Below are positions 1 through 64,000 of a DNA stretch of 64,000 bases, in pieces; the first letter of the stretch is position 1; every line of letters starts with the position of its first letter. Source of the stretch: Bacillota bacterium. GTDB taxonomy: Bacteria > Bacillota > Limnochordia > Darwinibacteriales > DTU012. Made by a program: the position numbers and the translations under genes. The stretch is from the NCBI GenBank assembly GCA_012840925.1, contig DUVS01000015.1, positions 119,142 to 183,141 of the forward strand, in the 5' to 3' direction. The notes beneath the pieces are model-generated. The model was not told the origin of the DNA and ran no database searches. It saw nothing but the letters and a program-made list of their open reading frames with translations.

Positions 1-1140
1 GTTGAAGAGGGTAAGATTACAGCCCAAGAAGCTGTTGAATTACTGGAAGCCATGGAGGAAGAGGAAACGCCAAAACAGGCAAAGACCGATGATATCTGGC
101 GCAGGATTGAAAAGCAGAGTGAGGAACTGACTAAGAAGATTGAACGGGCAGCTGAACGGTTCAGTCAGTCGATTGAAACCAAACTTGACGAGACTGGAAT
201 TTCCGAACAGCTCAGCAACATCCAGCGCTGGTTTACCAAGCTGCCGTTCTTGGGCAGCATAGCTAATGAAGTCCATGAGTTTGTCGAGGAAGTGGAGGGC
301 AGCTTTGCACCGGATTTGGAGGAAATACCGATTCTCCTGAAAAATGTGAATGGCTCTATCGTTGTTGAAGGATGGGACGAGGACGGCTTCAAACTGGTGG
401 TCACCCAAAGAATCAGGGCAAAAGACCGGGAGGCAGCTTTGGACAAGGTGGCCGAGATTGATCTGCCTCAGGCTGGTTCAGTGATTGATCGGTTGGAAGT
501 TGATATCCACGAACAGGGCGACACCAGTGTTGCTTTTCAGCTCTCCATTCCCCGGAAAGGGCCGTATAGGCTGGATCTGCGGTCAACCAACGGCAGGTGC
601 AAGGTGGTCAATCTGCTGGCCGGCAGCATTGAGATCAATACCCTCAATGGTTCGGTAACAATCAAGCAGACAAAGGCGGAATCGATTATCACCAAAACCA
701 GCAACGGATCCAACGGCCTTGACTATGTTGAGGCTGATCTGATCCAACAGCGTACAGCCAACGGTTCGATTTTGTTTGTTGGCAGCTGCCGGAAGCTTGC
801 CTGCGACTCCATCAACGGCAGTGTCCGGGTTTCACCGCTGACTTTTGGTTATGAGTTGAGTGAAATGGATGTCAACACCGTGAACGGTTCAGTGCGGTGC
901 CTACTGCCACAGATGCCTAATCTTGATGTTAAACTTGATGCCTCCACATCCATCGGCCGTGTTAATGTCAGTTTGGCAAATTTCACCGTTCAATCGGAGC
1001 ACAAAGCCGGCGGGCTGCATAAAGTAGTGGGAGCAGTCAGCGGGCAAACCGATGCAGGAAAGGTGATTGCAATTCGCGCCCGGGTTGGCTGTGGCTCAAT
1101 ATCTATCGGACATGAGAGGGATAATCATGGCACTCAGTAA
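1..1140 (+). CDS. DUF4097-family beta-strand-repeat (putative adhesin, YvlB/LiaX-like) protein, 5' partial; reading frame is open from base 1
   Basis: Repeated NGS(V/I) beta-repeat motifs (SVTIKQTK..NGSNG..NGSILFVGS..NGSVRVS..NGSVRCL) typical of DUF4097. N-terminal (K/E)ITAQEAVELLEA SHOCT-like segment. Frame continues upstream of the window. Confidence 0.6.
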   Translation, partial: VEEGKITAQEAVELLEAMEEEETPKQAKTDDIWRRIEKQSEELTKKIERAAERFSQSIETKLDETGISEQLSNIQRWFTKLPFLGSIANEVHEFVEEVEGSFAPDLEEIPILLKNVNGSIVVEGWDEDGFKLVVTQRIRAKDREAALDKVAEIDLPQAGSVIDRLEVDIHEQGDTSVAFQLSIPRKGPYRLDLRSTNGRCKVVNLLAGSIEINTLNGSVTIKQTKAESIITKTSNGSNGLDYVEADLIQQRTANGSILFVGSCRKLACDSINGSVRVSPLTFGYELSEMDVNTVNGSVRCLLPQMPNLDVKLDASTSIGRVNVSLANFTVQSEHKAGGLHKVVGAVSGQTDAGKVIAIRARVGCGSISIGHERDNHGTQ

Positions 1141-1474
1141 AGAACAAATCCAGATTCTGGAGATGCTGAAGGAAGGCAAGATTAGTGTGGAAGAGAGCGC
1201 CAAGTTGCTAGAGGCGGTCAATACGGCCGATTCTGTCGGCCAGACCAAAGCTACCAGAGTAGTGGTGACCATCAGTGAACATGGGGAAGAAACGACCAAT
1301 CTCAAAATTCCGGTGAGTCTGGCCAAGGTGTTTTGGAAATTTGTACCGAAAGATGTCCAAACCCAGATCGATCTGGAGTTGATTTTAGAGCAGATCGAGG
1401 CAGGAGCAACCGGTGAAATTATCGAAATAGAGCAAGCAGCGCACAACCGCAGGATCAAGATCAGCCTCGCCTGA
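1127..1474 (+). CDS. small SHOCT-like / LiaX-N-terminal-like domain protein
   Basis: MALSKEQIQILEMLKEGKISVEESAKLLEAV matches the same N-terminal motif as the preceding gene. ATG at 1127 follows GAGAGGG; overlaps the upstream stop (coupled). Confidence 0.45.
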   Translation: MALSKEQIQILEMLKEGKISVEESAKLLEAVNTADSVGQTKATRVVVTISEHGEETTNLKIPVSLAKVFWKFVPKDVQTQIDLELILEQIEAGATGEIIEIEQAAHNRRIKISLA

Positions 1475-1519
1475 CAAGGTAGTGCGTGATCTTGGAGTAT
1501 TGGGACAAAGGAGATCGCA

Positions 1520-2320
1520 ATGATTAGACTGGTTGCACTTGATATCGACGATACACTGATCGACAGCCGCCAAAATATACCACAAGCAAATCTAGATGCA
1601 ATTCAGCGCATCCGCCAACAAGGTTTGGAGGTTGTCTTGGTGACAGGGAGGATGCACTGCCGGGCCCTGCCTTATGCGCAGATGCTTGAGATGGCTCCGG
1701 AACAGATTATGATCAGCTATAACGGGGCCTTATTGCGAAGGATCAATGGAGAAGAAATTGGCCACACTCCTTTGGAAAATGGTGTTGCCCTGGAGCTGAT
1801 CGAGTATTTTCAAGGCCGGAACTGGACCCTCAATGTTTACCATGATGATCAGCTGTTTGTAGAAAAGATCGATGCCAATGTTGAGTACTACATGCGCATG
1901 ACTGGAGCTGATGCCCGGCCTGTAGGAGACCTCTACCGCTTTACAGCCGATAACAGCCTGGCTTTGTCCAAGTTGCTGGCAGTTGGCAGCGAGGATCAGG
2001 TTGCAGCAGAGATTAGCGTGGTACAGAACCGGTTCGGTGCTATTGCGCAGATCACCCAGTCTAAGAAACGCTACATTGAAATAACCCATCCCGATGCCAC
2101 TAAAGGCAAGGCTTTAGCCCATCTGGCCGGGCGGATGGGATATGGCCAGACAGAGGTGATGGCCATTGGTGACGGCGGCAACGATCTGGAGATGATTCAG
2201 TGGGCAGGCATAGGTGTTGCCATGGGCAATGCCCCGGCACATGTACAGGCGGCAGCTGATTTTGTCACCAAAACTAGCGACGAGGCAGGCGTGGCATACG
2301 CTCTGGATCGCTTCATTTAA
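1520..2320 (+). CDS. Cof-type HAD-IIB family hydrolase (sugar phosphatase)
   Basis: N-terminal LVALDIDDTLI (DxD motif) and C-terminal GDGGNDLEM motif; 266 aa. Confidence 0.8.
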   Translation: MIRLVALDIDDTLIDSRQNIPQANLDAIQRIRQQGLEVVLVTGRMHCRALPYAQMLEMAPEQIMISYNGALLRRINGEEIGHTPLENGVALELIEYFQGRNWTLNVYHDDQLFVEKIDANVEYYMRMTGADARPVGDLYRFTADNSLALSKLLAVGSEDQVAAEISVVQNRFGAIAQITQSKKRYIEITHPDATKGKALAHLAGRMGYGQTEVMAIGDGGNDLEMIQWAGIGVAMGNAPAHVQAAADFVTKTSDEAGVAYALDRFI

Positions 2321-2337
2321 AGTGTAAGTATGGCAAT

Positions 2338-2402
2338 GGAACTGGGAGCTGTCCATCCGCGGGCAAGATTGTACCCGGGATGATCCCAGTTCCTGTTTTT
2401 TT
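2338..2402 (+). terminator. Rho-independent terminator after the HAD hydrolase gene
   Basis: GGAACTGGGA...TCCCAGTTCC long stem with an inner CCGCGGG/CCCGGG hairpin, followed by TGTTTTTTT. Confidence 0.7.
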
Positions 2403-2843
2403 GTGCTTGATGGTGAAGTGGGCATAAATTCCAGTGCTGGGAACAACTTCATAAAGAGGTTTAGCAGGACTTATGTTGAAGAAATAGAATATCTAAAGCG
2501 AAGTTGTAATGAACCAGACTTTGTTACAACTGAACTAACTTATGTTAGTTATGGTTGTCCTTCACAATATTCCTGTGGCAAGACAGGAAAGGAGGTGACA
2601 GTTCCCCCAAGGCAACAGCCAGGGAATATTGGAACGGTTGCAACCAGACATTCATGTCCAGTCATTGCAGTCGACGGAGTAACGGCAGCTGACGAAGGAA
2701 TACGGACAAATGAGGAAACATGGATACTCACTTGCAGTGATTCCTTCATCGCACCAGAGGATTGTTTAAGAACACTAGATCATCCAAGATCCGTAGTCTG
2801 AACAGAAGCATGAATTAAAGAGATTAAGGGGGATCATAACCGA
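2403..2843 (+). ncRNA. long, highly structured 5' leader / candidate ncRNA upstream of the porin-like gene
   Basis: About 440 nt with no credible RBS-preceded ORF. Contains multiple inverted repeats (GTTGTAA..TTACAAC; AACTAAC..GTTAGTT; TCCTGT..ACAGGA; GAAGGAAT..ATTCCTTC) and ends in a strong RBS (TTAAGGGGGATCATAACCGAATG). The 132-aa ORF predicted here has no RBS. Confidence 0.3.
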
Positions 2844-4205
2844 ATGAAGAAATCAATGATGGTTTTAACACTAGTGCTTGTATTTGCAGTTTCCGGTTCA
2901 GTTTTCGCAGCCGGAATCAAGTTTGACGGTTCTTTGAAATCAAATCTCGAGTGGTACAGAGATTTGGAAGGTGAAATTGAGACCCGGCCGTCTTCCGAAC
3001 TGAGTTTGAACTTTGGTTTGGATACAGCCAGTGAAAAGACTAGAGCTGTTGTGGAATTTGGCATTGGCCATAAAAACAGCCAAGGCCTGGATCTGGAATT
3101 GGATGCCAGCAACTTGGTCTTGAAGAAAGCTTATATTGAAACTGATGGCTCTTTCTGGCACGGCGGACCTGAAGCAACAACCCGCTTCGGCAGTCTCGAC
3201 ATTGATTACGGCCCATTCAGCGTAGTCAAGGACCAATATGGTATCAGTGTCAGTGACATGAATATTGGGCCGGTTGCAGTCAAGGGATTCTACGGTATCC
3301 CGAGCCAAGAGCAAAAATCAATTCAAGGCTTGAGAGCCGACATGCTCATGGATAATATCGCTGCCGGTGCAGCTGTAGTCCATGACTGGGATGCATTGCA
3401 CGTAGCAGTTGACGGTGCTATTCGTCCGATGCAGGATCTGATTCTCGGTGCATCAGTTGCTACTCAGTTCGACATGAGACAAGAAGCTGAAGGTGAAGAA
3501 GGCGAAGAAGGCGAAGCAGAAGAGAACGCACTAAGACACATGTTAGCAGTTGGAGCTCAATATCAGGTAATGGATAACTTGAGTGTCCGCGGCGGATACA
3601 AAGCCATTTCTGAAGACTGGCAGCCAGAGTACTTGGCAGACAAAGCCAAGAAAGCTGCTGACGATCGCGGCCAAAACTGGATCCACGAGAGCGAACGCAG
3701 AAACAGTGGTTTCTATGCTGGTATCTCCACCAACCAGTCTGGTATCCAACTAGCAGCTGACTACGATCAAATCTTTGACGAGGCAATTTTGACTGCTGCA
3801 ACCGATGTGGAAGGATACAATGTTAACGTTGAAACAGTACTGGCAGTTGGCGCTGAAGAAGGTATCAAAACTGAAAGCACAACTCTGGGAGTCGAAAAAG
3901 CATTTGCAGTAATGAACGGCTTGGATATCACAGCTAAATACAACGGCAAGTGGACACCAGCAACCGGATTGGTTCACACTGTTGGTGCCAATACCAAGTT
4001 GGGCTTAATCCCTGCAGTTGATGGTCTTGAGCTGAATAGTGAAGTAACAGTCTCCGATCTTGAAACTATTGGCTATCAAGTAGGAGCTAGCTTCGACGCA
4101 CCAAACGGTATTGGCCTGAGCATCAAGCACGTTGGCGGTAAATTCGCTGATGAATCAGTCAAAACTGGTACTACTGCCAAAGCAGGTATCGCAGTTAAAT
4201 TCTAG
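2844..4205 (+). CDS. secreted beta-barrel, porin-like outer-membrane-type protein (hypothetical)
   Basis: Signal peptide MKKSMMVLTLVLVFAVSGSVFA|AG. Alternating hydrophobic/polar beta-strand pattern with a C-terminal ...GIAVKF (terminal Phe typical of OMP beta-barrels). Internal acidic low-complexity EAEGEEGEEGEAEE. Strong RBS GGGGGAT. Confidence 0.5.
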   Translation: MKKSMMVLTLVLVFAVSGSVFAAGIKFDGSLKSNLEWYRDLEGEIETRPSSELSLNFGLDTASEKTRAVVEFGIGHKNSQGLDLELDASNLVLKKAYIETDGSFWHGGPEATTRFGSLDIDYGPFSVVKDQYGISVSDMNIGPVAVKGFYGIPSQEQKSIQGLRADMLMDNIAAGAAVVHDWDALHVAVDGAIRPMQDLILGASVATQFDMRQEAEGEEGEEGEAEENALRHMLAVGAQYQVMDNLSVRGGYKAISEDWQPEYLADKAKKAADDRGQNWIHESERRNSGFYAGISTNQSGIQLAADYDQIFDEAILTAATDVEGYNVNVETVLAVGAEEGIKTESTTLGVEKAFAVMNGLDITAKYNGKWTPATGLVHTVGANTKLGLIPAVDGLELNSEVTVSDLETIGYQVGASFDAPNGIGLSIKHVGGKFADESVKTGTTAKAGIAVKF

Positions 4206-4230
4206 TAATAACTCCAGCTATCTTGAAATA

Positions 4231-4260
4231 AAGCGGTCTGTAGCTTACAGACCGCTTTAT
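4231..4260 (+). terminator. terminator hairpin after the porin-like gene
   Basis: AAGCGGTCTGTA-gct-TACAGACCGCTT perfect 12-bp stem, flanked by an A-tract and a short T-run (bidirectional type). Confidence 0.6.
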
Positions 4261-4655
4261 GATTAGAGCAGGTCTGAAATATACGCATGCTAAGGCAGGA
4301 ATTCAGAGGATTGTGGTGAATATTAATTCTAAGTATGCCCGGCACTGCCTTGGGCTTTAAGAACTCTTTAAAAATATATTAATTAAAAGAAGGATATTTA
4401 TTTTGGTTGTGGAATAGTCAGATTAAGAGAGATACTTGCGTGTGGTGTTTCAGCATATAATGTCGGTTTTTTCAAGAAAACGATGTGGATTTTCAGTTGG
4501 CTTTGAGGCAGTTTTTTTTGTGATCTCTCTACTGACAATGGAAAAGTAAAATAGAATCGAATAGTTTCCGGGAGGTGTTCTGCAGATAATTTGACCAATC
4601 AAACAATTTGGACCCAATAAGCCAAGTGCTAAATTTATATAGAGGAGGGTAATTA

Positions 4656-5816
4656 ATGGCCAGGGTATTGCTAGACAGCGTTACCAAGCGTTTTGGTAAT
4701 GTTATAGCAGTAAATGATGTAGATTTGGAAGTTAAAGATAAAGAGTTTGTAGTATTGGTAGGCCCGTCCGGGTGTGGAAAAACAACTACACTGCGGATGA
4801 TTGCCGGACTGGAAGAGATTACTAAAGGAACCATCAGCATTGGAGATACTGTTGTTAACGACATTCCTCCAAAAGACAGAGACATTGCCATGGTGTTCCA
4901 AAACTATGCCTTGTATCCTCATATGGATGTTTATAATAACATGGCTTTTGGCTTGAAACTGCGCAAGTTTCCAAAGACTGAGATCGATCGCCGCGTAAAA
5001 GAAGCAGCGCGGATGTTAGGCATTGAAAATCTGCTTGACAGAAAACCAAAACAACTCTCTGGTGGTCAGCGCCAACGTGTTGCTGTAGGCCGGGCAGTTG
5101 TTCGGGAACCCAAAGTATTCCTGATGGACGAGCCGCTGTCCAACTTGGACGCTAAATTGCGGGTACAGATGAGAGCTGAATTGAGCAAACTGCATCAACG
5201 GCTGCAGGCTACCATCATCTATGTAACCCACGACCAGATTGAGGCTATGACCATGGGTGACCGGATTGTAGTCATGCGCGACGGCTTGATTCAACATGTA
5301 GCCAGCCCGCTGGTGATCTACAACCATCCTAACAATGCGTTTGTAGCCGGGTTTATTGGTAGCCCGCCCATGAACTTCATTAACATGATCTTGACTCGCG
5401 AAGATGATCGTTACTTCGTAGAGACCATCGAAGGCCGGGTCAAATTGGAAATTCCACGCGAACGTGTAGATTACTTCGAGAATATCGATGCTTATGTGGA
5501 AAAAGAAGTAATCTTCGGTATCCGTCCTGAGGACATTGAAGACTACAATGTATACAAAGCACAATATGGCGAAGTGGCAGAAGGTGTAATGAATTCCTTT
5601 ACCGCTATGGTGGACGTAATTGAACCGATGGGTGCTGAAACATATCTCTACCTGTCACTCGATGAAGAAATTCCACAATTGATTGCCCGTGTTGATGCCC
5701 AGACCACTGCCGTAGGCGGTGAGCAGCACAAAGTCGCAATCAATATGAACAAATGCCAACTGTTTGACAAGGAAACTGAGAAAACACTACGCAAAGAGAA
5801 TGTACGCCTAAGATAG
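4656..5816 (+). CDS. msmX: sugar-type ABC transporter ATP-binding protein (MsmX/MalK/UgpC family), with no adjacent permease genes
   Basis: Walker [11 protein letters not shown]-loop, signature [10 protein letters not shown], Walker [13 protein letters not shown], plus a C-terminal MalK-like regulatory domain. RBS AGAGGAGGG. Confidence 0.9.
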
Positions 5817-5847
5817 GCATTTTCCGTAGTTCAGGAACGAGATCACA

Positions 5848-5876
5848 AGAGGGACGTGCTGACGTCCCTCTTTTAT
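5848..5876. terminator. bidirectional terminator between the ABC ATPase and the convergent regulator gene
   Basis: AGAGGGACG-tgctga-CGTCCCTCT stem followed by TTTTAT. Confidence 0.7.
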
Positions 5877-5905
5877 CTGTGTACGGTTTGGCGATTGGTG
5901 TTGGG

Positions 5906-6607
5906 CTATCGGTGGACACTGTCCAGGATCTGTTGAAACGAGGCTCCATACTGAATTGATTGAATGAACATGGCCAGATAGGCGCTGCGCACAGGATCCA
6001 TTTCATATTTCAGCTCGTTGACCAGTTGTATTTCCAATTCCTGGATGTTGTCGATGGAATCCGCCAATTCCATTAACTCGTCCCGCGTGTTTGCATACGC
6101 TTCGTCATCATTCAGCTGTTCATAGATATAACAGAGCTGGTTTAGGAACAGCATTCGCCACAGCAAATCAAACAGTTTGAGCCCTTTTTTCAGGATTGCT
6201 TCAGCTTGTGGATATTTTTTCTTAAAAGTGAGTACCCTAGCAGTTAGGTAATAAAGTTCAGGATTTGGTGGCAATTGGAAGTCGAGGTCATTGTTAGTTA
6301 GCAGGGAATTTGTTAGGTGTTCGAGAAATATAGTAGTAGGTGTTTCCGGTAGCTGTGCCAAGTATTGTTTACAGATATCCGGATACAGAATCGTTGCCTT
6401 GGCTTTGGTCAGTGCTGTGTAATCACCGATCAATTCTGCAACGGTGGTATCAAGTTTGTTGGCAATCTTAGAGAGCGTCTCAATTGAAGGTTGAATGCGG
6501 CCCCGCTCTATCTGACTGACGTAGCTGCGGGTCCAATTGCCTTTAGCCAATGCTTCCTGGCTAAGCTTTAACTTTTTCCTACGCAATCGGATATTGTTGC
6601 CAATCAT
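5906..6607 (-). CDS. XRE-family HTH transcriptional regulator with a C-terminal TPR-like helical domain (RNPP/Rgg-like architecture)
   Basis: N-terminal IRLRRKKLKLSQEALAK...SYVSQIERGRIQPSIETLSKIANKLDTTVAEL is an HTH_XRE motif. The remainder is helical repeats. RBS AAGAAGGTG sits before the internal ATG at 6607; the ORF-track start at 6640 lacks an RBS. Confidence 0.7.
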   Translation of the reverse strand: MIGNNIRLRRKKLKLSQEALAKGNWTRSYVSQIERGRIQPSIETLSKIANKLDTTVAELIGDYTALTKAKATILYPDICKQYLAQLPETPTTIFLEHLTNSLLTNNDLDFQLPPNPELYYLTARVLTFKKKYPQAEAILKKGLKLFDLLWRMLFLNQLCYIYEQLNDDEAYANTRDELMELADSIDNIQELEIQLVNELKYEMDPVRSAYLAMFIQSIQYGASFQQILDSVHR

Positions 6608-6719
6608 TACTAAACACCTTCTTTTTATGAAAATTGTCATATCCCAAAAATATGGAAATATGAGATCCCGCTATTTATAGATTACCATATTTCATGGGCA
6701 AGTGCAATTTTTCCTGACA

Positions 6720-6769
6720 TTGACAGAGCATTTTGACCGAACTTATAATGTAATTACATTTTGGTCAAA
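6720..6769 (+). promoter_or_regulatory. sigma-A-type promoter with nested palindromic operator upstream of the toxin-antitoxin pair
   Basis: TTGACA (6720-6725), 18-nt spacer, TATAAT (6744-6749). Perfect 14-bp palindrome AATGTAATTACATT (6747-6760) overlaps the -10. It is flanked by inverted repeat TTTGACC (6732-6738) / GGTCAAA (6763-6769). Confidence 0.5.
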
Positions 6770-6807
6770 GCAATGCGAGCTAACATTCTGGTAAGAGGTG
6801 AACAGTT

Positions 6808-7077
6808 TTGGCTCAAAATAGGCGAATAGTGGTCTCTGTGCCCAACAAGCTGTTGAAGGAAGTGGATCAGGTCGTGCAGGAAGGAAACGGCAACCGGAGC
6901 CAGTTTATCCGGGAAGCGGTTCAGATGTATATCCTGCACCGGAAACGAGCCTCTTTGCGGGAACAACTGAAAAGTGGATATCAAACCATGGCAGCCATTA
7001 ACATGCTCTTAGCTGAAGAAGGAACCGATGAGCAATTGCTTGACCAGTATGAAAGACAGTTAGCGGAGGCGGAATAA
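6808..7077 (+). CDS. mazE: RHH/CopG-type antitoxin (MazE / EndoAI-like)
   Basis: TTG start 7 nt after [35 protein letters not shown] is a ribbon-helix-helix fold motif. Gene lies immediately upstream of, and is coupled to, the MazF-like toxin. Confidence 0.75.
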
Positions 7078-7078
7078 T

Positions 7079-7435
7079 GTGCAGCAAACGATAAGGCGTG
7101 GGGATATCTTCTATGCCAACCTCAATCCGGTTATTGGGTCGGAACAGGGTGGCGTACGGCCTGTCTTGATTCTACAGAACAATATTGGCAACAAGTACAG
7201 CCCAACCACGATTATTGCAGCGATAACGTCAAAAATCAAAAAGGCCAAGCTGCCGACTCATGTAGAATTATCAGCTGCTGAGTTTAACCTCGACAAAGAC
7301 TCGGTTATTCTGCTGGAGCAGCTGCGAACTATTGACAAAAGGCGTTTGAAGGAGAAGATCGCCCATTTGGATGAAGAGATTATGAGCGAAATCGATCGGG
7401 CCATCATGATCAGTCTGGGCTTGGTCGATCTGTAA
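7079..7435 (+). CDS. mazF: MazF/PemK-family endoribonuclease toxin (NdoA/EndoA-like)
   Basis: [74 protein letters not shown] is near-collinear with Bacillus EndoA/NdoA. GTG start lies 1 nt after the antitoxin stop, with RBS GGAGGCGG. Confidence 0.9.
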
Positions 7436-7437
7436 AG

Positions 7438-7470
7438 CACTCACTTTTGCTGAGTGTTTTTCTTTTTTGG
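7438..7470 (+). terminator. terminator after the TA operon
   Basis: GCACTCA-cttttgc-TGAGTGT stem followed by TTTTCTTTTTT. Confidence 0.65.
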
Positions 7471-7481
7471 GAGGTGCAGCC

Positions 7482-8192
7482 GTGAATTCGTTAATTGGTA
7501 TTATCTGCAGTCATCAATGGGAAGACCCGCAGCGGTTTTATGTCAACAGCGCTTATGTCCATGCTGTTGCCGCTGCTGGGGGCACTCCAGTTCTCATTCC
7601 TCATCAGGAGGAATCGCAGTTGGAGAATATCCTGGAACAGATCTCCGGATTGTTGGTTCCGGGAGGCGTTGATCTTGATCCGATATATTTTGATCAAGAA
7701 TTGCACCCAAAAAGTGGTATAATTGATCCTTGGCGGGATCAATCGGATCTGGTTCTGATCCGGGGTGCCCTTGCCCGCAGCATTCCGATCCTGGCAATCT
7801 GTCGCGGCTGCCAGGTGTTGAATGTGGCTTGCGGCGGCAGTTTGATCCAGGATATTGAGAGTCAGATCCGGCAGCCGATCAAACACCGGCAGGAGGCGCC
7901 CAGGTGGTATCCTACACATGAAATTGCAATCGCTGCCGATAGTCTTTTGGCCAGGATTTATGGAGCTGCCACGATCAGGGTTAACTCGTTCCATCATCAA
8001 GCTCTGGATCAGATTGCTCCCGGCTTTCGGGTTACCGCTAGGACCAGTGACGGTGTGGTGGAGGCCATTGAGAGTATCGACAACCGATTTGTCTTAGGGG
8101 TACAGTGGCACCCTGAGCTAATGGCTGGCCATGATCCCGGTGTGAGCAAGTTGTTTGCTCATTTTGTAGCAGCTGCTAAAAACGGACGCTGA
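7482..8192 (+). CDS. class I glutamine amidotransferase / peptidase C26 (gamma-glutamyl-GABA hydrolase family)
   Basis: ILAICRGCQVLNVACGG (catalytic Cys) and VQWHPE (His-Glu) motifs. GTG start 6 nt after GGGAGGTG. Confidence 0.8.
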   Translation: MNSLIGIICSHQWEDPQRFYVNSAYVHAVAAAGGTPVLIPHQEESQLENILEQISGLLVPGGVDLDPIYFDQELHPKSGIIDPWRDQSDLVLIRGALARSIPILAICRGCQVLNVACGGSLIQDIESQIRQPIKHRQEAPRWYPTHEIAIAADSLLARIYGAATIRVNSFHHQALDQIAPGFRVTARTSDGVVEAIESIDNRFVLGVQWHPELMAGHDPGVSKLFAHFVAAAKNGR

Positions 8193-8223
8193 CCATGGCC
8201 AGTCCCGGGAATGGAGGAAGCTT

Positions 8224-9246
8224 ATGGCAAGTATTGTAGCAAGAGTATATCGAAACCAGATGGTGGAAAGTGTTCATTATGGTGATTGGGTGATCGTCAA
8301 TCAAGAAGGGAAGATCATTGCCAGCCAAGGTGATCCGGGCCTGAAAACTTTTTTCCGTTCCGCTGCCAAACCTATCCAGGCTTTGCCTGTAGTAGAGCAG
8401 GGAGCGGCAGACCATTTTGGTTTCAACGACGAGGAACTGGCGGTTATGTGCGCATCCCATAACGGAGAACCGGAGCATTTGGCAGCGGTTAGTTCAATCC
8501 TGGCCAAAATCGGGCTCGATCAAACAGCCCTTCAGTGTGGAGTTCATCCGCCAAGGCATCCGGGGCAGCTGCATCTGTTAATCCGTACTGGCGCAGAACC
8601 GAGCGAGCTTCATAATAACTGTTCTGGCAAGCATGCCGGGATGTTGGCCTTATGCGTATATCATGGTTGGGACCTTGACGGATACACAGCCCCGGGTCAT
8701 CCGCTGCAGCAAATGGTTTTGTCATACATTAGTGAGTTTTGTGATGCTGCAGAGGATACAATAAATCTGGGAATTGATGGCTGTGGTGTCCCGGTATTTG
8801 GTTTATCCATAACTCAAATGGCTTTGGGATGGGCCCGCCTGGCTGATCCCAGCCGGTTTTCGCCGCAGCGCGTCAAGGCTGTGGAGCGGATCAGGAAAGC
8901 CATGGGCAGCCACCCCCATCTGGTGGCCGGGTCGAACCGGTTATGTACTGACTTATTGAAGGCCTTTCGCAGCCATGGTTTGGTGGCCAAATCAGGAGCT
9001 GAGGCGGTGTACTGTATCGCGATGCCCGACCGGGGCTGGGGGTTGGCCTTGAAGATCGCCGATGGCAGCAGCCGGCCGGTGGCTCCAGTCGTACTTGCCA
9101 TTTTAAACCAACTAGGCTATAGTGGTGACAGAAATATCTTGGATCAGTATCAGCCATCAGTGATCCGCAACCACCATCAACAGCCTGTCGGTGAGATTGT
9201 GCCTGATTTGTCTGAAGCTAAATTTGAAAGGGTAGTTAACCAGTGA
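8224..9246 (+). CDS. asparaginase II family protein (PF06089-like)
   Basis: 340 aa. FRSAAKPIQALP...MCASHNGE...NNCSGKHAGML...GIDGCGVPVF motifs characteristic of the Rhizobium-type L-asparaginase II family. Confidence 0.75.
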   Translation: MASIVARVYRNQMVESVHYGDWVIVNQEGKIIASQGDPGLKTFFRSAAKPIQALPVVEQGAADHFGFNDEELAVMCASHNGEPEHLAAVSSILAKIGLDQTALQCGVHPPRHPGQLHLLIRTGAEPSELHNNCSGKHAGMLALCVYHGWDLDGYTAPGHPLQQMVLSYISEFCDAAEDTINLGIDGCGVPVFGLSITQMALGWARLADPSRFSPQRVKAVERIRKAMGSHPHLVAGSNRLCTDLLKAFRSHGLVAKSGAEAVYCIAMPDRGWGLALKIADGSSRPVAPVVLAILNQLGYSGDRNILDQYQPSVIRNHHQQPVGEIVPDLSEAKFERVVNQ

Positions 9247-9707
9247 AATACATCGCAGAATCACCCCGGGATACGATGGCGCTGGGCATGACCTTGGCCC
9301 AGCTGCTGCAGCCTGGTGATGTGGTCAGTCTCGAAGGGGACTTGGGTGCAGGGAAAACGCAGCTTGCCAAAGGAATTGGTGCCGGTTTAGGCATAGCAGA
9401 AACAGTGATCACCAGCCCTAGCTATACACTGATTAATCAGTACGAAGGCAAATATCCTTTGTACCATTTTGACGTATACCGGATCGAGCCGGTTGATTTA
9501 GAGGATCTTGGCTACGAGGAGTATTTTTTTGGCAAGGGTATTTGCCTGGTGGAGTGGGGTAACCAGATTCGGGAGTATCTGCCCACAGAGTATCTGCAGA
9601 TAATCATTGAGCAGACAGCCATCCAGCAGCGGGAGTTTACCCTCATTGCCCACGGGGAGCGTTATCAACAGCTGTTAGATCAACTAGAAGTGGTGGTTCA
9701 GGCATGA
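9243..9707 (+). CDS. tsaE: tRNA threonylcarbamoyladenosine biosynthesis protein TsaE (YjeE)
   Basis: P-loop GDLGAGKTQLAKGI; about 150 aa; overlaps the neighbouring genes by 4 nt. Confidence 0.85.
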   Translation: MKYIAESPRDTMALGMTLAQLLQPGDVVSLEGDLGAGKTQLAKGIGAGLGIAETVITSPSYTLINQYEGKYPLYHFDVYRIEPVDLEDLGYEEYFFGKGICLVEWGNQIREYLPTEYLQIIIEQTAIQQREFTLIAHGERYQQLLDQLEVVVQA

Positions 9708-10405
9708 TTATTCTGGGAGTCGATACTTCAGCCAATATGGGCGGCGCTGCGATTGTCAGCGGCCAAGGTTTGGTGGCGGAATATCTGCTGCGGATTCATA
9801 ACGGCCATTCGGAACGGATTATACCCGCGGTGGAACGGGTTCTGTCCGATTCCGGCCTGAACTTGGCTGATATGACAGCCTTTGCTGTGGTTACAGGGCC
9901 GGGGTCGTTTACTGGGATTCGCGTAGGCTTGGCAACGGTCAAAGGATTTGCCTACAGTTTGGACAAACCAATCATCCCTGTGACCGCTATGGAGGCTTTA
10001 GCCTGGCAGTTCCGGGGTTATCCCCATCTGATCTATCCGATTATCGATGCCCGGCGCCGCGAGGTTTTCACCCAACCGTTTTTGGGCGGCAAACCGGTCA
10101 AAGCAGCACTCAATTGTAAAATCAGTGATTTGGTGGCTGAGTTAGCTTCATACTCTGAGCCAATTTTGTTTGTCGGTCAAGGTGCACTTGACTATCGGGA
10201 ACATCTGGCCCAGTTGCCGCAGGCTGTTTTCCCCGCCGCTGAGCAGGCTGGATTGCGGCCAAGCAGTGTTGCCGGCCTTGGCCTGCACCTGCTGCAGCAG
10301 GGAATGGAGCAGAATTGGTATCAGGTGCTGCCGTTTTATATGCGCAAAAGCAGCGCAGAGTATCAATTTGACTCAATGGAGAGAAAACATGAATCCAGAG
10401 AATAA
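9704..10405 (+). CDS. tsaB: tRNA t6A biosynthesis protein TsaB (YeaZ)
   Basis: MIILGVDTSANMGGAAIV...GPGSFTGIRVGLATVKG, an inactive Kae1-paralog signature. Confidence 0.85.
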   Translation: MIILGVDTSANMGGAAIVSGQGLVAEYLLRIHNGHSERIIPAVERVLSDSGLNLADMTAFAVVTGPGSFTGIRVGLATVKGFAYSLDKPIIPVTAMEALAWQFRGYPHLIYPIIDARRREVFTQPFLGGKPVKAALNCKISDLVAELASYSEPILFVGQGALDYREHLAQLPQAVFPAAEQAGLRPSSVAGLGLHLLQQGMEQNWYQVLPFYMRKSSAEYQFDSMERKHESRE

Positions 10406-10946
10406 TCGACTGTATGATGGCCGGCCAAGAGCTCAGGGATCGCCTGATGATGGCCAACTCCAAATCCATGTCATGGCTGTAAGCGATATTCCCGGCGTAC
10501 AGGTCATTGAGCGCCATTCGTTTCCCACGCCCTGGTCGATGCGGGCTTTTGTTTCTGAGATTACCGAGAACGACTGCGCCCACTACCTTGTCATGCGCAA
10601 AGGCCAGCTAGTTGTCGGTTATGTGGGAATGTGGCTGATCCTGGACGAAGGTCATATTACAAATATTGCTGTGCATCCCGCCTGGCGCCGTCAAGGGGTT
10701 GGCACCAGACTGTTAAAGGCCATCGCAGCCCATGCCTATCGGCTTGGTGCCAGAAAGATGACCTTGGAAGTGCGCCGTTCCAACTATCAGGCGCAAGCTT
10801 TGTACCACAAGCTTGGCTACAGTACAATCGGTGTCAGGCCAGGATACTACCTTGACAACGGTGAAGATGCACTGATTATGTGGAAGGAATTGAACCGAGA
10901 TGACTACCAAGCCGTTTTTGACATTAGGGATAGAGACGAGCTGTGA
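10389..10946 (+). CDS. rimI: ribosomal-protein-alanine N-acetyltransferase RimI (GNAT)
   Basis: GNAT motif NIAVHPAWRRQGVGTRLL. Canonical tsaE-tsaB-rimI-tsaD gene order. ATG at 10389 follows GGAGAGAAAAC. Confidence 0.85.
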   Translation: MNPENNRLYDGRPRAQGSPDDGQLQIHVMAVSDIPGVQVIERHSFPTPWSMRAFVSEITENDCAHYLVMRKGQLVVGYVGMWLILDEGHITNIAVHPAWRRQGVGTRLLKAIAAHAYRLGARKMTLEVRRSNYQAQALYHKLGYSTIGVRPGYYLDNGEDALIMWKELNRDDYQAVFDIRDRDEL

Positions 10947-11919
10947 TGAGACAGCAGCGGCAGTGATAGCCGACGGAACCAGGATTTTATCCAATGTGAT
11001 TGCCTCACAGGTGGATTTGCACCAGCGCTTTGGCGGCGTGGTTCCGGAGATAGCTGCCCGGAAACATATAGAAGCGGTCTTTCCCGTCATTGACAAGGCT
11101 CTGCTGGACGCAGGCACCACACTACTGGATGTCGATCTGATAGCCGTAACCTATGGGCCGGGGCTGATAGGAGCCCTTTTGGTTGGCTTGCAGGCGGCCA
11201 AATCGCTGGCATTTGCCCTGGACAAGCCCCTGGTCGGGATCAACCATGTTGAGGGCCACATTTATGCCAATGTACTGGCCAATCCGCAGCTGCAGCCTCC
11301 ATTCGTCTGTTTAACAGCCTCAGGAGGCCACACCGATTTACTGTATGTGCCGGAGTTCGGCCGCTACGAGATGTTAGGGCGCACCAGGGATGATGCGGCA
11401 GGAGAAGCCTTTGACAAAATTGCCCGTGTGTTGGGATTGCCTTACCCTGGCGGCCCACAGATCAGCCGCTTGGCGGAAAACGGGGATCGTGAGGCGATCA
11501 GTTTTCCCCGGGGATTGGGTGGGGAAGACACCTTTGATTTTAGTTTCAGCGGGCTTAAGACCGCCGCCCTGAACTACATCAATCATGCCCGCCAAACCGG
11601 TGTTGAGATCAATCTTCCGGACTTTGCCGCCAGTTTCCAGTGGGCGATAGTCGACGTCTTGGCAGCGAAAGTGATCCGTGCCGCTCAGTTCAAATCGGTG
11701 AAGCAAGTGATTTTGTCAGGGGGAGTGGCGGCCAATAAAAGCCTGCGCCATGCGGTGGCGCTGTTGGCCAAGCCCTTGGGGATCAAGGTTTTGTTCCCCC
11801 CGCTGGAGCTGTGTACCGATAATGCGGCAATGATCGGCAGTGCCGGGCATTTCAAATACCTGGCCGGTCATTCCCACAGCTGGGATCTGAATGCCGTCCC
11901 CAACCTGCGGTTGATTTAG
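10900..11919 (+). CDS. tsaD: tRNA N6-adenosine threonylcarbamoyltransferase TsaD (Kae1/YgjD)
   Basis: LTLGIETSCDETAAAV...GINHVEGHIY...TASGGHTDLL...LSGGVAAN motifs. Confidence 0.9.
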   Translation: MTTKPFLTLGIETSCDETAAAVIADGTRILSNVIASQVDLHQRFGGVVPEIAARKHIEAVFPVIDKALLDAGTTLLDVDLIAVTYGPGLIGALLVGLQAAKSLAFALDKPLVGINHVEGHIYANVLANPQLQPPFVCLTASGGHTDLLYVPEFGRYEMLGRTRDDAAGEAFDKIARVLGLPYPGGPQISRLAENGDREAISFPRGLGGEDTFDFSFSGLKTAALNYINHARQTGVEINLPDFAASFQWAIVDVLAAKVIRAAQFKSVKQVILSGGVAANKSLRHAVALLAKPLGIKVLFPPLELCTDNAAMIGSAGHFKYLAGHSHSWDLNAVPNLRLI

Positions 11920-12047
11920 GGCATCGATCGGCTTTCAGCTGAAAATGGTGATAGCAGTAAGCGGGAATACGAACGAGGAAAATGGAGATAATTTGACTAG
12001 GGTGGCAATAAATGACGCTAACGTTATTTTCTGGACTAAGAACATAT

Positions 12048-12076
12048 TTGCATTTGAAAAGGCTGTTATATATCAT
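12048..12076 (+). promoter_or_regulatory. sigma-A promoter of groESL
   Basis: TTGCAT (12048-12053), 17-nt spacer, TATCAT (12071-12076), immediately upstream of CIRCE. Confidence 0.6.
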
Positions 12077-12085
12077 AGGAATAGG

Positions 12086-12112
12086 TTAGCACTCACCCCT
12101 ATCGAGTGCTAA
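12086..12112 (+). promoter_or_regulatory. CIRCE element (HrcA operator)
   Basis: Perfect TTAGCACTC-N9-GAGTGCTAA inverted repeat. Confidence 0.9.
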
Positions 12113-12155
12113 TAACCGTTAAAGAGCATGATATCACAAAAGGAGGTACTCACAA

Positions 12156-12443
12156 ATGAATCTCAAACCATTAGGTGACCGAGTAATACTTAAAGTATTA
12201 GAGGCAGAAGAGAAAACAGCCAGCGGAATTTTTCTTCCGGACAACGCTAAGGAGAAGCCGCAGCAAGGGCGGGTTTTGGCAGTTGGCCCTGGCAAATACA
12301 ATGACAAGGGTGAACTGATTAAATTACAGGTCAAGGAAGGCGACGTGGTCATTTTTGCCAAGTACGCTGGGACTGAAGTGAAGTACCAGGGCGAAGAGTA
12401 TCTGATTGTGAAAGAATCTGACTTACTGGCAGTAGTAGACTAA
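12156..12443 (+). CDS. groES: co-chaperonin GroES
   Basis: [13 protein letters not shown]...[23 protein letters not shown]; 95 aa; RBS AAAGGAGG. Confidence 0.95.
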
Positions 12444-12461
12444 TTAAGTAAAGGAAGGTGA

Positions 12462-14087
<1,626 letters not shown>

Positions 14088-14116
14088 AGCGGCTGACAGC
14101 ATATGGCAGTCGAATA

Positions 14117-14152
14117 AAGGGAATCCTGTCAGAGGCAGGATTCCCTTTTATG
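14117..14152 (+). terminator. groESL terminator
   Basis: AAGGGAATCCTG-tcagagg-CAGGATTCCCTT followed by TTATG. Confidence 0.8.
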
Positions 14153-14236
14153 ATTATGGAGCCATTTAAAGGAAATCATCTTTAAGCAGCGAACTATAGT
14201 TAGTTATAAAAAGAAATGGAAATGGAGTGCTCGTGG

Positions 14237-14791
14237 ATGGAGAAGGATTCGATTCAGGCGGTTTTATTGACAGAATCACAGATTGCCGAACGGGTAGAGC
14301 AGCTGGGTAAACAGATCTCCCAAGACTATCAAGGCAATGATCTGGTCCTGGTAGGCATCTTAAAGGGAGCAATCTGCTTCTTCTCTGATTTGATCCGGCA
14401 GGTAGAGATCCCGGTCAATATTGATTTCATGGCTGTATCCAGTTATGGTAGCGCATCGCAGACATCCGGTGTAGTAAAGATCCTGAAAGATCTGGACATG
14501 CCCATCGAAGGACGCCACGTGCTGATCGTAGAAGATATTGTGGACACCGGGCTAACCTTGAATTACTTGAAAACTAATCTGCTGTCCCGGAATCCCGCCA
14601 GTCTCAAGGTGGTTGCGCTGCTGGACAAGCCGGATCGCAGACAGATCGATATCCAAGCAGATTATCTAGGCTTTTCGATTCCGGATCATTTCGTGGTAGG
14701 ATACGGTATTGACTATGCTGAGCAGTACCGGTCCCTGCCTTATGTGGCAATTTTAGACCCGGCAGCGTATCAAAGCCAGGCCAAGGAGTGA
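14237..14791 (+). CDS. hpt: hypoxanthine phosphoribosyltransferase
   Basis: VLVGILKGAICFFSDLIRQV...PRPP-binding VLIVEDIVDTGLTL...LLDKPDRR. ATG at 14237 is preferred by homology; in-frame ATGs at 14216 and 14222 are alternatives. Confidence 0.9.
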   Translation: MEKDSIQAVLLTESQIAERVEQLGKQISQDYQGNDLVLVGILKGAICFFSDLIRQVEIPVNIDFMAVSSYGSASQTSGVVKILKDLDMPIEGRHVLIVEDIVDTGLTLNYLKTNLLSRNPASLKVVALLDKPDRRQIDIQADYLGFSIPDHFVVGYGIDYAEQYRSLPYVAILDPAAYQSQAKE

Positions 14792-14797
14792 ATTAGC

Positions 14798-16060
14798 TTG
14801 ATGGAGACCGTTGTAATCATTGATCTCGGATCATATGCCAGCCAAGAGATAGCAAGATTGGTGCGATCCTGCCGTGTCTACAGCGAGATCGTCCCGGGAA
14901 GTGCTTCTGCTGCAGAAATCAAAAAGAAAAACCCAATTGGGATCATCGTTGTCAACCCAGCTCCTGTCGAGGATCTGCAGGCACTGCATTTGGATGCGGA
15001 AATCTTGGATCTCGGGTTTCCCATCCATATTCAATTCGCACAAAAACTCGACACCGAGAAAGCTCTGCAAGAAATTCAGGGCTTTCTGACGGAAAGGTGC
15101 CGCGCCAGCCAAGACTGGACCATGGAGCAGTTTGTAGATAACATGATCACAGCGATTCGCAGGCAGGTGGGGGATAAGAAACTTGTCTGCGGATTAAGCG
15201 GCGGAGTCGATTCTTCTGTGGCTGCTGTATTGGTGCATAAGGCTGTGGGTGATCAGCTGACCTGCATATTCGTCGATCATGGCTTTATGCGCAAGAATGA
15301 GGCTGAGGAAGTGGTCAAGACCTTCAGTGAGTTTGAATTGAACTTGATTGCCGTTGATGCCAGAGACAGATTTATGAGCAAAGTGGCGGGAGTCACTGAT
15401 CCTGAACAGAAGCGGAAGTTGATCGGCACTGAGTTTATTCGAGTCTTTGAAGAAGAAGCATGTAAACTTGGCGCCGTGGATTTTCTGGTGCAGGGAACTG
15501 TGTATCCAGATGTGATCGAAAGCGGGCTGGGGCAGCATGCGGTGATTAAGTCCCATCATAATGTCGGCGGCCTGCCGGAGAATCTCCAATTTGAGCTGGT
15601 TGAACCTTTGCGGCAGCTGTTCAAGGACGAGGTGAGGCAGGTTGCCCAGATTTTGGGCCTGCCTGACACGATTGTTCAGCGGCATCCGTTTCCGGGGCCA
15701 GGGTTGGCTATCCGGATCATCGGCGAGATCACAGCAGCAAAGTTGGAGATCCTGCGGGAAGCCGATGCCATCTTTATTGAAGAGTTGCGAAAATCGGGCT
15801 GGTACAACAAGGTATGGCAGGCTTTTGCCGTACTGACCGATATCAGAACTGTCGGAGTGAGCAACAGTGACCGTACTTATGATTACGCAGTCGCCTTGAG
15901 GGCAGTCCACAGCACAGACGGGATGACTGCCCGGTGGATTCAGTTTCCCTATGATCTGCTGGAACAAGTCAGCAGCAGGATTCTCTCGGAAGTTGAGGGA
16001 ATCAACCGGGTAGTCTATGATATCAGTGCCAAACCTCCGGCAACTATCGAATGGGAATAG
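14798..16060 (+). CDS. guaA: GMP synthase-like protein: intact ATP-pyrophosphatase and dimerisation domains with a truncated, catalytically dead glutamine amidotransferase remnant
   Basis: C-terminal 300 aa are collinear with GuaA (SGGVDSSV P-loop, [10 protein letters not shown], ending KPPATIEWE). N-terminal about 95 aa align with the start of a class I GATase ([27 protein letters not shown]). The GxCxG nucleophile region is absent and the H-P-E triad position reads AQK. Confidence 0.8.
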
Positions 16061-16070
16061 GTGAGTGGGC

Positions 16071-17276
16071 ATGAACTTGCGGACACCACGGGGTGTTAAA
16101 GATTTTCTACCGCCTGAAGCTGAATGGAAACTGGAGTTGGAACGGAAAATCCGTAGTGTGTTTCACAGTTGGGGATATCAGGAAGTGATTTCCCCTACTT
16201 TTGAATTCAACGGCCTTTTTACCCAGGATAGCGGCGAAGAGCGCCAAACATACCGCTTTTTTGATCAGAATGGGGATCTGCTGATTTTGCGCCCGGATTT
16301 AACCACCCCGATTGCCCGGATCGTGGCTACCAGGCTCAAAGATGAAGTGAAGCCGCTTCGGCTCTCCTACATAGCCAATGTTTTTCGCTATGATGAGGTC
16401 CAGGTTGGGTTTCAGCGGGAATTTTACCAGGCAGGCGTTGAGCTTTTGGGCAGTAGTTCAGCGGCAGCGGATGCTGAAGCTGCTGCTTTAGCTGTAACCA
16501 TCTTCAATGATGTTGGGGTGGGAGGTTTTAAGCTGGACCTTGGCCACACCGGTTACATTCAAGGAATTCTAGCCGAATGCCAGTCCCCAAATACCAGACA
16601 GAAAATTTGGCAGCTGCTGTTGAAAAAGGATCTTGTGGGCCTTAGGAATCTGGTGATAACCAGTGATCTGCCTGATTCAATTAAAGGCCTGCTGTTGAAG
16701 CTGCCGCATTTCCGGGGCCGGGAAAATCTGCTGGAGCAGGCTTATGCCAGCGCACCCAATCAGCTTGCCCGGGAGGCTGTTGCTAATCTCAGGCAGATAT
16801 ACCAATTTCTCAACGCTTATGGCCTCGGCCCACAGATTGAGATAGACTTGAGCATTGTCAAATCATTGGGATACTACACCGGGATGGTCCTGGAGGGGTA
16901 TGTGCCGCAGGTAGGCTTTACTCTCTGCAGCGGCGGCCGTTATGATCAGCTGGGTCAGCGTTTTGACAGCCATCTGCCGGCTGTTGGTTTTGCTCTTGGG
17001 TTGGAACGGCTGATGCTGGTCCTGGAACTGCAGGGATTGCGGCCAGAAGCGGAGCCTAATGGCGTTTTTGTACTGCCTCATTCCTGGCCGCACGCTCTGG
17101 ATTACGCCGCCCGTAAGCGGGAAGAGGGAATCAGGGTTGAAGTGGACACGGAAGGGCGGACAGAAGCTGAGGCAGTCTCCTATGCCCGGCTGCGCAGATT
17201 TTCCCGAGTGGTGGCTGTGGATGCGGCAGCAGCCAGGCATGTGCCCCTTGCGGAGAAGGAGGATCAATCATGCTGA
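16071..17276 (+). CDS. hisZ: ATP phosphoribosyltransferase regulatory subunit HisZ (HisRS paralog)
   Basis: HisRS class II-like motifs (RGVKDFLP, FRYDE..Q.GRQREFYQAGVE, LCSGGRYD). Lies immediately upstream of a short-form hisG. ATG at 16071 is 7 nt after AGGTGAG. Confidence 0.85.
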   Translation: MNLRTPRGVKDFLPPEAEWKLELERKIRSVFHSWGYQEVISPTFEFNGLFTQDSGEERQTYRFFDQNGDLLILRPDLTTPIARIVATRLKDEVKPLRLSYIANVFRYDEVQVGFQREFYQAGVELLGSSSAAADAEAAALAVTIFNDVGVGGFKLDLGHTGYIQGILAECQSPNTRQKIWQLLLKKDLVGLRNLVITSDLPDSIKGLLLKLPHFRGRENLLEQAYASAPNQLAREAVANLRQIYQFLNAYGLGPQIEIDLSIVKSLGYYTGMVLEGYVPQVGFTLCSGGRYDQLGQRFDSHLPAVGFALGLERLMLVLELQGLRPEAEPNGVFVLPHSWPHALDYAARKREEGIRVEVDTEGRTEAEAVSYARLRRFSRVVAVDAAAARHVPLAEKEDQSC

Positions 17277-17899
17277 GAATCGCCGTTGCCAAGGGAAGGC
17301 TATTGGATTCATTTTTTGAGCTGCTTGGCAAAGCAGGCTATGATTGTGATAGTGCAGCCCAGGCATCCCGCAAGTTGGTTATTGATGTCGAAGCAGCAGA
17401 TCTGCGTTTTATCCTGGCCAAGCCGGCGGATGTTCCCACTTACGTCGAGTACGGGGCTGCCGATCTGGGAGTTGTAGGCAAGGACATTCTTGTTGAAAGT
17501 GACAAGCACGTGGCCGAACTGCTCGATTTGAAATATGGCTTGTGCCGGCTGGTGGTGGCTGTAACAAAAGATTCAGGGATCACCAAAGTGCAGGAATTGG
17601 ACTTTAACAGCCGGGTCACCAGCAAGTATCCCCGCATTGCCGAAGAGTTTTTCAACAGTCTCGGGATTCAGGTGGAGATCATAGCGCTTAACGGTTCGAT
17701 CGAATTGGGCCCAATGGTGGGTTTGAGCGAGGCCATTGTGGATATTACCGAGACAGGACGCACTTTAGCTGAGAACGGGCTGGTGGTCATCGAAACGATC
17801 ATGGAAAGTACAGCGCGGCTGGTGGCAAATCGAATCAGCCTCAAGACGCAGCGGGAAGCTATTGCCGCACTGGCCGGTGCACTGGAAGGAGTAGTATGA
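17270..17899 (+). CDS. hisG: ATP phosphoribosyltransferase, short form HisG
   Basis: MLRIAVAKGRL...; 209 aa. The short form requires HisZ. Confidence 0.9.
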   Translation: MLRIAVAKGRLLDSFFELLGKAGYDCDSAAQASRKLVIDVEAADLRFILAKPADVPTYVEYGAADLGVVGKDILVESDKHVAELLDLKYGLCRLVVAVTKDSGITKVQELDFNSRVTSKYPRIAEEFFNSLGIQVEIIALNGSIELGPMVGLSEAIVDITETGRTLAENGLVVIETIMESTARLVANRISLKTQREAIAALAGALEGVV

Positions 17900-19266
17900 T
17901 GCGGATTGTCAATGTCAAGGATTACAAATCCCTCGAGGAAGTCAGGAAATTGGTGACCAGGCCGCATTTGGATCAAGTTGAGGTCAGTGAAGCTGCAATG
18001 GAGCGGACCAAACAAATCTTTGGCAGGCCTTTGTCCCCGCAGGAGGCAGTGGCAAAAATCCTGGCTGATATCGAACAGGAAGGCGATCAAGCCCTTTTGC
18101 GCTATATCGCCACGATTGACGGGCAAGAATTGGATGCCGATGGGCTGTTTGTCAGCACTGCTGAATTTGCACAGGCTGAGACCCTGGTAAGCCCAGAGTT
18201 CAAAACCGCATTAGCCGCAGCCATTGACAATGTGCACCGCTATCATCAGAAGCAGGTGGAGCAGAGCTGGTTTGCCCCGGAGTCTGATGGCATCATTCTT
18301 GGCCAGAAGATCACTCCGTTGGAGCGGGTGGGCATTTACGTACCCGGTGGCAATGCGCCTTTGATTTCCACAGTTGTGATGAGTGCCATTCCAGCCCAGG
18401 TAGCGGGAGTAGAGGAGATCATTATGGCCACCCCCCTGAGGGACGGTGTTGTGGATCCCCACCTTCTGGTTGCGGCCAAGCACTGTGGGGTCAGGGCGGT
18501 GCTGAAAGCCGGAGGGGCTCAAGCAATTGCTGCCCTGTCCTATGGGACCGAAACTGTACCTCGTGTCGATAAAGTCGTGGGGCCGGGAAATTTATATGTC
18601 AGCCTGGCCAAGAAGATGGTTTACGGGCGGGTGGGCATTGAAGCGATTGCCGGGCCCAGCGAGATTTTGATTATTGCCGATGATTCGGCTTCCCCTGATT
18701 ATGTGGCAGCCGATTTACTGTCCCAGGCGGAGCACGACTGGGAAGCTTCGGCTGCTTTGATCACACCTAGTTACCAATTGGCACAGCAGGTGGAACTGGA
18801 ATTGACCAGGCAGCTGCAAGACTTGAGTACAGCCGGCATCGCTGCGACAGCCCTTGAGCGCTGGGGGCTGATTGTAATCACAAAGGATATGGATCAGGCT
18901 GTGGAGCTTGCCAATATCTTTGCCCCGGAGCATTTGGAACTGCTTGTGGAAGCTCCCTGGGATTATCTCGGGAAAATCAAGCATGCGGGAGCGATCTTCC
19001 TGGGCAAGTATGCCACCGAACCGATAGGGGATTATATCGCCGGACCGAACCATATCCTGCCTACCAACGGGACGGCCCGGTTCTCGTCGCCCCTGACAAC
19101 CCATGACTTTGTCAAAAGGTCGAGCGTGATCTACTATACCGAAACCGGATTGGAAAAATATGGCAAGCTGGCAGTTGAGATTGCCAACCGGGAAGGTTTG
19201 GCAGCCCATGCCAGGGCAATTCAGATCCGGCTTGAGGATCTTCAAGAAGGTGAGCAGAATGGATAA
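17896..19266 (+). CDS. hisD: histidinol dehydrogenase
   Basis: ATGA overlap with the hisG stop (coupled) and RBS AAGGAG. Motifs GPGNLYV, SQAEHD, GDYIAGPNHILPT. Confidence 0.9.
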   Translation: MMRIVNVKDYKSLEEVRKLVTRPHLDQVEVSEAAMERTKQIFGRPLSPQEAVAKILADIEQEGDQALLRYIATIDGQELDADGLFVSTAEFAQAETLVSPEFKTALAAAIDNVHRYHQKQVEQSWFAPESDGIILGQKITPLERVGIYVPGGNAPLISTVVMSAIPAQVAGVEEIIMATPLRDGVVDPHLLVAAKHCGVRAVLKAGGAQAIAALSYGTETVPRVDKVVGPGNLYVSLAKKMVYGRVGIEAIAGPSEILIIADDSASPDYVAADLLSQAEHDWEASAALITPSYQLAQQVELELTRQLQDLSTAGIAATALERWGLIVITKDMDQAVELANIFAPEHLELLVEAPWDYLGKIKHAGAIFLGKYATEPIGDYIAGPNHILPTNGTARFSSPLTTHDFVKRSSVIYYTETGLEKYGKLAVEIANREGLAAHARAIQIRLEDLQEGEQNG

Positions 19267-19858
19267 AAACGTACGCAGTGCTGATGTTTCCCGCGCCACG
19301 AGTGAGACCGAAATCAAGATCAGCCTGGTTCTGGATGGCTCAGGGAAGGCAGCAGTATCCACCGGCATTGGCTTTCTGGACCATATGTTGACTGCTTTTG
19401 CCCGGCACGGAGGGTTTGATTTGACCCTCAACTGCCGCGGTGACCTGGAAGTGGACGGGCATCATACGGTTGAGGACATCGGGATCTGCCTTGGCCAAGC
19501 CCTGCGACAGTGCATTGGGGACGGAACCGGCATCGGCCGCTACGGCAACGCATTTATTCCCATGGATGAAGCTTTGGTCCAGGTTGTTGTCGACCTGTGC
19601 GGCCGTAGTTTTGTCACCCATAACCTCAAGTTTCCCCAAGAGCGGGTGGGAGATTTGGACAGCTGTTTGATCGTGGAATTTTTACGGGCTTTCGCTGTCA
19701 ATGCCGGGATTACGGTACATGTCAGGCAGCTGGCGGGGTTCAACACTCACCATCTGATTGAAGCTCTTTTTAAAGCATTGGCCTATGCTCTGAACCAGGC
19801 TGTCAAGGTGGTTGATCAGGAGAGAGTGTTATCCACGAAAGGGAAGTTGGACTTGTAG
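19259..19858 (+). CDS. hisB: imidazoleglycerol-phosphate dehydratase
   Basis: RSADVSRATSETEIKISL...DGHHTVEDIGI...H..EA.FKA motifs. ATG at 19259 follows AAGGTGAG; 8-nt overlap with hisD. Confidence 0.9.
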   Translation: MDKNVRSADVSRATSETEIKISLVLDGSGKAAVSTGIGFLDHMLTAFARHGGFDLTLNCRGDLEVDGHHTVEDIGICLGQALRQCIGDGTGIGRYGNAFIPMDEALVQVVVDLCGRSFVTHNLKFPQERVGDLDSCLIVEFLRAFAVNAGITVHVRQLAGFNTHHLIEALFKALAYALNQAVKVVDQERVLSTKGKLDL

Positions 19859-19872
19859 GAGCGAAATAAGCG

Positions 19873-20595
19873 ATGTTGATTATACCGGCAATTGATTTGA
19901 TTGATGGAAAGTGTGTCCGCCTTCAGCAGGGGGATTATCGAAAAAAGACTGTTTACAGTGCAGATCCGGTCCAGGTGGCCAAGGGTTTTGCCAAGGCCGG
20001 GGCGGAACTGCTCCATATTGTTGACCTTGATGGTGCCCGGTTGGGCAGCCCCCAGAATCTGGACGTGATCAAAGAGATTGTCCAAGCAGTCCCCATAGCC
20101 ATTGAATTCGGAGGTGGCTTGAGGGATTTGGCTGCTGTGGAGGCAGCTTTTGCTGCTGGAGTGACCAGGGTAGTGCTGGGTACGGCAGTGCTGGCCGAAC
20201 CGGATTGGTTTTTGGAGGCTATCGCCAGGTATGGTGACCGGGTTGTTGTGGGAATTGACGCCCGGGAAGGCAGGGTTGCCGTTGCCGGTTGGCAGGAAAC
20301 CACGAATGTTATGGCCCTGGATCTGGTCTTGCGGATGAAAGAGCTCGGCATCAAGGAGATTATCTATACCGATATTGCCAGAGACGGGATGCTTAAAGGG
20401 CCAAATTTGGAGGCTCTGAAACAGCTTGGCCAGGCCCAGGCCAAAATTGTGGCCTCTGGCGGGACCGCTTCCCTGGCTGATATCGAGAATTTACGTCAGT
20501 TGAGCCCATATGGAGTCTATGCCGTGATTATCGGTAAGGCGCTTTATACAAACCAGATTGATCTGGCTGAAGCAATCAGACTCGCCCGATCTTAG
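19873..20595 (+). CDS. hisA: ProFAR isomerase HisA
   Basis: MLIIPAIDLIDGKCVRLQQGDY is the HisA N-terminus, not the HisF-type RIIPCLDV. Confidence 0.9.
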   Translation: MLIIPAIDLIDGKCVRLQQGDYRKKTVYSADPVQVAKGFAKAGAELLHIVDLDGARLGSPQNLDVIKEIVQAVPIAIEFGGGLRDLAAVEAAFAAGVTRVVLGTAVLAEPDWFLEAIARYGDRVVVGIDAREGRVAVAGWQETTNVMALDLVLRMKELGIKEIIYTDIARDGMLKGPNLEALKQLGQAQAKIVASGGTASLADIENLRQLSPYGVYAVIIGKALYTNQIDLAEAIRLARS

Positions 20596-20610
20596 CGCGG
20601 AGTGGTGGAG

Positions 20611-21273
20611 ATGGATCTTAAACTGAAATTTGATGAACAGGGGCTGATTCCGGCGATCATCAAGAGCCGGGACGGTGAGGTTTTGATGCTGGCTTATATG
20701 AACCGTGAGGCCCTGGAACGGACTTTGGCTACAGGCTATACCTGGTTTTACAGCCGCAGCCGGCAAAAGCTGTGGCAAAAAGGGGAAAGTTCAGGGCATC
20801 GGCAGCGGGTAATCGAGATAGCTGCTGATTGTGATTGTGACACCCTGCTAATAACCGTGGATCAGATCGGCCCCGGTGCCTGCCACGAAGGGTATAAGTC
20901 CTGCTTTCATTATCCAATCAAGCTGGCTGCCGAAGGGGGAACGCTTGAATCCGGTGAGCCCCAACCCACTTTTGATCCGGACGCAGTTTATAACTCCCAG
21001 ATTTTGTATCAGCTATATCAATTGATCTGTGAGCGGAGGCAGCATCCGAAGGAAGGTTCATATACCAACTATTTGTTTGAGCAGGGTATTGACAAGATCT
21101 TGAAAAAAGTGGGCGAAGAAACAGCTGAAGTGATCATTGCAGCCAAAAACACAGAACCGGATCAGTTGATCTACGAGGCCAGTGATTTACTGTACCATCT
21201 ATTGGTTTTACTAGTAGAAAAAGATATTACCCTCGCCCAGGTCTGGCAGGAACTGGCATCCCGCAGGAGATAG
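20611..21273 (+). CDS. hisI: bifunctional phosphoribosyl-AMP cyclohydrolase / phosphoribosyl-ATP pyrophosphatase HisIE
   Basis: HisI Zn-site [26 protein letters not shown], followed by the HisE helical domain LYQLYQLI..R...P..SYT..L. ATG at 20611 after GCGGAGTGG. Confidence 0.85.
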
Positions 21274-21334
21274 AACGAAAAAACAAGGCTGCCCTAGGGG
21301 ACAGCCTTTGGACAGCTTCTTGTCGGGAAGCGGA

Positions 21335-22138
21335 TTACCTGAAGAAACTATGATTGCCGATCCTGATTTTGAGTGGGTCCTTATACCACTGCTCCCAGAC
21401 CCAGGGGACCTTGCCGCCGGACCATTGAGGCACCTTGGCATGGGCAAAGAACCCGGTTGCCCCGTGGGTGGGATCCCACCCGGCCAAAGCGTGCCTGACA
21501 GCGTTTTTAGCTGTCTGATTTGCCGGCTGGTTGATGGCTCCGTTCTTAACCGGTTCGTATTGGTAATAACGGATTCCGTTGGTGATAGTCACTTGATTGA
21601 TCACGTCGGTAATCGTATTTGGGTACCTGGAATCGAGGACCCGGTTGAGCACGGTGGCAGCGACCGCTACCTGGCCGGTATAGATCTCGCCTTTGGCTTC
21701 AGCATAGACCAGCCTGGCGAAGAGATCGAGTTCATAAAAGGCAAGATCGGGAACCATCGTTATGTTTTGAACCGTTGGGCCTTGAACCATGACCTGGATT
21801 GTCACAGGCTTGTACCACCGTTTGATGACACGCATGGTGTAAATGCCATCCTGCAGATTCTTCACTTCGTAAACGCCATCTTTGATCGGCACAACACGGC
21901 CCGCGATTTCAACCTGACCGGACTGGAGTTTGGCCTCGGGAAATCCGGCATCGTAGACTTCACCCACCAGGGTACCATAGGTGGGCACCTGTGTTTCGTC
22001 ATCAGGATCGCCGCCGGGATCGCCATTCGGATCCCCGTTCTCGTCAGGTGGAGTTATATCCGGCACGCCAATAAGAGAACAGCCGGATATGAGGATTGCT
22101 GCAATAAGTATGAGGAGCAAAAAGTGCTTCTTTCCCAA
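21335..22138 (-). CDS. SleB/CwlJ-family cell-wall hydrolase lipoprotein (Hydrolase_2 domain)
   Basis: Lipoprotein signal KKHFLLLILIAAILISGCS. C-terminal DLFARLVYAEAKGE...VAATVLNRV...GWDPTHGATGFFA Hydrolase_2 signature. Proposed TTG start after GGAAGGAAG. Confidence 0.75.
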   Translation of the reverse strand: MGKKHFLLLILIAAILISGCSLIGVPDITPPDENGDPNGDPGGDPDDETQVPTYGTLVGEVYDAGFPEAKLQSGQVEIAGRVVPIKDGVYEVKNLQDGIYTMRVIKRWYKPVTIQVMVQGPTVQNITMVPDLAFYELDLFARLVYAEAKGEIYTGQVAVAATVLNRVLDSRYPNTITDVINQVTITNGIRYYQYEPVKNGAINQPANQTAKNAVRHALAGWDPTHGATGFFAHAKVPQWSGGKVPWVWEQWYKDPLKIRIGNHSFFR

Positions 22139-22285
22139 AAAACTCACTTCCTTCCATAGCTGTAAAAAAGTTATAATCTGAATCATAATTTCGGGTTTGC
22201 CCAGCTAAACCCTGCTGGGGGTTGTTGGAAACAGACCCTGGCAGGTCTTTGTTGAAACAATGCAGAGAACAGAGAGGAGCATGAC

Positions 22286-24418
22286 ATGGATTTTCTGGAA
22301 GCCCTAAACCCACGCCAAAAAGCGGCCGTGACTCATGTCGATGGGCCGCTGTTAGTGATTGCCGGAGCCGGCAGTGGGAAGACCAGGGTGCTGACTTACC
22401 GGATCGCTTATCTGATCAGGCAGGGTAAGGCCAGGCCGGATCAGATTCTGGCGGTTACATTTACAAATAAGGCTGCCGCGGAGATGAAGGACCGGGTAGC
22501 CCAATTGATCGGCGATATTGTTAGAGGGATCTGGGTCAGTACGTTTCATTCCGCGTGTGTCCAGATATTAAGGGCACATGCAGATAAAATCGGCTACCGC
22601 CGCAACTTCCAGATCTTTGACACAGCTGACCAGTTGGTAGTAGTCAAAGAAGCGCTGCAGGAGCTGAACCTGGATCCGAAACATTTTGAGCCCAAGGCCA
22701 TTCTGGCTAGTATCAGCAATGCCAAGAATGAACTGCTTGATCCATCTGATTTTGATGACAAAGCGGCGGATTTCTGGCAGCGCCAGGTCAGCCGTGTTTA
22801 CCATCTGTACCAACAGAAGCTGGTCCAGAACAATGGTCTGGATTTCGATGATTTGATCATGCAAACAGTTCATCTATTCCGCACTCATCCCAGTGTACTT
22901 AAATCGTACCAGGAACGGTTCCGTTATGTCCTGGTTGACGAATATCAGGACACGAATCATGCCCAGTATGTGCTGGTGAGCCTCCTGGTGGCCCAGCACC
23001 GGAACCTTTGTGTGGTAGGCGACGATGATCAGTCGATCTACGGTTTTAGAGGAGCGGATATCCGCAATATCCTCGATTTTGAAAAGGATTTTCCCAATGC
23101 TGCAGTGATCAGGCTGGAACAGAATTACCGTTCGACTCAGAACATCCTCGATGCAGCCAACCATGTGATTGCCAATAACATCGGGCGGAAGGGGAAGAAC
23201 CTGTTCACAGACAATGGCACCGGTGAAAAACTGAAATTCTTCCAGGCCTACGATGAACGCCAGGAAGCAGCTTTTGTGGCTGCGACGATCACAAGGGAAA
23301 TTCAATGGGAGCAGCGGCAGTATCAGGATTTTACGATCTTGTACCGGACCCATGCCCAATCCCGGAGTTTTGAAGAAGAGTTCATACACAGGGGCATCCC
23401 TTACCGGATTGTGGCTGGATTGCGGTTCTATGAACGGAAAGAAATCAAAGATCTCCTGGCGTATCTGCGCTTGCTGGCCAATCCTCTGGACAATTACAGC
23501 TTCAAGCGGATTATTAATGTCCCCAAGCGAGGCATCGGTCCCGGAACCATAGCGAAATTGGAACAGTATGCTCAAGCGCAGGATGTGAGTCTGCTGCAGG
23601 CCTTGGATCAGATCAATGAAATCACCACACTTACGCAAAAATACAAACGGGAGCTGACGGTCTTTCGCGACCTCTACCGCAAGTGGCGGCAGAGCATGGC
23701 TGCTCAATCGGTGACGGAGATCGCGGCCATGGTTTTAGAGGATTCGGGCTATCGCCAAATGCTTCTGGCTGAGCGAACAGTAGAAGCGGAAGCCCGGCTG
23801 GAAAATCTCAACGAGTTCATGAGTGTGACCAGGCAGTTTGATCAGGCAGAGGAGAATCAAGGTTTGGAGCTGTTTTTGGAACAAATCGCCCTCATGTCCG
23901 AAGTTGACAACTACGATCAAGAGGCTGATGCCGTCAGCCTGATGACACTCCATGCTGCCAAAGGCCTGGAGTTTCCTGTGGTCTTTTTGGTGGGAATGGA
24001 GGACGGAGTCTTTCCCAGTGCCCGTTCGATCTGGGAACCGGGGCAGCTTGAGGAGGAACGCCGCCTGGCCTATGTGGGGCTGACCAGAGCGAAGGAACAA
24101 GTTTATCTCACCTGTGCTTACCGCCGCACTTTGTTCGGCAATACCAGTGAGAACCCGATATCCATGTTCGTCAAAGAAATACCCGATTCACTGCTTGAGT
24201 TTGCCGATGATCAGCCAGCAAGGATCAATCAGGTTCAAGAGTGGGACTCGGTGATAGAAGAGGACATGCCCGTCTATCAGGTGGGTGATCGGGTTTATCA
24301 CCAACATTTTGGTGAAGGGATTATTGTGGATGTCCGTGCTGATATGATCAAGATTACTTTTGCAGATCGCCAGACTAAGCTCTTTGCAGCAGGGATTGCC
24401 CCAATCGAAAAGCTTTGA
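22286..24418 (+). CDS. pcrA: ATP-dependent DNA helicase PcrA (UvrD family)
   Basis: GAGSGKTRVLTYRIAYLI (motif I), VDEYQDTN (II), QNYRST, VTLMTLHAAKGLEFPVVFLVG. Confidence 0.9.
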   Translation: MDFLEALNPRQKAAVTHVDGPLLVIAGAGSGKTRVLTYRIAYLIRQGKARPDQILAVTFTNKAAAEMKDRVAQLIGDIVRGIWVSTFHSACVQILRAHADKIGYRRNFQIFDTADQLVVVKEALQELNLDPKHFEPKAILASISNAKNELLDPSDFDDKAADFWQRQVSRVYHLYQQKLVQNNGLDFDDLIMQTVHLFRTHPSVLKSYQERFRYVLVDEYQDTNHAQYVLVSLLVAQHRNLCVVGDDDQSIYGFRGADIRNILDFEKDFPNAAVIRLEQNYRSTQNILDAANHVIANNIGRKGKNLFTDNGTGEKLKFFQAYDERQEAAFVAATITREIQWEQRQYQDFTILYRTHAQSRSFEEEFIHRGIPYRIVAGLRFYERKEIKDLLAYLRLLANPLDNYSFKRIINVPKRGIGPGTIAKLEQYAQAQDVSLLQALDQINEITTLTQKYKRELTVFRDLYRKWRQSMAAQSVTEIAAMVLEDSGYRQMLLAERTVEAEARLENLNEFMSVTRQFDQAEENQGLELFLEQIALMSEVDNYDQEADAVSLMTLHAAKGLEFPVVFLVGMEDGVFPSARSIWEPGQLEEERRLAYVGLTRAKEQVYLTCAYRRTLFGNTSENPISMFVKEIPDSLLEFADDQPARINQVQEWDSVIEEDMPVYQVGDRVYHQHFGEGIIVDVRADMIKITFADRQTKLFAAGIAPIEKL

Positions 24419-24609
24419 TTTAACAAGACAATTCTATAGAAAAACCGTTCTGTCTTCAGCGCCTCGTCTGATGAGGACTCATCCTCATCGGGCGGGGCGT
24501 TTTGTTCTTTTTGCAGCACCTGGCCACCAGAAACCTGCAGGTCTATGCATGCCTTTATTTAAGCCAACAAGTTCTTAACCAGTATTTAGCCAAAATCACA
24601 AAAAAGTAA

Positions 24610-24639
24610 TTGCATTAATATGCATATCAATGGTATAAT
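24610..24639 (+). promoter_or_regulatory. sigma-A promoter of the arg operon with overlapping palindrome (candidate ArgR/AhrC operator)
   Basis: TTGCAT (24610-24615), 18-nt spacer, TATAAT (24634-24639). Perfect palindrome ATATGCATAT (24618-24627) lies inside the spacer. Confidence 0.5.
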
Positions 24640-24676
24640 TATCCCAATATTTTCGAGCAGCCGCTATTGGCGGAGC

Positions 24677-25732
24677 ATGAGGAGCGTGAGTCAGTTGATC
24701 AAAGCAGGTGTTGTGGGAGCATCTGGATATACCGGCGGCGAGTTGATTAGATTGCTGCATACCCATCCGGATGTGGAATTGACAGTGCTTAGCTCCAGGA
24801 CGTACAGTGGCAAGACAATTGGTGAGGTTTTCAATTCCCTAAGGGGCTTGAGCTATCAGTTCGAAGAGTTGACGCCGGAAGAGATCGTCTCAGAAACAGA
24901 TGTTGTTTTTGTAGCTGCACCCCATGGAGTTGCCATGGAGTATGCCCTGGCAGCCGACGCAGCGGGCAGAAAGCTGATTGATCTCGGGCCGGATTTTCGC
25001 TTCAGGGATGCTGTGCTCTATGAGCAGTGGTACAAGACTCCCCACAGCTGTCCTCACCTGCTTGCTGGTGCTGTCTATGGACTGCCTGAGATTCACAGGA
25101 CCGAGATTGCCCAGGCACAGATTATTGGCAATCCGGGGTGTTACCCCACAAGCATCATCTTGGCGCTTGCACCTCTTGTGGAAGCAGGTGCCGTTGTGGA
25201 TGGGTTTATCATTGCCGACTCCAAATCGGGTATCAGTGGAGCTGGTAGAAAGGCAGATGCTGCTTACAACTTCTGCGAATTGACCGAAGAAGTGCGGCCT
25301 TATGGAGTTTTGCATCACCGGCATGTGCCTGAAATCGAGCAAGAGTTAACACTGCTGGCCGGCTCCAAGGTCAAGGCGCTGTTCACACCACACCTGGTTC
25401 CGGCAGTCCGGGGGATTGTCAGCACTGTATATGCCTGGATCAAACCTGGCTATTCACTTGAACTTATCCGTGGCTTGTTTGCCGAGCGTTACAAAGATGA
25501 GCCCTTCATCAGACTGATCGATGAGGGCAGCCACCCGGGTACCAAGGCAGTTGCCGGATCCAACTACTGCGATATTTCCGTTGACTTCGACGCAGCTACG
25601 TCAACGGTGATTGTTGTTTCAGCCATAGACAATCTGGGAAAGGGAGCGGCATCCCAGGCTGTGCAGTGCATGAACATCATGTTCGGGCTTGAGGAGACAG
25701 CGGGAATAGCAGGGCTTCCGCTTTTTCCGTAG
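24677..25732 (+). CDS. argC: N-acetyl-gamma-glutamyl-phosphate reductase
   Basis: IKAGVVGASGYTGGELIRLL...GNPGCYPT (catalytic Cys). Alternative TTG start at 24695 (MIKAGVVG...) lies 10 nt after GAGGAG. Confidence 0.9.
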   Translation: MRSVSQLIKAGVVGASGYTGGELIRLLHTHPDVELTVLSSRTYSGKTIGEVFNSLRGLSYQFEELTPEEIVSETDVVFVAAPHGVAMEYALAADAAGRKLIDLGPDFRFRDAVLYEQWYKTPHSCPHLLAGAVYGLPEIHRTEIAQAQIIGNPGCYPTSIILALAPLVEAGAVVDGFIIADSKSGISGAGRKADAAYNFCELTEEVRPYGVLHHRHVPEIEQELTLLAGSKVKALFTPHLVPAVRGIVSTVYAWIKPGYSLELIRGLFAERYKDEPFIRLIDEGSHPGTKAVAGSNYCDISVDFDAATSTVIVVSAIDNLGKGAASQAVQCMNIMFGLEETAGIAGLPLFP

Positions 25733-25777
25733 AATTGGCAGCCAAGGGTACGCGGCAGCCTGAAGGAGGAGTCAATA

Positions 25778-26998
25778 TTGAAGAGCAGCGTGATTGTACT
25801 TAGGCAGATACCGAAAGGCATAACCGCGGCCAAGGGGTTCAGGGCTGCAGGGCTGCACTGCGGGATCAAACGGGCGAAAAAGGACATGGCGCTGGTGGTG
25901 TCTGAAGTCCCGGGCAGTGCTGCCGGAGTCTTCACCCAAAACCATGTTAAAGGTGCTCCGGTGATCGTTTGTCAGGAGCGAGTTAAGGGAGGCAGGCTTC
26001 AAGCTATCTTAGTCTGCAGCGGCAACGCCAACGCTTGCACAGGCAAGCAGGGACTGGAGAACGCATATGAGCTGACTCGCATGGCCGCCCGCCAGCTTGG
26101 GATTGCTGAAGGTAATGTGGCAGCAGCTTGTACCGGAGTAATTGGTTTGCAGTTACCCATGGACGCGATCGCCTCTGGCATCCAGCAGATCGCCGAAGTG
26201 GTAACTGAGGACGGATTTGACGATGCAGCGGAAGCAATCCTGACTACAGATACAGTCACCAAACAAATAGCATTTGAAGTTGAAATCGGCGGCTGCCTGG
26301 TCAGGATCGGTGGAATGGCCAAGGGATCCGGCATGATTCATCCCAACATGGCCACCATGCTGGCATTCATAACTACTGATGCCGTGATCAGCGCACCGGT
26401 ACTCCAAGCTGCATTGTCAGCAGCTGTCGACAAATCGTTCAATATGATTTCTGTTGATGGTGATACCAGTACCAATGACAGTGTCCTGGCGATAGCCAAT
26501 GGTATGTCCGGCTGTCCAGAGATTAGGCCAGGTACTCCAGAACACCAGGCATTTGCTGCTGCCCTGGACGCTGTATGTATTGAACTGGCTAAGATGATCG
26601 TCAGGGATGGCGAAGGAGCTTCCAAGCTGATCGAGATTAATGTCACCGGCGCTCAGACTGATCAGGATGCTGTTCTTGTGGCAAAGGCAATTGCAGAATC
26701 GAATCTCGTCAAAACTGCAGTTTTTGGCGAGGACGCCAACTGGGGGCGCATTGTTTGTGCCGTAGGTTACTCAGGCGCCGAAATAGACCCTGCCAGGATT
26801 GATGTCAAGATCGGCAGCATCAAGATGTGCGAAAACGGTGAGGGTTTGGAATATGACGAGGGCTTCGTCTCAGAGATCTTGCGGGAACGAGAGATAGTGA
26901 TTCAGGTGGATCTCAATCTTGGAGAGGCAAAGGCGCGGGTATGGACCTGCGATTTGACCTATGACTACATAAAGATAAACGCTAGTTACCGTTCGTGA
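25778..26998 (+). CDS. argJ: bifunctional glutamate N-acetyltransferase / amino-acid acetyltransferase ArgJ
   Basis: GFRAAGLHCGIK...MATMLAFITTDA (autoproteolytic ATML|T site). TTG start after GAAGGAGGAG. Confidence 0.9.
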   Translation: MKSSVIVLRQIPKGITAAKGFRAAGLHCGIKRAKKDMALVVSEVPGSAAGVFTQNHVKGAPVIVCQERVKGGRLQAILVCSGNANACTGKQGLENAYELTRMAARQLGIAEGNVAAACTGVIGLQLPMDAIASGIQQIAEVVTEDGFDDAAEAILTTDTVTKQIAFEVEIGGCLVRIGGMAKGSGMIHPNMATMLAFITTDAVISAPVLQAALSAAVDKSFNMISVDGDTSTNDSVLAIANGMSGCPEIRPGTPEHQAFAAALDAVCIELAKMIVRDGEGASKLIEINVTGAQTDQDAVLVAKAIAESNLVKTAVFGEDANWGRIVCAVGYSGAEIDPARIDVKIGSIKMCENGEGLEYDEGFVSEILREREIVIQVDLNLGEAKARVWTCDLTYDYIKINASYRS

Positions 26999-27072
26999 AG
27001 CTGATACTCGTCTATAATGTTGGCAGCAGGAAGATGTGAGGATTATGGCGGCTGGATTGGAGATGAGCAACG

Positions 27073-27987
27073 ATGATTGGTATGAAACATGCCATGGGTT
27101 CGGTGATCCAGAAGGCGGAGGTCTTAGTGGAGGCGCTTCCATATATGCGGACGTTTGTCGGCAAGACTTTTGTCATCAAATATGGAGGCAGTGCTATGGA
27201 GGATGAGGCATTCAGGAAGTCGATCTGCCTCGACTTGGTCCTCCTCAAGTACATAGGGATTCATCCAGTGATAGTCCACGGCGGTGGGCCTGAGATCACC
27301 AGAGCTATGAAGCGGCTTGGCAAAAAACCAGCTTTTGTCAATGGACTCCGGGTGACTGATGCGGAAACAATGGAGATCGTCCAGATGGTACTTGCCGGTA
27401 AAGTAAACAAAGAGATTGTAACCCTGTTAAATCAGCACGGCGGCAAGGCAGTCGGACTTACTGGTCAAGACGGGGATATGATCATCGCCCGCAAGCGGCC
27501 TGCTGAAGTATGTATCGATCAGAACAGCGGTAAGCCGGTGACTGTCGATTTGGGATTCGTGGGAGACATCGACCGGGTGGACACCGAGCTTTTGGGAACC
27601 CTCAGCCGCGAGGGGTACATTCCTGTGCTGGCATCGATTGCTGTGGGTGATGACGGGGAGAGCTACAATATCAATGCTGACTATGTAGCCAGTGAGGTGG
27701 CTCAGGCTCTGAACGCGGAAAAACTGATCGTGCTTACTGATGTTGAGGGAATCCTGGAAGATCCGGAGCGTGAGGATTCGATCGTCTCCTCACTGAGTGT
27801 GGAGTATGCCAGACAGATGATCGCTTCCGGCCAGATCGACGGTGGCATGATTCCAAAAGTCGAGGCTTGTATCCGAGCTGTGGAAGGTGGAGTAGCACGG
27901 ACGCACATCATCGATGGCAGGCTGCTGCACTCAATGCTGCTCGAGATCTTTACCGACGAAGGCATTGGTACAATGGTGATCCCATAG
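27073..27987 (+). CDS. argB: acetylglutamate kinase
   Basis: FVIKYGGSAM...VIVHGGGPEI...GFVGDI motifs. Confidence 0.9.
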   Translation: MIGMKHAMGSVIQKAEVLVEALPYMRTFVGKTFVIKYGGSAMEDEAFRKSICLDLVLLKYIGIHPVIVHGGGPEITRAMKRLGKKPAFVNGLRVTDAETMEIVQMVLAGKVNKEIVTLLNQHGGKAVGLTGQDGDMIIARKRPAEVCIDQNSGKPVTVDLGFVGDIDRVDTELLGTLSREGYIPVLASIAVGDDGESYNINADYVASEVAQALNAEKLIVLTDVEGILEDPEREDSIVSSLSVEYARQMIASGQIDGGMIPKVEACIRAVEGGVARTHIIDGRLLHSMLLEIFTDEGIGTMVIP

Positions 27988-28011
27988 GGTCAGAGCAAGG
28001 GAGGCTAACGG

Positions 28012-29211
28012 ATGAAAACTGGCGAGATTATCGCGATGACTGAAAAATATGTGATGAACACCTACTCCCGAATTCCCATAGCTCCTGTAAAGGGTGTAGG
28101 GGTGCGGCTTACCGATGCCGCAGGCAATGAGTATCTTGATTTCGTAGCCGGGATTGCAGTCAACTCCACCGGTCACTGCCATCCAAAGGTGGTGGAGGCA
28201 ATTTGCAGACAGGCCGCAGATCTGCTGCATGTCTCTAATCTCTACCACGTCCCGGCTCAGGCTGAACTAGCCCAGGTCTTGGCGGAAAACTCTGGTTTTG
28301 ACAAGGTCTTTTTCTGCAACAGCGGTGCCGAAGCCAACGAGGCAGCTATCAAACTAGCCCGGCGGTACTTTTGTGTAACCAGCCGCACCGATGCGAATGA
28401 AATTATCACCGCCCTGGGATCCTTTCACGGCAGGACGATCGGTGCGTTGACTGCAACAGGGCAGGCCAAGTACCAGGAAGGATTTGAACCTTTAGTGCCC
28501 GGGTTCACCTATGTACCTTTTAATGATTTTGAGGCCCTGGAGGCAGTAGTGACTGGTAAGACATGTGCGATCATGCTCGAACTGATCCAAGGTGAGGGAG
28601 GAGTCTATCCTGTTGATCCCGAGTACCTGGCAGGTGTCAGCCGTCTGTGTAAAGAATTTGGCCTGCTATTGATCATCGATGAGGTTCAGACAGGGATCGG
28701 CAGGACAGGAACGCTCTTCGCTTTCCAACAGTATGCCGGTTTCAAACCGGACATTGTCACCCTCGCCAAGGGACTGGCAAGTGGTGTTCCTATTGGGGCT
28801 GTTCTGGCCACTGAAGAGGTGTGCAAAGGCTTTGGCCCGGGCAGGCATGCATCTACATTCGGAGGAAATCCCCTTGCATGCACTGCTGCTTTGGCTACGT
28901 TGGATGTAATCCTGAACGATGGAGTATTGGACAACGTGAAGGAAATGGGTGCCTATTTTGTCCAGAAGCTCCGGGAGCTTGAGGCTTCCACCAGCGCTAT
29001 TGCAGAGATCAGAGGCTGCGGCTTGATGATCGGCGTCGAGCTGAAGGAACCCAATGGTACAGCTGTGGTATCCGCCTGCCGCGACAAGGGGCTTCTGATC
29101 AACTGTGTGGGAGACAAGGTTCTGCGTTTTGTGCCGCCTTTGATTATTGAAAAGGCTGATGTGGACGCAGCTGTGCAGATTCTGGGCAATGTCCTGTCAA
29201 AAATGCACTAA
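28012..29211 (+). CDS. argD: acetylornithine aminotransferase
   Basis: Class III PLP aminotransferase: FCNSGAEANE, LLIIDEVQTGIGRTG, TLAKGLASG. Confidence 0.85.
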   Translation: MKTGEIIAMTEKYVMNTYSRIPIAPVKGVGVRLTDAAGNEYLDFVAGIAVNSTGHCHPKVVEAICRQAADLLHVSNLYHVPAQAELAQVLAENSGFDKVFFCNSGAEANEAAIKLARRYFCVTSRTDANEIITALGSFHGRTIGALTATGQAKYQEGFEPLVPGFTYVPFNDFEALEAVVTGKTCAIMLELIQGEGGVYPVDPEYLAGVSRLCKEFGLLLIIDEVQTGIGRTGTLFAFQQYAGFKPDIVTLAKGLASGVPIGAVLATEEVCKGFGPGRHASTFGGNPLACTAALATLDVILNDGVLDNVKEMGAYFVQKLRELEASTSAIAEIRGCGLMIGVELKEPNGTAVVSACRDKGLLINCVGDKVLRFVPPLIIEKADVDAAVQILGNVLSKMH

Positions 29212-29273
29212 AGGCTGGGCTGGTGGTTCAATAGATCCAGGTTGGATTCTCAATCAAAGGGAGTGATTGATCC

Positions 29274-30242
29274 ATGTTAAAAAACGATTCCCTTCTCACT
29301 GACGGTCTTGCTCTAGGTTTGCGGGGCCGGGATCTTTTGTGTGTGCGGGATCTTTCTGAAGATGAAATCTACAGGGTATTCGCAGTGGCGTCAGTTTTGA
29401 AATCAGAATTACGCCAAGGTGTATCCCATAGCCTGCTCTCCGGCAAGAGCCTGGGAATGGTTTTCAAGAAGTCCTCTACCCGGACAAGGGTTTCCTTTGA
29501 GGTTGGCATTTGGCAGCTTGGCGGCCATGGACTGCACCTGAATTGCAGCGATATCCAGCTTGGCAGAGGCGAGAGCATCGGAGATACTGCCGAGGTTCTG
29601 TCAAGGTATCTGGATGGAATCATGATCCGCACCTATGACCACGATGAAGTGATCAAGCTTGCCTGGTATGCCAGCGTACCTGTGATCAACGGGTTGACTG
29701 ATCTGTTTCATCCATGCCAGGCTCTGGCGGACATGTTCACAGCCTATGAAAAGAAGGGAAAGCTGACAGGCCTCAAATTAGCGTTTATCGGTGACGGCAA
29801 CAACATGGCCAATTCCCTGCTCTGCATCTGTGCCAAGCTCGGAGTGCATATGAGCCTGGCCTGCCCGGCCGGTTACGAACCTCCCCAATCAGTGGTTGAG
29901 ATGGCGCAATCGGATGCTGCCCTCACTGGCGCAGAGTTGGAGATTGTCAACGATCCCTTAAAAGCAGTAAAAGATGCAAACATAGTGTACACCGATGTTT
30001 GGGCTAGCATGGGTCAGGAGTTGGAGCAAGCGAAAAGAGCGAAGTGCTTTGCCAAATACCAGGTCAACAAATCTTTGATGGCAGCGGCCAGACCAGATGC
30101 CCTTGTCATGCACTGCCTACCTGCCCACCGGGGTGAGGAGATCACTGCTGATGTGATCGACGGTGAGAACTCAGTGGTATTTGATGAGGCAGAGAACAGG
30201 CTTCACGTGCAGAAGGCCATCATGTCACTGCTTATGACGTGA
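29274..30242 (+). CDS. argF: ornithine carbamoyltransferase
   Basis: STRTRVSFE (carbamoyl-phosphate site), HPCQALAD, HCLPAHRGEE. Confidence 0.85.
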   Translation: MLKNDSLLTDGLALGLRGRDLLCVRDLSEDEIYRVFAVASVLKSELRQGVSHSLLSGKSLGMVFKKSSTRTRVSFEVGIWQLGGHGLHLNCSDIQLGRGESIGDTAEVLSRYLDGIMIRTYDHDEVIKLAWYASVPVINGLTDLFHPCQALADMFTAYEKKGKLTGLKLAFIGDGNNMANSLLCICAKLGVHMSLACPAGYEPPQSVVEMAQSDAALTGAELEIVNDPLKAVKDANIVYTDVWASMGQELEQAKRAKCFAKYQVNKSLMAAARPDALVMHCLPAHRGEEITADVIDGENSVVFDEAENRLHVQKAIMSLLMT

Positions 30243-30264
30243 TGGTGTTTCTTTTTTTACCTGC
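30220..30264 (+). terminator. terminator overlapping the argF stop
   Basis: CCATCATGTCA...TGACGTGATGG stem followed by TGTTTCTTTTTTT. Confidence 0.6.
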
Positions 30265-30415
30265 TTTTGATAAAATATACTTGGCTCATGGCTCGTTTAC
30301 AATGCGTTTTTGATTACAGCTCACATTGGATCAGAGAGTCATGGGCTTTTCTTTCATGTGCTTATACAGATACACGTTATGCGGGTATGATCTTATTCTT
30401 ATTGGAAATGCTTAG

Positions 30416-32452
<2,037 letters not shown>

Positions 32453-32477
32453 GGGAACTAGGTATACAGAAGGATAG

Positions 32478-33293
32478 GTGATGGTCGTGGATAACGTCCT
32501 ATTCTACTTTGCCGGGATGCCTGTGTATGTCTATGGTTTCCTTACCAGCCTCGGCCTCCTGTTTGGCGCTGTTTCTGCTTTGAGTGCCGGGCGCAGACGG
32601 GGAATTGGCTGGTGCAAAATGTTCGATTTTATTCTGGGAACCGCAGTCGTGTTTTTGATTGCCGGGCGGTTGTCAGTCCTGCTGCAAGAGTATGGAGCAG
32701 GGGCTTTGGTAAGGCCTTGGAAAATCATAACTAGGCTTTCTGATGGTGTCGATTTAAAAGTCGGGTTAATCTTTGCAGTACTGTATGGTTTGATCTCGAC
32801 AAAACGCAATGATATTTTCGGTATTGATTTTTTGGACGCCATCACTCCCGGTGTTGTCTGGATTAAGATTTTCTCGTCGTTGGGTTCTCAGGTGTTCGGC
32901 AGGAGCACCACTGTGCCTTGGGCCGTGCAGTTAGGTGATTTCAAGCTGCATCCGCTGCCTTTATATACCGCAGTCGGGTATTATTTGATTCGCTTCGTGA
33001 TCAAGCAGATCCGCCGGGCGCAGCGTTTCGATGGCCAGGTTTTTATCGCCACACTGACCTTGGCGGTATGGCTGCAGTGGCTGTTATTATTTGTATCAGA
33101 GGGAAGCAGTGTCTACGCCTTTTGGTTGTATCCCCTAATCGGCCTTTTGTTGGCTGCTCTTTGGAGTTTTGGACATGTAAACTCACCTGCACGAACAAAG
33201 CCAAGCAGCACAAGTTATTGGGTAGTGCAGTTTGTAATCTTAGGGATTGTAGTGGTTGCCATGGCTTGGTTCTTCTATTCTCGTTTTGAATAA
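32478..33293 (+). CDS. hypothetical polytopic membrane protein (weak Lgt-like N-terminus)
   Basis: Six to seven predicted hydrophobic helices; N-terminal MPVYVYGFLTSLGLLFG. No clear Lgt GRxGNF signature. Confidence 0.4.
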   Translation: MMVVDNVLFYFAGMPVYVYGFLTSLGLLFGAVSALSAGRRRGIGWCKMFDFILGTAVVFLIAGRLSVLLQEYGAGALVRPWKIITRLSDGVDLKVGLIFAVLYGLISTKRNDIFGIDFLDAITPGVVWIKIFSSLGSQVFGRSTTVPWAVQLGDFKLHPLPLYTAVGYYLIRFVIKQIRRAQRFDGQVFIATLTLAVWLQWLLLFVSEGSSVYAFWLYPLIGLLLAALWSFGHVNSPARTKPSSTSYWVVQFVILGIVVVAMAWFFYSRFE

Positions 33294-33304
33294 AGGGGTG
33301 AAAC

Positions 33305-33763
33305 ATGGATAAGCAGCAAAGCTTTACGGAGATTCAAGAGCAGTTAGAAGCCAATGATCTGCGGTTGACACCGCAAAGGGCAGCCGTGGTGCAAGTGCTG
33401 CTTGATCATACCGACACACACTTGCGCACAGAGCAGATCTTTCTGTTGGCGAAAGAGTTTGTTCCTGATATCGGCCTGGCAACAGTGTATAGAACGTTGG
33501 AAGTTTTGGAGAAGCTGAATATCGTTAACCGGTTTGAATATGGAGACGGCCAGAGCAGATATGAACTGGGCCGCAAGTCCGAAGAGCATTACCATCATCA
33601 CCTGATTTGCCTCGGATGCGGTGAAATCAGTGAGTTTGAGGATGATTTACTGGAAAAGCTGGAGGATAAGATCGCTGCCAAGTGTCAATTCAAGATTGTT
33701 GATCATGACTTGAGATTCTTTGGGTACTGCAGGAAGTGTCAGGATAAAAACGGTGAGAAATAA
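33305..33763 (+). CDS. Fur-family metalloregulator (PerR/Zur-like)
   Basis: LRLTPQRAAVVQVL winged-helix. HYHHHLICLGCG and FFGYCRKCQ form two CxxC pairs (structural Zn site). Confidence 0.8.
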   Translation: MDKQQSFTEIQEQLEANDLRLTPQRAAVVQVLLDHTDTHLRTEQIFLLAKEFVPDIGLATVYRTLEVLEKLNIVNRFEYGDGQSRYELGRKSEEHYHHHLICLGCGEISEFEDDLLEKLEDKIAAKCQFKIVDHDLRFFGYCRKCQDKNGEK

Positions 33764-33845
33764 GCGCTTAAAAGCTTAACCCTCCCGCTGATGGAAGGGT
33801 TTGTTGTTCATGGTTTCAAGCATCAACCACAGGAGCCCTTTGCTG

Positions 33846-33874
33846 TTGACAATTCATATTTTCTAGGGTATCAT
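33846..33874 (+). promoter_or_regulatory. sigma-A promoter of the valS leader
   Basis: TTGACA, 17-nt spacer, TATCAT. Confidence 0.55.
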
Positions 33875-33880
33875 AAAAGC

Positions 33881-34192
33881 ACTTTAAACATATTCAAAGG
33901 TATTCCGAGAAAAGCAATGACCGGGAGGAGTAGCTGAGTACCGCCTTGCAGAGAGGGAAACAACAGGTGCAAGTTTCCCAGGTATGGGCTGGCGAAGGTC
34001 GCCCGGGAGCTGTTGGGATGAAACGGGAGATGTTTCCATGAGTAGTTCCAGCCGTCTGGCGCGTTAAGCCAACTGAGGGCTCAACAGCATGCTGAGTTCT
34101 GGTTTTGTTTATGCTGTATGAGAACAAAGGTGGTACCGCGGAAGTCTTTTCGTCCTTTAGATGAAAAGACTTTATTTTTTTGGAGGAGTGAA
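33881..34192 (+). promoter_or_regulatory. T-box riboswitch leader (Val-specific) with intrinsic terminator
   Basis: Conserved T-box sequence AAAGGTGGTACCGCGG (34124-34142). It is immediately followed by terminator AGTCTTTTC...GAAAAGACT plus TTTATTTTTTT (34143-34181). GGTC (GUC Val codon) is a candidate specifier within GAAGGTCGCC. Located upstream of valS. Confidence 0.7.
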
Positions 34193-34197
34193 GAAAG

Positions 34198-36849
34198 ATG
34201 CAGCAGACAAAGACTCTTGCTAAAATTTACGATCCCAAACAAGTAGAAGACAAATGGTATCAATACTGGGAGGAAAACGGCTATTTCCATGCGGAGGTAG
34301 ATCCTGACAGGGAACCCTTCTGCATTGTGATTCCACCGCCGAATGTTACCGGGCAGCTGCACATGGGGCATGCCCTGGATGAAACCTATCAAGATATTTT
34401 GATCCGCTGGAAACGGATGCAGGGATACAATGCTGTCTGGATTCCAGGGACGGATCATGCCGGTATTGCCACTCAGGCCCGGGTAGAAGAGCATCTCCGC
34501 AAGACCGAAGGGCTGACCCGGCATGATTTGGGGCGGGAAGCATTTTTGGAACGAGTTTGGCAGTGGAAAGAAGAATATGGTGATCTGATCATCAAGCAGC
34601 TAAAGAAGCTGGGTTCATCCTGTGATTGGGACCGTGAACGGTTCACCATGGATGAGGGATGTTCACGGGCGGTTCGAGAGGTGTTTGTCCGTCTCTACGA
34701 AAAGGGCCTGATCTATCAGGGGAATTACAGTGTCAACTGGTGCCCCCACTGCAGCACAACGCTATCAGATATTGAAGTTGATCATGAAGAAGTGGACGGC
34801 AGGCTCTATTACATCAACTATCCTTTTGCTGACGGCAGCGGCCACATTCAAATCGCCACCACCAGGCCGGAAACATTGCTTGGTGATACTGCGATTGCTG
34901 TCAATCCTGAGGATCCCAGATATCAACATTTGATTGGTAAGAAAGTAATCGTACCGCTGGTCGATCGAGCGGTGCCCGTCATAGCCGATGATTATGTTGA
35001 TCCCAGCTTTGGCACAGGGATGGTGAAAATAACTCCGGCTCATGACCCTAACGACTTTGAAATAGGGTTGCGCCACAATCTGGAGCAGGTAGTGGTTATC
35101 GGTTTGGACGCCCATATGACCAAGGAGGCAGGAAAATACAGCGGGCTGGAGCGTTATGCCTGCCGCAAATTAGTGATCCAGGATTTGGAGAAGCTGGGCC
35201 TGTTGGCCAAAGTTGAAGAACATGTCCACGCAGTGGGCGAATGCTACCGGTGCGGGACTGTGATCGAACCGTTAGTTTCGAAGCAGTGGTTTGTGAAGAT
35301 GAAGCCCCTGGCTGAACCGGCCATTGCAGCGGTCAAGGAGGGAAGGATTAAATTTGTTCCCGAGCGGTTCAGTAAAAACTACCTGAACTGGATGGAGAAC
35401 ATCAGAGATTGGTGTATCTCCAGGCAGTTGTGGTGGGGCCACCGGATTCCAGTCTGGTATTGCCAGAACTGCGGTGAAGCCTTCGCTGCTCTTGAAGATC
35501 CGGTGGAATGCCGCAAATGCGGTTCCAACAAGATCGAACAGGATCCGGATGTTCTAGATACGTGGTTTTCGTCAGCTTTATGGCCATTTTCCACACTCGG
35601 ATGGCCGGAGCAAACCCCCGAATTGGAGCATTTTTACCCGACTAGTGTATTAGTGACTGGATTCGACATCATCCCCTTCTGGGTGGCCCGGATGATCTTC
35701 ATGGGTTTGGAATTCATGGGGGAAAGGCCCTTTGACGATGTGTTGATCCACGGTCTGGTCCGGGATGAACTGGGCCGCAAGATGAGCAAATCCTTGGGTA
35801 ATGGCGTGGATCCCCTCGAGGTGATTGAAGAGTACGGGGCAGATGCCTTAAGGTTCAATCTGGTGATCGGTGTGGCCCCGGGCAATGACTTGCGCTTCAT
35901 CCCCGAGAAAGTTGAGGCCTACCGCAATTTTGCCAATAAAATCTGGAATGCAGCCCGGTTTACCTTGATGAACCTGACGGACTTCGATGCTGGACAAGGC
36001 ATGCCCGATCAGGATCTGTCTGTTGCCGACCGCTGGATCTTAAGCCGCTACCAGCATGCTGTCAGCGAAGTGACACGCCATCTGGAGCGTTACGACATCG
36101 GTGAAGGAGCCCGGGTGCTCTATGATTTCATCTGGAGTGAATTATGCGATTGGTATATTGAGCTGGTAAAACCAAGATTGTACGGCAAGCATGGTGAAAA
36201 AGCCCGCTATGCTTCCCAATTCACCTTGTGGTATGTCTTTAGAAACACGATGCAGTTACTGCATCCATATATGCCCTTTATCACCGAGGAAATCTGGCAG
36301 CAGCTGCCTTTAGCTGGCGAGACCATAATGCTTGCTCCATGGCCTGTTGAGAAAGAGCTGAAAGATGAAGCAGCCGAAACAGAAATGGAGCTTTTGATGG
36401 CTGTGATCACTACCATCCGGACTATTCGCAGCGAGAAGCAGGTGCCTCCCGGCAGGAAGATCACCGCTATCCTCCAGGCTGATGCAGAACTGGGGGCTAT
36501 TCTGGAGGCAAATGTCCACTATTTGGAGACGTTGGCTGGATTGGCTTCAGCCACCATTGAAGCTCCTGGCGACAAAGTAGAGCGGAGTATTGCTGCCGTA
36601 ACCAATGGTGTAGAGATTTATCTGCCTTTGGCCGATCTGGTGGACTTGGAAGCTGAGGCCAAAAGAATTACCAATGAACTGGCCAGAGCAAAACAAGAAC
36701 TGGAACGAGTGCAAGCTAAGCTTGCCAATCCAGGCTTTGTCTCTAAGGCGCCTGAGGCGGTGGTGGCAAAAGAGCGGGAAAAACAGGAGCTTTTGACAGA
36801 TACCGTTGCCAAACTGACTGCTTTGTATCAGGAGATTGTTCGTGAATAA
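34198..36849 (+). CDS. valS: valyl-tRNA synthetase
   Basis: HMGHAL (HIGH-type) motif, KMSKS, C-terminal coiled-coil; 883 aa. Confidence 0.95.
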
Positions 36850-38134
36850 CCAACAACCTTTTAGTGAACGTCAGCGTTTCACAAGTCATTTAGGGTTAGA
36901 GCGGATTGCCGGGCTGTGTGCAAGGCTCGGCAATCCGCAGCACCAGTTCCGGGCTATTCATGTTGCCGGTACCAATGGCAAGGGCTCAACAGCAGCCTTG
37001 ATTGCCAGCGTGCTTCAGGCACATGGATGGCGGGTAGGGCTGTTCACTTCTCCCCACTTAATTGATTACAGGGAGCGCTTTCGGATCAATGGACAGATGA
37101 TTCCCCTGGAAGAGCTGGCCCGAATCGGTGCTGCCGTCAAAGAGCAGATGCAGTACATAGAAACAGAGTATCCCGAGTATGGGATCTTTACACAGTTTGA
37201 AGCGGCCACAGCTGTTAGCTTTACTTATTTTGCCCAAAACCAAGTAGACTTCGGGGTTATCGAGGTTGGCCTAGGCGGGCGCCTGGATGCAACCAATGTT
37301 CTAGCGCCTGAAATCGGTATCATAACACCGATTGGCCATGATCACCTGGAACGGCTGGGGCCAGCAATTGAAGACGTTGCCCGGGAAAAGGCGGGGATTA
37401 TCAAGGCTAACATGCCGGTGGTTGCTTCGGCACAGCTTCCCCAGGTTGATTACGTATTGAGATCAACTGCAGCCAAGCTTAATGCCCCGTACTACTCTCT
37501 TGATGACACCCAGTGGCAGCCGCTTAAGTGGAGCCTGGAAGGCGGCGAGCTTAAGTTTCCGCTGCTGGACGAGGCCCCATTCAAGATTCAACTGCTGGGC
37601 AAGCACCAACTAGCCAATGCCGCAACAGCCCTGCTGGCTTTGAAGGTATTAAAGGACAGGGGGCTTCAGCTGGATCTGCCTTCGATTCACAAAGGTATGG
37701 CCGATTGCCAATGGCCCGGAAGGCTGCAGATCATCTCCAGGCAGCCATTTGTCCTTTTTGATGGAGCCCACAATCGGGAAGGGTTCCTGGCTTTGGCTGA
37801 ATCACTGGAGCATCTGACAGAGAAGAAATTTTCTCTCATCCTGGGCATGTCGGCTGATAAGGAACTAGAGATCATTGATCCCTTACTGCCCTTCGCCAGG
37901 AAGGTATTTGCCACTGAATCCCGAAACAGCCGGATTGGGGTAACGTCAGCTTCGGAATTGACAGATTATATCAGAAGCCGGGGAGTTTTGGCAGAGTCTG
38001 TCGATTTTGCTCAGCTCCCATCTATACTCAAGACGAATGATCCCGTCTGTGTCTGCGGTTCATTATATCTAATCGGAGATTTGCATGCGCTAATTCTTAA
38101 GGAACATGAAGGATATCGGCAGTTAAAAACCTAA
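36842..38134 (+). CDS. folC: bifunctional folylpolyglutamate synthase / dihydrofolate synthase
   Basis: P-loop [18 protein letters not shown]. Mur-ligase family domain layout. GTG start 6 nt after GGAG, overlapping the valS stop. Confidence 0.85.
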
Positions 38135-38169
38135 ATATATCCATAGTGTTGTTAGCGGCAAGGAGGCAA

Positions 38170-38685
38170 ATGAACGTGGGAGAGCGGCGTGCAAAAAGCC
38201 AACGTGGATTTTTGGCAGGTGAAGGCATTTCTTTTGTGATTTCATTGATTTCTGTCAGTGCACTATGCATTTTTATTGGTTATCTGTTAGGCCAGTATGC
38301 GCTGCAGTGGTTGAATAATCCGTTCACACCTGTGAATCAAGCGCAGATCGATGCCCTTAATGATTCCATCGATCAGCAGTTGGCTGACATGAGCCAGTCG
38401 AATTCGCAAGCAGATACGTCTGAACAAGTTGATGAAGTTCCTGGGACTGCACCACCATCTTCTCAGTTTTCAGGACTGTATCGGGTTCAGGCTGGAGTCT
38501 TCTCTCAGCTCAGCAATGCCCAAGCATTAGTCAGTTTGTTGAGGGAGAAGGGGTTTGAAGCCATGGTCAGTACAGGGCCGCCTTACCGGGTGCAGACTGG
38601 CGCCTTTTCCAGCTTTGAAAATGCACAGAACTATGCGGACCAGCTGCGGGAAAAGGGATTTGAAGCAGTTGTGATCAGCCCTTGA
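38170..38685 (+). CDS. SPOR-domain (peptidoglycan-binding) membrane protein
   Basis: N-terminal TM helix. C-terminal YRVQAGVFSQLSNAQALVSLLREKGFEAMV / YRVQTGAFSSFENAQNYADQLREKGFEAVV SPOR repeats. RBS AAGGAGG. Confidence 0.7.
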   Translation: MNVGERRAKSQRGFLAGEGISFVISLISVSALCIFIGYLLGQYALQWLNNPFTPVNQAQIDALNDSIDQQLADMSQSNSQADTSEQVDEVPGTAPPSSQFSGLYRVQAGVFSQLSNAQALVSLLREKGFEAMVSTGPPYRVQTGAFSSFENAQNYADQLREKGFEAVVISP

Positions 38686-38743
38686 CAGTAGTTGGACAGT
38701 GTGATAGATTTTACAAGGAATTGGGGAGGAGGGAGGTAAGAAA

Positions 38744-38914
38744 ATGGCTCATGTGATTAATGAAGAGTGTATCAAATGTGGCGCATGCGAAGCTGAGTGC
38801 CCAGTTAATGCTATCAGTGAAGGTGCTGAGCACTATGAAATCGATCCAGATACATGCATCGATTGTGCAGCCTGCAGCGATGTCTGCCCGGTTGGTGCCA
38901 TCAGTGAGGCTTAA
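38744..38914 (+). CDS. fdx: 2[4Fe-4S] ferredoxin (56 aa), missed by the ORF track (<60 aa)
   Basis: MAHVINEECIKCGACEAECPVNAISEGAEHYEIDPDTCIDCAACSDVCPVGAISEA contains two CxxCxxCxxxCP motifs. Strong RBS GGGGAGGAGGGAGG. Confidence 0.85.
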   Translation: MAHVINEECIKCGACEAECPVNAISEGAEHYEIDPDTCIDCAACSDVCPVGAISEA

Positions 38915-38944
38915 TCCTACTACTTATCATTTTACTTAGCCATA

Positions 38945-38985
38945 AGAAAAGTCGAAGTTCGGCTTTTCTTTTTTCTTTTGGCAGG
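38945..38985 (+). terminator. terminator after the ferredoxin gene
   Basis: GAAAAGTCGAA-g-TTCGGCTTTTC stem followed by TTTTTTCTTTT. Confidence 0.65.
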
Positions 38986-39039
38986 ACTCTGTGTTAAGTT
39001 CAGGGAAAATTCCCGCATGTAATCAGGATCAAGGAGACA

Positions 39040-39066
39040 AGGCCGGGCAACCGGCCTTTTTCTTGT
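39040..39066 (+). terminator. second hairpin/terminator upstream of spoIID
   Basis: GGCCGG-gcaa-CCGGCC stem followed by TTTTTCTT. Confidence 0.5.
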
Positions 39067-39132
39067 AGCTTTTTTATGGGCATAACCATCCATCCCGTTT
39101 TCATATTTATGGGAAGTAAGGGTGGTGCTCAT

Positions 39133-40083
39133 ATGAGGCGTAGAACGAGGAGGAAACGGCTTGTTCTTTTGAAGTGGATGACGGCCATGGTCTTGTTGCT
39201 GATTGGAATTCCCCTGCTCTTTGTGTACGGCATTAAATTACCTTGGAAAGCCAGACAAGTGCCCATCATCAACCTGTGGGACGTGCAGAACTCCCAGCTG
39301 CTGACCATGACCTTGGAGGAGTATGTCAAAGGAGTTGTGGCTGCTGAGATGCCCGTCCATTTTCATCTCGAAGCTCTAAAAGCGCAAGCAGTGGTGGCCC
39401 GCACCTATGCTTACCAGCGGATTGTCAACAATGTGAGGGTCCCGGATCATCCGGAAGCGCACTTGTCGACAGACTATTCCACCGGCCAGGCCTGGATTTC
39501 CAGTGATGAGCTCAAAGCCCGGTGGGGCTTGATGGATTATCTGATCAACTGGAAGAAAATCAGTAAAGCAGTAGCGCAAACCCAAGGGATAATTGCCACC
39601 CATCAGGGTAAACCAATCTTAGCGGTGTACCATTCCACCAGCGGGGGACGGACAGAAAACTCTGAGCATTACTGGTCGGAAGCACTGCCTTATCTGCGCA
39701 GTGTGGCTGATCCTTATGGCAATCATTCTCCTTATTACTACACAACTGCGGTTTTTAGTGCCACAGAGTTTTTGAAGCTGATGGAAGTGAGTTCGTTGGG
39801 CAAAGTTCAGGTGCTGGAACGCTATCCATCGGGACGGGTAAAGACCATGGAAGCGGGTAACAAGTGGTTCAGCGGCCGTGATGTAAGGCAGCGGCTCGGG
39901 CTGCGTTCAACCTGGTTTACAGTAAACGTAAGCGATGATCAAATCCAGTTTGCTGTCTGGGGTTATGGGCATGGGGTCGGTATGAGTCAATATGGTGCGG
40001 ACGGAATGGCCCAGGCTGGGTATGATTACCGCCAAATTCTCCAATACTACTACCAGGGTATCTCGTTGGAAAAGCTGTACTGA
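39133..40083 (+). CDS. spoIID: stage II sporulation protein D (SpoIID, lytic transglycosylase)
   Basis: N-terminal TM. YVKGVVAAEMPV...EALKAQAVVARTYA...HSTSGGRTENSE are conserved SpoIID motifs. ATG at 39133 after AAGGGTGGTG. Confidence 0.85.
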   Translation: MRRRTRRKRLVLLKWMTAMVLLLIGIPLLFVYGIKLPWKARQVPIINLWDVQNSQLLTMTLEEYVKGVVAAEMPVHFHLEALKAQAVVARTYAYQRIVNNVRVPDHPEAHLSTDYSTGQAWISSDELKARWGLMDYLINWKKISKAVAQTQGIIATHQGKPILAVYHSTSGGRTENSEHYWSEALPYLRSVADPYGNHSPYYYTTAVFSATEFLKLMEVSSLGKVQVLERYPSGRVKTMEAGNKWFSGRDVRQRLGLRSTWFTVNVSDDQIQFAVWGYGHGVGMSQYGADGMAQAGYDYRQILQYYYQGISLEKLY

Positions 40084-40102
40084 TGGTGGAGGAGGTATAC
40101 TG

Positions 40103-40318
40103 TTGCCTTACTACAAGGATCATGATTATGAGCTGCATAAACACGAACTTGAAACACAGCTCGAGTCTGGCTTGGACTGGGATGATTACGACCCTGAGCA
40201 TTATGGTTGGTGGCGGGAACTGCACAGCCGAACAAACCGCCGGGCCAACTTGGAGCTGGCAAAAGAACTGACTATGTTTTCCATTCCCCATAAAACGAGA
40301 CGCTTTAGAAAACCTTGA
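40103..40318 (+). CDS. small hypothetical protein (72 aa, His/Asp/Trp-rich), translationally coupled to spoIID
   Basis: RBS GGAGGAGG lies 4 nt after the spoIID stop. TTG at 40103 starts PYYKDHDYELHKHELETQLESGLDWDDYDPEHYGWWRELH... No recognisable family. Confidence 0.35.
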   Translation: MPYYKDHDYELHKHELETQLESGLDWDDYDPEHYGWWRELHSRTNRRANLELAKELTMFSIPHKTRRFRKP

Positions 40319-40364
40319 CAACGATGGCGCAATAAACCTAAAATAGCCTCAAGGAGGGAGAGGG

Positions 40365-41285
40365 ATGCGAACAGTCAACAGTATTCTTGATTTGGTAGGG
40401 CAGACTCCCCTGGTAAGGCTTAACCGGATTGTCCAGCCAGGTTCAGCTGAGATTTGGGCTAAGCTGGAATCTTTTAACCCTGCCGGCAGTGTCAAGGACA
40501 GAATCGCTTTAAGCATGGTTCGAGCAGCAATAAAGGACGGGCGGCTTAAACCTGGCGGTGTGGTTGTGGAGCCGACCAGCGGCAACACAGGTATCGGCTT
40601 GGCTATGGTCTGTGCTGCCCTAGGATATAAACTGATCTTGTGTATGCCCGACACAATGTCTCTTGAACGGCGCAAGCTGCTGCAGGCCTATGGGGCGGAG
40701 TTAGTCCTTACACCAGGTAGCGAGGGCATGCGTGGTGCCATCAGCCGTGCCATGGAAATTGCAGCGAACACCCCAAGGGCGTTCATACCACAGCAGTTTG
40801 AAAATAAGGACAATCCAGAGATTCATCGGGATACTACTGCCGTGGAAATTCTGCAGCAGACCGAAGGAAAACTGGATGCGTTTGTATCGGGAATTGGCAC
40901 AGGAGGAACCATAACTGGTGTAGGTGAAGTAGTCAAAGCACAGCTCCCCAATGTGAAGGTGATTGCAGTCGAACCTGACAACTCGCCTGTGTTATCAGGA
41001 GGCCAGCCCGGGCCCCACCGGATCCAGGGCATCGGTGCCGGATTTGTTCCCAAAGTCTTGAATACAGCAATTTATGATCGAGTGATCCGTGTCACAGACA
41101 GCGATGCCATTGCCACTGCGGGACGGTTGGCTAAAGAAGAAGGAATTCTGGCCGGCATTTCATCAGGGGCTGCCGCTTATGCTGCTCTAAAGGTAGCGGA
41201 GGAACTGAGCCCCGGGAAAAAGGTGGCCGTAGTCCTTCCTGACACGGGAGAACGGTATTTGAGCATACCGGACATGTTCAGCTAG
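40365..41285 (+). CDS. cysK: cysteine synthase A (O-acetylserine sulfhydrylase)
   Basis: PLP-Lys motif [26 protein letters not shown] loops. RBS AAGGAGGGAGAGGG. Confidence 0.9.
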
Positions 41286-41300
41286 GCATGAGGGAACTGG

Positions 41301-41332
41301 TTCGAGAGGGAACAGGTTCCCTCTTTTTTATG
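41301..41332 (+). terminator. cysK terminator
   Basis: GAGGGAAC-ag-GTTCCCTC stem followed by TTTTTTAT. Confidence 0.8.
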
Positions 41333-41458
41333 GTACTCTTCTTTAGAGTGCCTTGTTTTATTCCGTTATTGTTCGATATCTCCGTCATTTCTTGGAGGAA
41401 AATCTGCCCGGATCCGGAAATTTAACAAGAGGTTGTGAACTCAAGAGGTCGTGAAATC

Positions 41459-42043
41459 ATGGAGATAGTTTTAGCATCCAAATCACAGCGAAGAATCGAT
41501 CTGCTCAAGCAGTTTGGCCTTAAGTTTCAAGTCGCTGCTGCCAATACTCCGGAATCATCCGGAGGAGATCCTGCAGAGACAGTAATCAATAATGCGGTTT
41601 TGAAGGCAAAGGCTGTTCTGGCCCGGTTCCCCGGCAGTCTAGTAATTGGCGCTGACACGGTGGTCGCCATCGCCGATCAGATTTTGGGCAAGCCCCGAGA
41701 TCGACGGGATGCTTTTGCTATGCTGCGCTTATTGAGTGGTAAAAAACACCAGGTTTTGACTGGAGTAGCCTTGCTTTCAGCCAAGATGGAGCGAAGTTTT
41801 TATGCAGCCACGGATGTTTACATACGCGAGCTCGAGGATTACGAAATTCGCACATACATTGATACGCAGGAACCATTTGATAAAGCAGGTGGATATGCAA
41901 TCCAAGGAATTGGCGGTGCTTTTGTCGAATCTATATCAGGATGTTACTATAACGTGGTAGGATTGCCGATGCCGAGGTTATTGCTGGAATTGCGCACTTT
42001 TGGAATTGATGTCTTTGCCCGGGGGAGCGGCAAGGAGGAATAG
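41459..42043 (+). CDS. maf: Maf-like nucleoside triphosphate pyrophosphatase (septum formation protein Maf)
   Basis: LASKSQRRIDLL...GADTVV...KAGGYAIQG motifs. Confidence 0.85.
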   Translation: MEIVLASKSQRRIDLLKQFGLKFQVAAANTPESSGGDPAETVINNAVLKAKAVLARFPGSLVIGADTVVAIADQILGKPRDRRDAFAMLRLLSGKKHQVLTGVALLSAKMERSFYAATDVYIRELEDYEIRTYIDTQEPFDKAGGYAIQGIGGAFVESISGCYYNVVGLPMPRLLLELRTFGIDVFARGSGKEE

Positions 42044-42044
42044 C

Positions 42045-42731
42045 GTGAGTTACAATGTCATGATCAAAGACTTGCCTGTTCAGGAACGCCCGCGGGAAAG
42101 ACTGCTGCAATATGGCCCGGAGCATCTGTCGAATCGTGAGTTGTTAGCCATCTTACTCCAGACTGGAACCCAGAATCAGTCCGTGTTTAATTTAGTGGAT
42201 CAGTTGATCTCTCACTTCGGATCTCTGCGAGACCTGGCCTGTGCCACGTACGAGGAAATGGCAACCATTAAAGGCATTGGTCCGGCCAAAGCTGCTCAGG
42301 TACTGGCTGCTTTCGAGTTAGCCAAGCGGTTGAGCAACTCAAGCCTGGAAGTAAGAGAAGTGATTCACAGCCCTCAGGACGCTGCAGAAATCGTGATCAA
42401 TGAGATGAGCCTGCTCGATCGCGAACATTTTGTGATTCTGATGCTCAATACGAAGCATGCTGTGATTGCCAGAAAGGTTGTTTCCATTGGTCATCTCAAT
42501 GCCTCCCTGGTCCATCCGCGGGAATTATTCAAAGATGTGATCAAAAAAAGCAGCGCGGCTGTGATTCTGGTGCATAATCACCCCAGCGGAGATCCTACCC
42601 CTAGTGATGAAGACATCCGTGTAACAAAAAGACTGTGTGAAGCCGGAGAGTTGTTAGGGATTAAAGTCTTGGATCACATTATTATCGCAGACAAAAGCTA
42701 TCTCAGTTTTCGTGAGCATGGTTTAATCTAA
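42045..42731 (+). CDS. radC: RadC-like JAB-domain protein (UPF0758)
   Basis: HhH (ELLAILL..G) and JAMM motif [17 protein letters not shown] start 6 nt after AAGGAGG. Confidence 0.85.
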
Positions 42732-42765
42732 GTATCATAGGGACAAGCTGAAAGGAGATACAAAC

Positions 42766-43785
42766 ATGTTTGGTCGCTTAGGAAGAGACATTGGCATTGA
42801 TTTAGGAACTGCAAACACATTGGTTTACGTACGCGGTCGCGGGATTGTGATTGATGAACCGTCGGTGCTGGCGCGGGATCAAGAGACTAAAGAAATTCTG
42901 GCCGTTGGCAACAAAGCCAAAGAAATGGTCGGTCGGACTCCCGGCAATATCGTGGCCATCAGGCCTTTGCGCGACGGAGTGATCGCCGATTTTGACACCA
43001 CCGAGCGGATGCTCCGCGACTTCTTGGTCAAGGCGAACAGAAGAATGAGCTGGGTGCGGCCACGTGTAGTCATTGCTGTCCCTTCCGGGGTTACAGAAGT
43101 GGAAAAACGGGCGGTTATTGATGCAGCCATCTCAGCAGGAGCCAAGGATGCCAGGGTGATTGAAGAGCCTATGGCTGCTGCCATTGGAGTTGGCCTGCCA
43201 GTACAGGAACCGACAGGGAACATGATTGTCGATATAGGCGGAGGTACTACGGAAGTGGCTGTCATCTCGCTGGGGGGCATTGTCGCTCATCGTTCCATCA
43301 GAATTGGAGGCGATGAAATGGACGATGCAATCATCCAGCATATTCGCCGCAATTATAATCTCCTGATTGGCGAACGGACAGCAGAGACAATCAAGAAGAC
43401 TATTGGTACAGCTTGTCCTCAAGAAACAGAGAGTTCGTTGGAAGTACGCGGCCGTGACCTGGTGACCGGACTGCCGAAAACCATAACCATCACTTCAGAG
43501 GAAGTGAGGGAAGCTTTAGCGGAGCCAGTGGCCAGTATCTTGGAAGGTGTAAAGGTAACATTGGAACAAACCCCGCCGGAGTTAGCAGCTGACATCATGG
43601 ATCGGGGTATTGTGATGGCAGGAGGCGGAGCCCTCTTGACCGGGTTGGATCAATTGATAGCCGGTGAAACGGGAATGCCGGTCCATGTGACCGAAGAGCC
43701 GTTGCAGGCAGTGGTGAAAGGTACGGGACTTGTTCTGGAACATTATGATTTGATGCAGCGGATCATGATTGGGCCGAAACGGTAA
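42766..43785 (+). CDS. mreB: rod-shape-determining protein MreB
   Basis: [14 protein letters not shown]...actin-fold motifs [11 protein letters not shown]. Confidence 0.95.
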
Positions 43786-43814
43786 ACAACCGGAGGCGGT
43801 AGTGAGGAGGTGAA

Positions 43815-44645
43815 GTGGTTTTGTCCCGAAAAATCAGGCGCGTAAGAGTAATCGTGATCCTGATCATGATTGTAGCCATTGCCGGGAGTATCCACTTTAC
43901 CTCTCGCTCCCGTCCCCAGGTGACTGTCGGCGAGCAGGCAGTTCGTGATCTTCTGGCACCGATCCAAACACTGTTCATGCGCATCTCCCAAACAGTCCAT
44001 TCATTCTTTGCATCAGTGGGGCAAATTGGCAGCCTTAAGCAGGAAAATGCCCGGTTGAAGGCTGAATTACTAGAGCTTGAGCGTCAGTTGTACCAGATGG
44101 CAGAGTACAAAAGAGAAAATGAGTGGCTCCGGGAAGCGCTGGAGTTTAAGAAACAAGAATCCTATCAAATGTTGGTATGCGAAGTGGTTGGCAGGTCGCC
44201 GACCAATCTCTTCAATACTGTTACCATTAACCGCGGCAGTAATAACGGAGTAACCCAAGGCATGGCGGTCATGTCCGGCAACGGGGTTGTTGGCACTGTG
44301 CAAAGTGTTACAGCCACTACTGCCACGGTGATTCTGGCTACCGATGCCCGCAGTGCGATTGGGGGCATGGTTCAGCATTCCGGCGATCTGGTGCTGATTG
44401 AGGGTGATCCGGATTATTCTGGGATGCTGTTGGCCAAGCCTTTGTCCAAAGATGTACAATTACAGGTTGGTGATGTTCTTGTCACATCTGGACTGTCGCA
44501 ATATTTCCCCAAAGGACTACCCATAGGCAAAGTGGTGGAGATCGTCCCCAGCCGCTATCAGCTGTCTTTTACAGCATACATCCAGCCTTTTGTGGATTTC
44601 AGCAGACTGGAGTACGTTTTAATCTTGCTTGGTGATCCGAAGTAG
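43815..44645 (+). CDS. mreC: rod-shape-determining protein MreC
   Basis: N-terminal TM, coiled-coil ENARLKAELLELERQL, and C-terminal beta-domain. GTG start after GAGGAGGTGAA. Confidence 0.85.
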   Translation: MVLSRKIRRVRVIVILIMIVAIAGSIHFTSRSRPQVTVGEQAVRDLLAPIQTLFMRISQTVHSFFASVGQIGSLKQENARLKAELLELERQLYQMAEYKRENEWLREALEFKKQESYQMLVCEVVGRSPTNLFNTVTINRGSNNGVTQGMAVMSGNGVVGTVQSVTATTATVILATDARSAIGGMVQHSGDLVLIEGDPDYSGMLLAKPLSKDVQLQVGDVLVTSGLSQYFPKGLPIGKVVEIVPSRYQLSFTAYIQPFVDFSRLEYVLILLGDPK

Positions 44646-44655
44646 GTGCAGACCG

Positions 44656-45168
44656 ATGGCAGTTTTGATCTATACGGTGATCATTATCCTGGCTTTAGTG
44701 ATTCAGACAACCATCTTTACCGCATGGCCGATTTTTGTGGTCATTCCTGATCTGATTCTGGTATTGGTTGTCTTATTTAGTTTAATAAACGGGCCTGGTT
44801 TTGGAGCTAAATTTGGCTTTTTGGCTGGCCTGGGTTTGGATCTGTTCGTGGGAGAACTAATCGGGCTCCATGCACTGACCAAGATGGTGATTGGTGCCGT
44901 GGTCGGCCTTTTAGCCCTGCGATTTTATAAGGAAAACTATGTCGTTCCCCTGATCAGCGTCTTGGTGGCCACCATCGCTGATCAGCTTTTGTACGGATTG
45001 GGAATGGCTTTCTTTGGTGTGACAGTGCCAGTGAAGTATCTTCTAGAGCAGATCTTGCTGCCCTTGCTGTTGTATAACGGAGTGCTCAGCCTGCTGCTGT
45101 ATGTGCGCTTATATTATTTCAACAAGAAGATCTTTTACTGGGATGAGATTTTCAGGCGATCGAGGTGA
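44656..45168 (+). CDS. mreD: rod-shape-determining protein MreD
   Basis: About 170-aa polytopic membrane protein in the canonical position after mreC. ATG at 44656 is 7 nt after AGGTG. Confidence 0.7.
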   Translation: MAVLIYTVIIILALVIQTTIFTAWPIFVVIPDLILVLVVLFSLINGPGFGAKFGFLAGLGLDLFVGELIGLHALTKMVIGAVVGLLALRFYKENYVVPLISVLVATIADQLLYGLGMAFFGVTVPVKYLLEQILLPLLLYNGVLSLLLYVRLYYFNKKIFYWDEIFRRSR

Positions 45169-47005
45169 ACACAAAATCTTGGAAGATAAGACACTGGAAC
45201 AGCGTCTCCGGGTATTTTGGGTGCTGATCATCATTATCATCTTAATTATCTGCGGCAGGTTGTGGGAGCTTCAAATCCGCCGGGGAGGCCATTACGCAAA
45301 CTTGGCCGAGGGCAATCGCATGCGCCGGATTCGGGTAATGCCTACCAGAGGTGTCATCTACAGCCGTGATGGCAAAGAGTTGGTCCGCAGCCGTCCCGCT
45401 TTTACAGTGGCTTTGGTACCCGGCGGGATTCCCCAAAATGCTGAAGGTGTGCTGGAGTACTTAAGCGAGATTTTGTGCCTCACCAGCGAAGAACTGCAGG
45501 CGGCCATCAATAAAGGGCGCCAGAACTTGTATGAACCGGTTCGCATTGCCCGTGATGTTGATTTGAGTACAGTCGTGGCTATTGAGGAAAACCGGATGAA
45601 GCTGCCGGGAGTTTTTATAGAAGAAGAGTGGGTGCGGGATTACCTTTATCCCAGCTTTGCCAGTCATCTGATTGGTTATTTGGGTATTATCAGTGAGCAG
45701 GAGCTGCAGCAGCTCGGCTCGGGATATGCCAGTTCTGACTTAGTCGGCAAAACTGGATTGGAAGCAATCTATGAACAGGAACTGCGGGGAGTCCTGGGTT
45801 CGGTCATGGTGGAAGTGAATGCTTTGAGCCGGCCGGTACAAACGGTGAGCTATGTGGAGCCGATTCCAGGCTACAGTTTGATACTTACTCTTGATCGTGA
45901 GCTGCAGCAGGCAGCGCGGGAGGCATTTATTGCCCATACGGACACGCTGCGGGAGGAAGGTGCCCCGCCATTTAAGGGGATAGTGATTGCTTTAAACCCA
46001 AAGACCGGTGAGATTCTGGCGTTGGTCAGCATGCCCGACTATGATCCCGGAAGATTGCTGGATGCCAGGCAGCGGAACAGTTATTATAAAAGTTTGGTCA
46101 ATAACCCTGATTTGCCGTTATTCAACCGTGCAATTCAAGGACAGTACGGGCCCGGTTCAGCATTCAAGCCGTTCATTGCCGTGGCTATGCTGGAAGAAAA
46201 GGTGGTAACTCCGGACCAGGTGTTTAATGCCACCGGTACCAGCGAATACGGGATCCGGGACTGGGTGATAACCCAGGGCCTCGCGCCTTTCGGCCCGATC
46301 AAGCTTGTCGATGCTCTGGCAGTGTCCAGCAACCACTATTTTGCCGAGTTCGGCAAACAGGTGGGTATTGATCGGCTGTCAACCTGGCTGAGAAAATTTG
46401 GCTTCGGATCTCCCACTGAGATGATCGGGGTCACTCAGGAAGCATCAGGTTTAGTGCCGGACCGGGAGTGGAAGCGGCAGCGGTATGCCGGCTACCCCAC
46501 CTATGAGCAGGCTTGGTACCCTGTGGATACAGAACAGATCTCGATCGGGCAAGGTTTTGTCACTGTGACGCCTGTCCAGTTGGCAGCTGCGTACAGTGCC
46601 ATCGCTAATCGCGGGGTGATCTATCAGCCGACGGTGGTCAAACAGATCATTGATCCGGAAGGCGAAATTGTCTTTGAGCATACACCCACGGTAAAAACTA
46701 CTATGGATGTGGCTGAGAGCACGTGGAATGCGGTAATCCAAGGCATGGAGGCTGTAATTACCCATCCCAGGGGGACAGCCCGCCGGGCTTTTGAAGATTT
46801 CCCGATCCGGACGGCCGGCAAGACCGGTAGTTATGAAATACCAGGCCAAGAAGGGCACGGTCTTTTTGCTGCCTTTGCCCCAGTTGAGGATCCGGAATTG
46901 GTGGTGGTGGTGATTGTCGAGCACGGAACCGGGGGCGCATCTAGTGCAGCACCGATTGCACGCATGGTATTTGATGCCTATTTTGGGTTAAATAGGCAGG
47001 AATAA
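45143..47005 (+). CDS. mrdA: penicillin-binding protein 2 (peptidoglycan D,D-transpeptidase MrdA)
   Basis: N-terminal TM; dimerisation domain; transpeptidase motifs SAFKP (SxxK), SSN, KTGS. ATG at 45143 overlaps mreD by 26 nt. Alternative TTG start at 45179 lies 9 nt after GAGGTGAA. Confidence 0.85.
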   Translation: MRFSGDRGEHKILEDKTLEQRLRVFWVLIIIIILIICGRLWELQIRRGGHYANLAEGNRMRRIRVMPTRGVIYSRDGKELVRSRPAFTVALVPGGIPQNAEGVLEYLSEILCLTSEELQAAINKGRQNLYEPVRIARDVDLSTVVAIEENRMKLPGVFIEEEWVRDYLYPSFASHLIGYLGIISEQELQQLGSGYASSDLVGKTGLEAIYEQELRGVLGSVMVEVNALSRPVQTVSYVEPIPGYSLILTLDRELQQAAREAFIAHTDTLREEGAPPFKGIVIALNPKTGEILALVSMPDYDPGRLLDARQRNSYYKSLVNNPDLPLFNRAIQGQYGPGSAFKPFIAVAMLEEKVVTPDQVFNATGTSEYGIRDWVITQGLAPFGPIKLVDALAVSSNHYFAEFGKQVGIDRLSTWLRKFGFGSPTEMIGVTQEASGLVPDREWKRQRYAGYPTYEQAWYPVDTEQISIGQGFVTVTPVQLAAAYSAIANRGVIYQPTVVKQIIDPEGEIVFEHTPTVKTTMDVAESTWNAVIQGMEAVITHPRGTARRAFEDFPIRTAGKTGSYEIPGQEGHGLFAAFAPVEDPELVVVVIVEHGTGGASSAAPIARMVFDAYFGLNRQE

Positions 47006-47063
47006 AATTTGAGAAAGCGAAGTTGTAAAGGTAGGAATGAAAGCATTCGAGGAGAGACCCATA

Positions 47064-47702
47064 ATGAGCAAGGAAGCTTGTATCATTAAAGGTACGAAGC
47101 ATGGATTGTCGATTTTGATTCCCAGCGGATTAACTTTTTCCGAAGTCTTGGCACAACTGAGGGCACGACTGGCTTCAGCTCAGGAGTTCTTTTCCGGTGC
47201 AACAGTGTACGTTTCCACAACGGATCGAGAACTGAAACCGGAAGAAAAGCGGCAGTTAGAGCAAACAGTGGAAGAATTTGGGATGGTGATTGGTGAAAAG
47301 GAAGTTGCGGAGCCGCCAGTTGCTGTGGCTGAACGCAAGGATGAGCCACGAGATGAAGCCAGTGAAGACACATTGCTGGTGCGCCGTACGATTCGCTCCG
47401 GCCAGCGCATTTGGTATGACGGTAATGTGGTCATCCTCGGCGATGTGAATCCGGGAGCTGAAATTGTCTGCACCGGTGATATTCTGGTTCTAGGGTGTCT
47501 CCGGGGAGTTGCCCATGCAGGCTGCAACGGCAACGTCAACGCATCGGTCTTTGCCTTCCGGTTAGAGCCAACTCAATTGCGAATTGCCAGCTACATATCT
47601 CGCTCCCCTGATGAGAAACTGCCTAAACCGCTTGGACCGGAAGTCGCGCGCATTTGTGATAATGTAATTCAGATTAGTGCTTATCAGAGTAATCAGAGTT
47701 GA
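47064..47702 (+). CDS. minC: septum site-determining protein MinC
   Basis: C-terminal beta-helix repeat region (GDVNPGAEIVCTGDILVLGCLRGVAHAG). Gene lies upstream of minD. ATG at 47064 after GGAGAG. Confidence 0.8.
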   Translation: MSKEACIIKGTKHGLSILIPSGLTFSEVLAQLRARLASAQEFFSGATVYVSTTDRELKPEEKRQLEQTVEEFGMVIGEKEVAEPPVAVAERKDEPRDEASEDTLLVRRTIRSGQRIWYDGNVVILGDVNPGAEIVCTGDILVLGCLRGVAHAGCNGNVNASVFAFRLEPTQLRIASYISRSPDEKLPKPLGPEVARICDNVIQISAYQSNQS

Positions 47703-47725
47703 CGCTAAGTAGGGGAGGTGTTTGA

Positions 47726-48517
47726 ATGGGAAAATCCATTGTAGTAACAAGTGGCAAAGGCGGTGTTGGCAAGACTACCACAGCTGCCAATATCGGAACC
47801 GGGCTGGCTCAAATTGGGAGAAGAGTATGTTTGGTCGATGCAGATATCGGGCTGCGCAACTTGGATGTGGTCATGGGACTGGAGAACCGCATTGTCTATG
47901 ATTTGATTGATGTGGTTGAGGGGCACTGCCGGGTACGTTCAGCTCTGATTAAGGACAAGCGTTTGGACAATCTGTTTTTACTGCCGGCAGCACAAACCCG
48001 TGAAAAGGATGCTGTCAACCCGGAACAGATGAAGGTGTTGATGGAGGAGCTCAAGAAAGAGTTTGACTATGTGTTGGTTGACTGCCCTGCCGGTATTGAA
48101 CAGGGATTCAAGAATGCTGTCGCCGGTGCTGATGTGGCGATTATTGTCACTACACCGGAAGTATCGGCCGTAAGAGACGCTGATCGAATTGTCGGTTTGC
48201 TGGAAGCGAGTGAATTGTACGAACCACATCTAATCATCAACCGGATTCGCCCGGACATGATTCGTAAAGGCGATATGATGACCACTGACGATATCATCGA
48301 TATCCTGGCGATCAAGCTGTTGGGTATTGTTCCTGATGATGAGAGTATTATCATCTCGACCAACCGGGGAGAACCGGCTGTCCTGGATAAGAAGTCGTTG
48401 TCAGGACAGGCATTCCGTAATATCGTACGCCGATTGGAAGGGGCATCTGTTCCATTCCTGCCATTGGAAGAAACCTCTATGGTCAAACGAATACTGCGCT
48501 TGTTCGGCAGAAGTTAG
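47726..48517 (+). CDS. minD: septum site-determining ATPase MinD
   Basis: Deviant Walker A GKGGVGKTT, followed by a C-terminal amphipathic helix. Confidence 0.95.
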   Translation: MGKSIVVTSGKGGVGKTTTAANIGTGLAQIGRRVCLVDADIGLRNLDVVMGLENRIVYDLIDVVEGHCRVRSALIKDKRLDNLFLLPAAQTREKDAVNPEQMKVLMEELKKEFDYVLVDCPAGIEQGFKNAVAGADVAIIVTTPEVSAVRDADRIVGLLEASELYEPHLIINRIRPDMIRKGDMMTTDDIIDILAIKLLGIVPDDESIIISTNRGEPAVLDKKSLSGQAFRNIVRRLEGASVPFLPLEETSMVKRILRLFGRS

Positions 48518-48528
48518 GAGGGTCGGCC

Positions 48529-48792
48529 GTGTTAGAGTGGTTATCAAGGCTGTTTGGTGCTACGGAACAAAGTAAGGATAAAGCCAAGGAACGGTTGCGC
48601 CTGGTTCTGGTTCAAGATCGGGCGATACTCTCCCCAGGTTTGTTGGATGCCTTGAAAGAAGAAATGATCAATGTACTGTCAAAATATATGGAGATAGACG
48701 AGCAAGGTTTAGAGGTCAACTTGGACAGCAGCGATGACTCAGTGGCATTGGTGGCCAATATTCCTGTGCGTAAAGTAAAACGGAAGCTGTAG
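48529..48792 (+). CDS. minE: cell division topological specificity factor MinE
   Basis: MLEWLSRLFG...KERLRLVLVQDR. GTG start 6 nt after AGGAGGG. Confidence 0.85.
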   Translation: MLEWLSRLFGATEQSKDKAKERLRLVLVQDRAILSPGLLDALKEEMINVLSKYMEIDEQGLEVNLDSSDDSVALVANIPVRKVKRKL

Positions 48793-48874
48793 AGCTTTTA
48801 TCGTTCAGGTTTTTTTGGTTATGAATTGCTCCCGAGGCTAATATATTTAAATAGCAGCCGAGGGAGGTGAAACA

Positions 48875-49117
48875 ATGACCACCCGTTCGTCCAACAGTTT
48901 GGTTACGGCGGTATTGCTGTTTGTGATTATTGGCCTGCTCGCTGAAAGTCAGATTCCGTTTGGAACAGAAGTTACTAACTACTTGGAATTTATTTTAACC
49001 ACAGATTTTGATTTGCGTTTTGTCACCAGGCCCATTGAGCAGCTGAGGCAGGCTTTCTCAAGTTTTGACATGACGGCTTTGACTCAGGGTTTACCCCGTG
49101 TGCCAACGGGTTGGTGA
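48875..49117 (+). CDS. small hypothetical single-pass membrane protein (80 aa) immediately upstream of spoIVFB
   Basis: RBS GAGGGAGGTG. One TM helix, LVTAVLLFVIIGLLA. Stop lies 2 nt before the spoIVFB start. Confidence 0.35.
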   Translation: MTTRSSNSLVTAVLLFVIIGLLAESQIPFGTEVTNYLEFILTTDFDLRFVTRPIEQLRQAFSSFDMTALTQGLPRVPTGW

Positions 49118-49121
49118 GTCT

Positions 49122-50024
49122 ATGAAAGTCGGCTCGTTTTTGGGGATTGTATTTAAAGTCAATCCCTTTTTTTTACTGCTTATTACGCTGGCCTTTGTTT
49201 TTGGGCAGCTGCTGCCGGCGCTGATCTTGTTTGCAATTGTCCTTTTTCACGAGCTTGCCCATACCATTACTGCTTTTGCCTACGGACTGCGGGTTATCGA
49301 AGTGGAGCTGCTTCCCTTTGGCGGGGTGGCTCGCATGGATCATTTGCTGGAGTTAAATCCAAAGATCGAAACTGTAGTGGCGCTGGCAGGGCCTTTGAGC
49401 AATTTGCTGCTTCTGGCTGTGTTGTGGGCCTGTCACACATACGGTCTGCTGGTTGCAGATTGGTTTTGGTTCCTTGCCCGGGCCAATCTCAGCATGGCTG
49501 CCCTCAACCTTTTGCCCGGGCTACCCCTTGACGGGGGCCGGATCTTGCGGAGCCGTCTGCTCTACCGCTGCGGATTCTGCAAAGCTACAGAAAGAGCAGC
49601 CAAGATGGGCCAGTTTTTGGCTGTTGGTTTGATGGCCTTAGGCTTAATCGGCAGTCTGGCGGCAGCGGATGCCAGTGGGGCTTTGTTGGTGGTTGTAGGG
49701 ATATTTTTATTTATGGCGGCCAAAAAAGAAGCGGCACAGGCGATGTATGTGTTCTTGCGCTATCTGATTCAAAAGCAGTTCCAGGTAAGAACAGAGCGAG
49801 TGATGCCTGCCAAAGAACTGGTGGCCACTTGCGAAACTACTGTCGGCGAAGTTATCCGTTGTCTTACACCTTCGTTCTATCATTTGATCTGGATTATTGA
49901 CCTGCAAGGCAGGCTGATCGGGGTTTTGACAGAGTTGGAATTGATCAACGGCTTGCTGGAACAAGGGATTCATGATAAACTTAATAAATTGGTTAAGCAA
50001 CGTTTTAACCATAGGTATGATTAG
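49122..50024 (+). CDS. spoIVFB: stage IV sporulation protein FB (site-2 protease, M50 family, pro-sigma-K processing enzyme) with a C-terminal CBS domain
   Basis: HELAH zinc motif within a TM helix. LNLLPGLPLDGG (NPDG-like) motif. C-terminal CBS-type domain. Conserved position after minCDE. Confidence 0.8.
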   Translation: MKVGSFLGIVFKVNPFFLLLITLAFVFGQLLPALILFAIVLFHELAHTITAFAYGLRVIEVELLPFGGVARMDHLLELNPKIETVVALAGPLSNLLLLAVLWACHTYGLLVADWFWFLARANLSMAALNLLPGLPLDGGRILRSRLLYRCGFCKATERAAKMGQFLAVGLMALGLIGSLAAADASGALLVVVGIFLFMAAKKEAAQAMYVFLRYLIQKQFQVRTERVMPAKELVATCETTVGEVIRCLTPSFYHLIWIIDLQGRLIGVLTELELINGLLEQGIHDKLNKLVKQRFNHRYD

Positions 50025-50048
50025 CGGTAACGATGAGAGGTGCTATAG

Positions 50049-51908
50049 ATGAAACAAAAGTTGTTGCGAATTTTGCCGGACGTGTCCAAGCCGGCTCGAT
50101 ATACAAATCAAGAATTGAATGCCTGCCATAAAGAATGGAAGCAAGTGGCGGTCAAAATGGCTTTGGCCTTTCCTGACACGTATGAGATCGGGATGGGCAA
50201 TCTTGGTTTTAAGATTCTCTATCATATAATCAATCAGCGCCAGGATGCTCTGGCGGAACGGGTATACATGCCTTGGGTGGATATGCAGCAGAAGATGAAA
50301 GCAGAAGATCTGCCGTTAACTGCCCTGGAATCGGGGCAGCCTCTGGCTGACTTTGATATAGTCGGCTTTACCTTGCAGTACGAGCTAAGCTTCAGCAACA
50401 TCATCAAAATGCTGGATTTGGCAGGGATTCCCCGTTTAAGTGCCCAACGGGACAATCGGTACCCGCTGATCATTGCCGGCGGCCCCTGTGGGTATAACCC
50501 GGAGCCCTTGGCGGATTTCCTCGATTGCGTGGTTCTGGGCGACGGTGAGGAGGTAATCGGCGAACTGCTGGAGTTGGTTAAAACCAGTAAGGAACAGAAG
50601 CTGTCACGGCAGGAAACACTTTTGAAACTAGCTCAGATTTCAGGAGTGTATGTTCCCCGGTTTTATGAAATAAAGTATACGGATCAGGGAACGATCAAAA
50701 CGATCCAGAAAACAGAGAGTTCGGTTCCGGATCAGATTGAAAAACGAGTTGTGGCCGACTTGGATCAAGCTCCTTTCCCTGACCGGATGATTGTGCCCTA
50801 CCTGCAGACCGTGCACGATCGGGTCATGGTTGAAGTGATGCGGGGTTGTACCCGGGGCTGCCGGTTTTGCCAGGCTGGCATGATCTACAGGCCTGTCCGG
50901 GAACGGAGTGTGGAAACCCTGAAGAAACAGGTGCTGCAGCTTTTGGACAGTACAGGCTACGAACAGGTTTCCCTTACTTCCTTGTCTACCGGTGACTACA
51001 GCAAGGTGGAACGACTAGTGACTGAGCTGGCTGCCGAATGCCGCCAGCGTGGGGTATCTGTATCCCTGCCTTCACTGCGGGTTGATTCTTTTTCCGTTAG
51101 ACTGGCCACTGAAATTGAGAAGTTCAAAAAAACAGGACTCACCTTTGCGCCTGAGGCAGGTACCCAGCGCTTGCGGGATGTGATCAACAAAAATGTCCGG
51201 GAAGAGGACCTCTATGAAGCAGTGGATGCGGCGTTTGCTGCCGGTTGGTTTCAAATCAAACTGTATTTCATGATTGGACTGCCGACAGAAACCTGGGAAG
51301 ATTTGGACGGAATTGCCAACCTGGCCAAAAATGTACTGGAGATTGGCCGGCGCCGGCTGCCCAAAGATGGCAAGAAACCGGTGGTCAATGTCAGTGTTGC
51401 ATCATTTGTCCCGAAACCGGGCACGCCTTTCCAGTGGGAAGCGTTTACTGATCAAGAGTTGTTATTGGCGAAGCAGGATTATCTGCGGAAACAGCTGCGG
51501 CATCCAGGATTTAACTTCAGCGCCCATGATGTCCCCACCAGTTATCTGGAGGCAGTGTTTGCCCGCGGCGATCGCCGTTTGGGGAAGGTATTGGCCCGGG
51601 CAGTTGATTTGGGCTGCCAGTTCGACGGTTGGAACGAGCATTTCCGCTTTGATCTCTGGATGCACGCATTTCACGACGCAGGAATTGACAGTGATTTCTA
51701 TGCCTACCGTGAGCGTCAGGCTGATGAGATCTTTCCGTGGGAACACCTTTCCAGCGGTGTGAGCAGGCAGTTTTTGTGGCTCGAGCGCAAGAGGGCTTAT
51801 CAAGGCATTACCACCGAAGACTGCCGTTTCAATAATTGTGTAGGCTGCCGCGTGTGTCAGGACCTGGATGTAACCAACAGACTGCAGGGTGGTGATGGGA
51901 TTGAGTAA
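50049..51908 (+). CDS. TIGR03960-family B12-binding-like/radical SAM protein
   Basis: CTRGCRFCQAGMIYRP radical-SAM CxxxCxxC motif, with an N-terminal B12-binding-like domain; 619 aa. Conserved partner of the DUF2344 gene that follows. Confidence 0.8.
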   Translation: MKQKLLRILPDVSKPARYTNQELNACHKEWKQVAVKMALAFPDTYEIGMGNLGFKILYHIINQRQDALAERVYMPWVDMQQKMKAEDLPLTALESGQPLADFDIVGFTLQYELSFSNIIKMLDLAGIPRLSAQRDNRYPLIIAGGPCGYNPEPLADFLDCVVLGDGEEVIGELLELVKTSKEQKLSRQETLLKLAQISGVYVPRFYEIKYTDQGTIKTIQKTESSVPDQIEKRVVADLDQAPFPDRMIVPYLQTVHDRVMVEVMRGCTRGCRFCQAGMIYRPVRERSVETLKKQVLQLLDSTGYEQVSLTSLSTGDYSKVERLVTELAAECRQRGVSVSLPSLRVDSFSVRLATEIEKFKKTGLTFAPEAGTQRLRDVINKNVREEDLYEAVDAAFAAGWFQIKLYFMIGLPTETWEDLDGIANLAKNVLEIGRRRLPKDGKKPVVNVSVASFVPKPGTPFQWEAFTDQELLLAKQDYLRKQLRHPGFNFSAHDVPTSYLEAVFARGDRRLGKVLARAVDLGCQFDGWNEHFRFDLWMHAFHDAGIDSDFYAYRERQADEIFPWEHLSSGVSRQFLWLERKRAYQGITTEDCRFNNCVGCRVCQDLDVTNRLQGGDGIE

Positions 51909-52575
51909 TAATGTTCGTTTGCGTTTTGGTGTCGGTGAACCGGGAAGGTTCATTTCCCATCTTGATATTTTGCGCCTGATGGGCCGGGCCATTCGCCGGG
52001 CGCAGCTGCCCATTGCCTATTCTCAGGGTTTCAGCCCCACTCCCAAACTGGCATTTGCCTCCACACTGCCTGTTGGGGTGACCAGTGAGGCGGAGTATGT
52101 TGATCTGCAGCTGCAGACCAGCCTGGACTGTGAAACGGTGAAAAGCCGTTTAAATGCAGTTTTGCCTGATGGATTCCAGATTTTGGAGGCCGCCGCTTTG
52201 CCCGTAAAATACCCGGCCTTAATGTCGCTGATTACGACAGCCTGCTATCAAATCAGGACCCTTGGTGAGGTCTCTGATCTGGAACCTCGGATTACAGATT
52301 TGCTGGCCAAAGATGTATTGATGGTTTCAGTTAAACGTAAACAAAAAGAACAGCAAGCAAACATCCGGAGCTTGATCGACAAAATGGCCTATGATGCGCT
52401 CAATCAACAGATTGAGCTGCAGTGTGCCAGCGGTGTTAAGGCAAACCTGCGGCCTATGGATCTCTTGCCTCTGTTGGGGCTGGAACTCAGGGATGTATTG
52501 ATTCACCGGACAGCACTGTTGATCAAGGCCGAGGCTGATCAGCTGCTGACGCCATTCGATGTTTTAAAGGGGTAA
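51895..52575 (+). CDS. TIGR03936/DUF2344 radical-SAM-associated protein
   Basis: LRFGVGEPGRFISHLDILRLMGRAIRRAQLPIAYSQGFSP is the DUF2344 signature. Overlaps the radical SAM gene stop. Start ambiguous among 51889, 51892 and 51895. Confidence 0.75.
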   Translation: MGLSNNVRLRFGVGEPGRFISHLDILRLMGRAIRRAQLPIAYSQGFSPTPKLAFASTLPVGVTSEAEYVDLQLQTSLDCETVKSRLNAVLPDGFQILEAAALPVKYPALMSLITTACYQIRTLGEVSDLEPRITDLLAKDVLMVSVKRKQKEQQANIRSLIDKMAYDALNQQIELQCASGVKANLRPMDLLPLLGLELRDVLIHRTALLIKAEADQLLTPFDVLKG

Positions 52576-52583
52576 AGGATAAT

Positions 52584-54020
52584 ATGCTGCGGAAGGTTGT
52601 TATCTCTTCTTTTTTGAATCAGGTTTTGGTTGGTATTGTTGAAGAAGGACGATTGGCCGAGTTCTTTCGTGAAAAGGACGAAACCAGCCGTATTGTTGGC
52701 AACATCTATAAAGGCAGAATCGAAAATGTGTTACCGGGAATGGCAGCGGCATTTGTTGACTTAGGACTGGAACGGAACGGTTTCTTATATGTGGCTGACT
52801 TGAAAGGGGAGAAGGAGCGCCCCATCAACGAACTGGTCAAAAAGGGGCAAGAGATTCTGGTTCAGGTGGCCAAGGAACCGGAAGGAGCCAAGGGAGCCAG
52901 AGTTGTGACCAGCATTTCCCTGCCGGGGCGATTCTTGGTGCTGATGCCCCAGGAAAACAGTATTGGTGTTTCCCGCCAGATTCCCGATTCCCAGGAGCGG
53001 GCCCGGCTGCGGGAGCTGGCCAGTGAACTTAAGCCGCCAGGGATGGGTCTGATTATCCGAACAGCAGCTTCCGGACGTTCTGAGCAAGAATTGATGGAAG
53101 AAAGGGACCAACTGCTGCAGCTGTGGCAGGGCATTGTGGCGCAAAGCCGGAAGTGTTCAGCTCCGGCTCTGCTTTACCACGACCATGACTTGATCTACCG
53201 GATCATGCGGGATGTGGTGACTGATGACACCGAGGTTATTATCGTGGATCAGCCCTGGATCTATGACCGAATCATCGATATCCGTGCCAAGCTGCGGATT
53301 TCGCCAACCACCAAGGTTGAGCTGTATCGCGGTGAAGTTGCTTTGTTTGATCAGCTTGGGTTGTCCCGGGATCTGGAAAAGGCGACTCACAAGCGTGTTT
53401 GGCTGAACAGCGGCGGCTATTTGATCATCGACCAAACCGAAGCCCTGGTCAGCATCGATGTCAACACCGGCAAGTATACCGGCAGTAAGAACCTGGCGGA
53501 AACAGTGCTCCGTACAAATCTGGAGGCGGCCCAGGAAATTGCCAAACAGCTGCGGCTGCGCAATATTGGCGGTATCATCATTATTGATTTTATCGACATG
53601 AGCAGCCCACATGATCGCCAGTTAGTATTGGATGCTCTGACCAAAGCCTTAGCCACCGACAAAACCAAGAGCCATGTCCTTGGATTCACCCAGCTGGGTT
53701 TAGTGGAAATGACCAGGAAAAAGGCGAAGACGAGATTAAGCCATATTATGGAAACACCGTGCCCCCACTGTGGAGGCACTGGCAGCGTGCTATCCCAGGA
53801 CACGATTGCTATCAATACGGCTCAGCAGATCTATTCTCTGGCCAGAGAAAAGGACGTGAAATCGATCAAAGTGGCCTGCCATCCACTGGTGGCGGCAGTT
53901 TTGGTCGGAAACAATAAGGAGAACATTAAACTGATGCGCAAGCAGACAGGCAAGAGAATTACGATCAGAGGCTGCGATCAGTTTGAACTTGATTACACCG
54001 AAATCAGCTGTCAGCGTTGA
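52584..54020 (+). CDS. rng: RNase G/E-family endoribonuclease
   Basis: S1 domain NIYKGRIENVLPGMAAAFVDLG. DNase-I-like and Zn-link CPHCGGTG. 478 aa with no long C-terminal scaffold. Confidence 0.85.
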   Translation: MLRKVVISSFLNQVLVGIVEEGRLAEFFREKDETSRIVGNIYKGRIENVLPGMAAAFVDLGLERNGFLYVADLKGEKERPINELVKKGQEILVQVAKEPEGAKGARVVTSISLPGRFLVLMPQENSIGVSRQIPDSQERARLRELASELKPPGMGLIIRTAASGRSEQELMEERDQLLQLWQGIVAQSRKCSAPALLYHDHDLIYRIMRDVVTDDTEVIIVDQPWIYDRIIDIRAKLRISPTTKVELYRGEVALFDQLGLSRDLEKATHKRVWLNSGGYLIIDQTEALVSIDVNTGKYTGSKNLAETVLRTNLEAAQEIAKQLRLRNIGGIIIIDFIDMSSPHDRQLVLDALTKALATDKTKSHVLGFTQLGLVEMTRKKAKTRLSHIMETPCPHCGGTGSVLSQDTIAINTAQQIYSLAREKDVKSIKVACHPLVAAVLVGNNKENIKLMRKQTGKRITIRGCDQFELDYTEISCQR

Positions 54021-54045
54021 CAAGTGCAGTTTTGGGTGTTAAAAT
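54017..54045 (+). promoter_or_regulatory. sigma-A promoter for rplU-prp-rpmA
   Basis: TTGACA, 17-nt spacer, TAAAAT. A structured leader of about 100 nt follows (possible L21 leader). Confidence 0.5.
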
Positions 54046-54148
54046 TATTGAAGCGGGTTTGGATGTGTTGTGAAACCGCATGGTACAGGCTTTTTAAAAC
54101 ACAGCATGTGTGCCTGGGACCAGCGAGTCTGAGCAAGGAGGTGGAGTA

Positions 54149-54460
54149 ATGTACGCTGTTATTGAAACAGGCGGGAAGCAGTATCGAGTTACTGAAGGTG
54201 ACGCCATCTATGTAGAGAAGTTAGCCACACCCGTCGGCGAACAGGTAGTACTGGATCGCGTTCTCCTGGTAAGCAAAGATGGTGATGTTACAGTTGGCAC
54301 TCCAACTGTAGCCAATGCCAAAGTTACTGCCAGAGTCGAGGATCAAGGTAAGGGCAACAAAGTGATTGTATTCAAGTATAAGCCCAAGAGAAACTACCGC
54401 AAGAAGACCGGTCATCGTCAGCCGTTTACCAAGTTGGTAATTGAAAAGATTGAGGCTTAA
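54149..54460 (+). CDS. rplU: 50S ribosomal protein L21
   Basis: [14 protein letters not shown]...; RBS AAGGAGGTGGAG. Confidence 0.95.
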
Positions 54461-54792
54461 TGACTAAGATTGCAGTTTTCAAAGTAGGGAAAGATATTGT
54501 TGGTTTTGCTGCTGAGGGCCATACGGGTTTCGCCCGGTATGGCGAGGATATTGTCTGTGCAGCCGTATCAGTACTGACCCAAACCGCAGTGATTGGCTTG
54601 CAGGAATTATTGGGAATAGCAGTCGATGTCCAAATCAAAGATGGATTCTTAAAATGTACGTTACCGCAAAAACTGCCAGATCAAGTTTGGCAGCAGAGCC
54701 AGTTAATCATGCAAGTGATGTATGCAGGCTTGAAAGCCGTGTTCCAGGAATACGGAACAGCCTACCTGGAGATTGAGGAGGTGGAGCAATGA
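54460..54792 (+). CDS. prp: ribosomal-processing cysteine protease Prp
   Basis: [20 protein letters not shown] is the DUF464/Prp signature. Lies between rplU and rpmA. Confidence 0.85.
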
Positions 54793-55082
54793 GAATAAAT
54801 CTGCAGCTGTTTGCAACTAAGAAGGGTGGAGGCAGCACCAAGAATGGTCGCGATTCCATTTCCAAGCGTTTAGGTGTGAAAAGACACGACGGACAATATG
54901 TCAGTGCCGGCAGCATTCTAGTAAGGCAGCGCGGTACCAAGATCAGGCCGGGTGCCAATGTCGGGCTTGGCAAGGATGATACACTATTTGCCAAAGTTGA
55001 TGGATATGTTACTTTTGAACGCTGTGGCAAAGACCACAAGCAAGTAAGTGTTCTGGCTGAAAGGGAAGTCGTTACAGCGTAA
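54789..55082 (+). CDS. rpmA: 50S ribosomal protein L27, with an N-terminal propeptide
   Basis: MRINLQLFA|[14 protein letters not shown] shows the Prp cleavage motif FA|T. Confidence 0.95.
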
Positions 55083-55093
55083 ACTGAAGTGTC

Positions 55094-55128
55094 AAACCCT
55101 TTTGTACACAAGTGCAAGAGGGTTTTTT
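55094..55128 (+). terminator. terminator after rpmA
   Basis: AAACCCT...AGGGTTT stem followed by TTTTCA. Confidence 0.65.
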
Positions 55129-55183
55129 CATGATTAGGCTAAAGGCCCGGGGGATACGCTATGATGGTAATGAGGGAAAGTGA

Positions 55184-56482
<1,299 letters not shown>

Positions 56483-56603
56483 ATGTTTTCAAGGCCCCGA
56501 GCCTTTACTTGAAAAGGCGAAGGGTCTTTGTTGTATGCAGCAGGAAATTGCCACTTATTTCCAGAACAAATAAGTGAAAATTAACAAAGGAAGGTGGCTA
56601 GGT

Positions 56604-57923
56604 ATGAGTGAGGTTTTCAAGGGTATAGACAGGATTAAATACGAAGGTCCCGATTCCAGGAATCCTTTGGCCTTTAAACATTATAATGCTGACGAGTTGG
56701 TTGGCGATCGAACCATGGCTGATCATCTGCGGTTTGCGGTAGCCTATTGGCATACTTTTACCGGAAAAGGTGTCGATCCCTTTGGTGCAGCCACTATGAT
56801 CCGCCCCTGGGATCAGCCGAGCAATCCGTTGGATCAGGCAAAAGAACGAATGATCGCTGCCTTCGAGTTCATGAGCAAACTAGGAGTACAGTATTTCTGC
56901 TTCCATGACCGGGACATCGCCCCGGAGGGAGAAAACTTGCGCGAGACCAACAAGAATCTCGATGTGATGGTGGATTTGGCCAAGCAGTTGATGGAAGATA
57001 CCGGTATCAAACTGCTGTGGGGTACAGCCAACCTGTTCAACCATCCCCGCTATGTTCACGGTGCTGCCACTTCATGCAATGCTGATGTCTTTGCCTATGC
57101 CGCGGCCCAGGTCAAGAAAGCTTTGGAAATAACCAAGGAGCTGGGCGGTGAAAACTATGTCTTTTGGGGCGGCCGGGAAGGCTATGAGACTTTGCTCAAC
57201 ACCAACATGCAGCTGGAACTGGATAATTTTGCCCGATTCCTGCACATGGCTGTTGATTATGCCAAAGAAATTGGATTTACCGGACAGTTCCTGATCGAAC
57301 CAAAACCAAAGGAGCCAACCAAGCATCAGTATGATTTCGATGCGGCTTCAGTCCACGGCTTCCTTCTGAAATACGGTTTGGAGGAACATTTCAAACTGAA
57401 CATTGAGGCCAACCATGCCACCTTGGCCGGCCATACTTTCCAACATGATCTGCATTACGCCCGGATTAACGGACTGTTGGGCAGTGTCGATGCCAATCAG
57501 GGAGATCTGCTGTTAGGCTGGGATACGGATCAGATGCCGACAGATATTTACACAACCACACTGGCTATGTATGAAATCCTGAAAAACGGTGGCCTGCAGC
57601 CTGGAGGATTGAACTTCGACTGCAAGGTCCGGAGAGGTTCGTTCGAACTGGATGATCTGTTCATCGGCCATATTGTTGGATTTGATGCTTTTGCCTACGG
57701 CCTCAAGGTTGCCCATAAGCTGCTGCAATCCGGAGAATTGGAGCAGTTTGTCGAGAACCGCTATGCCAGCTATACATCAGGCATTGGCAAGCAAATCGTG
57801 GATGGAACCGCTGACTTCAAGCAGTTGGAAGCCTACGCACTCCAGATGCCGGAAATTACCAACCAATCCGGACGCCAAGAAGTGCTTGAATCGATTATCA
57901 ACCGCTATCTACTTCAAGGCTGA
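56604..57923 (+). CDS. xylA: xylose isomerase
   Basis: [32 protein letters not shown] motifs of class II xylose isomerase. ATG at 56604 after AAGGAAGGTGG. Confidence 0.9.
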
Positions 57924-57985
57924 CAAAATCCGGTTCAACAGGAACCGGCCAATTGATGCCGAATATATATGAATAGGCTCTGGAA

Positions 57986-58017
57986 CCCACCAAGCCTGGG
58001 TTCTTGGTGGGTTCGAG
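57986..58017 (+). repeat. perfect 12-bp inverted repeat (hairpin) in the xylA-nadD intergenic region
   Basis: GAACCCACCAAG-cctgggtt-CTTGGTGGGTTC, with no downstream U-tract. Confidence 0.6.
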
Positions 58018-58043
58018 CTATTAATCCAAAGAACGGAGTTGCT

Positions 58044-58703
58044 ATGGTTACACAATCTAAGCCTTGCAGAATTGGGGTTATGGGTGGTACATTCGATCCG
58101 ATTCACTATGGCCACCTGGTGACGGCAGAAGTCGTGCGCGGTGAGTTTGATATCGATTTGGTTTTGTTTGTACCATCAGGCGTACCTCCGCACAAAGATC
58201 CTCGTCAGGTCAGTTCTAAGGAACACCGTTATTTGATGACAGTGTTCGCCACCCTGACCAATCCATTCTTCGAAGTCTCCCGGGTTGATATTGACCGGGA
58301 AGGGGAAACCTATACCATCGATACTCTCCGGGACTTGCGAAAGCTTTATGGTGACGAGGCTGAATTGTTCTTTATTACAGGTGCTGATGCCATTGCTGAG
58401 ATCATGGATTGGAAAAATGCGGCGGAGTTAGTGAAACTAGCTGAGTTTGTCGCCGCTACCCGGCCGGGGTACCAGTTCGACCGGAAATTGCAGGAGTGGT
58501 TTGAACAGCACGGGAAAAAGCTGCATTTGCTGCAGGTTCCGGCAATGGCGATTTCGTCGACGGATATCCGCAGGCGTGTGCAGGCACAAAAGTCGATTCG
58601 CTATTTTGTTCCCGAAGCTGTGGAGCATTATATTCGCAAGAACAGTTTATACCTTGAGCATCACACCCATAGCACGGCAGATAATAACGAAATTTCTAGT
58701 TAG
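58044..58703 (+). CDS. nadD: nicotinate-nucleotide adenylyltransferase
   Basis: GVMGGTFDPIHYGHL (HxGH motif), plus an ISSTxxR-type motif ISSTDIRRRV. ATG at 58044 after AAGAACGGAG. Confidence 0.9.
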   Translation: MVTQSKPCRIGVMGGTFDPIHYGHLVTAEVVRGEFDIDLVLFVPSGVPPHKDPRQVSSKEHRYLMTVFATLTNPFFEVSRVDIDREGETYTIDTLRDLRKLYGDEAELFFITGADAIAEIMDWKNAAELVKLAEFVAATRPGYQFDRKLQEWFEQHGKKLHLLQVPAMAISSTDIRRRVQAQKSIRYFVPEAVEHYIRKNSLYLEHHTHSTADNNEISS

Positions 58704-58773
58704 GTGAAGGCAAATGTGCTAGTTGCTGCGGATTTCAAGTAGCACTAGCTCTTTTTGTAAGGGGGTTGCATGG

Positions 58774-60042
58774 GTGCTTAGTCCCGAAGAAATTGCCAGG
58801 AAACAGCAGGAACTAGTAGAAAAACGGGCCTGGAAAAGAAGGCGCAGACGGAAGAGGATTATCTCCACAGTCTTTCTGTGCCTTTTAGGGGTGTTTTTGA
58901 TCTTTGTTTCCGCCTATTTCAGCTACCAGCGAGGGCTGGCAAAAAGAAAAATCTCTACGCCGCGCGGTTCGATTGCCTGGGAGGCTCCAGAGTATCAGCG
59001 CACTCATATTTTATTCCTTGGCACAGACAGCTCTGAAAATGCGCCATCCAGAACGGACACTATTTTTTTAGCAGCTCTTGATCCAAACACCGGCCATGCG
59101 GGGATTATCTCCATCCCGAGAGATACCCGCGTTTATGTCCCTGAACGGGATCGCTGGGACCGGATCAATGCTGTCCATGTTTATGGCGGCCCTGAGTTGA
59201 CCGTAAAAACAGTGTCTGAATTCTTAGGTGTGAGGATTGACTATTACATCGAAACTGATTTCGCCGGTTTCAGCAAGATTATTGATACACTTGGCGGGGT
59301 AGAAATCGACGTGGAAAAGGATATGAAGTACACAGACGTTGCCGGAGGGTTGTACATCGACATCAAAGCCGGCCTTCAGGTCCTGAACGGAGAAACAGCT
59401 CTGGAATATGTGCGCTACCGAGATCACCTCGGGGATGTAGCCTTGGTCAATCCAAACTACGAAGTCTACGGCGGCAGGGTCGAAAGGCAGCGTAAATTCA
59501 TAGTGGCTGTGATCAAAGAGGTCTTGAAGCCCAGTACCATTTTGAAGCTTCCCAAGCTGTTGGGGCAGATATGGGATGCGGTGGATACGAATGTTCCCTG
59601 GACACTCGCCTTGAAATTGGCCTTCGCTGCGGATCGCTTCACTGTGGACAAGATTGAAACGGCAATTGTTCCCGGAACCTCGGAACAGATCAACGGTGCC
59701 TGGTACTGGATCGCTGATACTGAACGGACCAAACAGGTGGTGGAATGGGTTGTCCACGGAGCGCCCATGCCGCTGACTGCAGAGGTTTTGAACGGTTCAG
59801 GAATCCAAGGAATTGCCGCTGCCGCTGCGGAAGTTTTGCGTAATCAAAACGTGGATGTTAAAAGGATCGGCAATGCTGATCACTTTAACTATCCGGTTTC
59901 AGAGATTATAGTAGGTTCGCAGGACGTGGCTGACCAAGTAGCGGAATTGGCCGAGTTGATTCAAGCGGAAGTGTTGATTGATCCATTCAGGGAAGAAACG
60001 GTGGATGTGACGGTTATTGTTGGCAAAAACTTCACCAAATAG
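58774..60042 (+). CDS. LytR-CpsA-Psr (LCP) family cell-wall polymer transferase, with a C-terminal LytR_C domain
   Basis: N-terminal TM. ILFLGTDSS..RTDTIFLAALD...ISIPRDTRV LCP motifs. GTG start 8 nt after AAGGGGG; the earlier ATG has no RBS. Confidence 0.8.
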   Translation: MLSPEEIARKQQELVEKRAWKRRRRRKRIISTVFLCLLGVFLIFVSAYFSYQRGLAKRKISTPRGSIAWEAPEYQRTHILFLGTDSSENAPSRTDTIFLAALDPNTGHAGIISIPRDTRVYVPERDRWDRINAVHVYGGPELTVKTVSEFLGVRIDYYIETDFAGFSKIIDTLGGVEIDVEKDMKYTDVAGGLYIDIKAGLQVLNGETALEYVRYRDHLGDVALVNPNYEVYGGRVERQRKFIVAVIKEVLKPSTILKLPKLLGQIWDAVDTNVPWTLALKLAFAADRFTVDKIETAIVPGTSEQINGAWYWIADTERTKQVVEWVVHGAPMPLTAEVLNGSGIQGIAAAAAEVLRNQNVDVKRIGNADHFNYPVSEIIVGSQDVADQVAELAELIQAEVLIDPFREETVDVTVIVGKNFTK

Positions 60043-60054
60043 GGAGGCGATTGT

Positions 60055-60408
60055 TTGAACAAACTGTCTGGCAAAGACACAGCCATAGCCGTAGCCAGGG
60101 CAATGGATGATAAAAAGGCGGAAGATGTGCAGATTCTGCGCATGAGTGAGAACATGGCGGAGACCGATTACTTTGTGATCTGCAGCTGTACGTCTTTTCC
60201 ACACATGCAGTCCATTACCCAGGCGGTCAGGGAAGCAATGGAACAGCACAACGTAGACTTAAGGCAGCAAGAAGGTCGGGACAATAATCACTGGATCCTG
60301 TTGGATTATGGCGCAGTAGTGGCCCACATTTTTTTGGAATCAGAGCGGAAGTATTACAACCTGGAAAAATTGTGGGCCGATGCCGAAAGGATACCGTTTC
60401 AGGAATGA
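60055..60408 (+). CDS. rsfS: ribosomal silencing factor RsfS (Iojap)
   Basis: DYFVICSCTS..HWILLDYGAVVAHIF. TTG start after GGGAGG. Confidence 0.85.
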   Translation: MNKLSGKDTAIAVARAMDDKKAEDVQILRMSENMAETDYFVICSCTSFPHMQSITQAVREAMEQHNVDLRQQEGRDNNHWILLDYGAVVAHIFLESERKYYNLEKLWADAERIPFQE

Positions 60409-61166
60409 GCAGAGTAGATTCAGCTTACACCCACCTGGCGCAGTACTATGATCGGTTGATGGCTGTGGATTATCAGAAGTGGGTCAGTTATCTGGTGGAG
60501 ATTTGGGCCAGAATGGGTGTAAAACCAAGACGGATTTTGGAGTTGGGTGCCGGCACCGGCGGCATCACCATCCCATTGGCACAAATGGGTTATGAAATAG
60601 TGGCAGTTGACCGCTCACCGGAGATGCTGGCTGTTGCCAAGGAAAAGGCGGTAAAAGCCGGTGTCACGGTTGAGTTTATTACTGAGGCTATGGAGAGAAT
60701 CGATTTAAGGCAGGAGTTTGATCTAATCCTGAGCTGCTGTGATGCGGTCAATTACCTGACCACCGAGGAACAGCTGGCCCGGTTTATGCACCAGGCCTAT
60801 CTGCATGCCAAACCAGGTGGTTTGCTGCTTTTTGATTTAAACTCAGAGCTGAAGCTGAGAGAAATCTACGGCAATCAGTCTTATGCCGAGTTGTTCGATG
60901 ATTTTGGTTACTTTTGGGACAACTGGTTTGATGAGCACCGAGAGATTTGCACGATGAAGCTGACCTTTATGATCAGGGAAGCCAACGGGTTGTACCGCCG
61001 GGCCAGCGAGATGCACCAAGAGAAACTGTGGCGGCCGAGGCAGGTTTTTCTAATTCTGCAGGAGCACAACTGGCAGATCAGTGGCTATTACCAGTTTCCT
61101 ACTTTTGCTGAACCCACCGGTGAAGAAGAACGGTGGCAGTTTGTAGCCCAAAAGGCGATTGAGTAG
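60405..61166 (+). CDS. class I SAM-dependent methyltransferase (YqeM-like)
   Basis: Motif I LELGAGTGGITIPLA. ATGA overlap with the rsfS stop. Same position as Bacillus yqeM. Confidence 0.8.
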   Translation: MSRVDSAYTHLAQYYDRLMAVDYQKWVSYLVEIWARMGVKPRRILELGAGTGGITIPLAQMGYEIVAVDRSPEMLAVAKEKAVKAGVTVEFITEAMERIDLRQEFDLILSCCDAVNYLTTEEQLARFMHQAYLHAKPGGLLLFDLNSELKLREIYGNQSYAELFDDFGYFWDNWFDEHREICTMKLTFMIREANGLYRRASEMHQEKLWRPRQVFLILQEHNWQISGYYQFPTFAEPTGEEERWQFVAQKAIE

Positions 61167-61179
61167 CAGTTAGAAAGCA

Positions 61180-61213
61180 AAATGACGCCAGGAGACTTCC
61201 GGCGTCATTTTTT
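61180..61213 (+). terminator. strong Rho-independent terminator
   Basis: AATGACGCC-aggagacttcc-GGCGTCATT stem followed by TTTTT. Confidence 0.85.
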
Positions 61214-61224
61214 GAGTCGTTTAA

Positions 61225-61422
61225 TTATCGACAACAGCCCCGTTTACCATATCCTCGTTGAGCAAAGTACTGTGCTGCTTTGGCAACTGAGGTCGTCATT
61301 GATAGTTGCTGATTGACCGGGTTAAGGGCTTTTTGCATATGAGGTTGATATCCCGTCATCTGGTGCCGCATCTGGGCTGATGCTTGTTGAACCCACCTTT
61401 TATTAATCCGTTGATAAGCCAA
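61225..61422 (-). CDS. small Gln-rich hypothetical protein (65 aa) ending in ...GCCR; possible spore protein
   Basis: TTG start 8 nt after GGAGGTGA. Low-complexity Q/M-rich sequence. Lies adjacent to, and on the same strand as, the SASP gene. Confidence 0.3.
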   Translation of the reverse strand: MAYQRINKRWVQQASAQMRHQMTGYQPHMQKALNPVNQQLSMTTSVAKAAQYFAQRGYGKRGCCR

Positions 61423-61516
61423 TGGTCCATCACCTCCGTGATCTCCTTTCTATAAGATATGTAGGATCAGGGAAGGCGGTGAGGGATCGAGAGGCAAAAG
61501 AACGAAAGGCTGTGTT

Positions 61517-61547
61517 AATCACAGCCTTCACTTAAAATCAATGCGTT
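61517..61547 (-). terminator. terminator downstream of the SASP gene (bidirectional hairpin)
   Basis: AAGGCTGTG-attaa-CACAGCCTT stem, with a T-rich tract on the minus strand. Confidence 0.6.
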
Positions 61548-61556
61548 TGGGTATGG

Positions 61557-61808
61557 TTATTGTGGGCGGAACGTATTGCCAAGTGTAGTCGCTTGATTAG
61601 CAAGAGCCTGCTCTGCCGATGCAATCATCTTTCTGACCATATGGCCTCCGACAGCGCCGCATTCCCGGGAAGTGATGTTACCCCAGTAACCGGTTTTATA
61701 CTCCGGGTTTATATTCAGCTCTTGAGCAACTTCGTATTTAAATTGGTTCAACGCGTTGTAAGCTTGCGGTACCAGTTTTTGATTTGATGAACCGGAACCT
61801 TGTGCCAT
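61557..61808 (-). CDS. ssp: alpha/beta-type small acid-soluble spore protein
   Basis: KYEVAQELNINPEYKTGYWGNITSRECGAVGGHMVRKMIASAEQ matches the alpha/beta SASP signature (KxEIAxE..G...SRxxGxVGGxMVKxMI). RBS GGGGTG. Confidence 0.9.
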   Translation of the reverse strand: MAQGSGSSNQKLVPQAYNALNQFKYEVAQELNINPEYKTGYWGNITSRECGAVGGHMVRKMIASAEQALANQATTLGNTFRPQ

Positions 61809-62061
61809 TGCTTAACACCCCTTTTTGAAAATGATTTGTTTTGTGCTTATATATTGCCCGCAAATCATACTTTATATCAATGATTGTATTGGCAAATCCG
61901 GTAATTTCTTGTATTGAACACGGGTAAATCTGATGCAGGAAAAGGAGTGTGTGTGTTGAACATAATAACCGACGTCTAATAAAGGGTTTTTCTGCTAAAA
62001 GGATTGTGAAAGGATTCTTAAGTACAACCAAATAAGCGAGTGTAAGAAAGGGTGTGTTGAG

Positions 62062-63372
62062 TTGTTGGTCAAGACATTTCCCCGCGGTGGAGGCCATATT
62101 CCGCATCGTAAAGATGCGACACAAAATAAACCGGTTATGGTAATGCCCGCCCCCAAGCAAGCCATCATCCCTTTGAGCCAGCATGCCGGGGCTCCCTGTC
62201 AACCAATCGTTAAAGTTGGGGATCAGGTCAAATTGGGGCAAAAGATCGGCGAAGCTGAGAAATATATCTCAGCACCTGTCCATGCCAGTGTGTCGGGCCA
62301 AGTCGTGGAGATCGGAGAAAGGACATTGCTGGATGGCACCAAAGCTATGTGTGTGATTATCGAGAATGACGGCCTTGATGAAGCTGAGGCAGCAGTTCAA
62401 CAGGATTATACACGCCTGTCGTCAAGCCAGATAGCTCAACTGATCAAAGAAGCGGGAATTGTCGGCTTAGGAGGGGCAGGGTTTCCCACCCATGTCAAGG
62501 TTGAACCGCCGAAGCCCATTGACACAGTATTAATCAATGGAGCTGAGTGTGAACCGTATTTGACCTGTGACCACCGTTTGATGATCGAACAACCGCACAA
62601 ATTGATTGAGGGCTTGAAGATCTTGATGCAGGCTGTCGGTGCAAGTCAGGGTATCATTGGTGTAGAAGTCAATAAACCTGATGCCATTCGGGTATTGGAG
62701 CAGGCTTGTGCCGAACAGTCTTATATTCGGGTTGTAGGTTTGAAAGTCAAGTATCCGCAGGGCGCAGAAAAGCAGCTGATCAAGGCGGCTCTTGGCCGGG
62801 AAGTGCCTTCAGGGGGCCTGCCGGCAGAAGTAGGATGTATTGTCCAGAATGTCCAGACTGCCATAGCGGTTGCAGATGCAGTTGTTCGGGGCATTGGGCT
62901 TTATCAGAGAGTGATTACTGTGGCGGGAGCGGCAGTATACGATCCCCGTAATGTACTGGTAAGGATTGGCACGCCGATTCAAGAAGTGATTGATTTCTGC
63001 GGCGGAATGGGCAATCCGGCGGCGATCGTGGCCGGTGGGCCGATGACCGGGAAACTTGTTCAAGACTTGACAGCACCGGTAACTAAGCCGCTGTCCGGAA
63101 TCTTAGTGCTGGCCAAAGATGAGATCAGCTATGAGTTGAATCATCCATGCATCCGCTGCGCCCGTTGTATTGATCACTGCCCAATGGGTTTACAGCCGAA
63201 TTACCTGGCGGATTGGAGTAATAAAGGATTATATGATCAGGCCCAGCGTAATTACATCATGGATTGCATCGAATGCGGCCTGTGCTCATTCGTATGCCCG
63301 GCACAACGAGGTTTGTGCAGGTCGATTCAAGCAGGTAAACAAGCAGTAAGAGCTGGAAAAACAGCAATCTAG
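62062..63372 (+). CDS. rnfC: Rnf electron-transport complex subunit C
   Basis: GAGFPTHVK (NADH/FMN-binding), NGAECEPYLTCD, and two ferredoxin CxxCxxCxxxCP motifs (CIRCARCIDHCP, CIECGLCSFVCP). Confidence 0.9.
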   Translation: MLVKTFPRGGGHIPHRKDATQNKPVMVMPAPKQAIIPLSQHAGAPCQPIVKVGDQVKLGQKIGEAEKYISAPVHASVSGQVVEIGERTLLDGTKAMCVIIENDGLDEAEAAVQQDYTRLSSSQIAQLIKEAGIVGLGGAGFPTHVKVEPPKPIDTVLINGAECEPYLTCDHRLMIEQPHKLIEGLKILMQAVGASQGIIGVEVNKPDAIRVLEQACAEQSYIRVVGLKVKYPQGAEKQLIKAALGREVPSGGLPAEVGCIVQNVQTAIAVADAVVRGIGLYQRVITVAGAAVYDPRNVLVRIGTPIQEVIDFCGGMGNPAAIVAGGPMTGKLVQDLTAPVTKPLSGILVLAKDEISYELNHPCIRCARCIDHCPMGLQPNYLADWSNKGLYDQAQRNYIMDCIECGLCSFVCPAQRGLCRSIQAGKQAVRAGKTAI

Positions 63373-63386
63373 CGGAGGTGAGTCAC

Positions 63387-64000
63387 ATGAATACAAAAGA
63401 GCAATTATGGGCACCCGTTATTAGAGCTAAAGATACCATACCCCAGATCATGTTCGATGTGGTCTTAGCCCTGTTGCCTTGTTGGCTGGCAGGAATCATC
63501 TTTTTCGGCTTTCCTGCATTCTGGATAGTACTTTTAAGTGCTGTTACCGCAGCCCTGGTCGAGGCTCTGTTCATGCGCTACCCCTGGCGCCCGAAAGGGC
63601 TGATTGGTGACGGAAGCAGTTTGGTAACCGGACTGCTGGTGGGCTTGATCCTGCCGCCGACTGTGCCGTGGTGGATTCCCATCGTTGGGTCAGTGCTGGC
63701 CATCACCATTGGCAAGCTGGTGTTTGGCGGTTTAGGCAATAATATCTTTAATCCAGCTTTGGTGGGGCGGGCGATTCTGCTTTTGGCCTTTACGGCTCCC
63801 ATGGTTAAGTATGTCAGGCCTTTCGATGCTGTTACCGAGGCCACACCGCTGCTAACCATGCGGTCTTTTGACTGGGCTTTGGTATGGGGCAATGTCAGCG
63901 GCAGTATTGGCGAAACATCGGTAGTCGCCATTCTGATCGGCGCAGTCTACTTGCTGTTCCGCAGAGTGATTGATTGGCGGATCCCGGTTGGCTATGTGGC
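63387..64000 (+). CDS. rnfD: Rnf complex subunit D (NqrB-like), 3' partial at the window end
   Basis: ATG at 63387 after GCGGAGGTGAG. Polytopic membrane protein with GGLGNNIFNPALVGRA. Frame is open to the window end. Confidence 0.85.
   Translation, partial: MNTKEQLWAPVIRAKDTIPQIMFDVVLALLPCWLAGIIFFGFPAFWIVLLSAVTAALVEALFMRYPWRPKGLIGDGSSLVTGLLVGLILPPTVPWWIPIVGSVLAITIGKLVFGGLGNNIFNPALVGRAILLLAFTAPMVKYVRPFDAVTEATPLLTMRSFDWALVWGNVSGSIGETSVVAILIGAVYLLFRRVIDWRIPVGYV

Follow-up and report, generated by a model that had tools for sequence, protein, structure and literature searches.

RESULTS

The porin locus and its control region

The window, by which we mean the whole 64-kb stretch of Limnochordia DNA that was analysed, carries a porin-like gene on the + strand at 2844-4205, downstream of a HAD-hydrolase ORF (1520-2320) that matched Hydrolase_3 in Pfam. 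The porin-like gene, taken here as the regulated gene, encodes a secreted beta-barrel outer-membrane protein of 453 aa with a signal peptide at its start and Phe at its C-terminus. The protein itself had no match in Pfam or, by sequence, in the PDB, and its AF2 model was all-beta with >20 strands at low confidence (pLDDT 55). Some homologues matched Porin_4 or OMP_b-brl in Pfam, and one source's label was 'opacity protein-like surface antigen'. The gene order SHOCT, HAD, ABC ATPase, porin 1, porin 2 and XRE regulator was conserved. The ABC ATPase is of the MalK type, and the XRE-family HTH regulator lies on the minus strand at 5906-6640, with HTH_3 syntenic in nearly all loci.

The upstream HAD-hydrolase gene ends in an intrinsic terminator on the + strand at 2338-2402, and the porin transcription unit reaches no further 5′ than this terminator. 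An earlier reading of the letters of this DNA (the sequence-only reading) had called this terminator, and the call was confirmed. The arms GGAACTGGGA (2338-2347) and TCCCAGTTCC (2384-2393) form a perfect 10-bp stem with an inner hairpin inside it, followed by a T7 run, and the MFE was -30.2 kcal/mol (z = -3.19).

The sequence between the terminator and the porin gene was compared among ~32 non-redundant leaders (35 loci) from Limnochordia-like Bacillota. The leader could be aligned 5′ of each porin orthologue, including those with no more than 37-42% protein identity, and it also preceded the second porin paralogue, porin 2. We identify 2403-2843 as the control region of this gene; it is non-coding and holds conserved helices, and with the RNA start placed by prediction it divides into ~95 bp of promoter DNA and a structured 5′ UTR of ~345 nt. 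The sequence-only reading had taken the whole ~440 nt as an RNA leader, which held for the 3′ part, whereas the first ~95 nt (2403 to ~2496) are better read as promoter DNA.

Conserved promoter blocks upstream of the leader

Two conserved blocks on the + strand at 2464-2492 resemble a sigma-H-type promoter, with the -35 element GCAGGACTT (2464-2472), an 11-nt spacer and the -10 element ATAGAATAT (2484-2492). The sigma-H (Spo0H) consensus of Bacillus is RNAGGAWWW at -35 and RNNGAATWW at -10 (PMC8510167). Against RNAGGAWWW-N11-RNNGAATWW the porin promoter showed one mismatch, so that both boxes and the 11-nt spacer are like those of Bacillus sigma-H promoters, and in alignment A2 the promoter bases AGCAGGA and GAATAT were invariant or near-invariant. 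With <=1 mismatch the pattern was found six times in the window versus 0.59 expected, each time on the + strand and before a + strand ORF; with a 12-nt spacer it was not found within the window. Within the window minC, too, is preceded by this sigma-H-type motif; the minCD genes of B. subtilis depend on sigma-H.

A sigma-A scan returned TTAGCA-18-TAGAAT (9/12) at 2461-2490, and the orthologue hexamers dropped to 3/6 and 4/6. A sigma-A promoter was judged less likely because these hexamers match poorly and conservation falls on other bases, whereas the sigma-A controls in the same window were canonical (TTGACA-17-TAAAAT or TATCAT). The blocks are conserved and appear to be of the sigma-H type rather than the sigma-A type.

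Unlike Bacillus sigma-H promoters, the porin promoter has an extra conserved box upstream, CTGGGAACAACTTCATA (consensus CTGGnAAnAAnTnCAT), on the + strand at 2435-2451 and centred ~-56 from the predicted start. Leaders of groups A and B and some of group C share the box, and the DNA on either side of it is not conserved. It is a candidate activator or UP-type site. Sigma-54 was also considered for its TGG...CAT and was rejected, as GG and GC stand 2 nt too close together and the GC is unconserved. A further difference from Bacillus is that a major porin is no known sigma-H target.

The leader is non-coding and folds into conserved helices

The predicted 5′ UTR of the porin mRNA spans ~345 nt on the + strand (2497-2843). 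Its start was set ~5-8 nt past the -10 element, where in all groups a conserved RCG is found and a 5′ helix begins within ~5 nt. No + strand terminator-like site was found between 2403 and 2843, before the porin ATG. This argues against a riboswitch or attenuator that works through an intrinsic terminator or antiterminator, and it leaves unsupported the independent sRNA that the sequence-only reading had offered as an option.

A 132-aa ORF (2403-2801) runs through the region. Its mismatches to orthologues were spread evenly over the codon positions (e.g. 26/35/23 and 23/23/27), each orthologue had 5-8 non-triplet, frame-breaking indels, the longest stop-free stretches in other leaders were 31-111 codons, and the ORF had no match in Pfam. 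With a broken frame, no third-position bias in orthologues and no Pfam match, it was rejected as a coding sequence.

The whole region had an MFE of -124.9 kcal/mol (z = -2.65), and 0/100 shuffles were equally stable. All four inverted repeats pointed out by the sequence-only reading were present, and they belong to the hairpins P1 (GTTGTAA/TTACAAC), P2 (AACTAAC/GTTAGTT), the P3 domain (TTCCTGT/ACAGGAA, 2570-2589) and P5 (GAAGGAAT/ATTCCTTC, 2694-2747). The hairpins of the window reappeared in orthologous leaders with compensatory changes, and such conservation of stems by compensatory substitution across homologues marks a structured cis-acting RNA; the conserved helices of this kind are P1, P2, P3 and P5. 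A non-coding, structured leader had been proposed from the letters, and the proposal stood on both counts: the 132-aa ORF showed no protein-level conservation and the stems covaried in related loci. The proposal had also recognised no riboswitch consensus, and in agreement with this neither 2250-2950 nor six orthologous loci had a match in Rfam 15 at gathering score; the best hit of a permissive Rfam scan of 2250-2950 reached 18.7 bits, where the gathering score is 91.

P1 is a 5′-terminal hairpin on the + strand at 2502-2531 with a 12-bp stem and a 6-nt loop. Eight of its pairs were scored, five were changed on both sides, and 95.7% of cells were paired. In group B a long 5′ helix, which covaries, takes the place of P1; it encloses P2 and has the arms ACCACCACC/GGUGGUGGU, ACGAUCACG/CGUGAUCG and ACCAUCAC/GUGAUGG. 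P2 (2533-2550, + strand) is the hairpin AACUAAC-UUAU-GUUAGUU, whose stem is conserved in sequence. Its CTAACTTATGTTAG was near-invariant among porin-1 leaders and occurred once in the window. In locus L003 (CUAACUU-AUAU-AAGUUAG) and locus L036 (GCUAACU-AACGUC-AGUUAGC) the loop and spacing were altered and the hairpin was kept; P2 was missing from porin-2 leaders and degenerate in L024. P1 and P2 together had an MFE of -17.1 kcal/mol (z = -5.35).

The P3 domain (2553-2645, + strand; MFE -32.6 kcal/mol, z = -2.69) consists of an outer helix GGUUGU/GCAACC (2553-2558/2640-2645), an inner helix CAAUAUUCC/GGAAUAUUG (2565-2573/2623-2631) and the hairpin UUCCUGU/ACAGGAA formed by the third repeat. It displays two of the linear motifs described below, an SD-like sequence and a run of C residues. 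The P3 architecture differed between porin-1 and porin-2 leaders, which shared solely the linear motifs. In alignment A5, helices 3-5 showed compensatory changes. Over the whole 5′ half, 92.4% of cells were paired versus 33-55% with the partners slid, and 12 pairs were changed on both sides versus 7.2 +/- 1.6 in shuffles (0/500), the structures in these covariation tests being drawn from the very alignments on which they were tested. A further candidate helix, ATTCATG/CATGAAT (2650-2656/2809-2815), was kept solely in the closest relatives, L007 and L012, and was rejected.

A near-invariant Shine-Dalgarno sequence without a start codon

Three elements of the leader were near-invariant: a perfect 11-nt SD that lacks a start codon, a C-run, and the P5 loop AACA-N-GGA-N-AC. 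The first, GAAAGGAGGUG, lies on the + strand at 2587-2597 and is complementary to what we take to be the canonical Firmicute 16S 3′ tail, which may differ from the host's own. We refer to it as the decoy SD. Each of its 11 positions was kept in 27-32/32 leaders. The sequence AAAGGAGGTG (2588-2597) occurred once in the 64-kb window and 30 times in 219 kb of non-redundant loci, with 29 of these occurrences in porin leaders. In the window and in 22/29 leaders, none of ATG, GTG and TTG occurs 2-12 nt past the decoy SD. The sequence-only reading had stated that the region contains no RBS-preceded ORF; indeed no start codon follows, but a very strong SD, AAAGGAGGTG, does exist there. L003, L036 and L006 have an AUG 5-7 nt past the decoy SD, which opens a short uORF just 3′ of it (MPP..., 11-12 codons in L003 and L036; 18 codons in L006). 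Because of these AUGs, the decoy SD appears to be competent for initiation.

The C-run and the ribosome site of the porin gene

The second element is a C-run, UCCCCC, on the + strand at 2603-2608. It sits where the start codon of the decoy would be, 2-8 nt past the decoy SD among leaders, and is a candidate anti-SD. The real translation initiation region (2820-2846, + strand) contains a conserved GAGATTAAGGGGGAT, a G-run at 2828-2832, an 11-nt spacer and the ATG at 2844-2846; its AAGGGGGAT was invariant within group A. The sequence-only reading had credited the porin gene with a strong RBS, which did not hold up: GGGGG at 11 nt from the ATG is atypical for this genome, whose ribosome sites in the window are usually GGAGG, most often spaced by 7 nt. 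That reading had also passed over the promoter portion, the decoy SD and the fact that the C-run is complementary to the ribosome site.

The C-run is complementary to 2828-2833 (duplex -13.7 kcal/mol). Contiguous C-run/G-run complementarity was found in every leader examined in a manually anchored pair table, and within most leaders the C-run ranked first or close to first among possible partners of the ribosome site. The group-C C-run CCCGCUCAG paired at 8/9 positions with its own site CUGAGGGGG (~-15 kcal/mol), as against a mere -6 to -8 kcal/mol with the group A and B sites, and group C had a compensatory extension, CUCAG/CUGAG. Four-G sites paired off with CCCCUU leaders and five-G sites with UCCCCC leaders. 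The core C-run and G-run were invariant, and the support for a helix came from flanking changes that represent one or two evolutionary events.

RNAalifold predicted a CCCCC:GGGGG helix in group A, but with 12-13 sequences it chose a local hairpin between the C-run and the decoy SD instead. In thermodynamic ensembles the long-range C-run:G-run helix was not favoured, which leaves masking of the ribosome site unsupported by this measure; in groups A and B the C-run paired locally with the decoy SD at a fraction of 0.1-0.97. Group C cannot form this local hairpin because the gap is 2 nt. The conservation of the decoy exceeds what pairing with the C-run would need, and it matches the 16S tail complement. 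The computed opening energy of the porin ribosome site was 7.2 kcal/mol; 38 other genes had a median of 5.75, and their interquartile range includes the porin value. The ribosome site or start region has a rival partner in the pyrimidine-rich 3′ arm of P5, as in the window, where 2735-2749 pairs with 2844-2858 (13/15), and in group C, where UUUUUCCCC pairs with GGGGGAAAAA.

The P5 hairpin and its invariant loop

P5 is a long hairpin on the + strand at 2691-2750 (z = -3.87) that folds alike in all leaders. It has an outer stem GAAGGAAU/AUUCCUUC (2694-2701/2740-2747), an apical stem UGAG/CUCA (2711-2714/2727-2730) and a 12-nt loop GAAACAUGGAUA (2715-2726) with invariant ACA (2718-2720) and GGA (2722-2724). 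The closing pair was GC in 20 leaders, AU in 7 and unpaired in none. On an ungapped or model-fitted alignment 54% of the cells of the outer pairs were paired, the stem registers differing among leaders, and arm energies were compared instead; cognate arms gave -12.2 kcal/mol versus -7.7 for non-cognate arms. Model R1 found P5 solely in porin leaders, apart from weak, probable chance matches. A second match to the P5 loop in the window (43886-43903, minus strand; 19.9 bits) is antisense to a coding region and was taken as chance.

Two other roles for the loop were rejected. Its AUG is not a start codon, since several leaders have AAG, AGG or GUG there. A kissing interaction of the loop with P2 (AACAU/AUGUU), with the spacer of the ribosome site or with the sequence after the C-run was discarded because the variants do not compensate; for P2 it is additionally disfavoured by the absence of P2 from porin-2 leaders. 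We regard P5 as a probable factor-binding site, and possibly one for CsrA.

DISCUSSION

That the region contains a structured cis-acting leader is well supported. The UTR is best read as a previously undescribed leader family that precedes two paralogous porin genes in uncultured, Limnochordia-like diderm Bacillota. The mechanism that we infer for this leader is moderately likely; in its full form, in which STAB-SD-like docking and a 5′ hairpin stabilise the porin mRNA and translation is gated through the masking of its ribosome site, we put it at about even chances. The 5′-terminal hairpin and a 30S subunit on the decoy SD would shield the mRNA from 5′-end-dependent decay by RNase J, as in the STAB-SD mechanism. 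The C-run would pair with and mask the real ribosome site ~225 nt downstream. A 30S subunit on the decoy would cover the C-run, because the C-run lies 2-8 nt past the decoy at the start-codon position, and would free the real site, so that translation would hinge on docking at the decoy. The P5 loop could be the docking site of a trans-acting factor that tunes masking or docking.

The closest relative of the stabilising half of this mechanism is the STAB-SD of cry3A, for which the original studies are reportedly those of Agaisse and Lereclus in 1996 and of Mathy et al. in 2007. In Bacillus thuringiensis, a 30S subunit on the cry3A STAB-SD blocks 5′-to-3′ decay by RNase J1 (PMC4113751, summarising 1996/2007 work). 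The cry3A mRNA is processed from -558 to -129, and the STAB-SD adjoins the mature 5′ end (PMC4113751). The likeness of the porin leader, judged from its sequence, is that in both cases a Firmicute has a perfect 16S-complementary SD in a long 5′ UTR that does not direct initiation, in front of a very highly expressed gene, and the same effect of 30S on RNase J1 is proposed. Unlike in cry3A, the porin decoy lies ~90 nt from the predicted 5′ end, so that processing would have to be assumed, and it sits in a closed domain, is followed by a C-run and is part of a far larger conserved leader. The idea of a stabilising UTR, which the sequence-only reading had raised, is strengthened by the combination of a 5′-terminal hairpin with a STAB-SD-like decoy.

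The gating half recalls leaders that sequester the SD, such as translational riboswitches and RNA thermometers, in that an upstream pyrimidine run is complementary to the SD and an alternative partner, the GGAGG of the decoy, adjoins the anti-SD. It also recalls standby sites and split sites (phage T4 gene 38), where an exposed loading site lies beside a start region that can be masked. The porin leader differs from SD-sequestering leaders in that the competitor is a full 16S complement, in that the ribosome itself could act as effector in place of a ligand or temperature, and in that the putative masking would act over ~225 nt.

A CsrA-type operator is an unlikely alternative. A GGA-binding regulator would act on the P5 loop and also on the ribosome site and/or the decoy, porin translation would be repressed or activated, and the decoy SD and C-run would be accessory. 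The SELEX consensus of CsrA is RUACARGGAUGU with ACA and GGA 100% conserved and GGA in a hairpin loop, and the ligands favour 6-nt loops and stems of <=4 bp (PMC7652899). The invariant P5 AACA-N-GGA-N-AC has its GGA in a hairpin loop and its ACA one base upstream, which is the spacing of the consensus (PMC7652899), and at position N several leaders have A or G, again as in the consensus. GGA is also found in the decoy AAGGAGG and, less tellingly, in the ribosome site, where the G-run is always followed by A (GGGGGAU/GGGGGAA), and an ACA-N-GGA hairpin loop 5′ of a GGA-containing ribosome site is likewise the arrangement of CsrA/RsmA leaders such as B. subtilis hag and E. coli glgC. However, the P5 loop has 12 nt and sits on a long, stable stem (a hairpin of >15 bp), AC stands where the consensus has a downstream GU, the sites are distant, with ~65-110 nt from the loop to the SD, and the decoy SD and C-run have no counterpart in CsrA/RsmA leaders. 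The span that a CsrA dimer bridges is shorter than ~65-110 nt. The operator would also leave the conservation of the full 11-nt 16S complement unexplained.

It is quite improbable that the leader is purely a stabiliser or enhancer with no switch, in which 5′ hairpins and a parked ribosome do the work and the C-run/G-run match is incidental or reflects local folding. This would fit the 5′-terminal helices in all groups, the absence of a long-range helix in the ensembles, the ordinary accessibility of the ribosome site and the fact that porins are typically very abundant proteins. It also has a precedent in STAB-SD (PMC4113751). Yet it would not explain why the P5 loop is invariant, why the C-run is conserved or why group C has its CUCAG/CUGAG extension, and 250-350 nt conserved at this divergence is more than stabilisers need. 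The known stabilisers ompA, aprE and cry3A all need less than this. Like the 5′ UTRs of ompA in E. coli and aprE in B. subtilis, the porin leader is long and precedes the gene of a major envelope or secreted protein, and the ompA and aprE leaders have a hairpin within a few nt of the 5′ end, as the porin leader does. It differs from them in having no sequence or structural homology to either, in being 2-3 times longer, in its decoy SD and invariant GGA loop, and in that RNase J/Y rather than RNase E would be expected to act on it.

Control at the DNA level, with the palindrome CTAAC-N4-GTTAG (2535-2548) of P2 as an XRE operator and the hairpins incidental, is very unlikely. The palindrome is conserved in sequence without covariation, and the synteny of the HTH_3 regulator would supply a binding protein. 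On the other hand, the spacing of the half-sites goes from 4 to 8 bp in L003 and L036 and yet the RNA hairpin is kept, the palindrome is missing from porin-2 leaders and from L024, and it covers 14 of ~345 nt and does not account for the covariation of P1, P3 and P5. A metabolite or ion riboswitch, with a small ligand bound at the P3 junction or by P5 to control the ribosome site, is less credible still, and we consider it a very remote prospect. A long, conserved multi-helix leader with a possible SD-masking platform would suit it, and the adjacent MalK-type ATPase hints at sugar uptake, but no Rfam family matched, the invariant bases (SD-like, C-run and GGA loop) are of the kind seen in ribosome and protein sites rather than in a ligand pocket, and the P3 architecture is unlike between porin-1 and porin-2 leaders. 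Finally, the chance that the 132-aa ORF or a small leader peptide is a functional product is close to negligible, as the 132-codon frame that is unbroken in the window is unconserved and, short uORFs in L003, L036 and L006 notwithstanding, no start follows the decoy in the window and in 22/29 leaders.

Limnochordia are one of three Firmicute lineages that have retained the outer membrane, and to our knowledge next to nothing is known of how their envelope genes are regulated. If our reading is correct, the porin leader would represent a new RNA family that Rfam lacks and the first conserved post-transcriptional element for porin control in diderm Firmicutes. The principle of STAB-SD, of which a handful of examples from Bacillus exist so far, would then cover an element that is deeply conserved and embedded in a larger structure. 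With its decoy SD, anti-SD and real SD, the leader offers a clean, mutable model for ribosome docking as a regulatory signal, and the 11-nt decoy with its scaffold could serve as an expression or stability module in Firmicute hosts. Beyond the gating proposed above, the leader might even be a ribosome-sensing switch, in which free 30S subunits on the decoy cover the anti-SD, release the porin site and block RNase J, a bolder proposal that we hold to be doubtful. If it were true, porin synthesis would be tied directly to the number of free ribosomes and would need neither a protein nor a metabolite as effector, and the leader would embody an undescribed cis-regulatory logic, class-wide and duplicated on two porin paralogues.

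Genomic context of the leader and collection of related loci

The leader lies between a HAD-hydrolase gene (1520-2320) and a 453-aa porin-like ORF starting at 2844. The strong terminator that the sequence-only reading had placed upstream of the leader was confirmed at the end of the HAD gene, with perfect 10-bp arms (2338-2347 and 2384-2393), an inner hairpin inside them and then T7; when folded against shuffles, this intrinsic terminator had an MFE of -30.2 kcal/mol (z = -3.19). The porin-like protein carries a signal peptide and ends in Phe. Its homologues were found in Bacillota, 'Firmicutes' and Limnochordia MAGs, some of them with Pfam Porin_4 or OMP_b-brl, and its AlphaFold model was all-beta with more than 20 strands, at low confidence. 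A PDB sequence search with the protein gave no match. We accept the product as an outer-membrane protein of the porin-like type; the three diderm lineages of Firmicutes include Limnochordia (PMC10628300).

Thirty-eight related loci (L001-L038) were fetched, and about 32 non-redundant leaders were obtained after exact duplicates and error-prone copies were left out. The leader was recognisable upstream of every porin orthologue, down to 37-42% protein identity. Distant genomes shared the gene order SHOCT, HAD, MalK-type ATPase, porin 1, porin 2 and XRE regulator, and each of the two porin paralogues had its own upstream gap of 390-435 nt, in which the same core elements recurred. The leaders were divided into group A (the window's clade), group B (distant porin-1 leaders) and group C (porin-2 leaders). 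The XRE-family HTH_3 regulator (5906-6640, minus strand), which has a long C-terminal extension, adjoined the porin genes at almost every locus, with syntenic genes in L024-L035, and may regulate porin transcription. Positions 6808-7435 on the plus strand encode a type II toxin-antitoxin pair (ribbon-helix-helix antitoxin, 6808-7077; PemK/MazF toxin, 7079-7435, Pfam E = 1e-37).

The porin promoter resembles the sigma-H class

The first ~95 nt of 2403-2843 are DNA signals, not RNA. Alignment of the orthologues revealed conserved promoter blocks, namely a box CTGGnAAnAAnTnCAT (2435-2451) followed by AGCAGGA (-35) and GAATAT (-10). The box, which precedes the -35 by about 12-15 bp, recurred in L001-L038 before the porin-1 genes of the different groups and in part before porin-2 genes, and may be an activator site or a UP-like element; a sigma-54 reading of it was rejected because the spacing does not fit. 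The stretch 2464-2492 fits the Bacillus sigma-H consensus RNAGGAWWW / RNNGAATWW (PMC8510167) with one mismatch and an 11-nt spacer, while the sigma-A promoters in the window are canonical (TTGACA-17-TAAAAT for an L21 leader and TTGACA-17-TATCAT for a T-box), and thus the porin promoter belongs to a different, sigma-H-like class. Allowing at most one mismatch, the pattern occurred six times in the window compared to 0.59 expected, an about ten-fold enrichment over shuffles, and with a 12-nt spacer it was absent from the window. All six sites are on the plus strand just ahead of plus-strand ORFs: besides the porin's, two precede the ABC ATPase gene (4295-4323 and 4389-4417) and the others sit immediately before a phosphoribosyltransferase gene (14168-14196; gene at 14216), minC (46996-47024; gene at 47037) and an RnfC-like gene (61935-61963; gene at 62062). 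In B. subtilis, minCD is sigma-H-dependent. Such enrichment of the motif suggests that the organism has a genuine regulon under an alternative sigma factor. We predict a porin transcription start near 2497-2500 and hence a 5' UTR of about 345 nt.

A second long intergenic region (4206-4655, 450 nt) separates the porin from the MalK-type ABC ATPase gene (4656-5816). It contains a terminator-like hairpin (about 4233-4260), and its two sigma-H-type matches, the first perfect and the second with one mismatch, imply a further long leader of about 240-330 nt before the ATPase.

The leader is a structured RNA and does not encode a protein

All four inverted repeats listed in the sequence-only reading were present, and the whole leader stretch folded better than 100 of 100 shuffles (z = -2.65). 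Its sub-elements scored better than the whole, with z = -5.35 for P1-P2, -2.69 for the P3 domain and -3.87 for P5. P1 (2502-2531) is a 12-bp hairpin that starts some 5 nt into the predicted transcript and showed changes on both sides in five of eight scored pairs; its place is taken in group B by a long covarying 5' helix enclosing P2 (ACCACCACC/GGUGGUGGU, ACGAUCACG/CGUGAUCG, ACCAUCAC/GUGAUGG). The P2 stem CUAAC/GUUAG (2533-2550) is conserved in sequence, and in L003 (CUAACUU-AUAU-AAGUUAG) and L036 (GCUAACU-AACGUC-AGUUAGC) the hairpin was kept despite a changed loop and spacing, which argues against a spaced DNA operator and for an RNA hairpin. P2 is accessory, since it is missing from group C. 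In three lineages (L026, L032 and L005), (G/A)CUAAC, identical to the P2 5' arm, occurs in the SD-AUG spacer of the ribosome site, so the P2 3' arm could pair beside the start codon there; the match of 5-6 nt is perhaps a coincidence. The P3 domain (2553-2645) is closed by GGUUGU/GCAACC and CAAUAUUCC/GGAAUAUUG. Over the 5' half of the leader, 92.4% of cells were paired compared to 33-55% with slid partners, and 12 pairs were changed on both sides compared to 7.2 +/- 1.6 in shuffles (0/500).

P5 (2691-2750) is a long hairpin with a 12-nt apical loop, a fold found in every leader. Its closing pair was GC in 20 leaders, AU in seven and broken in none, and its outer arms were wholly different in sequence, with a pairing energy of -12.2 kcal/mol for cognate and -7.7 kcal/mol for non-cognate arms. 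A P5 covariance model searched against 210 kb found porin leaders only, including three porin-2 leaders outside the seed, apart from weak, probably chance matches. One such match (43864-43923, minus strand; 19.9 bits, E about 0.002), with GAGGTAAAGTGGATACTC at the loop position and antisense to the 5' end of a plus-strand membrane-protein ORF, is probably due to chance. The 4206-4655 region held no P5-like hairpin. The P5 loop is near-invariant, AACA-N-GGA-N-AC, and resembles the CsrA SELEX consensus, in which ACA and GGA are fully conserved, one base apart, in a hairpin loop (PMC7652899); however, the loop size, stem length and downstream bases of P5 do not fit the SELEX sites.

In the sequence-only reading, protein-level conservation of a 132-aa ORF inside the region would have refuted an RNA, and the ORF failed this test. 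Mismatches to the orthologues were spread evenly over the three codon positions (e.g. 26/35/23 and 23/23/27), the frame was broken by 5-8 indels in each orthologue, the other leaders stayed free of stops for at most 31-111 codons, and a Pfam search of the ORF gave no match. An independent sRNA, which had been offered as an equal possibility, is unlikely because no terminator precedes the porin ATG. In 2250-2950, all that Rfam 15 gave was sub-threshold noise, and the leader is a member of no curated RNA family. Elsewhere in the window, Rfam 15 matched a T-box (33908-34160, plus strand, 112.7 bits) and an L21 leader (54064-54140, plus strand, 36.6 bits, just above threshold). A literature search returned nothing on this leader.

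A perfect Shine-Dalgarno without a start codon

The leader is conserved, structured, non-coding and cis-linked, and carries a perfect Shine-Dalgarno that lacks a start codon. This decoy, GAAAGGAGGUG (2587-2597), is exactly complementary to the 16S 3' tail canonical for Firmicutes, which we take to be CACCUCCUUUC, and each position was kept in 27-32 of 32 leaders. Its 10-mer AAAGGAGGTG occurred once in the 64-kb window and 30 times in 219 kb of loci, where 29 of the 30 were in porin leaders; in 22 of these 29, ATG, GTG and TTG were absent 2-12 nt downstream. Ordinary genes here use GGAGG with 7-nt spacing. Conservation of all 11 bases, not just GG.GG, argues for the 16S tail as the decoy's partner. 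An AUG 5-7 nt after the decoy opened uORFs of 11-18 codons in L003 (3789-3840), L036 (about 1210-1260) and L006 (about 3897-3960), so that, given a start codon, the decoy acts as a genuine site of initiation. Two of the three uORFs start Met-Pro-Pro (AUGCCCCC...), and in the porin-1 leader of L006 nothing is left of the C-run and P5, the 18-codon uORF taking their place.

The C-run may mask the ribosome site of the porin gene

The near-invariant C-run UCCCCC (2603-2608), a candidate anti-SD, lies 2-8 nt downstream of the decoy across leaders. Unusually, the real ribosome site reads AAGGGGGAU and is spaced 11 nt from the ATG. The two were complementary in every leader examined, with a contiguous stretch of 5-7 pairs in group A, of 4-7 in group B and of 8/9 in group C, and in most leaders the C-run segment ranked first or close to first among the partners of the ribosome site. 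Its flanks track the real site and not the invariant decoy, as the run reads CCCCUU where the site has four Gs and UCCCCC where it has five. The interrupted run of group C, CCCGCUCAG, paired with CUGAGGGGG at about -15 kcal/mol, compared to only -6 to -8 kcal/mol with group A and B sites, and a local C-run:decoy hairpin is precluded in this group by the 2-nt gap. The local C-run:decoy hairpin of the window was no better than random (-4.1 kcal/mol, z = +0.96), and RNAalifold predicted a CCCCC:GGGGG helix for group A. On the other hand, partition-function folding put almost no weight on the long-range helix and preferred C-run:decoy in groups A and B, the opening energy of the porin ribosome site (7.2 kcal/mol) was ordinary for the genome (median 5.75), the core of the C-run is invariant, and the start region could pair with the P5 3' arm instead. 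Given this mixed evidence, we regard masking of the real ribosome site by the C-run as plausible but unproven.

The P5 3' arm (2735-2749, CAGTGATTCCTTCAT) is 13/15 complementary to 2844-2858, the start and first four porin codons (ATGAAGAAATCAATG). Among close relatives, an AAG-to-AAA change of codon 2 in L002 accompanies C-to-U in this arm, and porin-2 leaders show complementarity between the arm, UUUUUCCCC, and the site, GGGGGAAAAA. The P5 3' arm is a possible second masking element.

A putative stabilising and masking leader

In its working the leader would most resemble a hybrid of a STAB-SD, or 5' stabiliser, and an SD-masking leader. The mRNA would be shielded from 5'-to-3' decay by its 5' hairpin and by a 30S subunit docked on the decoy, for which the cry3A STAB-SD, protecting its mRNA from RNase J1, is a precedent (PMC4113751). 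The C-run could mask the real SD and, as it sits at the start-codon position relative to the decoy, would be covered by the docked 30S, which would unmask the real site. P5 may bind a trans-acting factor. The structure and conservation of the leader are solid and its design is unusual, and, with functional steps that we infer throughout, it represents a new leader family, set apart by its trio of a decoy SD, an anti-SD and a GGA loop.

Follow-up and report, generated by a model that had tools for sequence, protein, structure and literature searches.

The classical porins of Gram-negative bacteria are 16- to 18-stranded beta-barrels with an in-folded constriction loop, and are usually trimeric. 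OmpM, the SLH tether-porin of diderm Firmicutes and other Terrabacteria, has an N-terminal SLH domain and a coiled-coil stalk, and binds peptidoglycan or a secondary cell-wall polymer. Diderm Firmicutes are the main model for the loss of the outer membrane on the way to Gram-positive bacteria, and work on Veillonella has led to the proposal, extended to diderm Firmicutes generally, that OmpM is both the tether and the only porin (PMC10628300). The P66 porin of Borrelia is described as 24-stranded (PMC4613713).

The Limnochordia are the third class of diderm, spore-forming Firmicutes, and their diderm nature is documented by TEM and by outer-membrane gene clusters (PMC11456536, PMC11448272, 10.1101/2021.05.31.446380). 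The outer membrane of the cultured species Carboxydochorda subterranea has been seen by TEM (PMC11456536), and an outer-membrane gene cluster is reported for all 46 Limnochordia genomes analysed by Taib 2020, as cited in PMC11456536. Since the Limnochordia are already known as diderm spore-formers, neither the lineage nor its cell type is new, and the conclusion at the level of the organism is established knowledge. On the other hand, we found no paper describing a porin from this class, and the SLH-less porin family presented below is new and hitherto undescribed.

The window, by which we mean the whole 64-kb stretch of DNA analysed here, comes from this class: its ValS clusters at 90% identity or more with many Limnochordia MAGs, and its proteins are those deposited at NCBI as HHX016xx. 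The preliminary description had listed endospore genes, all of which were located:

39076-40083, SpoIID
49098-50024, M50 protease with a weak CBS match, after minCDE
21335-22186, minus strand, SleB/CwlJ-type Hydrolase_2
61557-61808, minus strand, alpha/beta-type SASP

The genes gpr and SpoIIP and a GerM-like gene lie just outside the window. The same description had pointed to a diderm, spore-forming Firmicute resembling Negativicutes or Halanaerobiales; the outer-membrane barrel in a diderm spore-former stands, while the organism belongs to neither of these groups but to the Limnochordia. No BamA, Skp, Lpx or OmpM gene is present in the 64-kb window or in about 17 kb of its flanks on the 191-kb contig (about 7 kb on the upstream side, 10 kb on the downstream side), and tblastn searches of the window and 36 loci with E. 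coli BamA, Skp, LpxA, LpxB, LpxC and LpxD returned no matches. It is important to note that these loci are all the same syntenic region, so that this result says nothing about the rest of the genome; the diderm status of the source genome rests on class membership and on the literature.

We argue that one gene of the window encodes a pore-forming outer-membrane beta-barrel protein of the Limnochordia, a lineage of spore-forming, two-membrane Firmicutes, and we give this reading a probability of about 0.8. The gene and the features of its product are:

2844-4205, plus strand, porin-like outer-membrane beta-barrel gene (453 aa, ATG start, end ...AGIAVKF)
2844-2909, plus strand, Sec signal peptide, residues 1-22, cleavage between VFA and AG (read from the sequence; helix in the model)
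3483-3524, plus strand, acidic insertion EAEGEEGEEGEAEE, residues 214-227, in predicted extracellular loop 6 (residues 211-230)
3609-3704, plus strand, longest loop, predicted to be extracellular loop 7 (residues 256-287; short helix formed by 278-281)
4173-4202, plus strand, C-terminal beta-signal GTTAKAGIAVKF (polar at -7, Gly at -5, hydrophobic at -2, Phe at 0)

The product is identical to NCBI HHX01652.1, which is labelled 'hypothetical protein'. Its signal peptide consists of MKK, a 13-residue hydrophobic core and SGSVFA followed by AG; it obeys the -3/-1 rule and has no lipobox Cys, the 453-aa protein being altogether devoid of cysteine. This region is kept in the full-length homologs of the alignment and forms a helix (residues 2-20) in the structure model; cleavage by signal peptidase I is predicted. 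The mature protein has about 431 residues and, in the model, is opened directly by strand 1 at residue 24. The strands are amphipathic: averaged over the 24 modelled strands, the odd/even difference in hydropathy is 2.51, compared to 1.46 +/- 0.22 after shuffling within strands, and none of 1000 shuffles reaches the observed value. Both the signal peptide and the amphipathic strands noted previously are thus borne out.

The beta-signal of outer-membrane barrels follows the pattern polar-x-G-x-x-hydrophobic-x-aromatic, the last residue being Phe, Trp or Tyr. The terminal octet K-A-G-I-A-V-K-F fits this pattern. The final Phe, previously taken as an outer-membrane barrel signature, turns out to be present in 62/62 aligned homologs within a conserved GTTxxAG[I/M]xVxF, which strengthens that assignment; F453 is invariant in the homolog alignment, and so, wholly or nearly, are G448, V451, T443 and T444 (at least 90% conservation for G448 and V451).

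Two independent AlphaFold2 runs gave the same 24 strands (pLDDT 74.5 and 87.1, pTM 0.59 and 0.78), so that the structure prediction suggested earlier as a check yields a barrel and no other fold. The predicted closed barrel is larger than those of classical porins, and the matches listed in the fold search are membrane barrels only. Most turns of the 24-strand model have 2-6 residues, and the loops of 16, 20 and 32 residues are all at extracellular junctions, in agreement with the loop-length rule of outer-membrane proteins. The longest of them, loop 7, is modelled with a pLDDT of about 93 in the second run and contains the near-invariant residues P261, Y263 and W279, which makes it a candidate for a pore-constricting element. 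The acidic stretch EAEGEEGEEGEAEE that had been described as unusual for a porin is real, sits at an odd-to-even strand junction and is predicted to be in an extracellular loop (pLDDT 42-47 in the first model, 66-68 in the second). It is not a trait of the family, however, since it is confined to one subclade and variable in length: it is always acidic in the 17 closest homologs and is missing from the clade at about 40% identity.

The family carries no annotation other than hypothetical protein, and it counts 76 representatives in 1.84 billion. The named homologs come from Limnochordia or unclassified Bacillota MAGs and from the cultured Carboxydochorda subterranea (WP_324717285.1) only; none of them comes from a monoderm or carries an S-layer or cell-wall annotation, which was another of the checks proposed at the outset. 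A profile search with a 94-sequence alignment brought up no relative that is named or lies outside the class. The gene occupies the same chromosomal position in about 28 genomes, including that of Carboxydochorda, down to 26% identity, which supports orthology.

No Pfam or NCBIfam model matches the 453-aa protein above threshold. Its only Pfam match at E<=10 is a sub-threshold one to DUF7213, which excludes at this level both Porin_4 (PF13609) and the SLH domain, whose absence had already been noted as a difference from OmpM and is upheld here. Searches of the PDB by sequence, with the single protein or with the family profile, gave nothing significant. As to the relatives, 39/62 homologs match Porin_4 at E<=0.01 (best 7.9e-9), a few of them above its gathering score of 27 bits (29.1, 30.5 and 33.8 bits), and 19/62 match OMP_b-brl. 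The NCBIfam model NF033939 DESULF_POR1, for a homotrimeric porin of Desulfovibrio, scores 19.4 bits (E 3.6e-4) for a cutoff of 250 bits, and this only within the N-terminal 100 residues or so. The Porin_4 model spans only about the first 330 residues, which is consistent with the presence of extra strands, and the tie to Porin_4 is at the level of the superfamily only.

According to the mechanism that we propose, the precursor would be exported via Sec and its signal peptide cut after VFA; BamA would then recognise the conserved C-terminal beta-signal with its final Phe, and the 24-stranded barrel would be inserted into the outer membrane, with short periplasmic turns and three longer surface loops, one of them acidic and lineage-specific. 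Lacking an SLH domain or any other periplasmic domain, the protein would not act as a tether between membrane and wall. Its most likely role would be that of a high-abundance channel for the diffusion of nutrients, separate from the OmpM tether-porins.

The expectation of abundance comes from the gene and its surroundings, whose features are:

2438-2490, plus strand, conserved upstream box and promoter-like region: TGGGAAC (2438), TAGCAGGA (2462), TAGAAT (2485)
2497-2843, plus strand, putative 5' leader of the porin mRNA, about 350 nt, non-coding, conserved as sequence blocks
2533-2550, plus strand, leader hairpin AACTAAC-TTAT-GTTAGTT
2586-2598, plus strand, Shine-Dalgarno-like block GGAAAGGAGGTGA, about 250 nt 5' of the start codon, candidate STAB-SD-type stabiliser
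2712-2729, plus strand, leader block GAGGAAACATGGATACTC, nearly invariant, kept in 25 loci of both clades
2826-2834, plus strand, ribosome-binding site AAGGGGGAT, 9 nt ahead of the ATG, conserved in all loci
4228-4260, plus strand, terminator-like hairpin after the stop codon (15-bp stem, 3-nt loop; -28.1 kcal/mol, z-score -3.8)

The box TAGCAGGA is found about 305-390 nt 5' of the porin start in 23/30 loci. A loose sigma-H-like pattern fits 18/23 of these boxes; where the clades differ by an indel of 3 nt, the -35 element is displaced by 3 nt in compensation. We also considered, and rejected, a standard sigma-70 promoter or terminator next to the gene: the consensus scan, which reported TTAGCA-18-TAGAAT, performed no better than chance. 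That scan missed the terminator hairpin, which was found by folding, because the U-tract is weak. The hairpin suggests that the porin gene is a monocistronic unit; its transcription start is putative.

The leader DNA is 73-80% identical where the porin proteins are 76-87% identical, and it combines long invariant blocks with frame-breaking indels of 1 and 2 nt. Such indels between close relatives led us to discard the idea that an ORF (2403-2801, 132 aa) is coding in this region. The leader is not a riboswitch or a structured cis-regulatory RNA either: Rfam gave no credible match, and RNAalifold on 25 leaders predicted 7 pairs, none covarying, at -2.9 kcal/mol. The leader hairpin, which was read by eye, is present in most loci and is unconfirmed by the RNAalifold alignment; in loci L019-L023 it is swapped for other self-complementary sequences, also spotted by eye, such as CCAC-TCG-TGGG. 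As for the Shine-Dalgarno-like block, AGGAGGTG is invariant in 25/25 aligned leaders and occurs a single time in the region, only ahead of the porin. It is not followed by a conserved ORF, since the sequence downstream is variable and contains indels. We propose that the gene is transcribed alone from the conserved promoter box, with its leader of about 350 nt, and that ribosomes bound to the invariant block probably stabilise the mRNA. The porin ranks 2nd of the 45 window genes in codon adaptation, according to an index built on four reference genes only. Judging from the strong ribosome-binding site, the conserved leader, the terminator hairpin and the codon adaptation, the porin is most likely highly expressed.

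It is possible, and we put this forward only tentatively, that the protein is the unrecognised major porin of the Limnochordia: a plug-less, SLH-less, 24-stranded and unusually wide barrel encoded at a fixed position, which would take care of uptake apart from tethering by OmpM, and whose gene would possibly have a sigma-H-type promoter and a STAB-SD-like leader. A plug-less barrel of 24 strands would be very wide by the standards of general porins, which counts against its being one.

Whether the protein might instead be a channel specific for oligosaccharides, acting together with the MalK/MsmX-type ABC ATPase encoded next to it and with sugar importers, is more doubtful. The porin and the MalK-type ATPase genes are directly adjacent in most related genomes, even though their order flips between clades, and in locus L039 only a tandem second gene sits between them. 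(For the second gene found downstream of the porin in other clades, an origin as a tandem paralog is unsupported: the hhalign probability is 12%, and the signal peptide alone aligns.) A Cof-type HAD sugar phosphatase is encoded upstream of the porin. The porin and the ATPase have the top two codon-adaptation scores of the window, the only three sigma-H-like matches of the whole window (at 2464, 4295 and 4389) precede these two genes, and the fold matches include maltoporin and chitoporins. On the contrary, synteny extends over the whole stretch between uvrC and groEL, which makes the adjacency unspecific and only weak evidence of a functional link; the two genes have their own promoter regions, with the terminator hairpin between them, and no gene for a sugar-binding protein or a permease is present near the porin.

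A secretion or export pore for a fibre or a polysaccharide, usher-like or AlgE-like, is unlikely. The best structural matches are indeed the chaperone-usher pores, the only solved barrels that align over about 360 residues, when the alignments with classical porins span only about 250. However, the identity to ushers is 8-12% and the likeness reflects the size of the barrel, whereas the relatives of the protein match Porin_4; the Usher model of Pfam (PF00577) does not match the 453-aa protein, whose short mature chain has neither a plug nor N- or C-terminal periplasmic domains, and there is no chaperone, pilin or exopolysaccharide gene nearby in any of the approximately 28 genomes.

Last, the preliminary description had raised the alternative of a secreted beta-rich protein in a monoderm. 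A secreted or wall-associated beta-rich (S-layer-like) protein of a monoderm Firmicute, with barrel features that are coincidental, is very improbable: the absence of outer-membrane biogenesis genes from the window, the presence of an LCP-family (LytR_cpsA_psr) enzyme, typical of Gram-positive walls, and the sub-threshold scores of the protein with every porin model would fit it, but it is unsupported in the face of a predicted closed barrel (pLDDT 87) whose listed fold matches are all membrane barrels, a beta-signal invariant in all 62 homologs, the lack of an SLH or other wall-binding domain, homologs limited to a class documented as diderm that includes a TEM-verified isolate (PMC11456536), and a second outer-membrane-barrel gene, located about 6 kb upstream on this contig, that scores above the cutoff of Pfam OMP_b-brl.

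If the protein is indeed an outer-membrane channel, a class-wide, probably abundant barrel without SLH domain would mean that uptake and tethering are not always performed by one protein in this phylum, and the major-porin reading, if correct, would contradict the view that diderm Firmicutes have no porin other than OmpM. The gene would also offer a simple genomic marker, present in single copy, by which to recognise Limnochordia MAGs as diderm, which is useful because such genomes are deposited under the labels unclassified Firmicutes/Bacillota, Clostridia or Peptococcaceae. The plug-less 24-stranded architecture, if real, would make an unusually large diffusion pore; Carboxydochorda subterranea is a cultured host that has an ortholog. 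From its sequence, the conserved leader is a candidate case of mRNA stabilisation mediated by a Shine-Dalgarno sequence outside Bacilli. The precedent is the 5' mRNA stabiliser of cry3Aa from Bacillus thuringiensis (Agaisse & Lereclus 1996, as cited in PMC12970973). Like this STAB-SD, the Limnochordia block is a perfect Shine-Dalgarno-type sequence deep in a long, putative 5' UTR, far from the start of a Firmicute gene expected to be highly expressed; unlike it, the block is about 250 nt upstream (about 125 nt in cry3Aa) and shares the leader with other conserved blocks.

The barrel itself can be compared with four known systems. The general Gram-negative porins (Porin_4 family; OmpF, Omp32, Campylobacter MOMP, Occ/OprD) have 16-18 strands, compared to the 24 predicted here; most surface loops of the Limnochordia protein are very short, Porin_4 covers only the first 330 residues or so, and the window copy is below all thresholds. 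OmpM (Veillonella parvula OmpM1, PDB 8bym) has 16 strands, and the Limnochordia protein has no detectable sequence relationship with it; having neither the SLH domain nor the periplasmic stalk, it cannot tether the outer membrane to peptidoglycan. The chaperone-usher pores FimD and PapC have a barrel of the size predicted here, 24 strands, but the Limnochordia protein is about half their length, without plug and periplasmic domains and without chaperone or pilin neighbours. Borrelia P66, a porin-type channel of a non-proteobacterial diderm, offers a precedent in that it is likewise credited with about 24 strands, a number that is itself predicted; P66 is larger and is also an integrin-binding adhesin.

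The product of the ORF at 2844..4205 (+ strand, ATG start, 453 aa; HHX01652.1, 'hypothetical protein'; by exact-sequence look-up, the window's proteins are the NCBI entries HHX016xx) is, with a probability that we put at about 80%, an outer-membrane β-barrel. This protein, hereafter the porin, would be inserted by BAM as an outer-membrane channel of a Limnochordia bacterium. The descriptive statements made about it in the preliminary description are all correct. The signal peptide is recognizable in the N-terminus, MKKSMMVLTLVLVFAVSGSVFA followed by AG after cleavage, from a basic n-region, a hydrophobic core of 13 residues and a small-x-small cleavage site; no lipobox cysteine is read in it. 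The strands described as amphipathic and alternating do alternate: the odd/even difference in hydropathy, averaged over the strands of the model, is 2.51, versus 1.46 ± 0.22 for within-strand shuffles (0 out of 1000 reach 2.51). The poly-acidic stretch is EAEGEEGEEGEAEE, residues 214–227, in a protein with 66 acidic, 37 basic, 35 aromatic and 0 cysteine residues. The window's copy is matched by no Pfam model, the sole match at E ≤ 10 being sub-threshold (DUF7213), and the SLH domain is indeed absent at that E value. The β-signal has the pattern polar-x-G-x-x-hydrophobic-x-aromatic, which fits the C-terminal motif of the family, GTTxxAG[I/M]xVxF. The window's copy ends in ...TGTTAKAGIAVKF, and the terminal Phe, which had been taken as barrel-type, is present in 62/62 aligned sequences.

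When 5.8 billion proteins were searched by word index, 64 relatives were returned, all from MAGs of uncultured Firmicutes/Bacillota or Limnochordia, and named just 'hypothetical protein' or 'opacity protein-like surface antigen'. With HMMER, all of 1.84 billion cluster representatives were scanned exhaustively, and only 76 match at E ≤ 1e-3; a profile built from 94 aligned sequences found 0 further relatives outside this group. Among GTDB contigs (one genome per species), the family occurs at 29 loci, many of them from anaerobic digesters, with labels that include Bacillota, Limnochordia, 'Ca. Darwinibacter acetoxidans', 'Peptococcaceae bacterium 1109' and 'uncultured Clostridia'. A distant full-length member, P0077 (26% identity, E 3e-26), is in the same 90% cluster as WP_324717285.1 from Carboxydochorda subterranea L945, a cultured isolate whose outer membrane is visible by TEM (PMC11456536). 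Porin_4 matches 39/62 relatives at E ≤ 0.01 (best 7.9e-9, a few exceeding the gathering score) and OMP_b-brl matches 19/62, which makes the family a distant branch, as yet without a name, of the membrane β-barrel porin superfamily.

The chromosomal slot of the porin is kept in about 28 genomes:

Upstream side: DUF2089, SHOCT, DUF4097, (SHOCT), Cof-type HAD phosphatase, then the porin and a MalK/MsmX-type ABC ATPase, in either order
Downstream side: XRE regulator (opposite strand), MazEF, C26 peptidase, tsaE, onward to groEL

This order is found even in a Limnochordaceae MAG whose porin copy is only 26% identical. Across genomes, the identity is 35–87% for the porin versus mostly 67–95% for its MalK-type neighbour, and such faster evolution is expected of a surface protein. 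The two genes are adjacent in both clades, in inverted order: the porin comes first in the window's clade (MalK-type gene at window 4656–5816), the MalK-type gene in the other (approximately 8400–9600 in loci L008–L028), while in one genome (L026) MalK-type copies flank the porin on both sides. Directly after the porin, the other clade and Limnochordaceae have a second β-rich signal-peptide gene (410–442 aa):

L012:11690–13018 and L039:12255–13487, + strand, second β-rich gene, product ending ...EVPF or ...SVSF

Homology between this product and the porin is not detectable (hhalign probability 12%). The gene is absent from the window and its clade, and there the slot has been taken over by the MalK-type gene. 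Inside the conserved block, window 6808–7435 (+) encodes a ribbon-helix-helix antitoxin and a MazF/PemK toxin; the identity of MazF is 78–95% across all related genomes, an unusually high conservation for a toxin–antitoxin module.

Downstream of the stop codon of the porin gene, a 15-bp hairpin (4228–4260, −28 kcal/mol, z −3.8) suggests that the gene is transcribed alone. The 520-bp intergenic region upstream of the gene is unexpectedly conserved, as discrete blocks (window 2420–2843), in about 25 genomes. Five elements recur, each block occurring once in the window:

About 305–390 nt before the porin start, box TGG(G/A)AA...TAGCAGGA, in 23/30 loci
Next after the box, small hairpin AACTAAC/GTTAGTT
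About 250 nt before the start, AGGAGGTG, invariant, perfect anti-Shine-Dalgarno match
Downstream of AGGAGGTG, GAGGAAACATGGAnACTC, nearly invariant
Last, strong RBS AAGGGGGAT

The leader is not a coding sequence, relatives differing by 1-nt and 2-nt indels; nor is it a riboswitch, since no Rfam family matches the region and neither a conserved structure nor covariation is seen by RNAalifold. Its blocks resemble a series of sites that are bound in a sequence-specific manner. The remote SD-like AGGAGGTG resembles the STAB-SD of Bacillus thuringiensis cry3Aa; in that gene, the transcript is shielded by a 30S subunit that binds within its 5′ UTR (Agaisse & Lereclus 1996, as cited in PMC12970973). 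We propose by analogy that it is a candidate STAB-SD-like stabilizer, at which a 30S subunit would protect the porin mRNA. A loose version of the Bacillus subtilis sigma-H consensus (RNAGGAWWW-N11-12-RNNGAAT) matches 18 of the 23 boxes; between clades, a 3-nt insertion is offset because the −35 element is shifted by 3 nt. Only three sigma-H-like matches occur in the 64-kb window, one before the porin (2464) and two, at 4295 and 4389, before the MalK-type gene:

4295–4321 and 4389–4415, + strand, strict sigma-H-like matches between the porin terminator and the MalK-type gene

We regard sigma-H-type promoters as a lead rather than a finding; the matches hint at a common regulator or sigma factor for the two genes. 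By codon-adaptation index, calculated with a small reference set (GroEL/ES, L21, L27), the MalK-type gene ranks first and the porin second of 45 genes, which fits high expression. The porin probably serves as a major diffusion pore and is probably highly expressed. It may be a general pore or, equally, one specific for oligosaccharides that is coupled to the sugar-transport ATPase next to it.

The structure prediction called for in the preliminary description supports a barrel. With a 62-sequence alignment, AlphaFold2 gives a pLDDT of 74.5 and a pTM of 0.59; with 94 more diverse sequences, the values are 87.1 and 0.78, and 5/5 models reach at least 83. Both models have an identical set of 24 predicted β-strands after the signal helix. 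When the Porin_4 model matches relatives end to end, it spans just the first 330 residues or so, which is consistent with extra strands in this family. If the topology is the usual one, with periplasmic N- and C-termini, all three long loops (residues 75–90, 211–230 and 256–287) are predicted at extracellular junctions, and the periplasmic turns are mostly of 2–6 residues. The acidic run, modelled with low confidence, sits in loop 6 (211–230); the insertion, limited to the 17 closest homologs, is variable in length and constant in acidity, which is how a putative surface-exposed, fast-evolving loop behaves. Foldseek ranks PapC and FimD first (E 3e-10, TM 0.45–0.57). An usher- or exporter-like role is unlikely, because the model has neither plug nor periplasmic domain and there are no partner genes near the porin.

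Regarding the organism, nearly all window genes are on the + strand, the GC skew is positive throughout and the genes follow the classical Bacillota order:

First: tsaEBD, groES/EL, his and arg operons, pcrA, ligA, lgt, fur
Next: T-box leader and valS, folC, SPOR protein, spoIID
Next: maf-radC-mreBCD-PBP2-minCDE, M50 protease (SpoIVFB position), radical-SAM gene, RNase G
Last: L21 leader with rplU-prp-rpmA, obg, nadD, LCP-family protein, rsfS, SASP, rnfC

The four sporulation genes mentioned in the preliminary description are all located, and gpr, a GerM-like gene and spoIIP lie directly downstream of the window. T-box and L21 leaders are typical Bacillota cis-regulators.

39076–40083, SpoIID
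49098–50024, M50 protease in the SpoIVFB position
21335–22186, minus strand, SleB/CwlJ-type Hydrolase_2 (E 8.5e-24)
61557–61808, minus strand, alpha/beta SASP
33908–34160, + strand, T-box leader before valS (Rfam, 112.7 bits)
54064–54140, + strand, L21 leader before rplU (Rfam, 36.6 bits, at threshold)

The plus-strand ORF in 21308–22186 is spurious: it has the same 283-aa length as the overlapping minus-strand ORF, and only the latter has a family match. Just downstream of the window, after rnfC, L030:11326–13632 (+) codes for a 768-aa product matching NQR2_RnfD_RnfE and FMN_bind, an apparent RnfD–RnfG fusion. The ≥90% cluster of the window's Obg (55193–56479) includes a 50-aa 'hypothetical protein' attributed to Streptomyces sp. 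NWU339 (WP_181383517.1); that assembly may contain a contaminant fragment or a sequence that was binned wrongly.

The window's ValS clusters at ≥90% identity with those of many Limnochordia bacterium MAGs, which places the organism in the class Limnochordia; the diderm spore-former of the preliminary description thus stands, but not its Negativicutes- or Halanaerobiales-like affiliation. Limnochordia are reported to be the third Firmicutes lineage with an LPS-containing outer membrane, beside these two. Watanabe 2016 (cited in PMC11448272) described Limnochorda pilosa as Gram-negative and spore-forming, an outer-membrane gene cluster is reported in 46/46 Limnochordia genomes analysed (Taib et al. 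2020, cited in PMC11456536), and the isolates Geochorda and Carboxydochorda have an outer membrane by TEM (PMC11456536; see also 10.1101/2021.05.31.446380). The co-occurrence of endospore genes and an outer-membrane protein is therefore real but already explained, and the organismal inference is known biology; the alternative considered earlier, a secreted β-rich protein of a monoderm, is effectively excluded. No BamA, Skp or Lpx genes are found in the DNA read, which is essentially one syntenic region and so gives no evidence of absence. On the same contig, some 6 kb before the window begins, there is a second outer-membrane-type barrel protein of this genome:

L033:3919–4671, minus strand, 250-aa OMP_b-brl protein (Pfam, 31.9 bits vs threshold 28.7)
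L033:4692–6551, minus strand, adjoining gene, 619-aa secreted S8 peptidase (subtilase) with a CarboxypepD_reg domain

We found no description of a Limnochordia porin in the searchable literature; what is new, on the basis of prediction, is the family, together with its predicted size and the conserved leader. According to the models, the protein should work like a porin, and it differs from the following known systems. Classical Porin_4 porins have 16–18 strands, whereas the window's protein has 24 predicted strands and is below the Porin_4 threshold; Borrelia P66, a porin credited with about 24 strands, is a precedent (PMC4613713). Ushers have a plug and accessory domains, which it lacks. It does not belong to the Desulfovibrio porin family (NF033939 of NCBIfam), whose match is weak and N-terminal (19 bits vs a cutoff of 250). 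Having no SLH, it is not one of the OmpM tether-porins, which bear that domain. The study of OmpM concluded that V. parvula probably has no porins other than OmpM paralogues, and that in diderm Firmicutes uptake goes together with tethering (PMC10628300). A barrel without SLH that is conserved in Limnochordia would limit how far this generalization holds.

Follow-up and report, generated by a model that had tools for sequence, protein, structure and literature searches.

The analysed window, a 64-kb stretch of DNA, carries a shortened guaA gene, here called guaA*, that lies between hpt and a run of his genes (Table 1). The reading frame 14798..16060 on the forward strand is open throughout and codes for 420 amino acids when counted from a TTG codon. 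The ATG at position 14801 is the likelier start, because the resulting 419-residue product has the length of the database protein P0001, with which it is 100% identical, and agrees with the 'MET...' start of the orthologues. Judging from the spacing, guaA* and the his genes are probably part of one transcription unit. Scans for promoters and terminators near guaA* gave nothing above shuffle expectation, and Rfam revealed no riboswitch there.

Table 1 Features of guaA* and of its neighbourhood (positions in the window; residues of the guaA* product)
Feature	Position	Strand	Remarks
guaA* coding sequence	14801..16060	+	419 aa and stop; alternative TTG start at 14798
Retained N-terminal half of the class-I glutamine amidotransferase (GATase) fold	14801..15028	+	residues 1-76; strands b1-b4 and helix alpha1
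Helix alpha1 of the GATase stub	within 14801..15028	+	residues 14-23
Junction HIQFAQKL	15029..15052	+	residues 77-84; replaces ~98 GATase profile positions
Last GATase helix and linker	15053..15115	+	residues 85-105, up to the conserved DWT motif
ATP-pyrophosphatase catalytic core	15116..15778	+	residues 106-326; Pfam/NCBIfam matches, all motif residues invariant
P-loop SGGVDSS	15197-15217	+	inside the ATP-pyrophosphatase core
Lid loop (11 residues)	15545-15577	+	inside the ATP-pyrophosphatase core
alpha11 DVIES and alpha12 KDEVR	within 15116..15778	+	inside the ATP-pyrophosphatase core
C-terminal XMP-binding/dimerisation sub-domain	15779..16057	+	PF00958, 145 bits; ends KPPATIEWE
XMP-phosphate loop VGVSNSDRT	15851..15877	+	residues 351-359; equivalent to M. 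jannaschii Gly243-Glu250
hpt (hypoxanthine phosphoribosyltransferase)	14216..14791	+	TIGR01203, 229 bits; stop 6-9 nt before the guaA* start
hisZ-hisG-hisD-hisB-hisA-hisIE	16065..21273	+	begins 4 nt past the guaA* stop; without hisH and hisF
Stand-alone class-I GATase, Peptidase_C26/PuuD type	7467..8192	+	intact Cys-His-Glu triad

Six contigs, taken from JGI, Logan and ENA assemblies, carry the 1260-nt gene in identical form, and their flanks are 99.93-99.97% identical to the window. With the same gene present in at least six independent assemblies, the deletion in guaA* is not an assembly artefact. The same truncated architecture occurs in species at 71-75% identity, and dozens of species have an uninterrupted reading frame. 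The preliminary description of this DNA had proposed an uninterrupted, maintained frame; the architecture common to many species and the low dN values in the synthetase part and in residues 1-52 support this proposal.

The synthetase half is complete. The NAD_synthase/PP-loop profile (PF02540) aligned with residues 116-191, so that an N-type ATP-pyrophosphatase (ATPPase) domain is present, and GMP_synt_C (PF00958) aligned with residues 328-419. The NCBIfam model guaA_Cterm (TIGR00884) covered residues 111-420 with 499 bits (cut-off 339), and the whole protein reached 590 bits in NF000848, the NCBIfam model of glutamine-hydrolysing GMP synthase (cut-off 400). These profiles bear out the full synthetase region reported at first, together with its SGGVDSS P-loop and its KPPATIEWE ending, both of which are invariant among 83 homologues. 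The IKSHHN lid loop, DVIES of alpha11 and KDEVR of alpha12 are likewise present and invariant, as are Arg358 and the residues R403, K411 and E417 of the C-terminal sub-domain. According to mutagenesis studies the P-loop, DxxES, IKSHHN, KDEVR, Arg358 and K411/E417 are required for adenyl-XMP formation and XMP binding (PMC10526850). The dN of the synthetase part amounted to ~0.09-0.14 at saturated dS. Its identity to distant GuaA proteins was 64.2% in the window versus 64.6% in intact relatives, and it shows no rate acceleration over the latter.

Only ~95-105 amino acids are left of the GATase, without the Cys-His-Glu triad. The Pfam profile PF00117 aligned with residues 6-53 only, which correspond to positions 1-50 of 190, and its 16.5 bits fall below the cut-off of 22.8. 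The model guaA_Nterm (TIGR00888) covered residues 5-76 (positions 1-73 of 188; 39 bits, cut-off 172), and the full-length model PRK00074 picks up again at profile position 172, equivalent to residue 85. The gap in the profile (positions 74-171) implies that ~98 positions, including the G-x-C-x-G elbow and H-P-E, were swapped for about eight residues; the lost positions comprise the Cys elbow, the Gln pocket and the His-Glu pair. The first 105 residues contain Cys24, His63, His76 and Cys100 as the only cysteines and histidines, and neither a G-x-C-x-G nor an H-x-E motif. The alignment with Pfam and NCBIfam profiles thus confirms the internally deleted GATase without catalytic Cys, His and Glu, and the guaA* product is predicted to be unable to hydrolyse glutamine. 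The name 'glutamine-hydrolyzing GMP synthase', which one source has already given to P0001, appears to overstate the capacity encoded in the sequence.

In the junction, the pentapeptide QFAQK had been taken for a degenerate QFHPE, a reading that is doubtful. Residues 77-84 are not conserved among the closest orthologues, which have ALSASKK, TLTESRK and TFTETEK at this place, and an L-INS-i alignment pairs an 11-residue segment with AAxADRxRRLY upstream of QFHPE. The likeness of the two motifs is probably a matter of chance. His and Glu are absent whichever alignment is chosen for this region.

Residues 1-52, including the synthetase-contacting helix alpha1, showed a dN of 0.11-0.24 and are under purifying selection; residues 85-105 are relaxed, with a dN of 0.27-0.67 in the closest pairs. 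Within the stub, invariance is seen at D8, R22 and E29. Constraint is relaxed at the glutamine-site residues Q12, Y13 and G52-P53, and also at the alpha1 residues R20 and E23, which take part in the cross-talk with the GATase and are not conserved. AlphaFold2 predicted the stub with a pLDDT of ~81-96, even from an alignment of catalytically dead forms alone, and placed a helix at residues 85-99. In Foldseek comparisons the predicted structure had a TM-score of 0.89 to two-domain GMP synthetases (GMPS) versus 0.65 to ATPPase-only subunits. These values suggest that the stub occupies the canonical GATase position, a placement that is not independent evidence because AlphaFold was trained on GMPS structures.

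The XMP-phosphate loop (M. jannaschii Gly243-Glu250) is said to be the same in every GMP synthetase (PMC10526850). In the window the otherwise invariant M-G-D of this loop reads S-N-S, and Arg358 is retained. Measured against the GMPS pattern G-V-x-G-D-x-R, the sequence G-V-S-N-S-D-R retains the first Gly and the Arg alone. The Gly and the Asp had frequencies of 0.99 and 0.98 in 107 intact sequences versus 0.09 and 0.09 in 67 dead ones. The G-D preceding the XMP-binding Arg has degenerated independently in most dead lineages; its loss may point to a change in how the substrate is handled and not just to uncoupling.

The slot of guaA*, tsaD-groESL-hpt-guaA-hisZG, holds an intact guaA in the close relatives P0010/L093, P0012/L092 and L018, a full-length guaA that is dead by a Cys to Gly exchange in P0005/L091, and deleted versions in the window, L001 and L002. 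By position guaA* is the orthologue of the canonical guaA and not the paralogue that the preliminary description had assumed. The 'paralog' is also disfavoured by the identity of the synthetase part, which is given above and stands against 55.2% in the accelerated tandem paralogue L039s. The suggestion that the gene is linked to salvage by its place behind hpt is not supported either: the hpt-guaA adjacency is ancestral and common to many intact guaA loci. At locus L039 an intact guaA is followed 40 bp on by a short form of 435 aa, so short forms can coexist with the normal enzyme. With this exception, the 64-kb window and the 10-kb flanks of ~18 related loci revealed no second guaA, and neither the window nor the related flanks encode a cognate GuaAa subunit. 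Among the 80 loci to which a contig scan with exact peptide words was limited, no assembly gave a second hit, a scope too narrow to bear on a second guaA. In other lineages the short forms have sufCD and ileS as neighbours and share no partner gene.

The his genes next to guaA were inspected in related loci as well. hisH is missing beside dead guaA genes in L003, L016 and L025, and present beside the intact guaA of L018. A genome-wide abandonment of glutaminases was considered and rejected, since L093 has an intact guaA in spite of an operon without hisH and hisF, and L089 and L090 keep only hisIE. With these exceptions, decay or relocation of the operon is the better reading of the hisH pattern.

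The relatives form a graded series of GuaA lengths from 501 down to 403 aa, with N-terminal parts of 186 down to 88 aa. This series suggests that inactivation came first and erosion afterwards. Inactivation or erosion of this kind arose separately in some six or more lineages of Bacillota that have intact nearest relatives; the count is based mainly on the identities to the nearest intact and the nearest dead sequences, the neighbour-joining tree being rough.

In comparison with the bacterial two-domain GuaA (EC 6.3.5.2; E. coli 1GPM, A. baumannii 7SBC), the ATPPase core and the dimerisation sub-domain are collinear (E 1e-127 to 1e-129), with ~38-41% identity over the full structural alignment and a TM-score of 0.85-0.89 (Foldseek, predicted structure). 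P-loop, lid loop, alpha11/alpha12 motifs and C-terminal loop are the same, and relatives carry the two-domain gene in the same genomic slot. The guaA* product differs by the absence of ~90-98 GATase residues, of the Cys-His-Glu triad and of the oxyanion G-G-P, by RLVRS instead of RRVRE in alpha1, and by the lost G-D of the XMP loop. A glutaminase module that is present in some forms and missing in others is also found in NadE, an amidoligase of the same N-type ATP-pyrophosphatase superfamily, the short form of which uses free ammonia. NadE is a functional analogy only, as it has another substrate, a nitrilase-like glutaminase and short forms without a degenerate stub. To the archaeal GuaAb (P. 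horikoshii PH1347, 2DPL/3A4I; M. jannaschii, 6JP9) the identity is 50-53% over ~310 residues. GuaAb works with no functional glutaminase fused to it and accepts NH4+ in vitro (PMC10526850), but it has no GATase remnant, a dedicated GuaAa partner and an intact invariant loop Gly243-Glu250. The guaA* product, in contrast, is not a stand-alone ATPPase of ~305-310 aa: it has a GATase-derived stub of 105 aa fused to it, and searches of the 64-kb window and of related flanks revealed no partner. Laboratory equivalents of the guaA* state are the engineered PfGMPS_C89A and the isolated PfATPPase (PMC4673825). The man-made C89A variant keeps the full glutamine pocket; the natural dead forms have an eroded pocket and keep alpha1.

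Without a working glutaminase of its own, the protein could obtain nitrogen from free ammonia or from a glutaminase in trans, and we agree with the preliminary description that the sequence leaves these two sources. The reading favoured here, to which we assign a probability of roughly 65%, is that guaA* is the ordinary guaA of the organism and that decay at its original locus has turned the product into a GMP synthetase dependent on ammonia. The intact synthetase half and the published mutants and modules suggest that GMP may be formed from XMP, ATP and NH3 without glutamine (EC 6.3.4.1). The ATP-pyrophosphatase/dimerisation module would bind ATP-Mg and XMP to yield adenyl-XMP, which would then be aminated by free cytoplasmic NH3 rather than by channelled NH3 derived from glutamine. 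The ATPPase module is known to be independent of the GATase and to use external ammonia (PMC10526850). PfGMPS_C89A has lost the glutamine-dependent activity and kept the NH4Cl-dependent one, with a lower Km of 8 mM versus 19 mM (PMC4673825).

The same work may help to explain the present shape of the gene. The glutaminase may have been inactivated first, as by the Cys to Gly exchange seen in relatives, and its glutamine-binding half deleted next, leaving the beta1-alpha1-beta2-alpha2-beta3(-beta4) stub and the last helix. Glutamine binding inhibits PfGMPS_C89A, which would be a reason to drop the glutamine pocket once the Cys was gone, and the kcat of the isolated PfATPPase is 5.9-fold lower, which would be a reason to keep the stub (PMC4673825). 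The stub is probably a structural buttress, because alpha1 packs on the synthetase helices alpha11 and alpha12 that bear catalytic residues.

Abundant ammonia, for instance in anaerobic digesters, may have made the glutamine route dispensable. Among the closest homologues, those with a source name either have the label Limnochordia or bear names of metagenome-assembled genomes (MAGs), which we take to be anaerobic-digester MAGs, and these names suggest the habitat and the taxonomic placement of the window organism. The high Km values that have been reported for NH4+ (8-174 mM) count against the use of ammonia. Reactors rich in such taxa contain 3.6-4.4 g/L total ammonia-N (PMC11932165), by our calculation ~260-310 mM, and the reported Km values lie at or below this range.

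An artefact of assembly or frameshift, or a decaying pseudogene, is effectively refuted. Gene loss in the neighbouring his operon of related lineages and the reported auxotrophy of order members for several amino acids (PMC12663870) would fit such decay, but the identical assemblies, the frame open in dozens of species, the strong purifying selection indicated for the synthetase part and residues 1-52, and the confident structure prediction all speak against it. It is far less improbable, though still improbable, that a glutaminase in trans, either the C26-type protein encoded at 7467-8192 or a GuaAa-like subunit, docks to the synthetase and delivers NH3 as in archaea. Archaeal GMPS proves that a split enzyme is workable (PMC10526850). 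A C26 GATase with intact triad is conserved 6-7 kb upstream, within the same syntenic block, in the window and in L001-L003, L005, L006 and L089-L091, and in L092, which has an intact guaA, the C26 gene has shrunk to a 49-aa fragment, a single case. Within the window this protein is the only conceivable glutaminase in trans, with a hypothetical link to guaA*. Its score is, however, far under the cut-off of GMP synthase subunit A (NF001975; 38.9 vs 198); it reached 134.9 against 266 for PuuD and resembles a PuuD-like hydrolase. Its gene lies apart from guaA*, and the short forms of other lineages have no GATase gene nearby. Moreover, the stub with alpha1 is predicted to lie on the canonical GATase docking surface, so that a partner would need another site, and the relaxation of the cross-talk residues (R20 and E23 of alpha1, loop G-D) argues against any glutaminase in trans.

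Somewhat less unlikely is a redundant or neofunctionalised copy, with the housekeeping function provided by an intact guaA elsewhere and guaA* serving a conditional role, e.g. as an ATP-saving GMPS at high ammonia or as partner in a heterodimer. The pairing of both forms in L039 and the lost G-D of the XMP loop are in favour of such a copy, as is the span of the guaA search, which covered the 64-kb window and 10-kb flanks in relatives. Against it stand the location of guaA* in the ancestral guaA slot, a synthetase identity at the level of intact relatives and not at that of the proven paralogue L039s, and the outcome of the search, in which L039 was the one exception.

Literature searches for natural ammonia-dependent or GATase-less bacterial GMPS gave only work on mutants and isolated domains, and the Darwinibacteriales paper makes no mention of guaA. 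As the protein scores above the NF000848 cut-off and already bears a glutamine-hydrolysing name, metabolic reconstructions may wrongly assign a glutamine need to digester Limnochordia (GTDB order DTU010), which are abundant and uncultured. If NH3 is used, the ATP of glutamine synthesis would, as we infer, be saved, and purine synthesis could be coupled to the high ammonia that shapes biogas-reactor communities.

Our broader proposal is tentative. The loss of the GuaA glutaminase may be a repeated, possibly adaptive event in Bacillota, perhaps tied to ammonia-rich habitats. It would give rise to natural GMP synthetases that depend obligately on ammonia and form a class of their own, in which the pseudo-GATase stub is a structural element. 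The convergently relaxed residues (R20/E23 of alpha1, loop G-D, I249) would in that case outline the network through which XMP binding is linked to the activation of the glutaminase and to the transfer of ammonia. Among the questions that GMPS reviews regard as open are the ammonia tunnel and the fully liganded state (PMC10526850); if the proposal is true, the relaxed residues would serve as natural knockouts for tracing the ammonia path, which has yet to be visualised. In the natural series from intact via Cys to Gly to eroded forms, a set of deletions already exists. This set indicates what the synthetase may still need of the GATase, namely alpha1 and the first three strands, and which synthetase residues may be relevant only to glutamine coupling. 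With its probable buttress role, guaA* would be a clear case of a pseudo-domain that was kept for structure after its catalytic death.

The gene at 14798/14801-16060 (+), here called guaA*, is an uninterrupted, real ORF according to the ORF analysis, with the frame unbroken as the preliminary description had claimed. The synthetase two-thirds of its product (residue numbers follow the 419-aa form) are canonical: Pfam GMP_synt_C and a PP-loop domain matched, TIGR00884 scored 499 bits, and E-values ranged from 1e-127 to 1e-129 against solved bacterial GMP synthase (GMPS) chains and from 1e-104 to 1e-107 against archaeal ATP-pyrophosphatase (ATPPase) subunits. A curated NCBI model assigns the product to 'glutamine-hydrolyzing GMP synthase'. 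The N-terminus matched the GuaA glutaminase (GATase) model, which is 188 positions long, over model positions 1-73 only, and the full-length GuaA model picked up again at its own position 172. Profile matches and alignment confirmed the loss of the catalytic Cys/His/Glu: the Cys elbow, glutamine pocket and His-Glu pair are absent, and no replacement Cys or His motif was present in the product. The motif QFAQK, previously proposed as an altered QFHPE, is not kept even in the closest orthologues and is aligned elsewhere by L-INS-i; it was treated as a chance resemblance.

The window and related MAGs share a block of HTH, PemK, Peptidase_C26-type GATase (C26), (asparaginase II), tsaE, tsaB, rimI, tsaD, groES, groEL, hpt, guaA, hisZ and onward. 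In this slot, guaA is intact (GICYG, QFHPE) in the homologous proteins or loci P0010/L093, P0012/L092 and L018, full-length yet dead, i.e. lacking a working glutaminase (GIGSG, WFDPD), in P0005/L091, and GATase-deleted in the window, L001 and L002. Since all three states occupy the same syntenic slot, guaA* is, on this sequence evidence, a positional orthologue decayed in place. It had been proposed as a possible salvage-linked paralogue on account of the preceding hpt, a view that found no support: guaA next to hpt is the ancestral arrangement, often seen at intact loci as well, and therefore no special pointer to salvage. A true tandem paralogue is, unlike guaA*, the short copy in L039, a Clostridiales MAG, which lies 40 bp after an intact guaA. 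Its mean identity to distant GuaA is 55.2%, compared with 64.2% for the window and 64.6% for intact relatives; it clearly evolves faster.

Coordinates of features (window unless stated otherwise)
Feature	Position	Remarks
RHH antitoxin and PemK-type toxin pair	6808-7435	directly upstream of C26
C26 GATase (PuuD-like Peptidase_C26)	7467-8192	intact triad; 6-7 kb upstream of guaA*; conserved synteny
Asparaginase-II gene	8224-9246	upstream of guaA*; conserved synteny
hpt	14216-14791	TIGR01203, 229 bits; guaA* starts 6-9 nt downstream
XMP-phosphate loop of guaA*	15851-15877	residues 351-359; VGV-M-G-D-x-R-TY loop; M. jannaschii Gly243-Glu250, mapping checked
his operon	16065-21273	hisZ-G-D-B-A-IE, without hisH and hisF
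T-box leader	33908-34160	112.7 bits; upstream of valS (34198-36849)
Ribosomal L21 leader	54064-54140	36.6 bits, just at threshold; upstream of rplU
Intact guaA, L039	1041-2561	
Short guaA, L039	2601-3896	435 aa

The short intergenic spacings, including the 4 nt between guaA* and hisZ, suggest that hpt-guaA*-hisZGDB-A-IE probably forms one transcription unit; a promoter and terminator scan was uninformative. The his operon is complete in L018 (hisZGDB-H-A-F-IE), lacks only hisH in L003, L016 and L025, and is down to hisIE in L089 and L090, which looks like stepwise decay or relocation and agrees with the auxotrophy for histidine reported in 'Ca. Darwinibacteriaceae'. As L093 combines an intact guaA with an operon reduced like that of the window, his gene loss is not strictly tied to guaA status. 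The RHH/PemK pair is kept at its position in L081 and L089-L092.

The homologues are graded by N-terminal length, the longest (186 aa) being dead but undeleted and the shortest measuring 88 aa. In many the nucleophile position is Gly (GIGSG, GIGFG, GIGHG, GIGYG); Cys was replaced specifically by Gly repeatedly, in L022, P0005, P0014, P0029, L003, L004, P0008 and P0009. At least the change in L022, which carries only this substitution, was clearly independent, as its synthetase part is 90% identical to that of its intact nearest neighbour L019. A possible reason is that the strained nucleophile elbow tolerates Gly better than other residues. Synthetase identities to intact neighbours were 78-79% for L007 and L010 (L021) and 76% for L023 (L060), and all these loci share only 61-66% with the window. 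Such nearest-neighbour identities suggest that inactivation arose about six or more times independently; the neighbour-joining tree was too rough to fix the exact number. In L007, L010 and L023, the short guaA is followed within 4-900 bp by the contig end, a break that might reflect a repeat such as a second guaA, and different genes lie upstream (sufCD, ileS).

In pairwise comparisons of species with dead forms, dN was 0.11-0.24 for residues 1-52, 0.09-0.14 for the synthetase part and about 0.3-0.75 for residues 53-104; dS was saturated throughout, so that dN/dS ratios are approximate. A comparison of 107 intact with 67 dead sequences showed that D8, G10, Q15, A18, R19, R22, V26, Y27 and E29 are conserved in the dead forms (D8, R22 and E29 at 100%), whereas the glutamine-site/oxyanion residues Q12, Y13, G52, P53 and S55 are released, as are R20 and E23 of the alpha1 cross-talk motif. 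Helix alpha1 of the GATase, (K/R)(K/R)xRE, lies against alpha11 (DxxES) and alpha12 (KD(D/E)V(K/R)) of the synthetase, two helices that also bear catalytic residues (PMC10526850); the window has ARLVRS, DVIES and KDEVR. AlphaFold modelled the retained N-terminal stub confidently as four strands with flanking helices (pLDDT 81-96), both with and without intact sequences in the alignment. The whole model (TM 0.89 to two-domain GMPS, 0.65 to ATPPase-only subunits) would place the stub at the normal GATase position, evidence weakened by the GMPS structures in AlphaFold's training.

The XMP-phosphate loop has been called invariant in all GMPS, and its Arg binds the phosphate of XMP in the adjacent subunit (PMC10526850). 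This Arg (R358) is invariant in the dead forms, whereas in the same comparison loop Gly fell from 0.99 (intact) to 0.09 (dead) and Asp from 0.98 to 0.09. Separate losses of G-D were seen in the clade of the window, L003, the L008 group, the P0015 group, L007, L023, the short L039 copy, L029/L040, P0052 and P0007, and they appear independent in most lineages with a dead GATase; L022, inactivated only recently, retains M-G-E, and the Gly is retained in L004, P0018, L010, P0071 and P0009. We read the loss as a relaxation of residues required only for glutaminase coupling; alternatively, it may reflect altered XMP handling.

That guaA* is a pseudogene or artefact is effectively refuted. The 419-aa protein (P0001) has entries in 37 blocks of the collection (23 contigs encoding it were read), and across JGI, Logan and ENA assemblies the gene is nucleotide-identical at six loci, with flanks 99.93-99.97% identical to the window; the deletion thus withstood the check for assembly error. 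The same architecture (420-421 aa) recurs in the orthologues P0002-P0004, L001 and L002 at 71-75% identity. A glutaminase supplying NH3 in trans is improbable. The conserved C26 with its intact triad is the candidate, and in L092, the one intact-guaA locus covering its position, it is a 49-aa fragment (2233-2379), a single observation. However, C26 scores far below the GuaAa model and does not adjoin guaA*, short forms of other lineages have no neighbouring counterpart, and in the model the stub appears to fill the docking surface. C26 and asparaginase II are both ammonia-releasing enzymes. A second, intact guaA may lie elsewhere in the genome, the search having covered the 64-kb window and the 10-kb flanks of related loci.

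We favour guaA* as the ordinary guaA of the organism, encoding an ammonia-dependent GMP synthetase. Judged by homologue names, the clade bears the label Limnochordia in the sources, while some entries read Bacillota or 'uncultured Clostridia'; several of the isolate names presumably denote anaerobic-digester MAGs, which suggests such a habitat for the window organism. The related DTU010/DTU012 ('Ca. Darwinibacteriales') lineage is abundant in thermophilic, high-ammonia biogas reactors with 3.6-4.4 g/L total ammonia-N (PMC11932165, PMC12663870). The searchable literature offered engineered Cys mutants and isolated domains only, and no natural bacterial GMPS that lacks a functioning glutaminase. 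By analogy, published biochemistry supports ammonia dependence. The ATPPase module works without GATase on external ammonia (PMC10526850); PfGMPS_C89A remains active with NH4Cl, at a reduced Km (8 mM vs 19 mM), and is inhibited by glutamine, and the kcat of isolated PfATPPase is 5.9-fold lower (PMC4673825). Together these observations suggest a path whose order and causes we infer: nucleophile loss would be tolerated where ammonia is plentiful, the leftover glutamine pocket, now a liability or neutral, would erode, and the alpha1-bearing stub would be retained as support for the synthetase.
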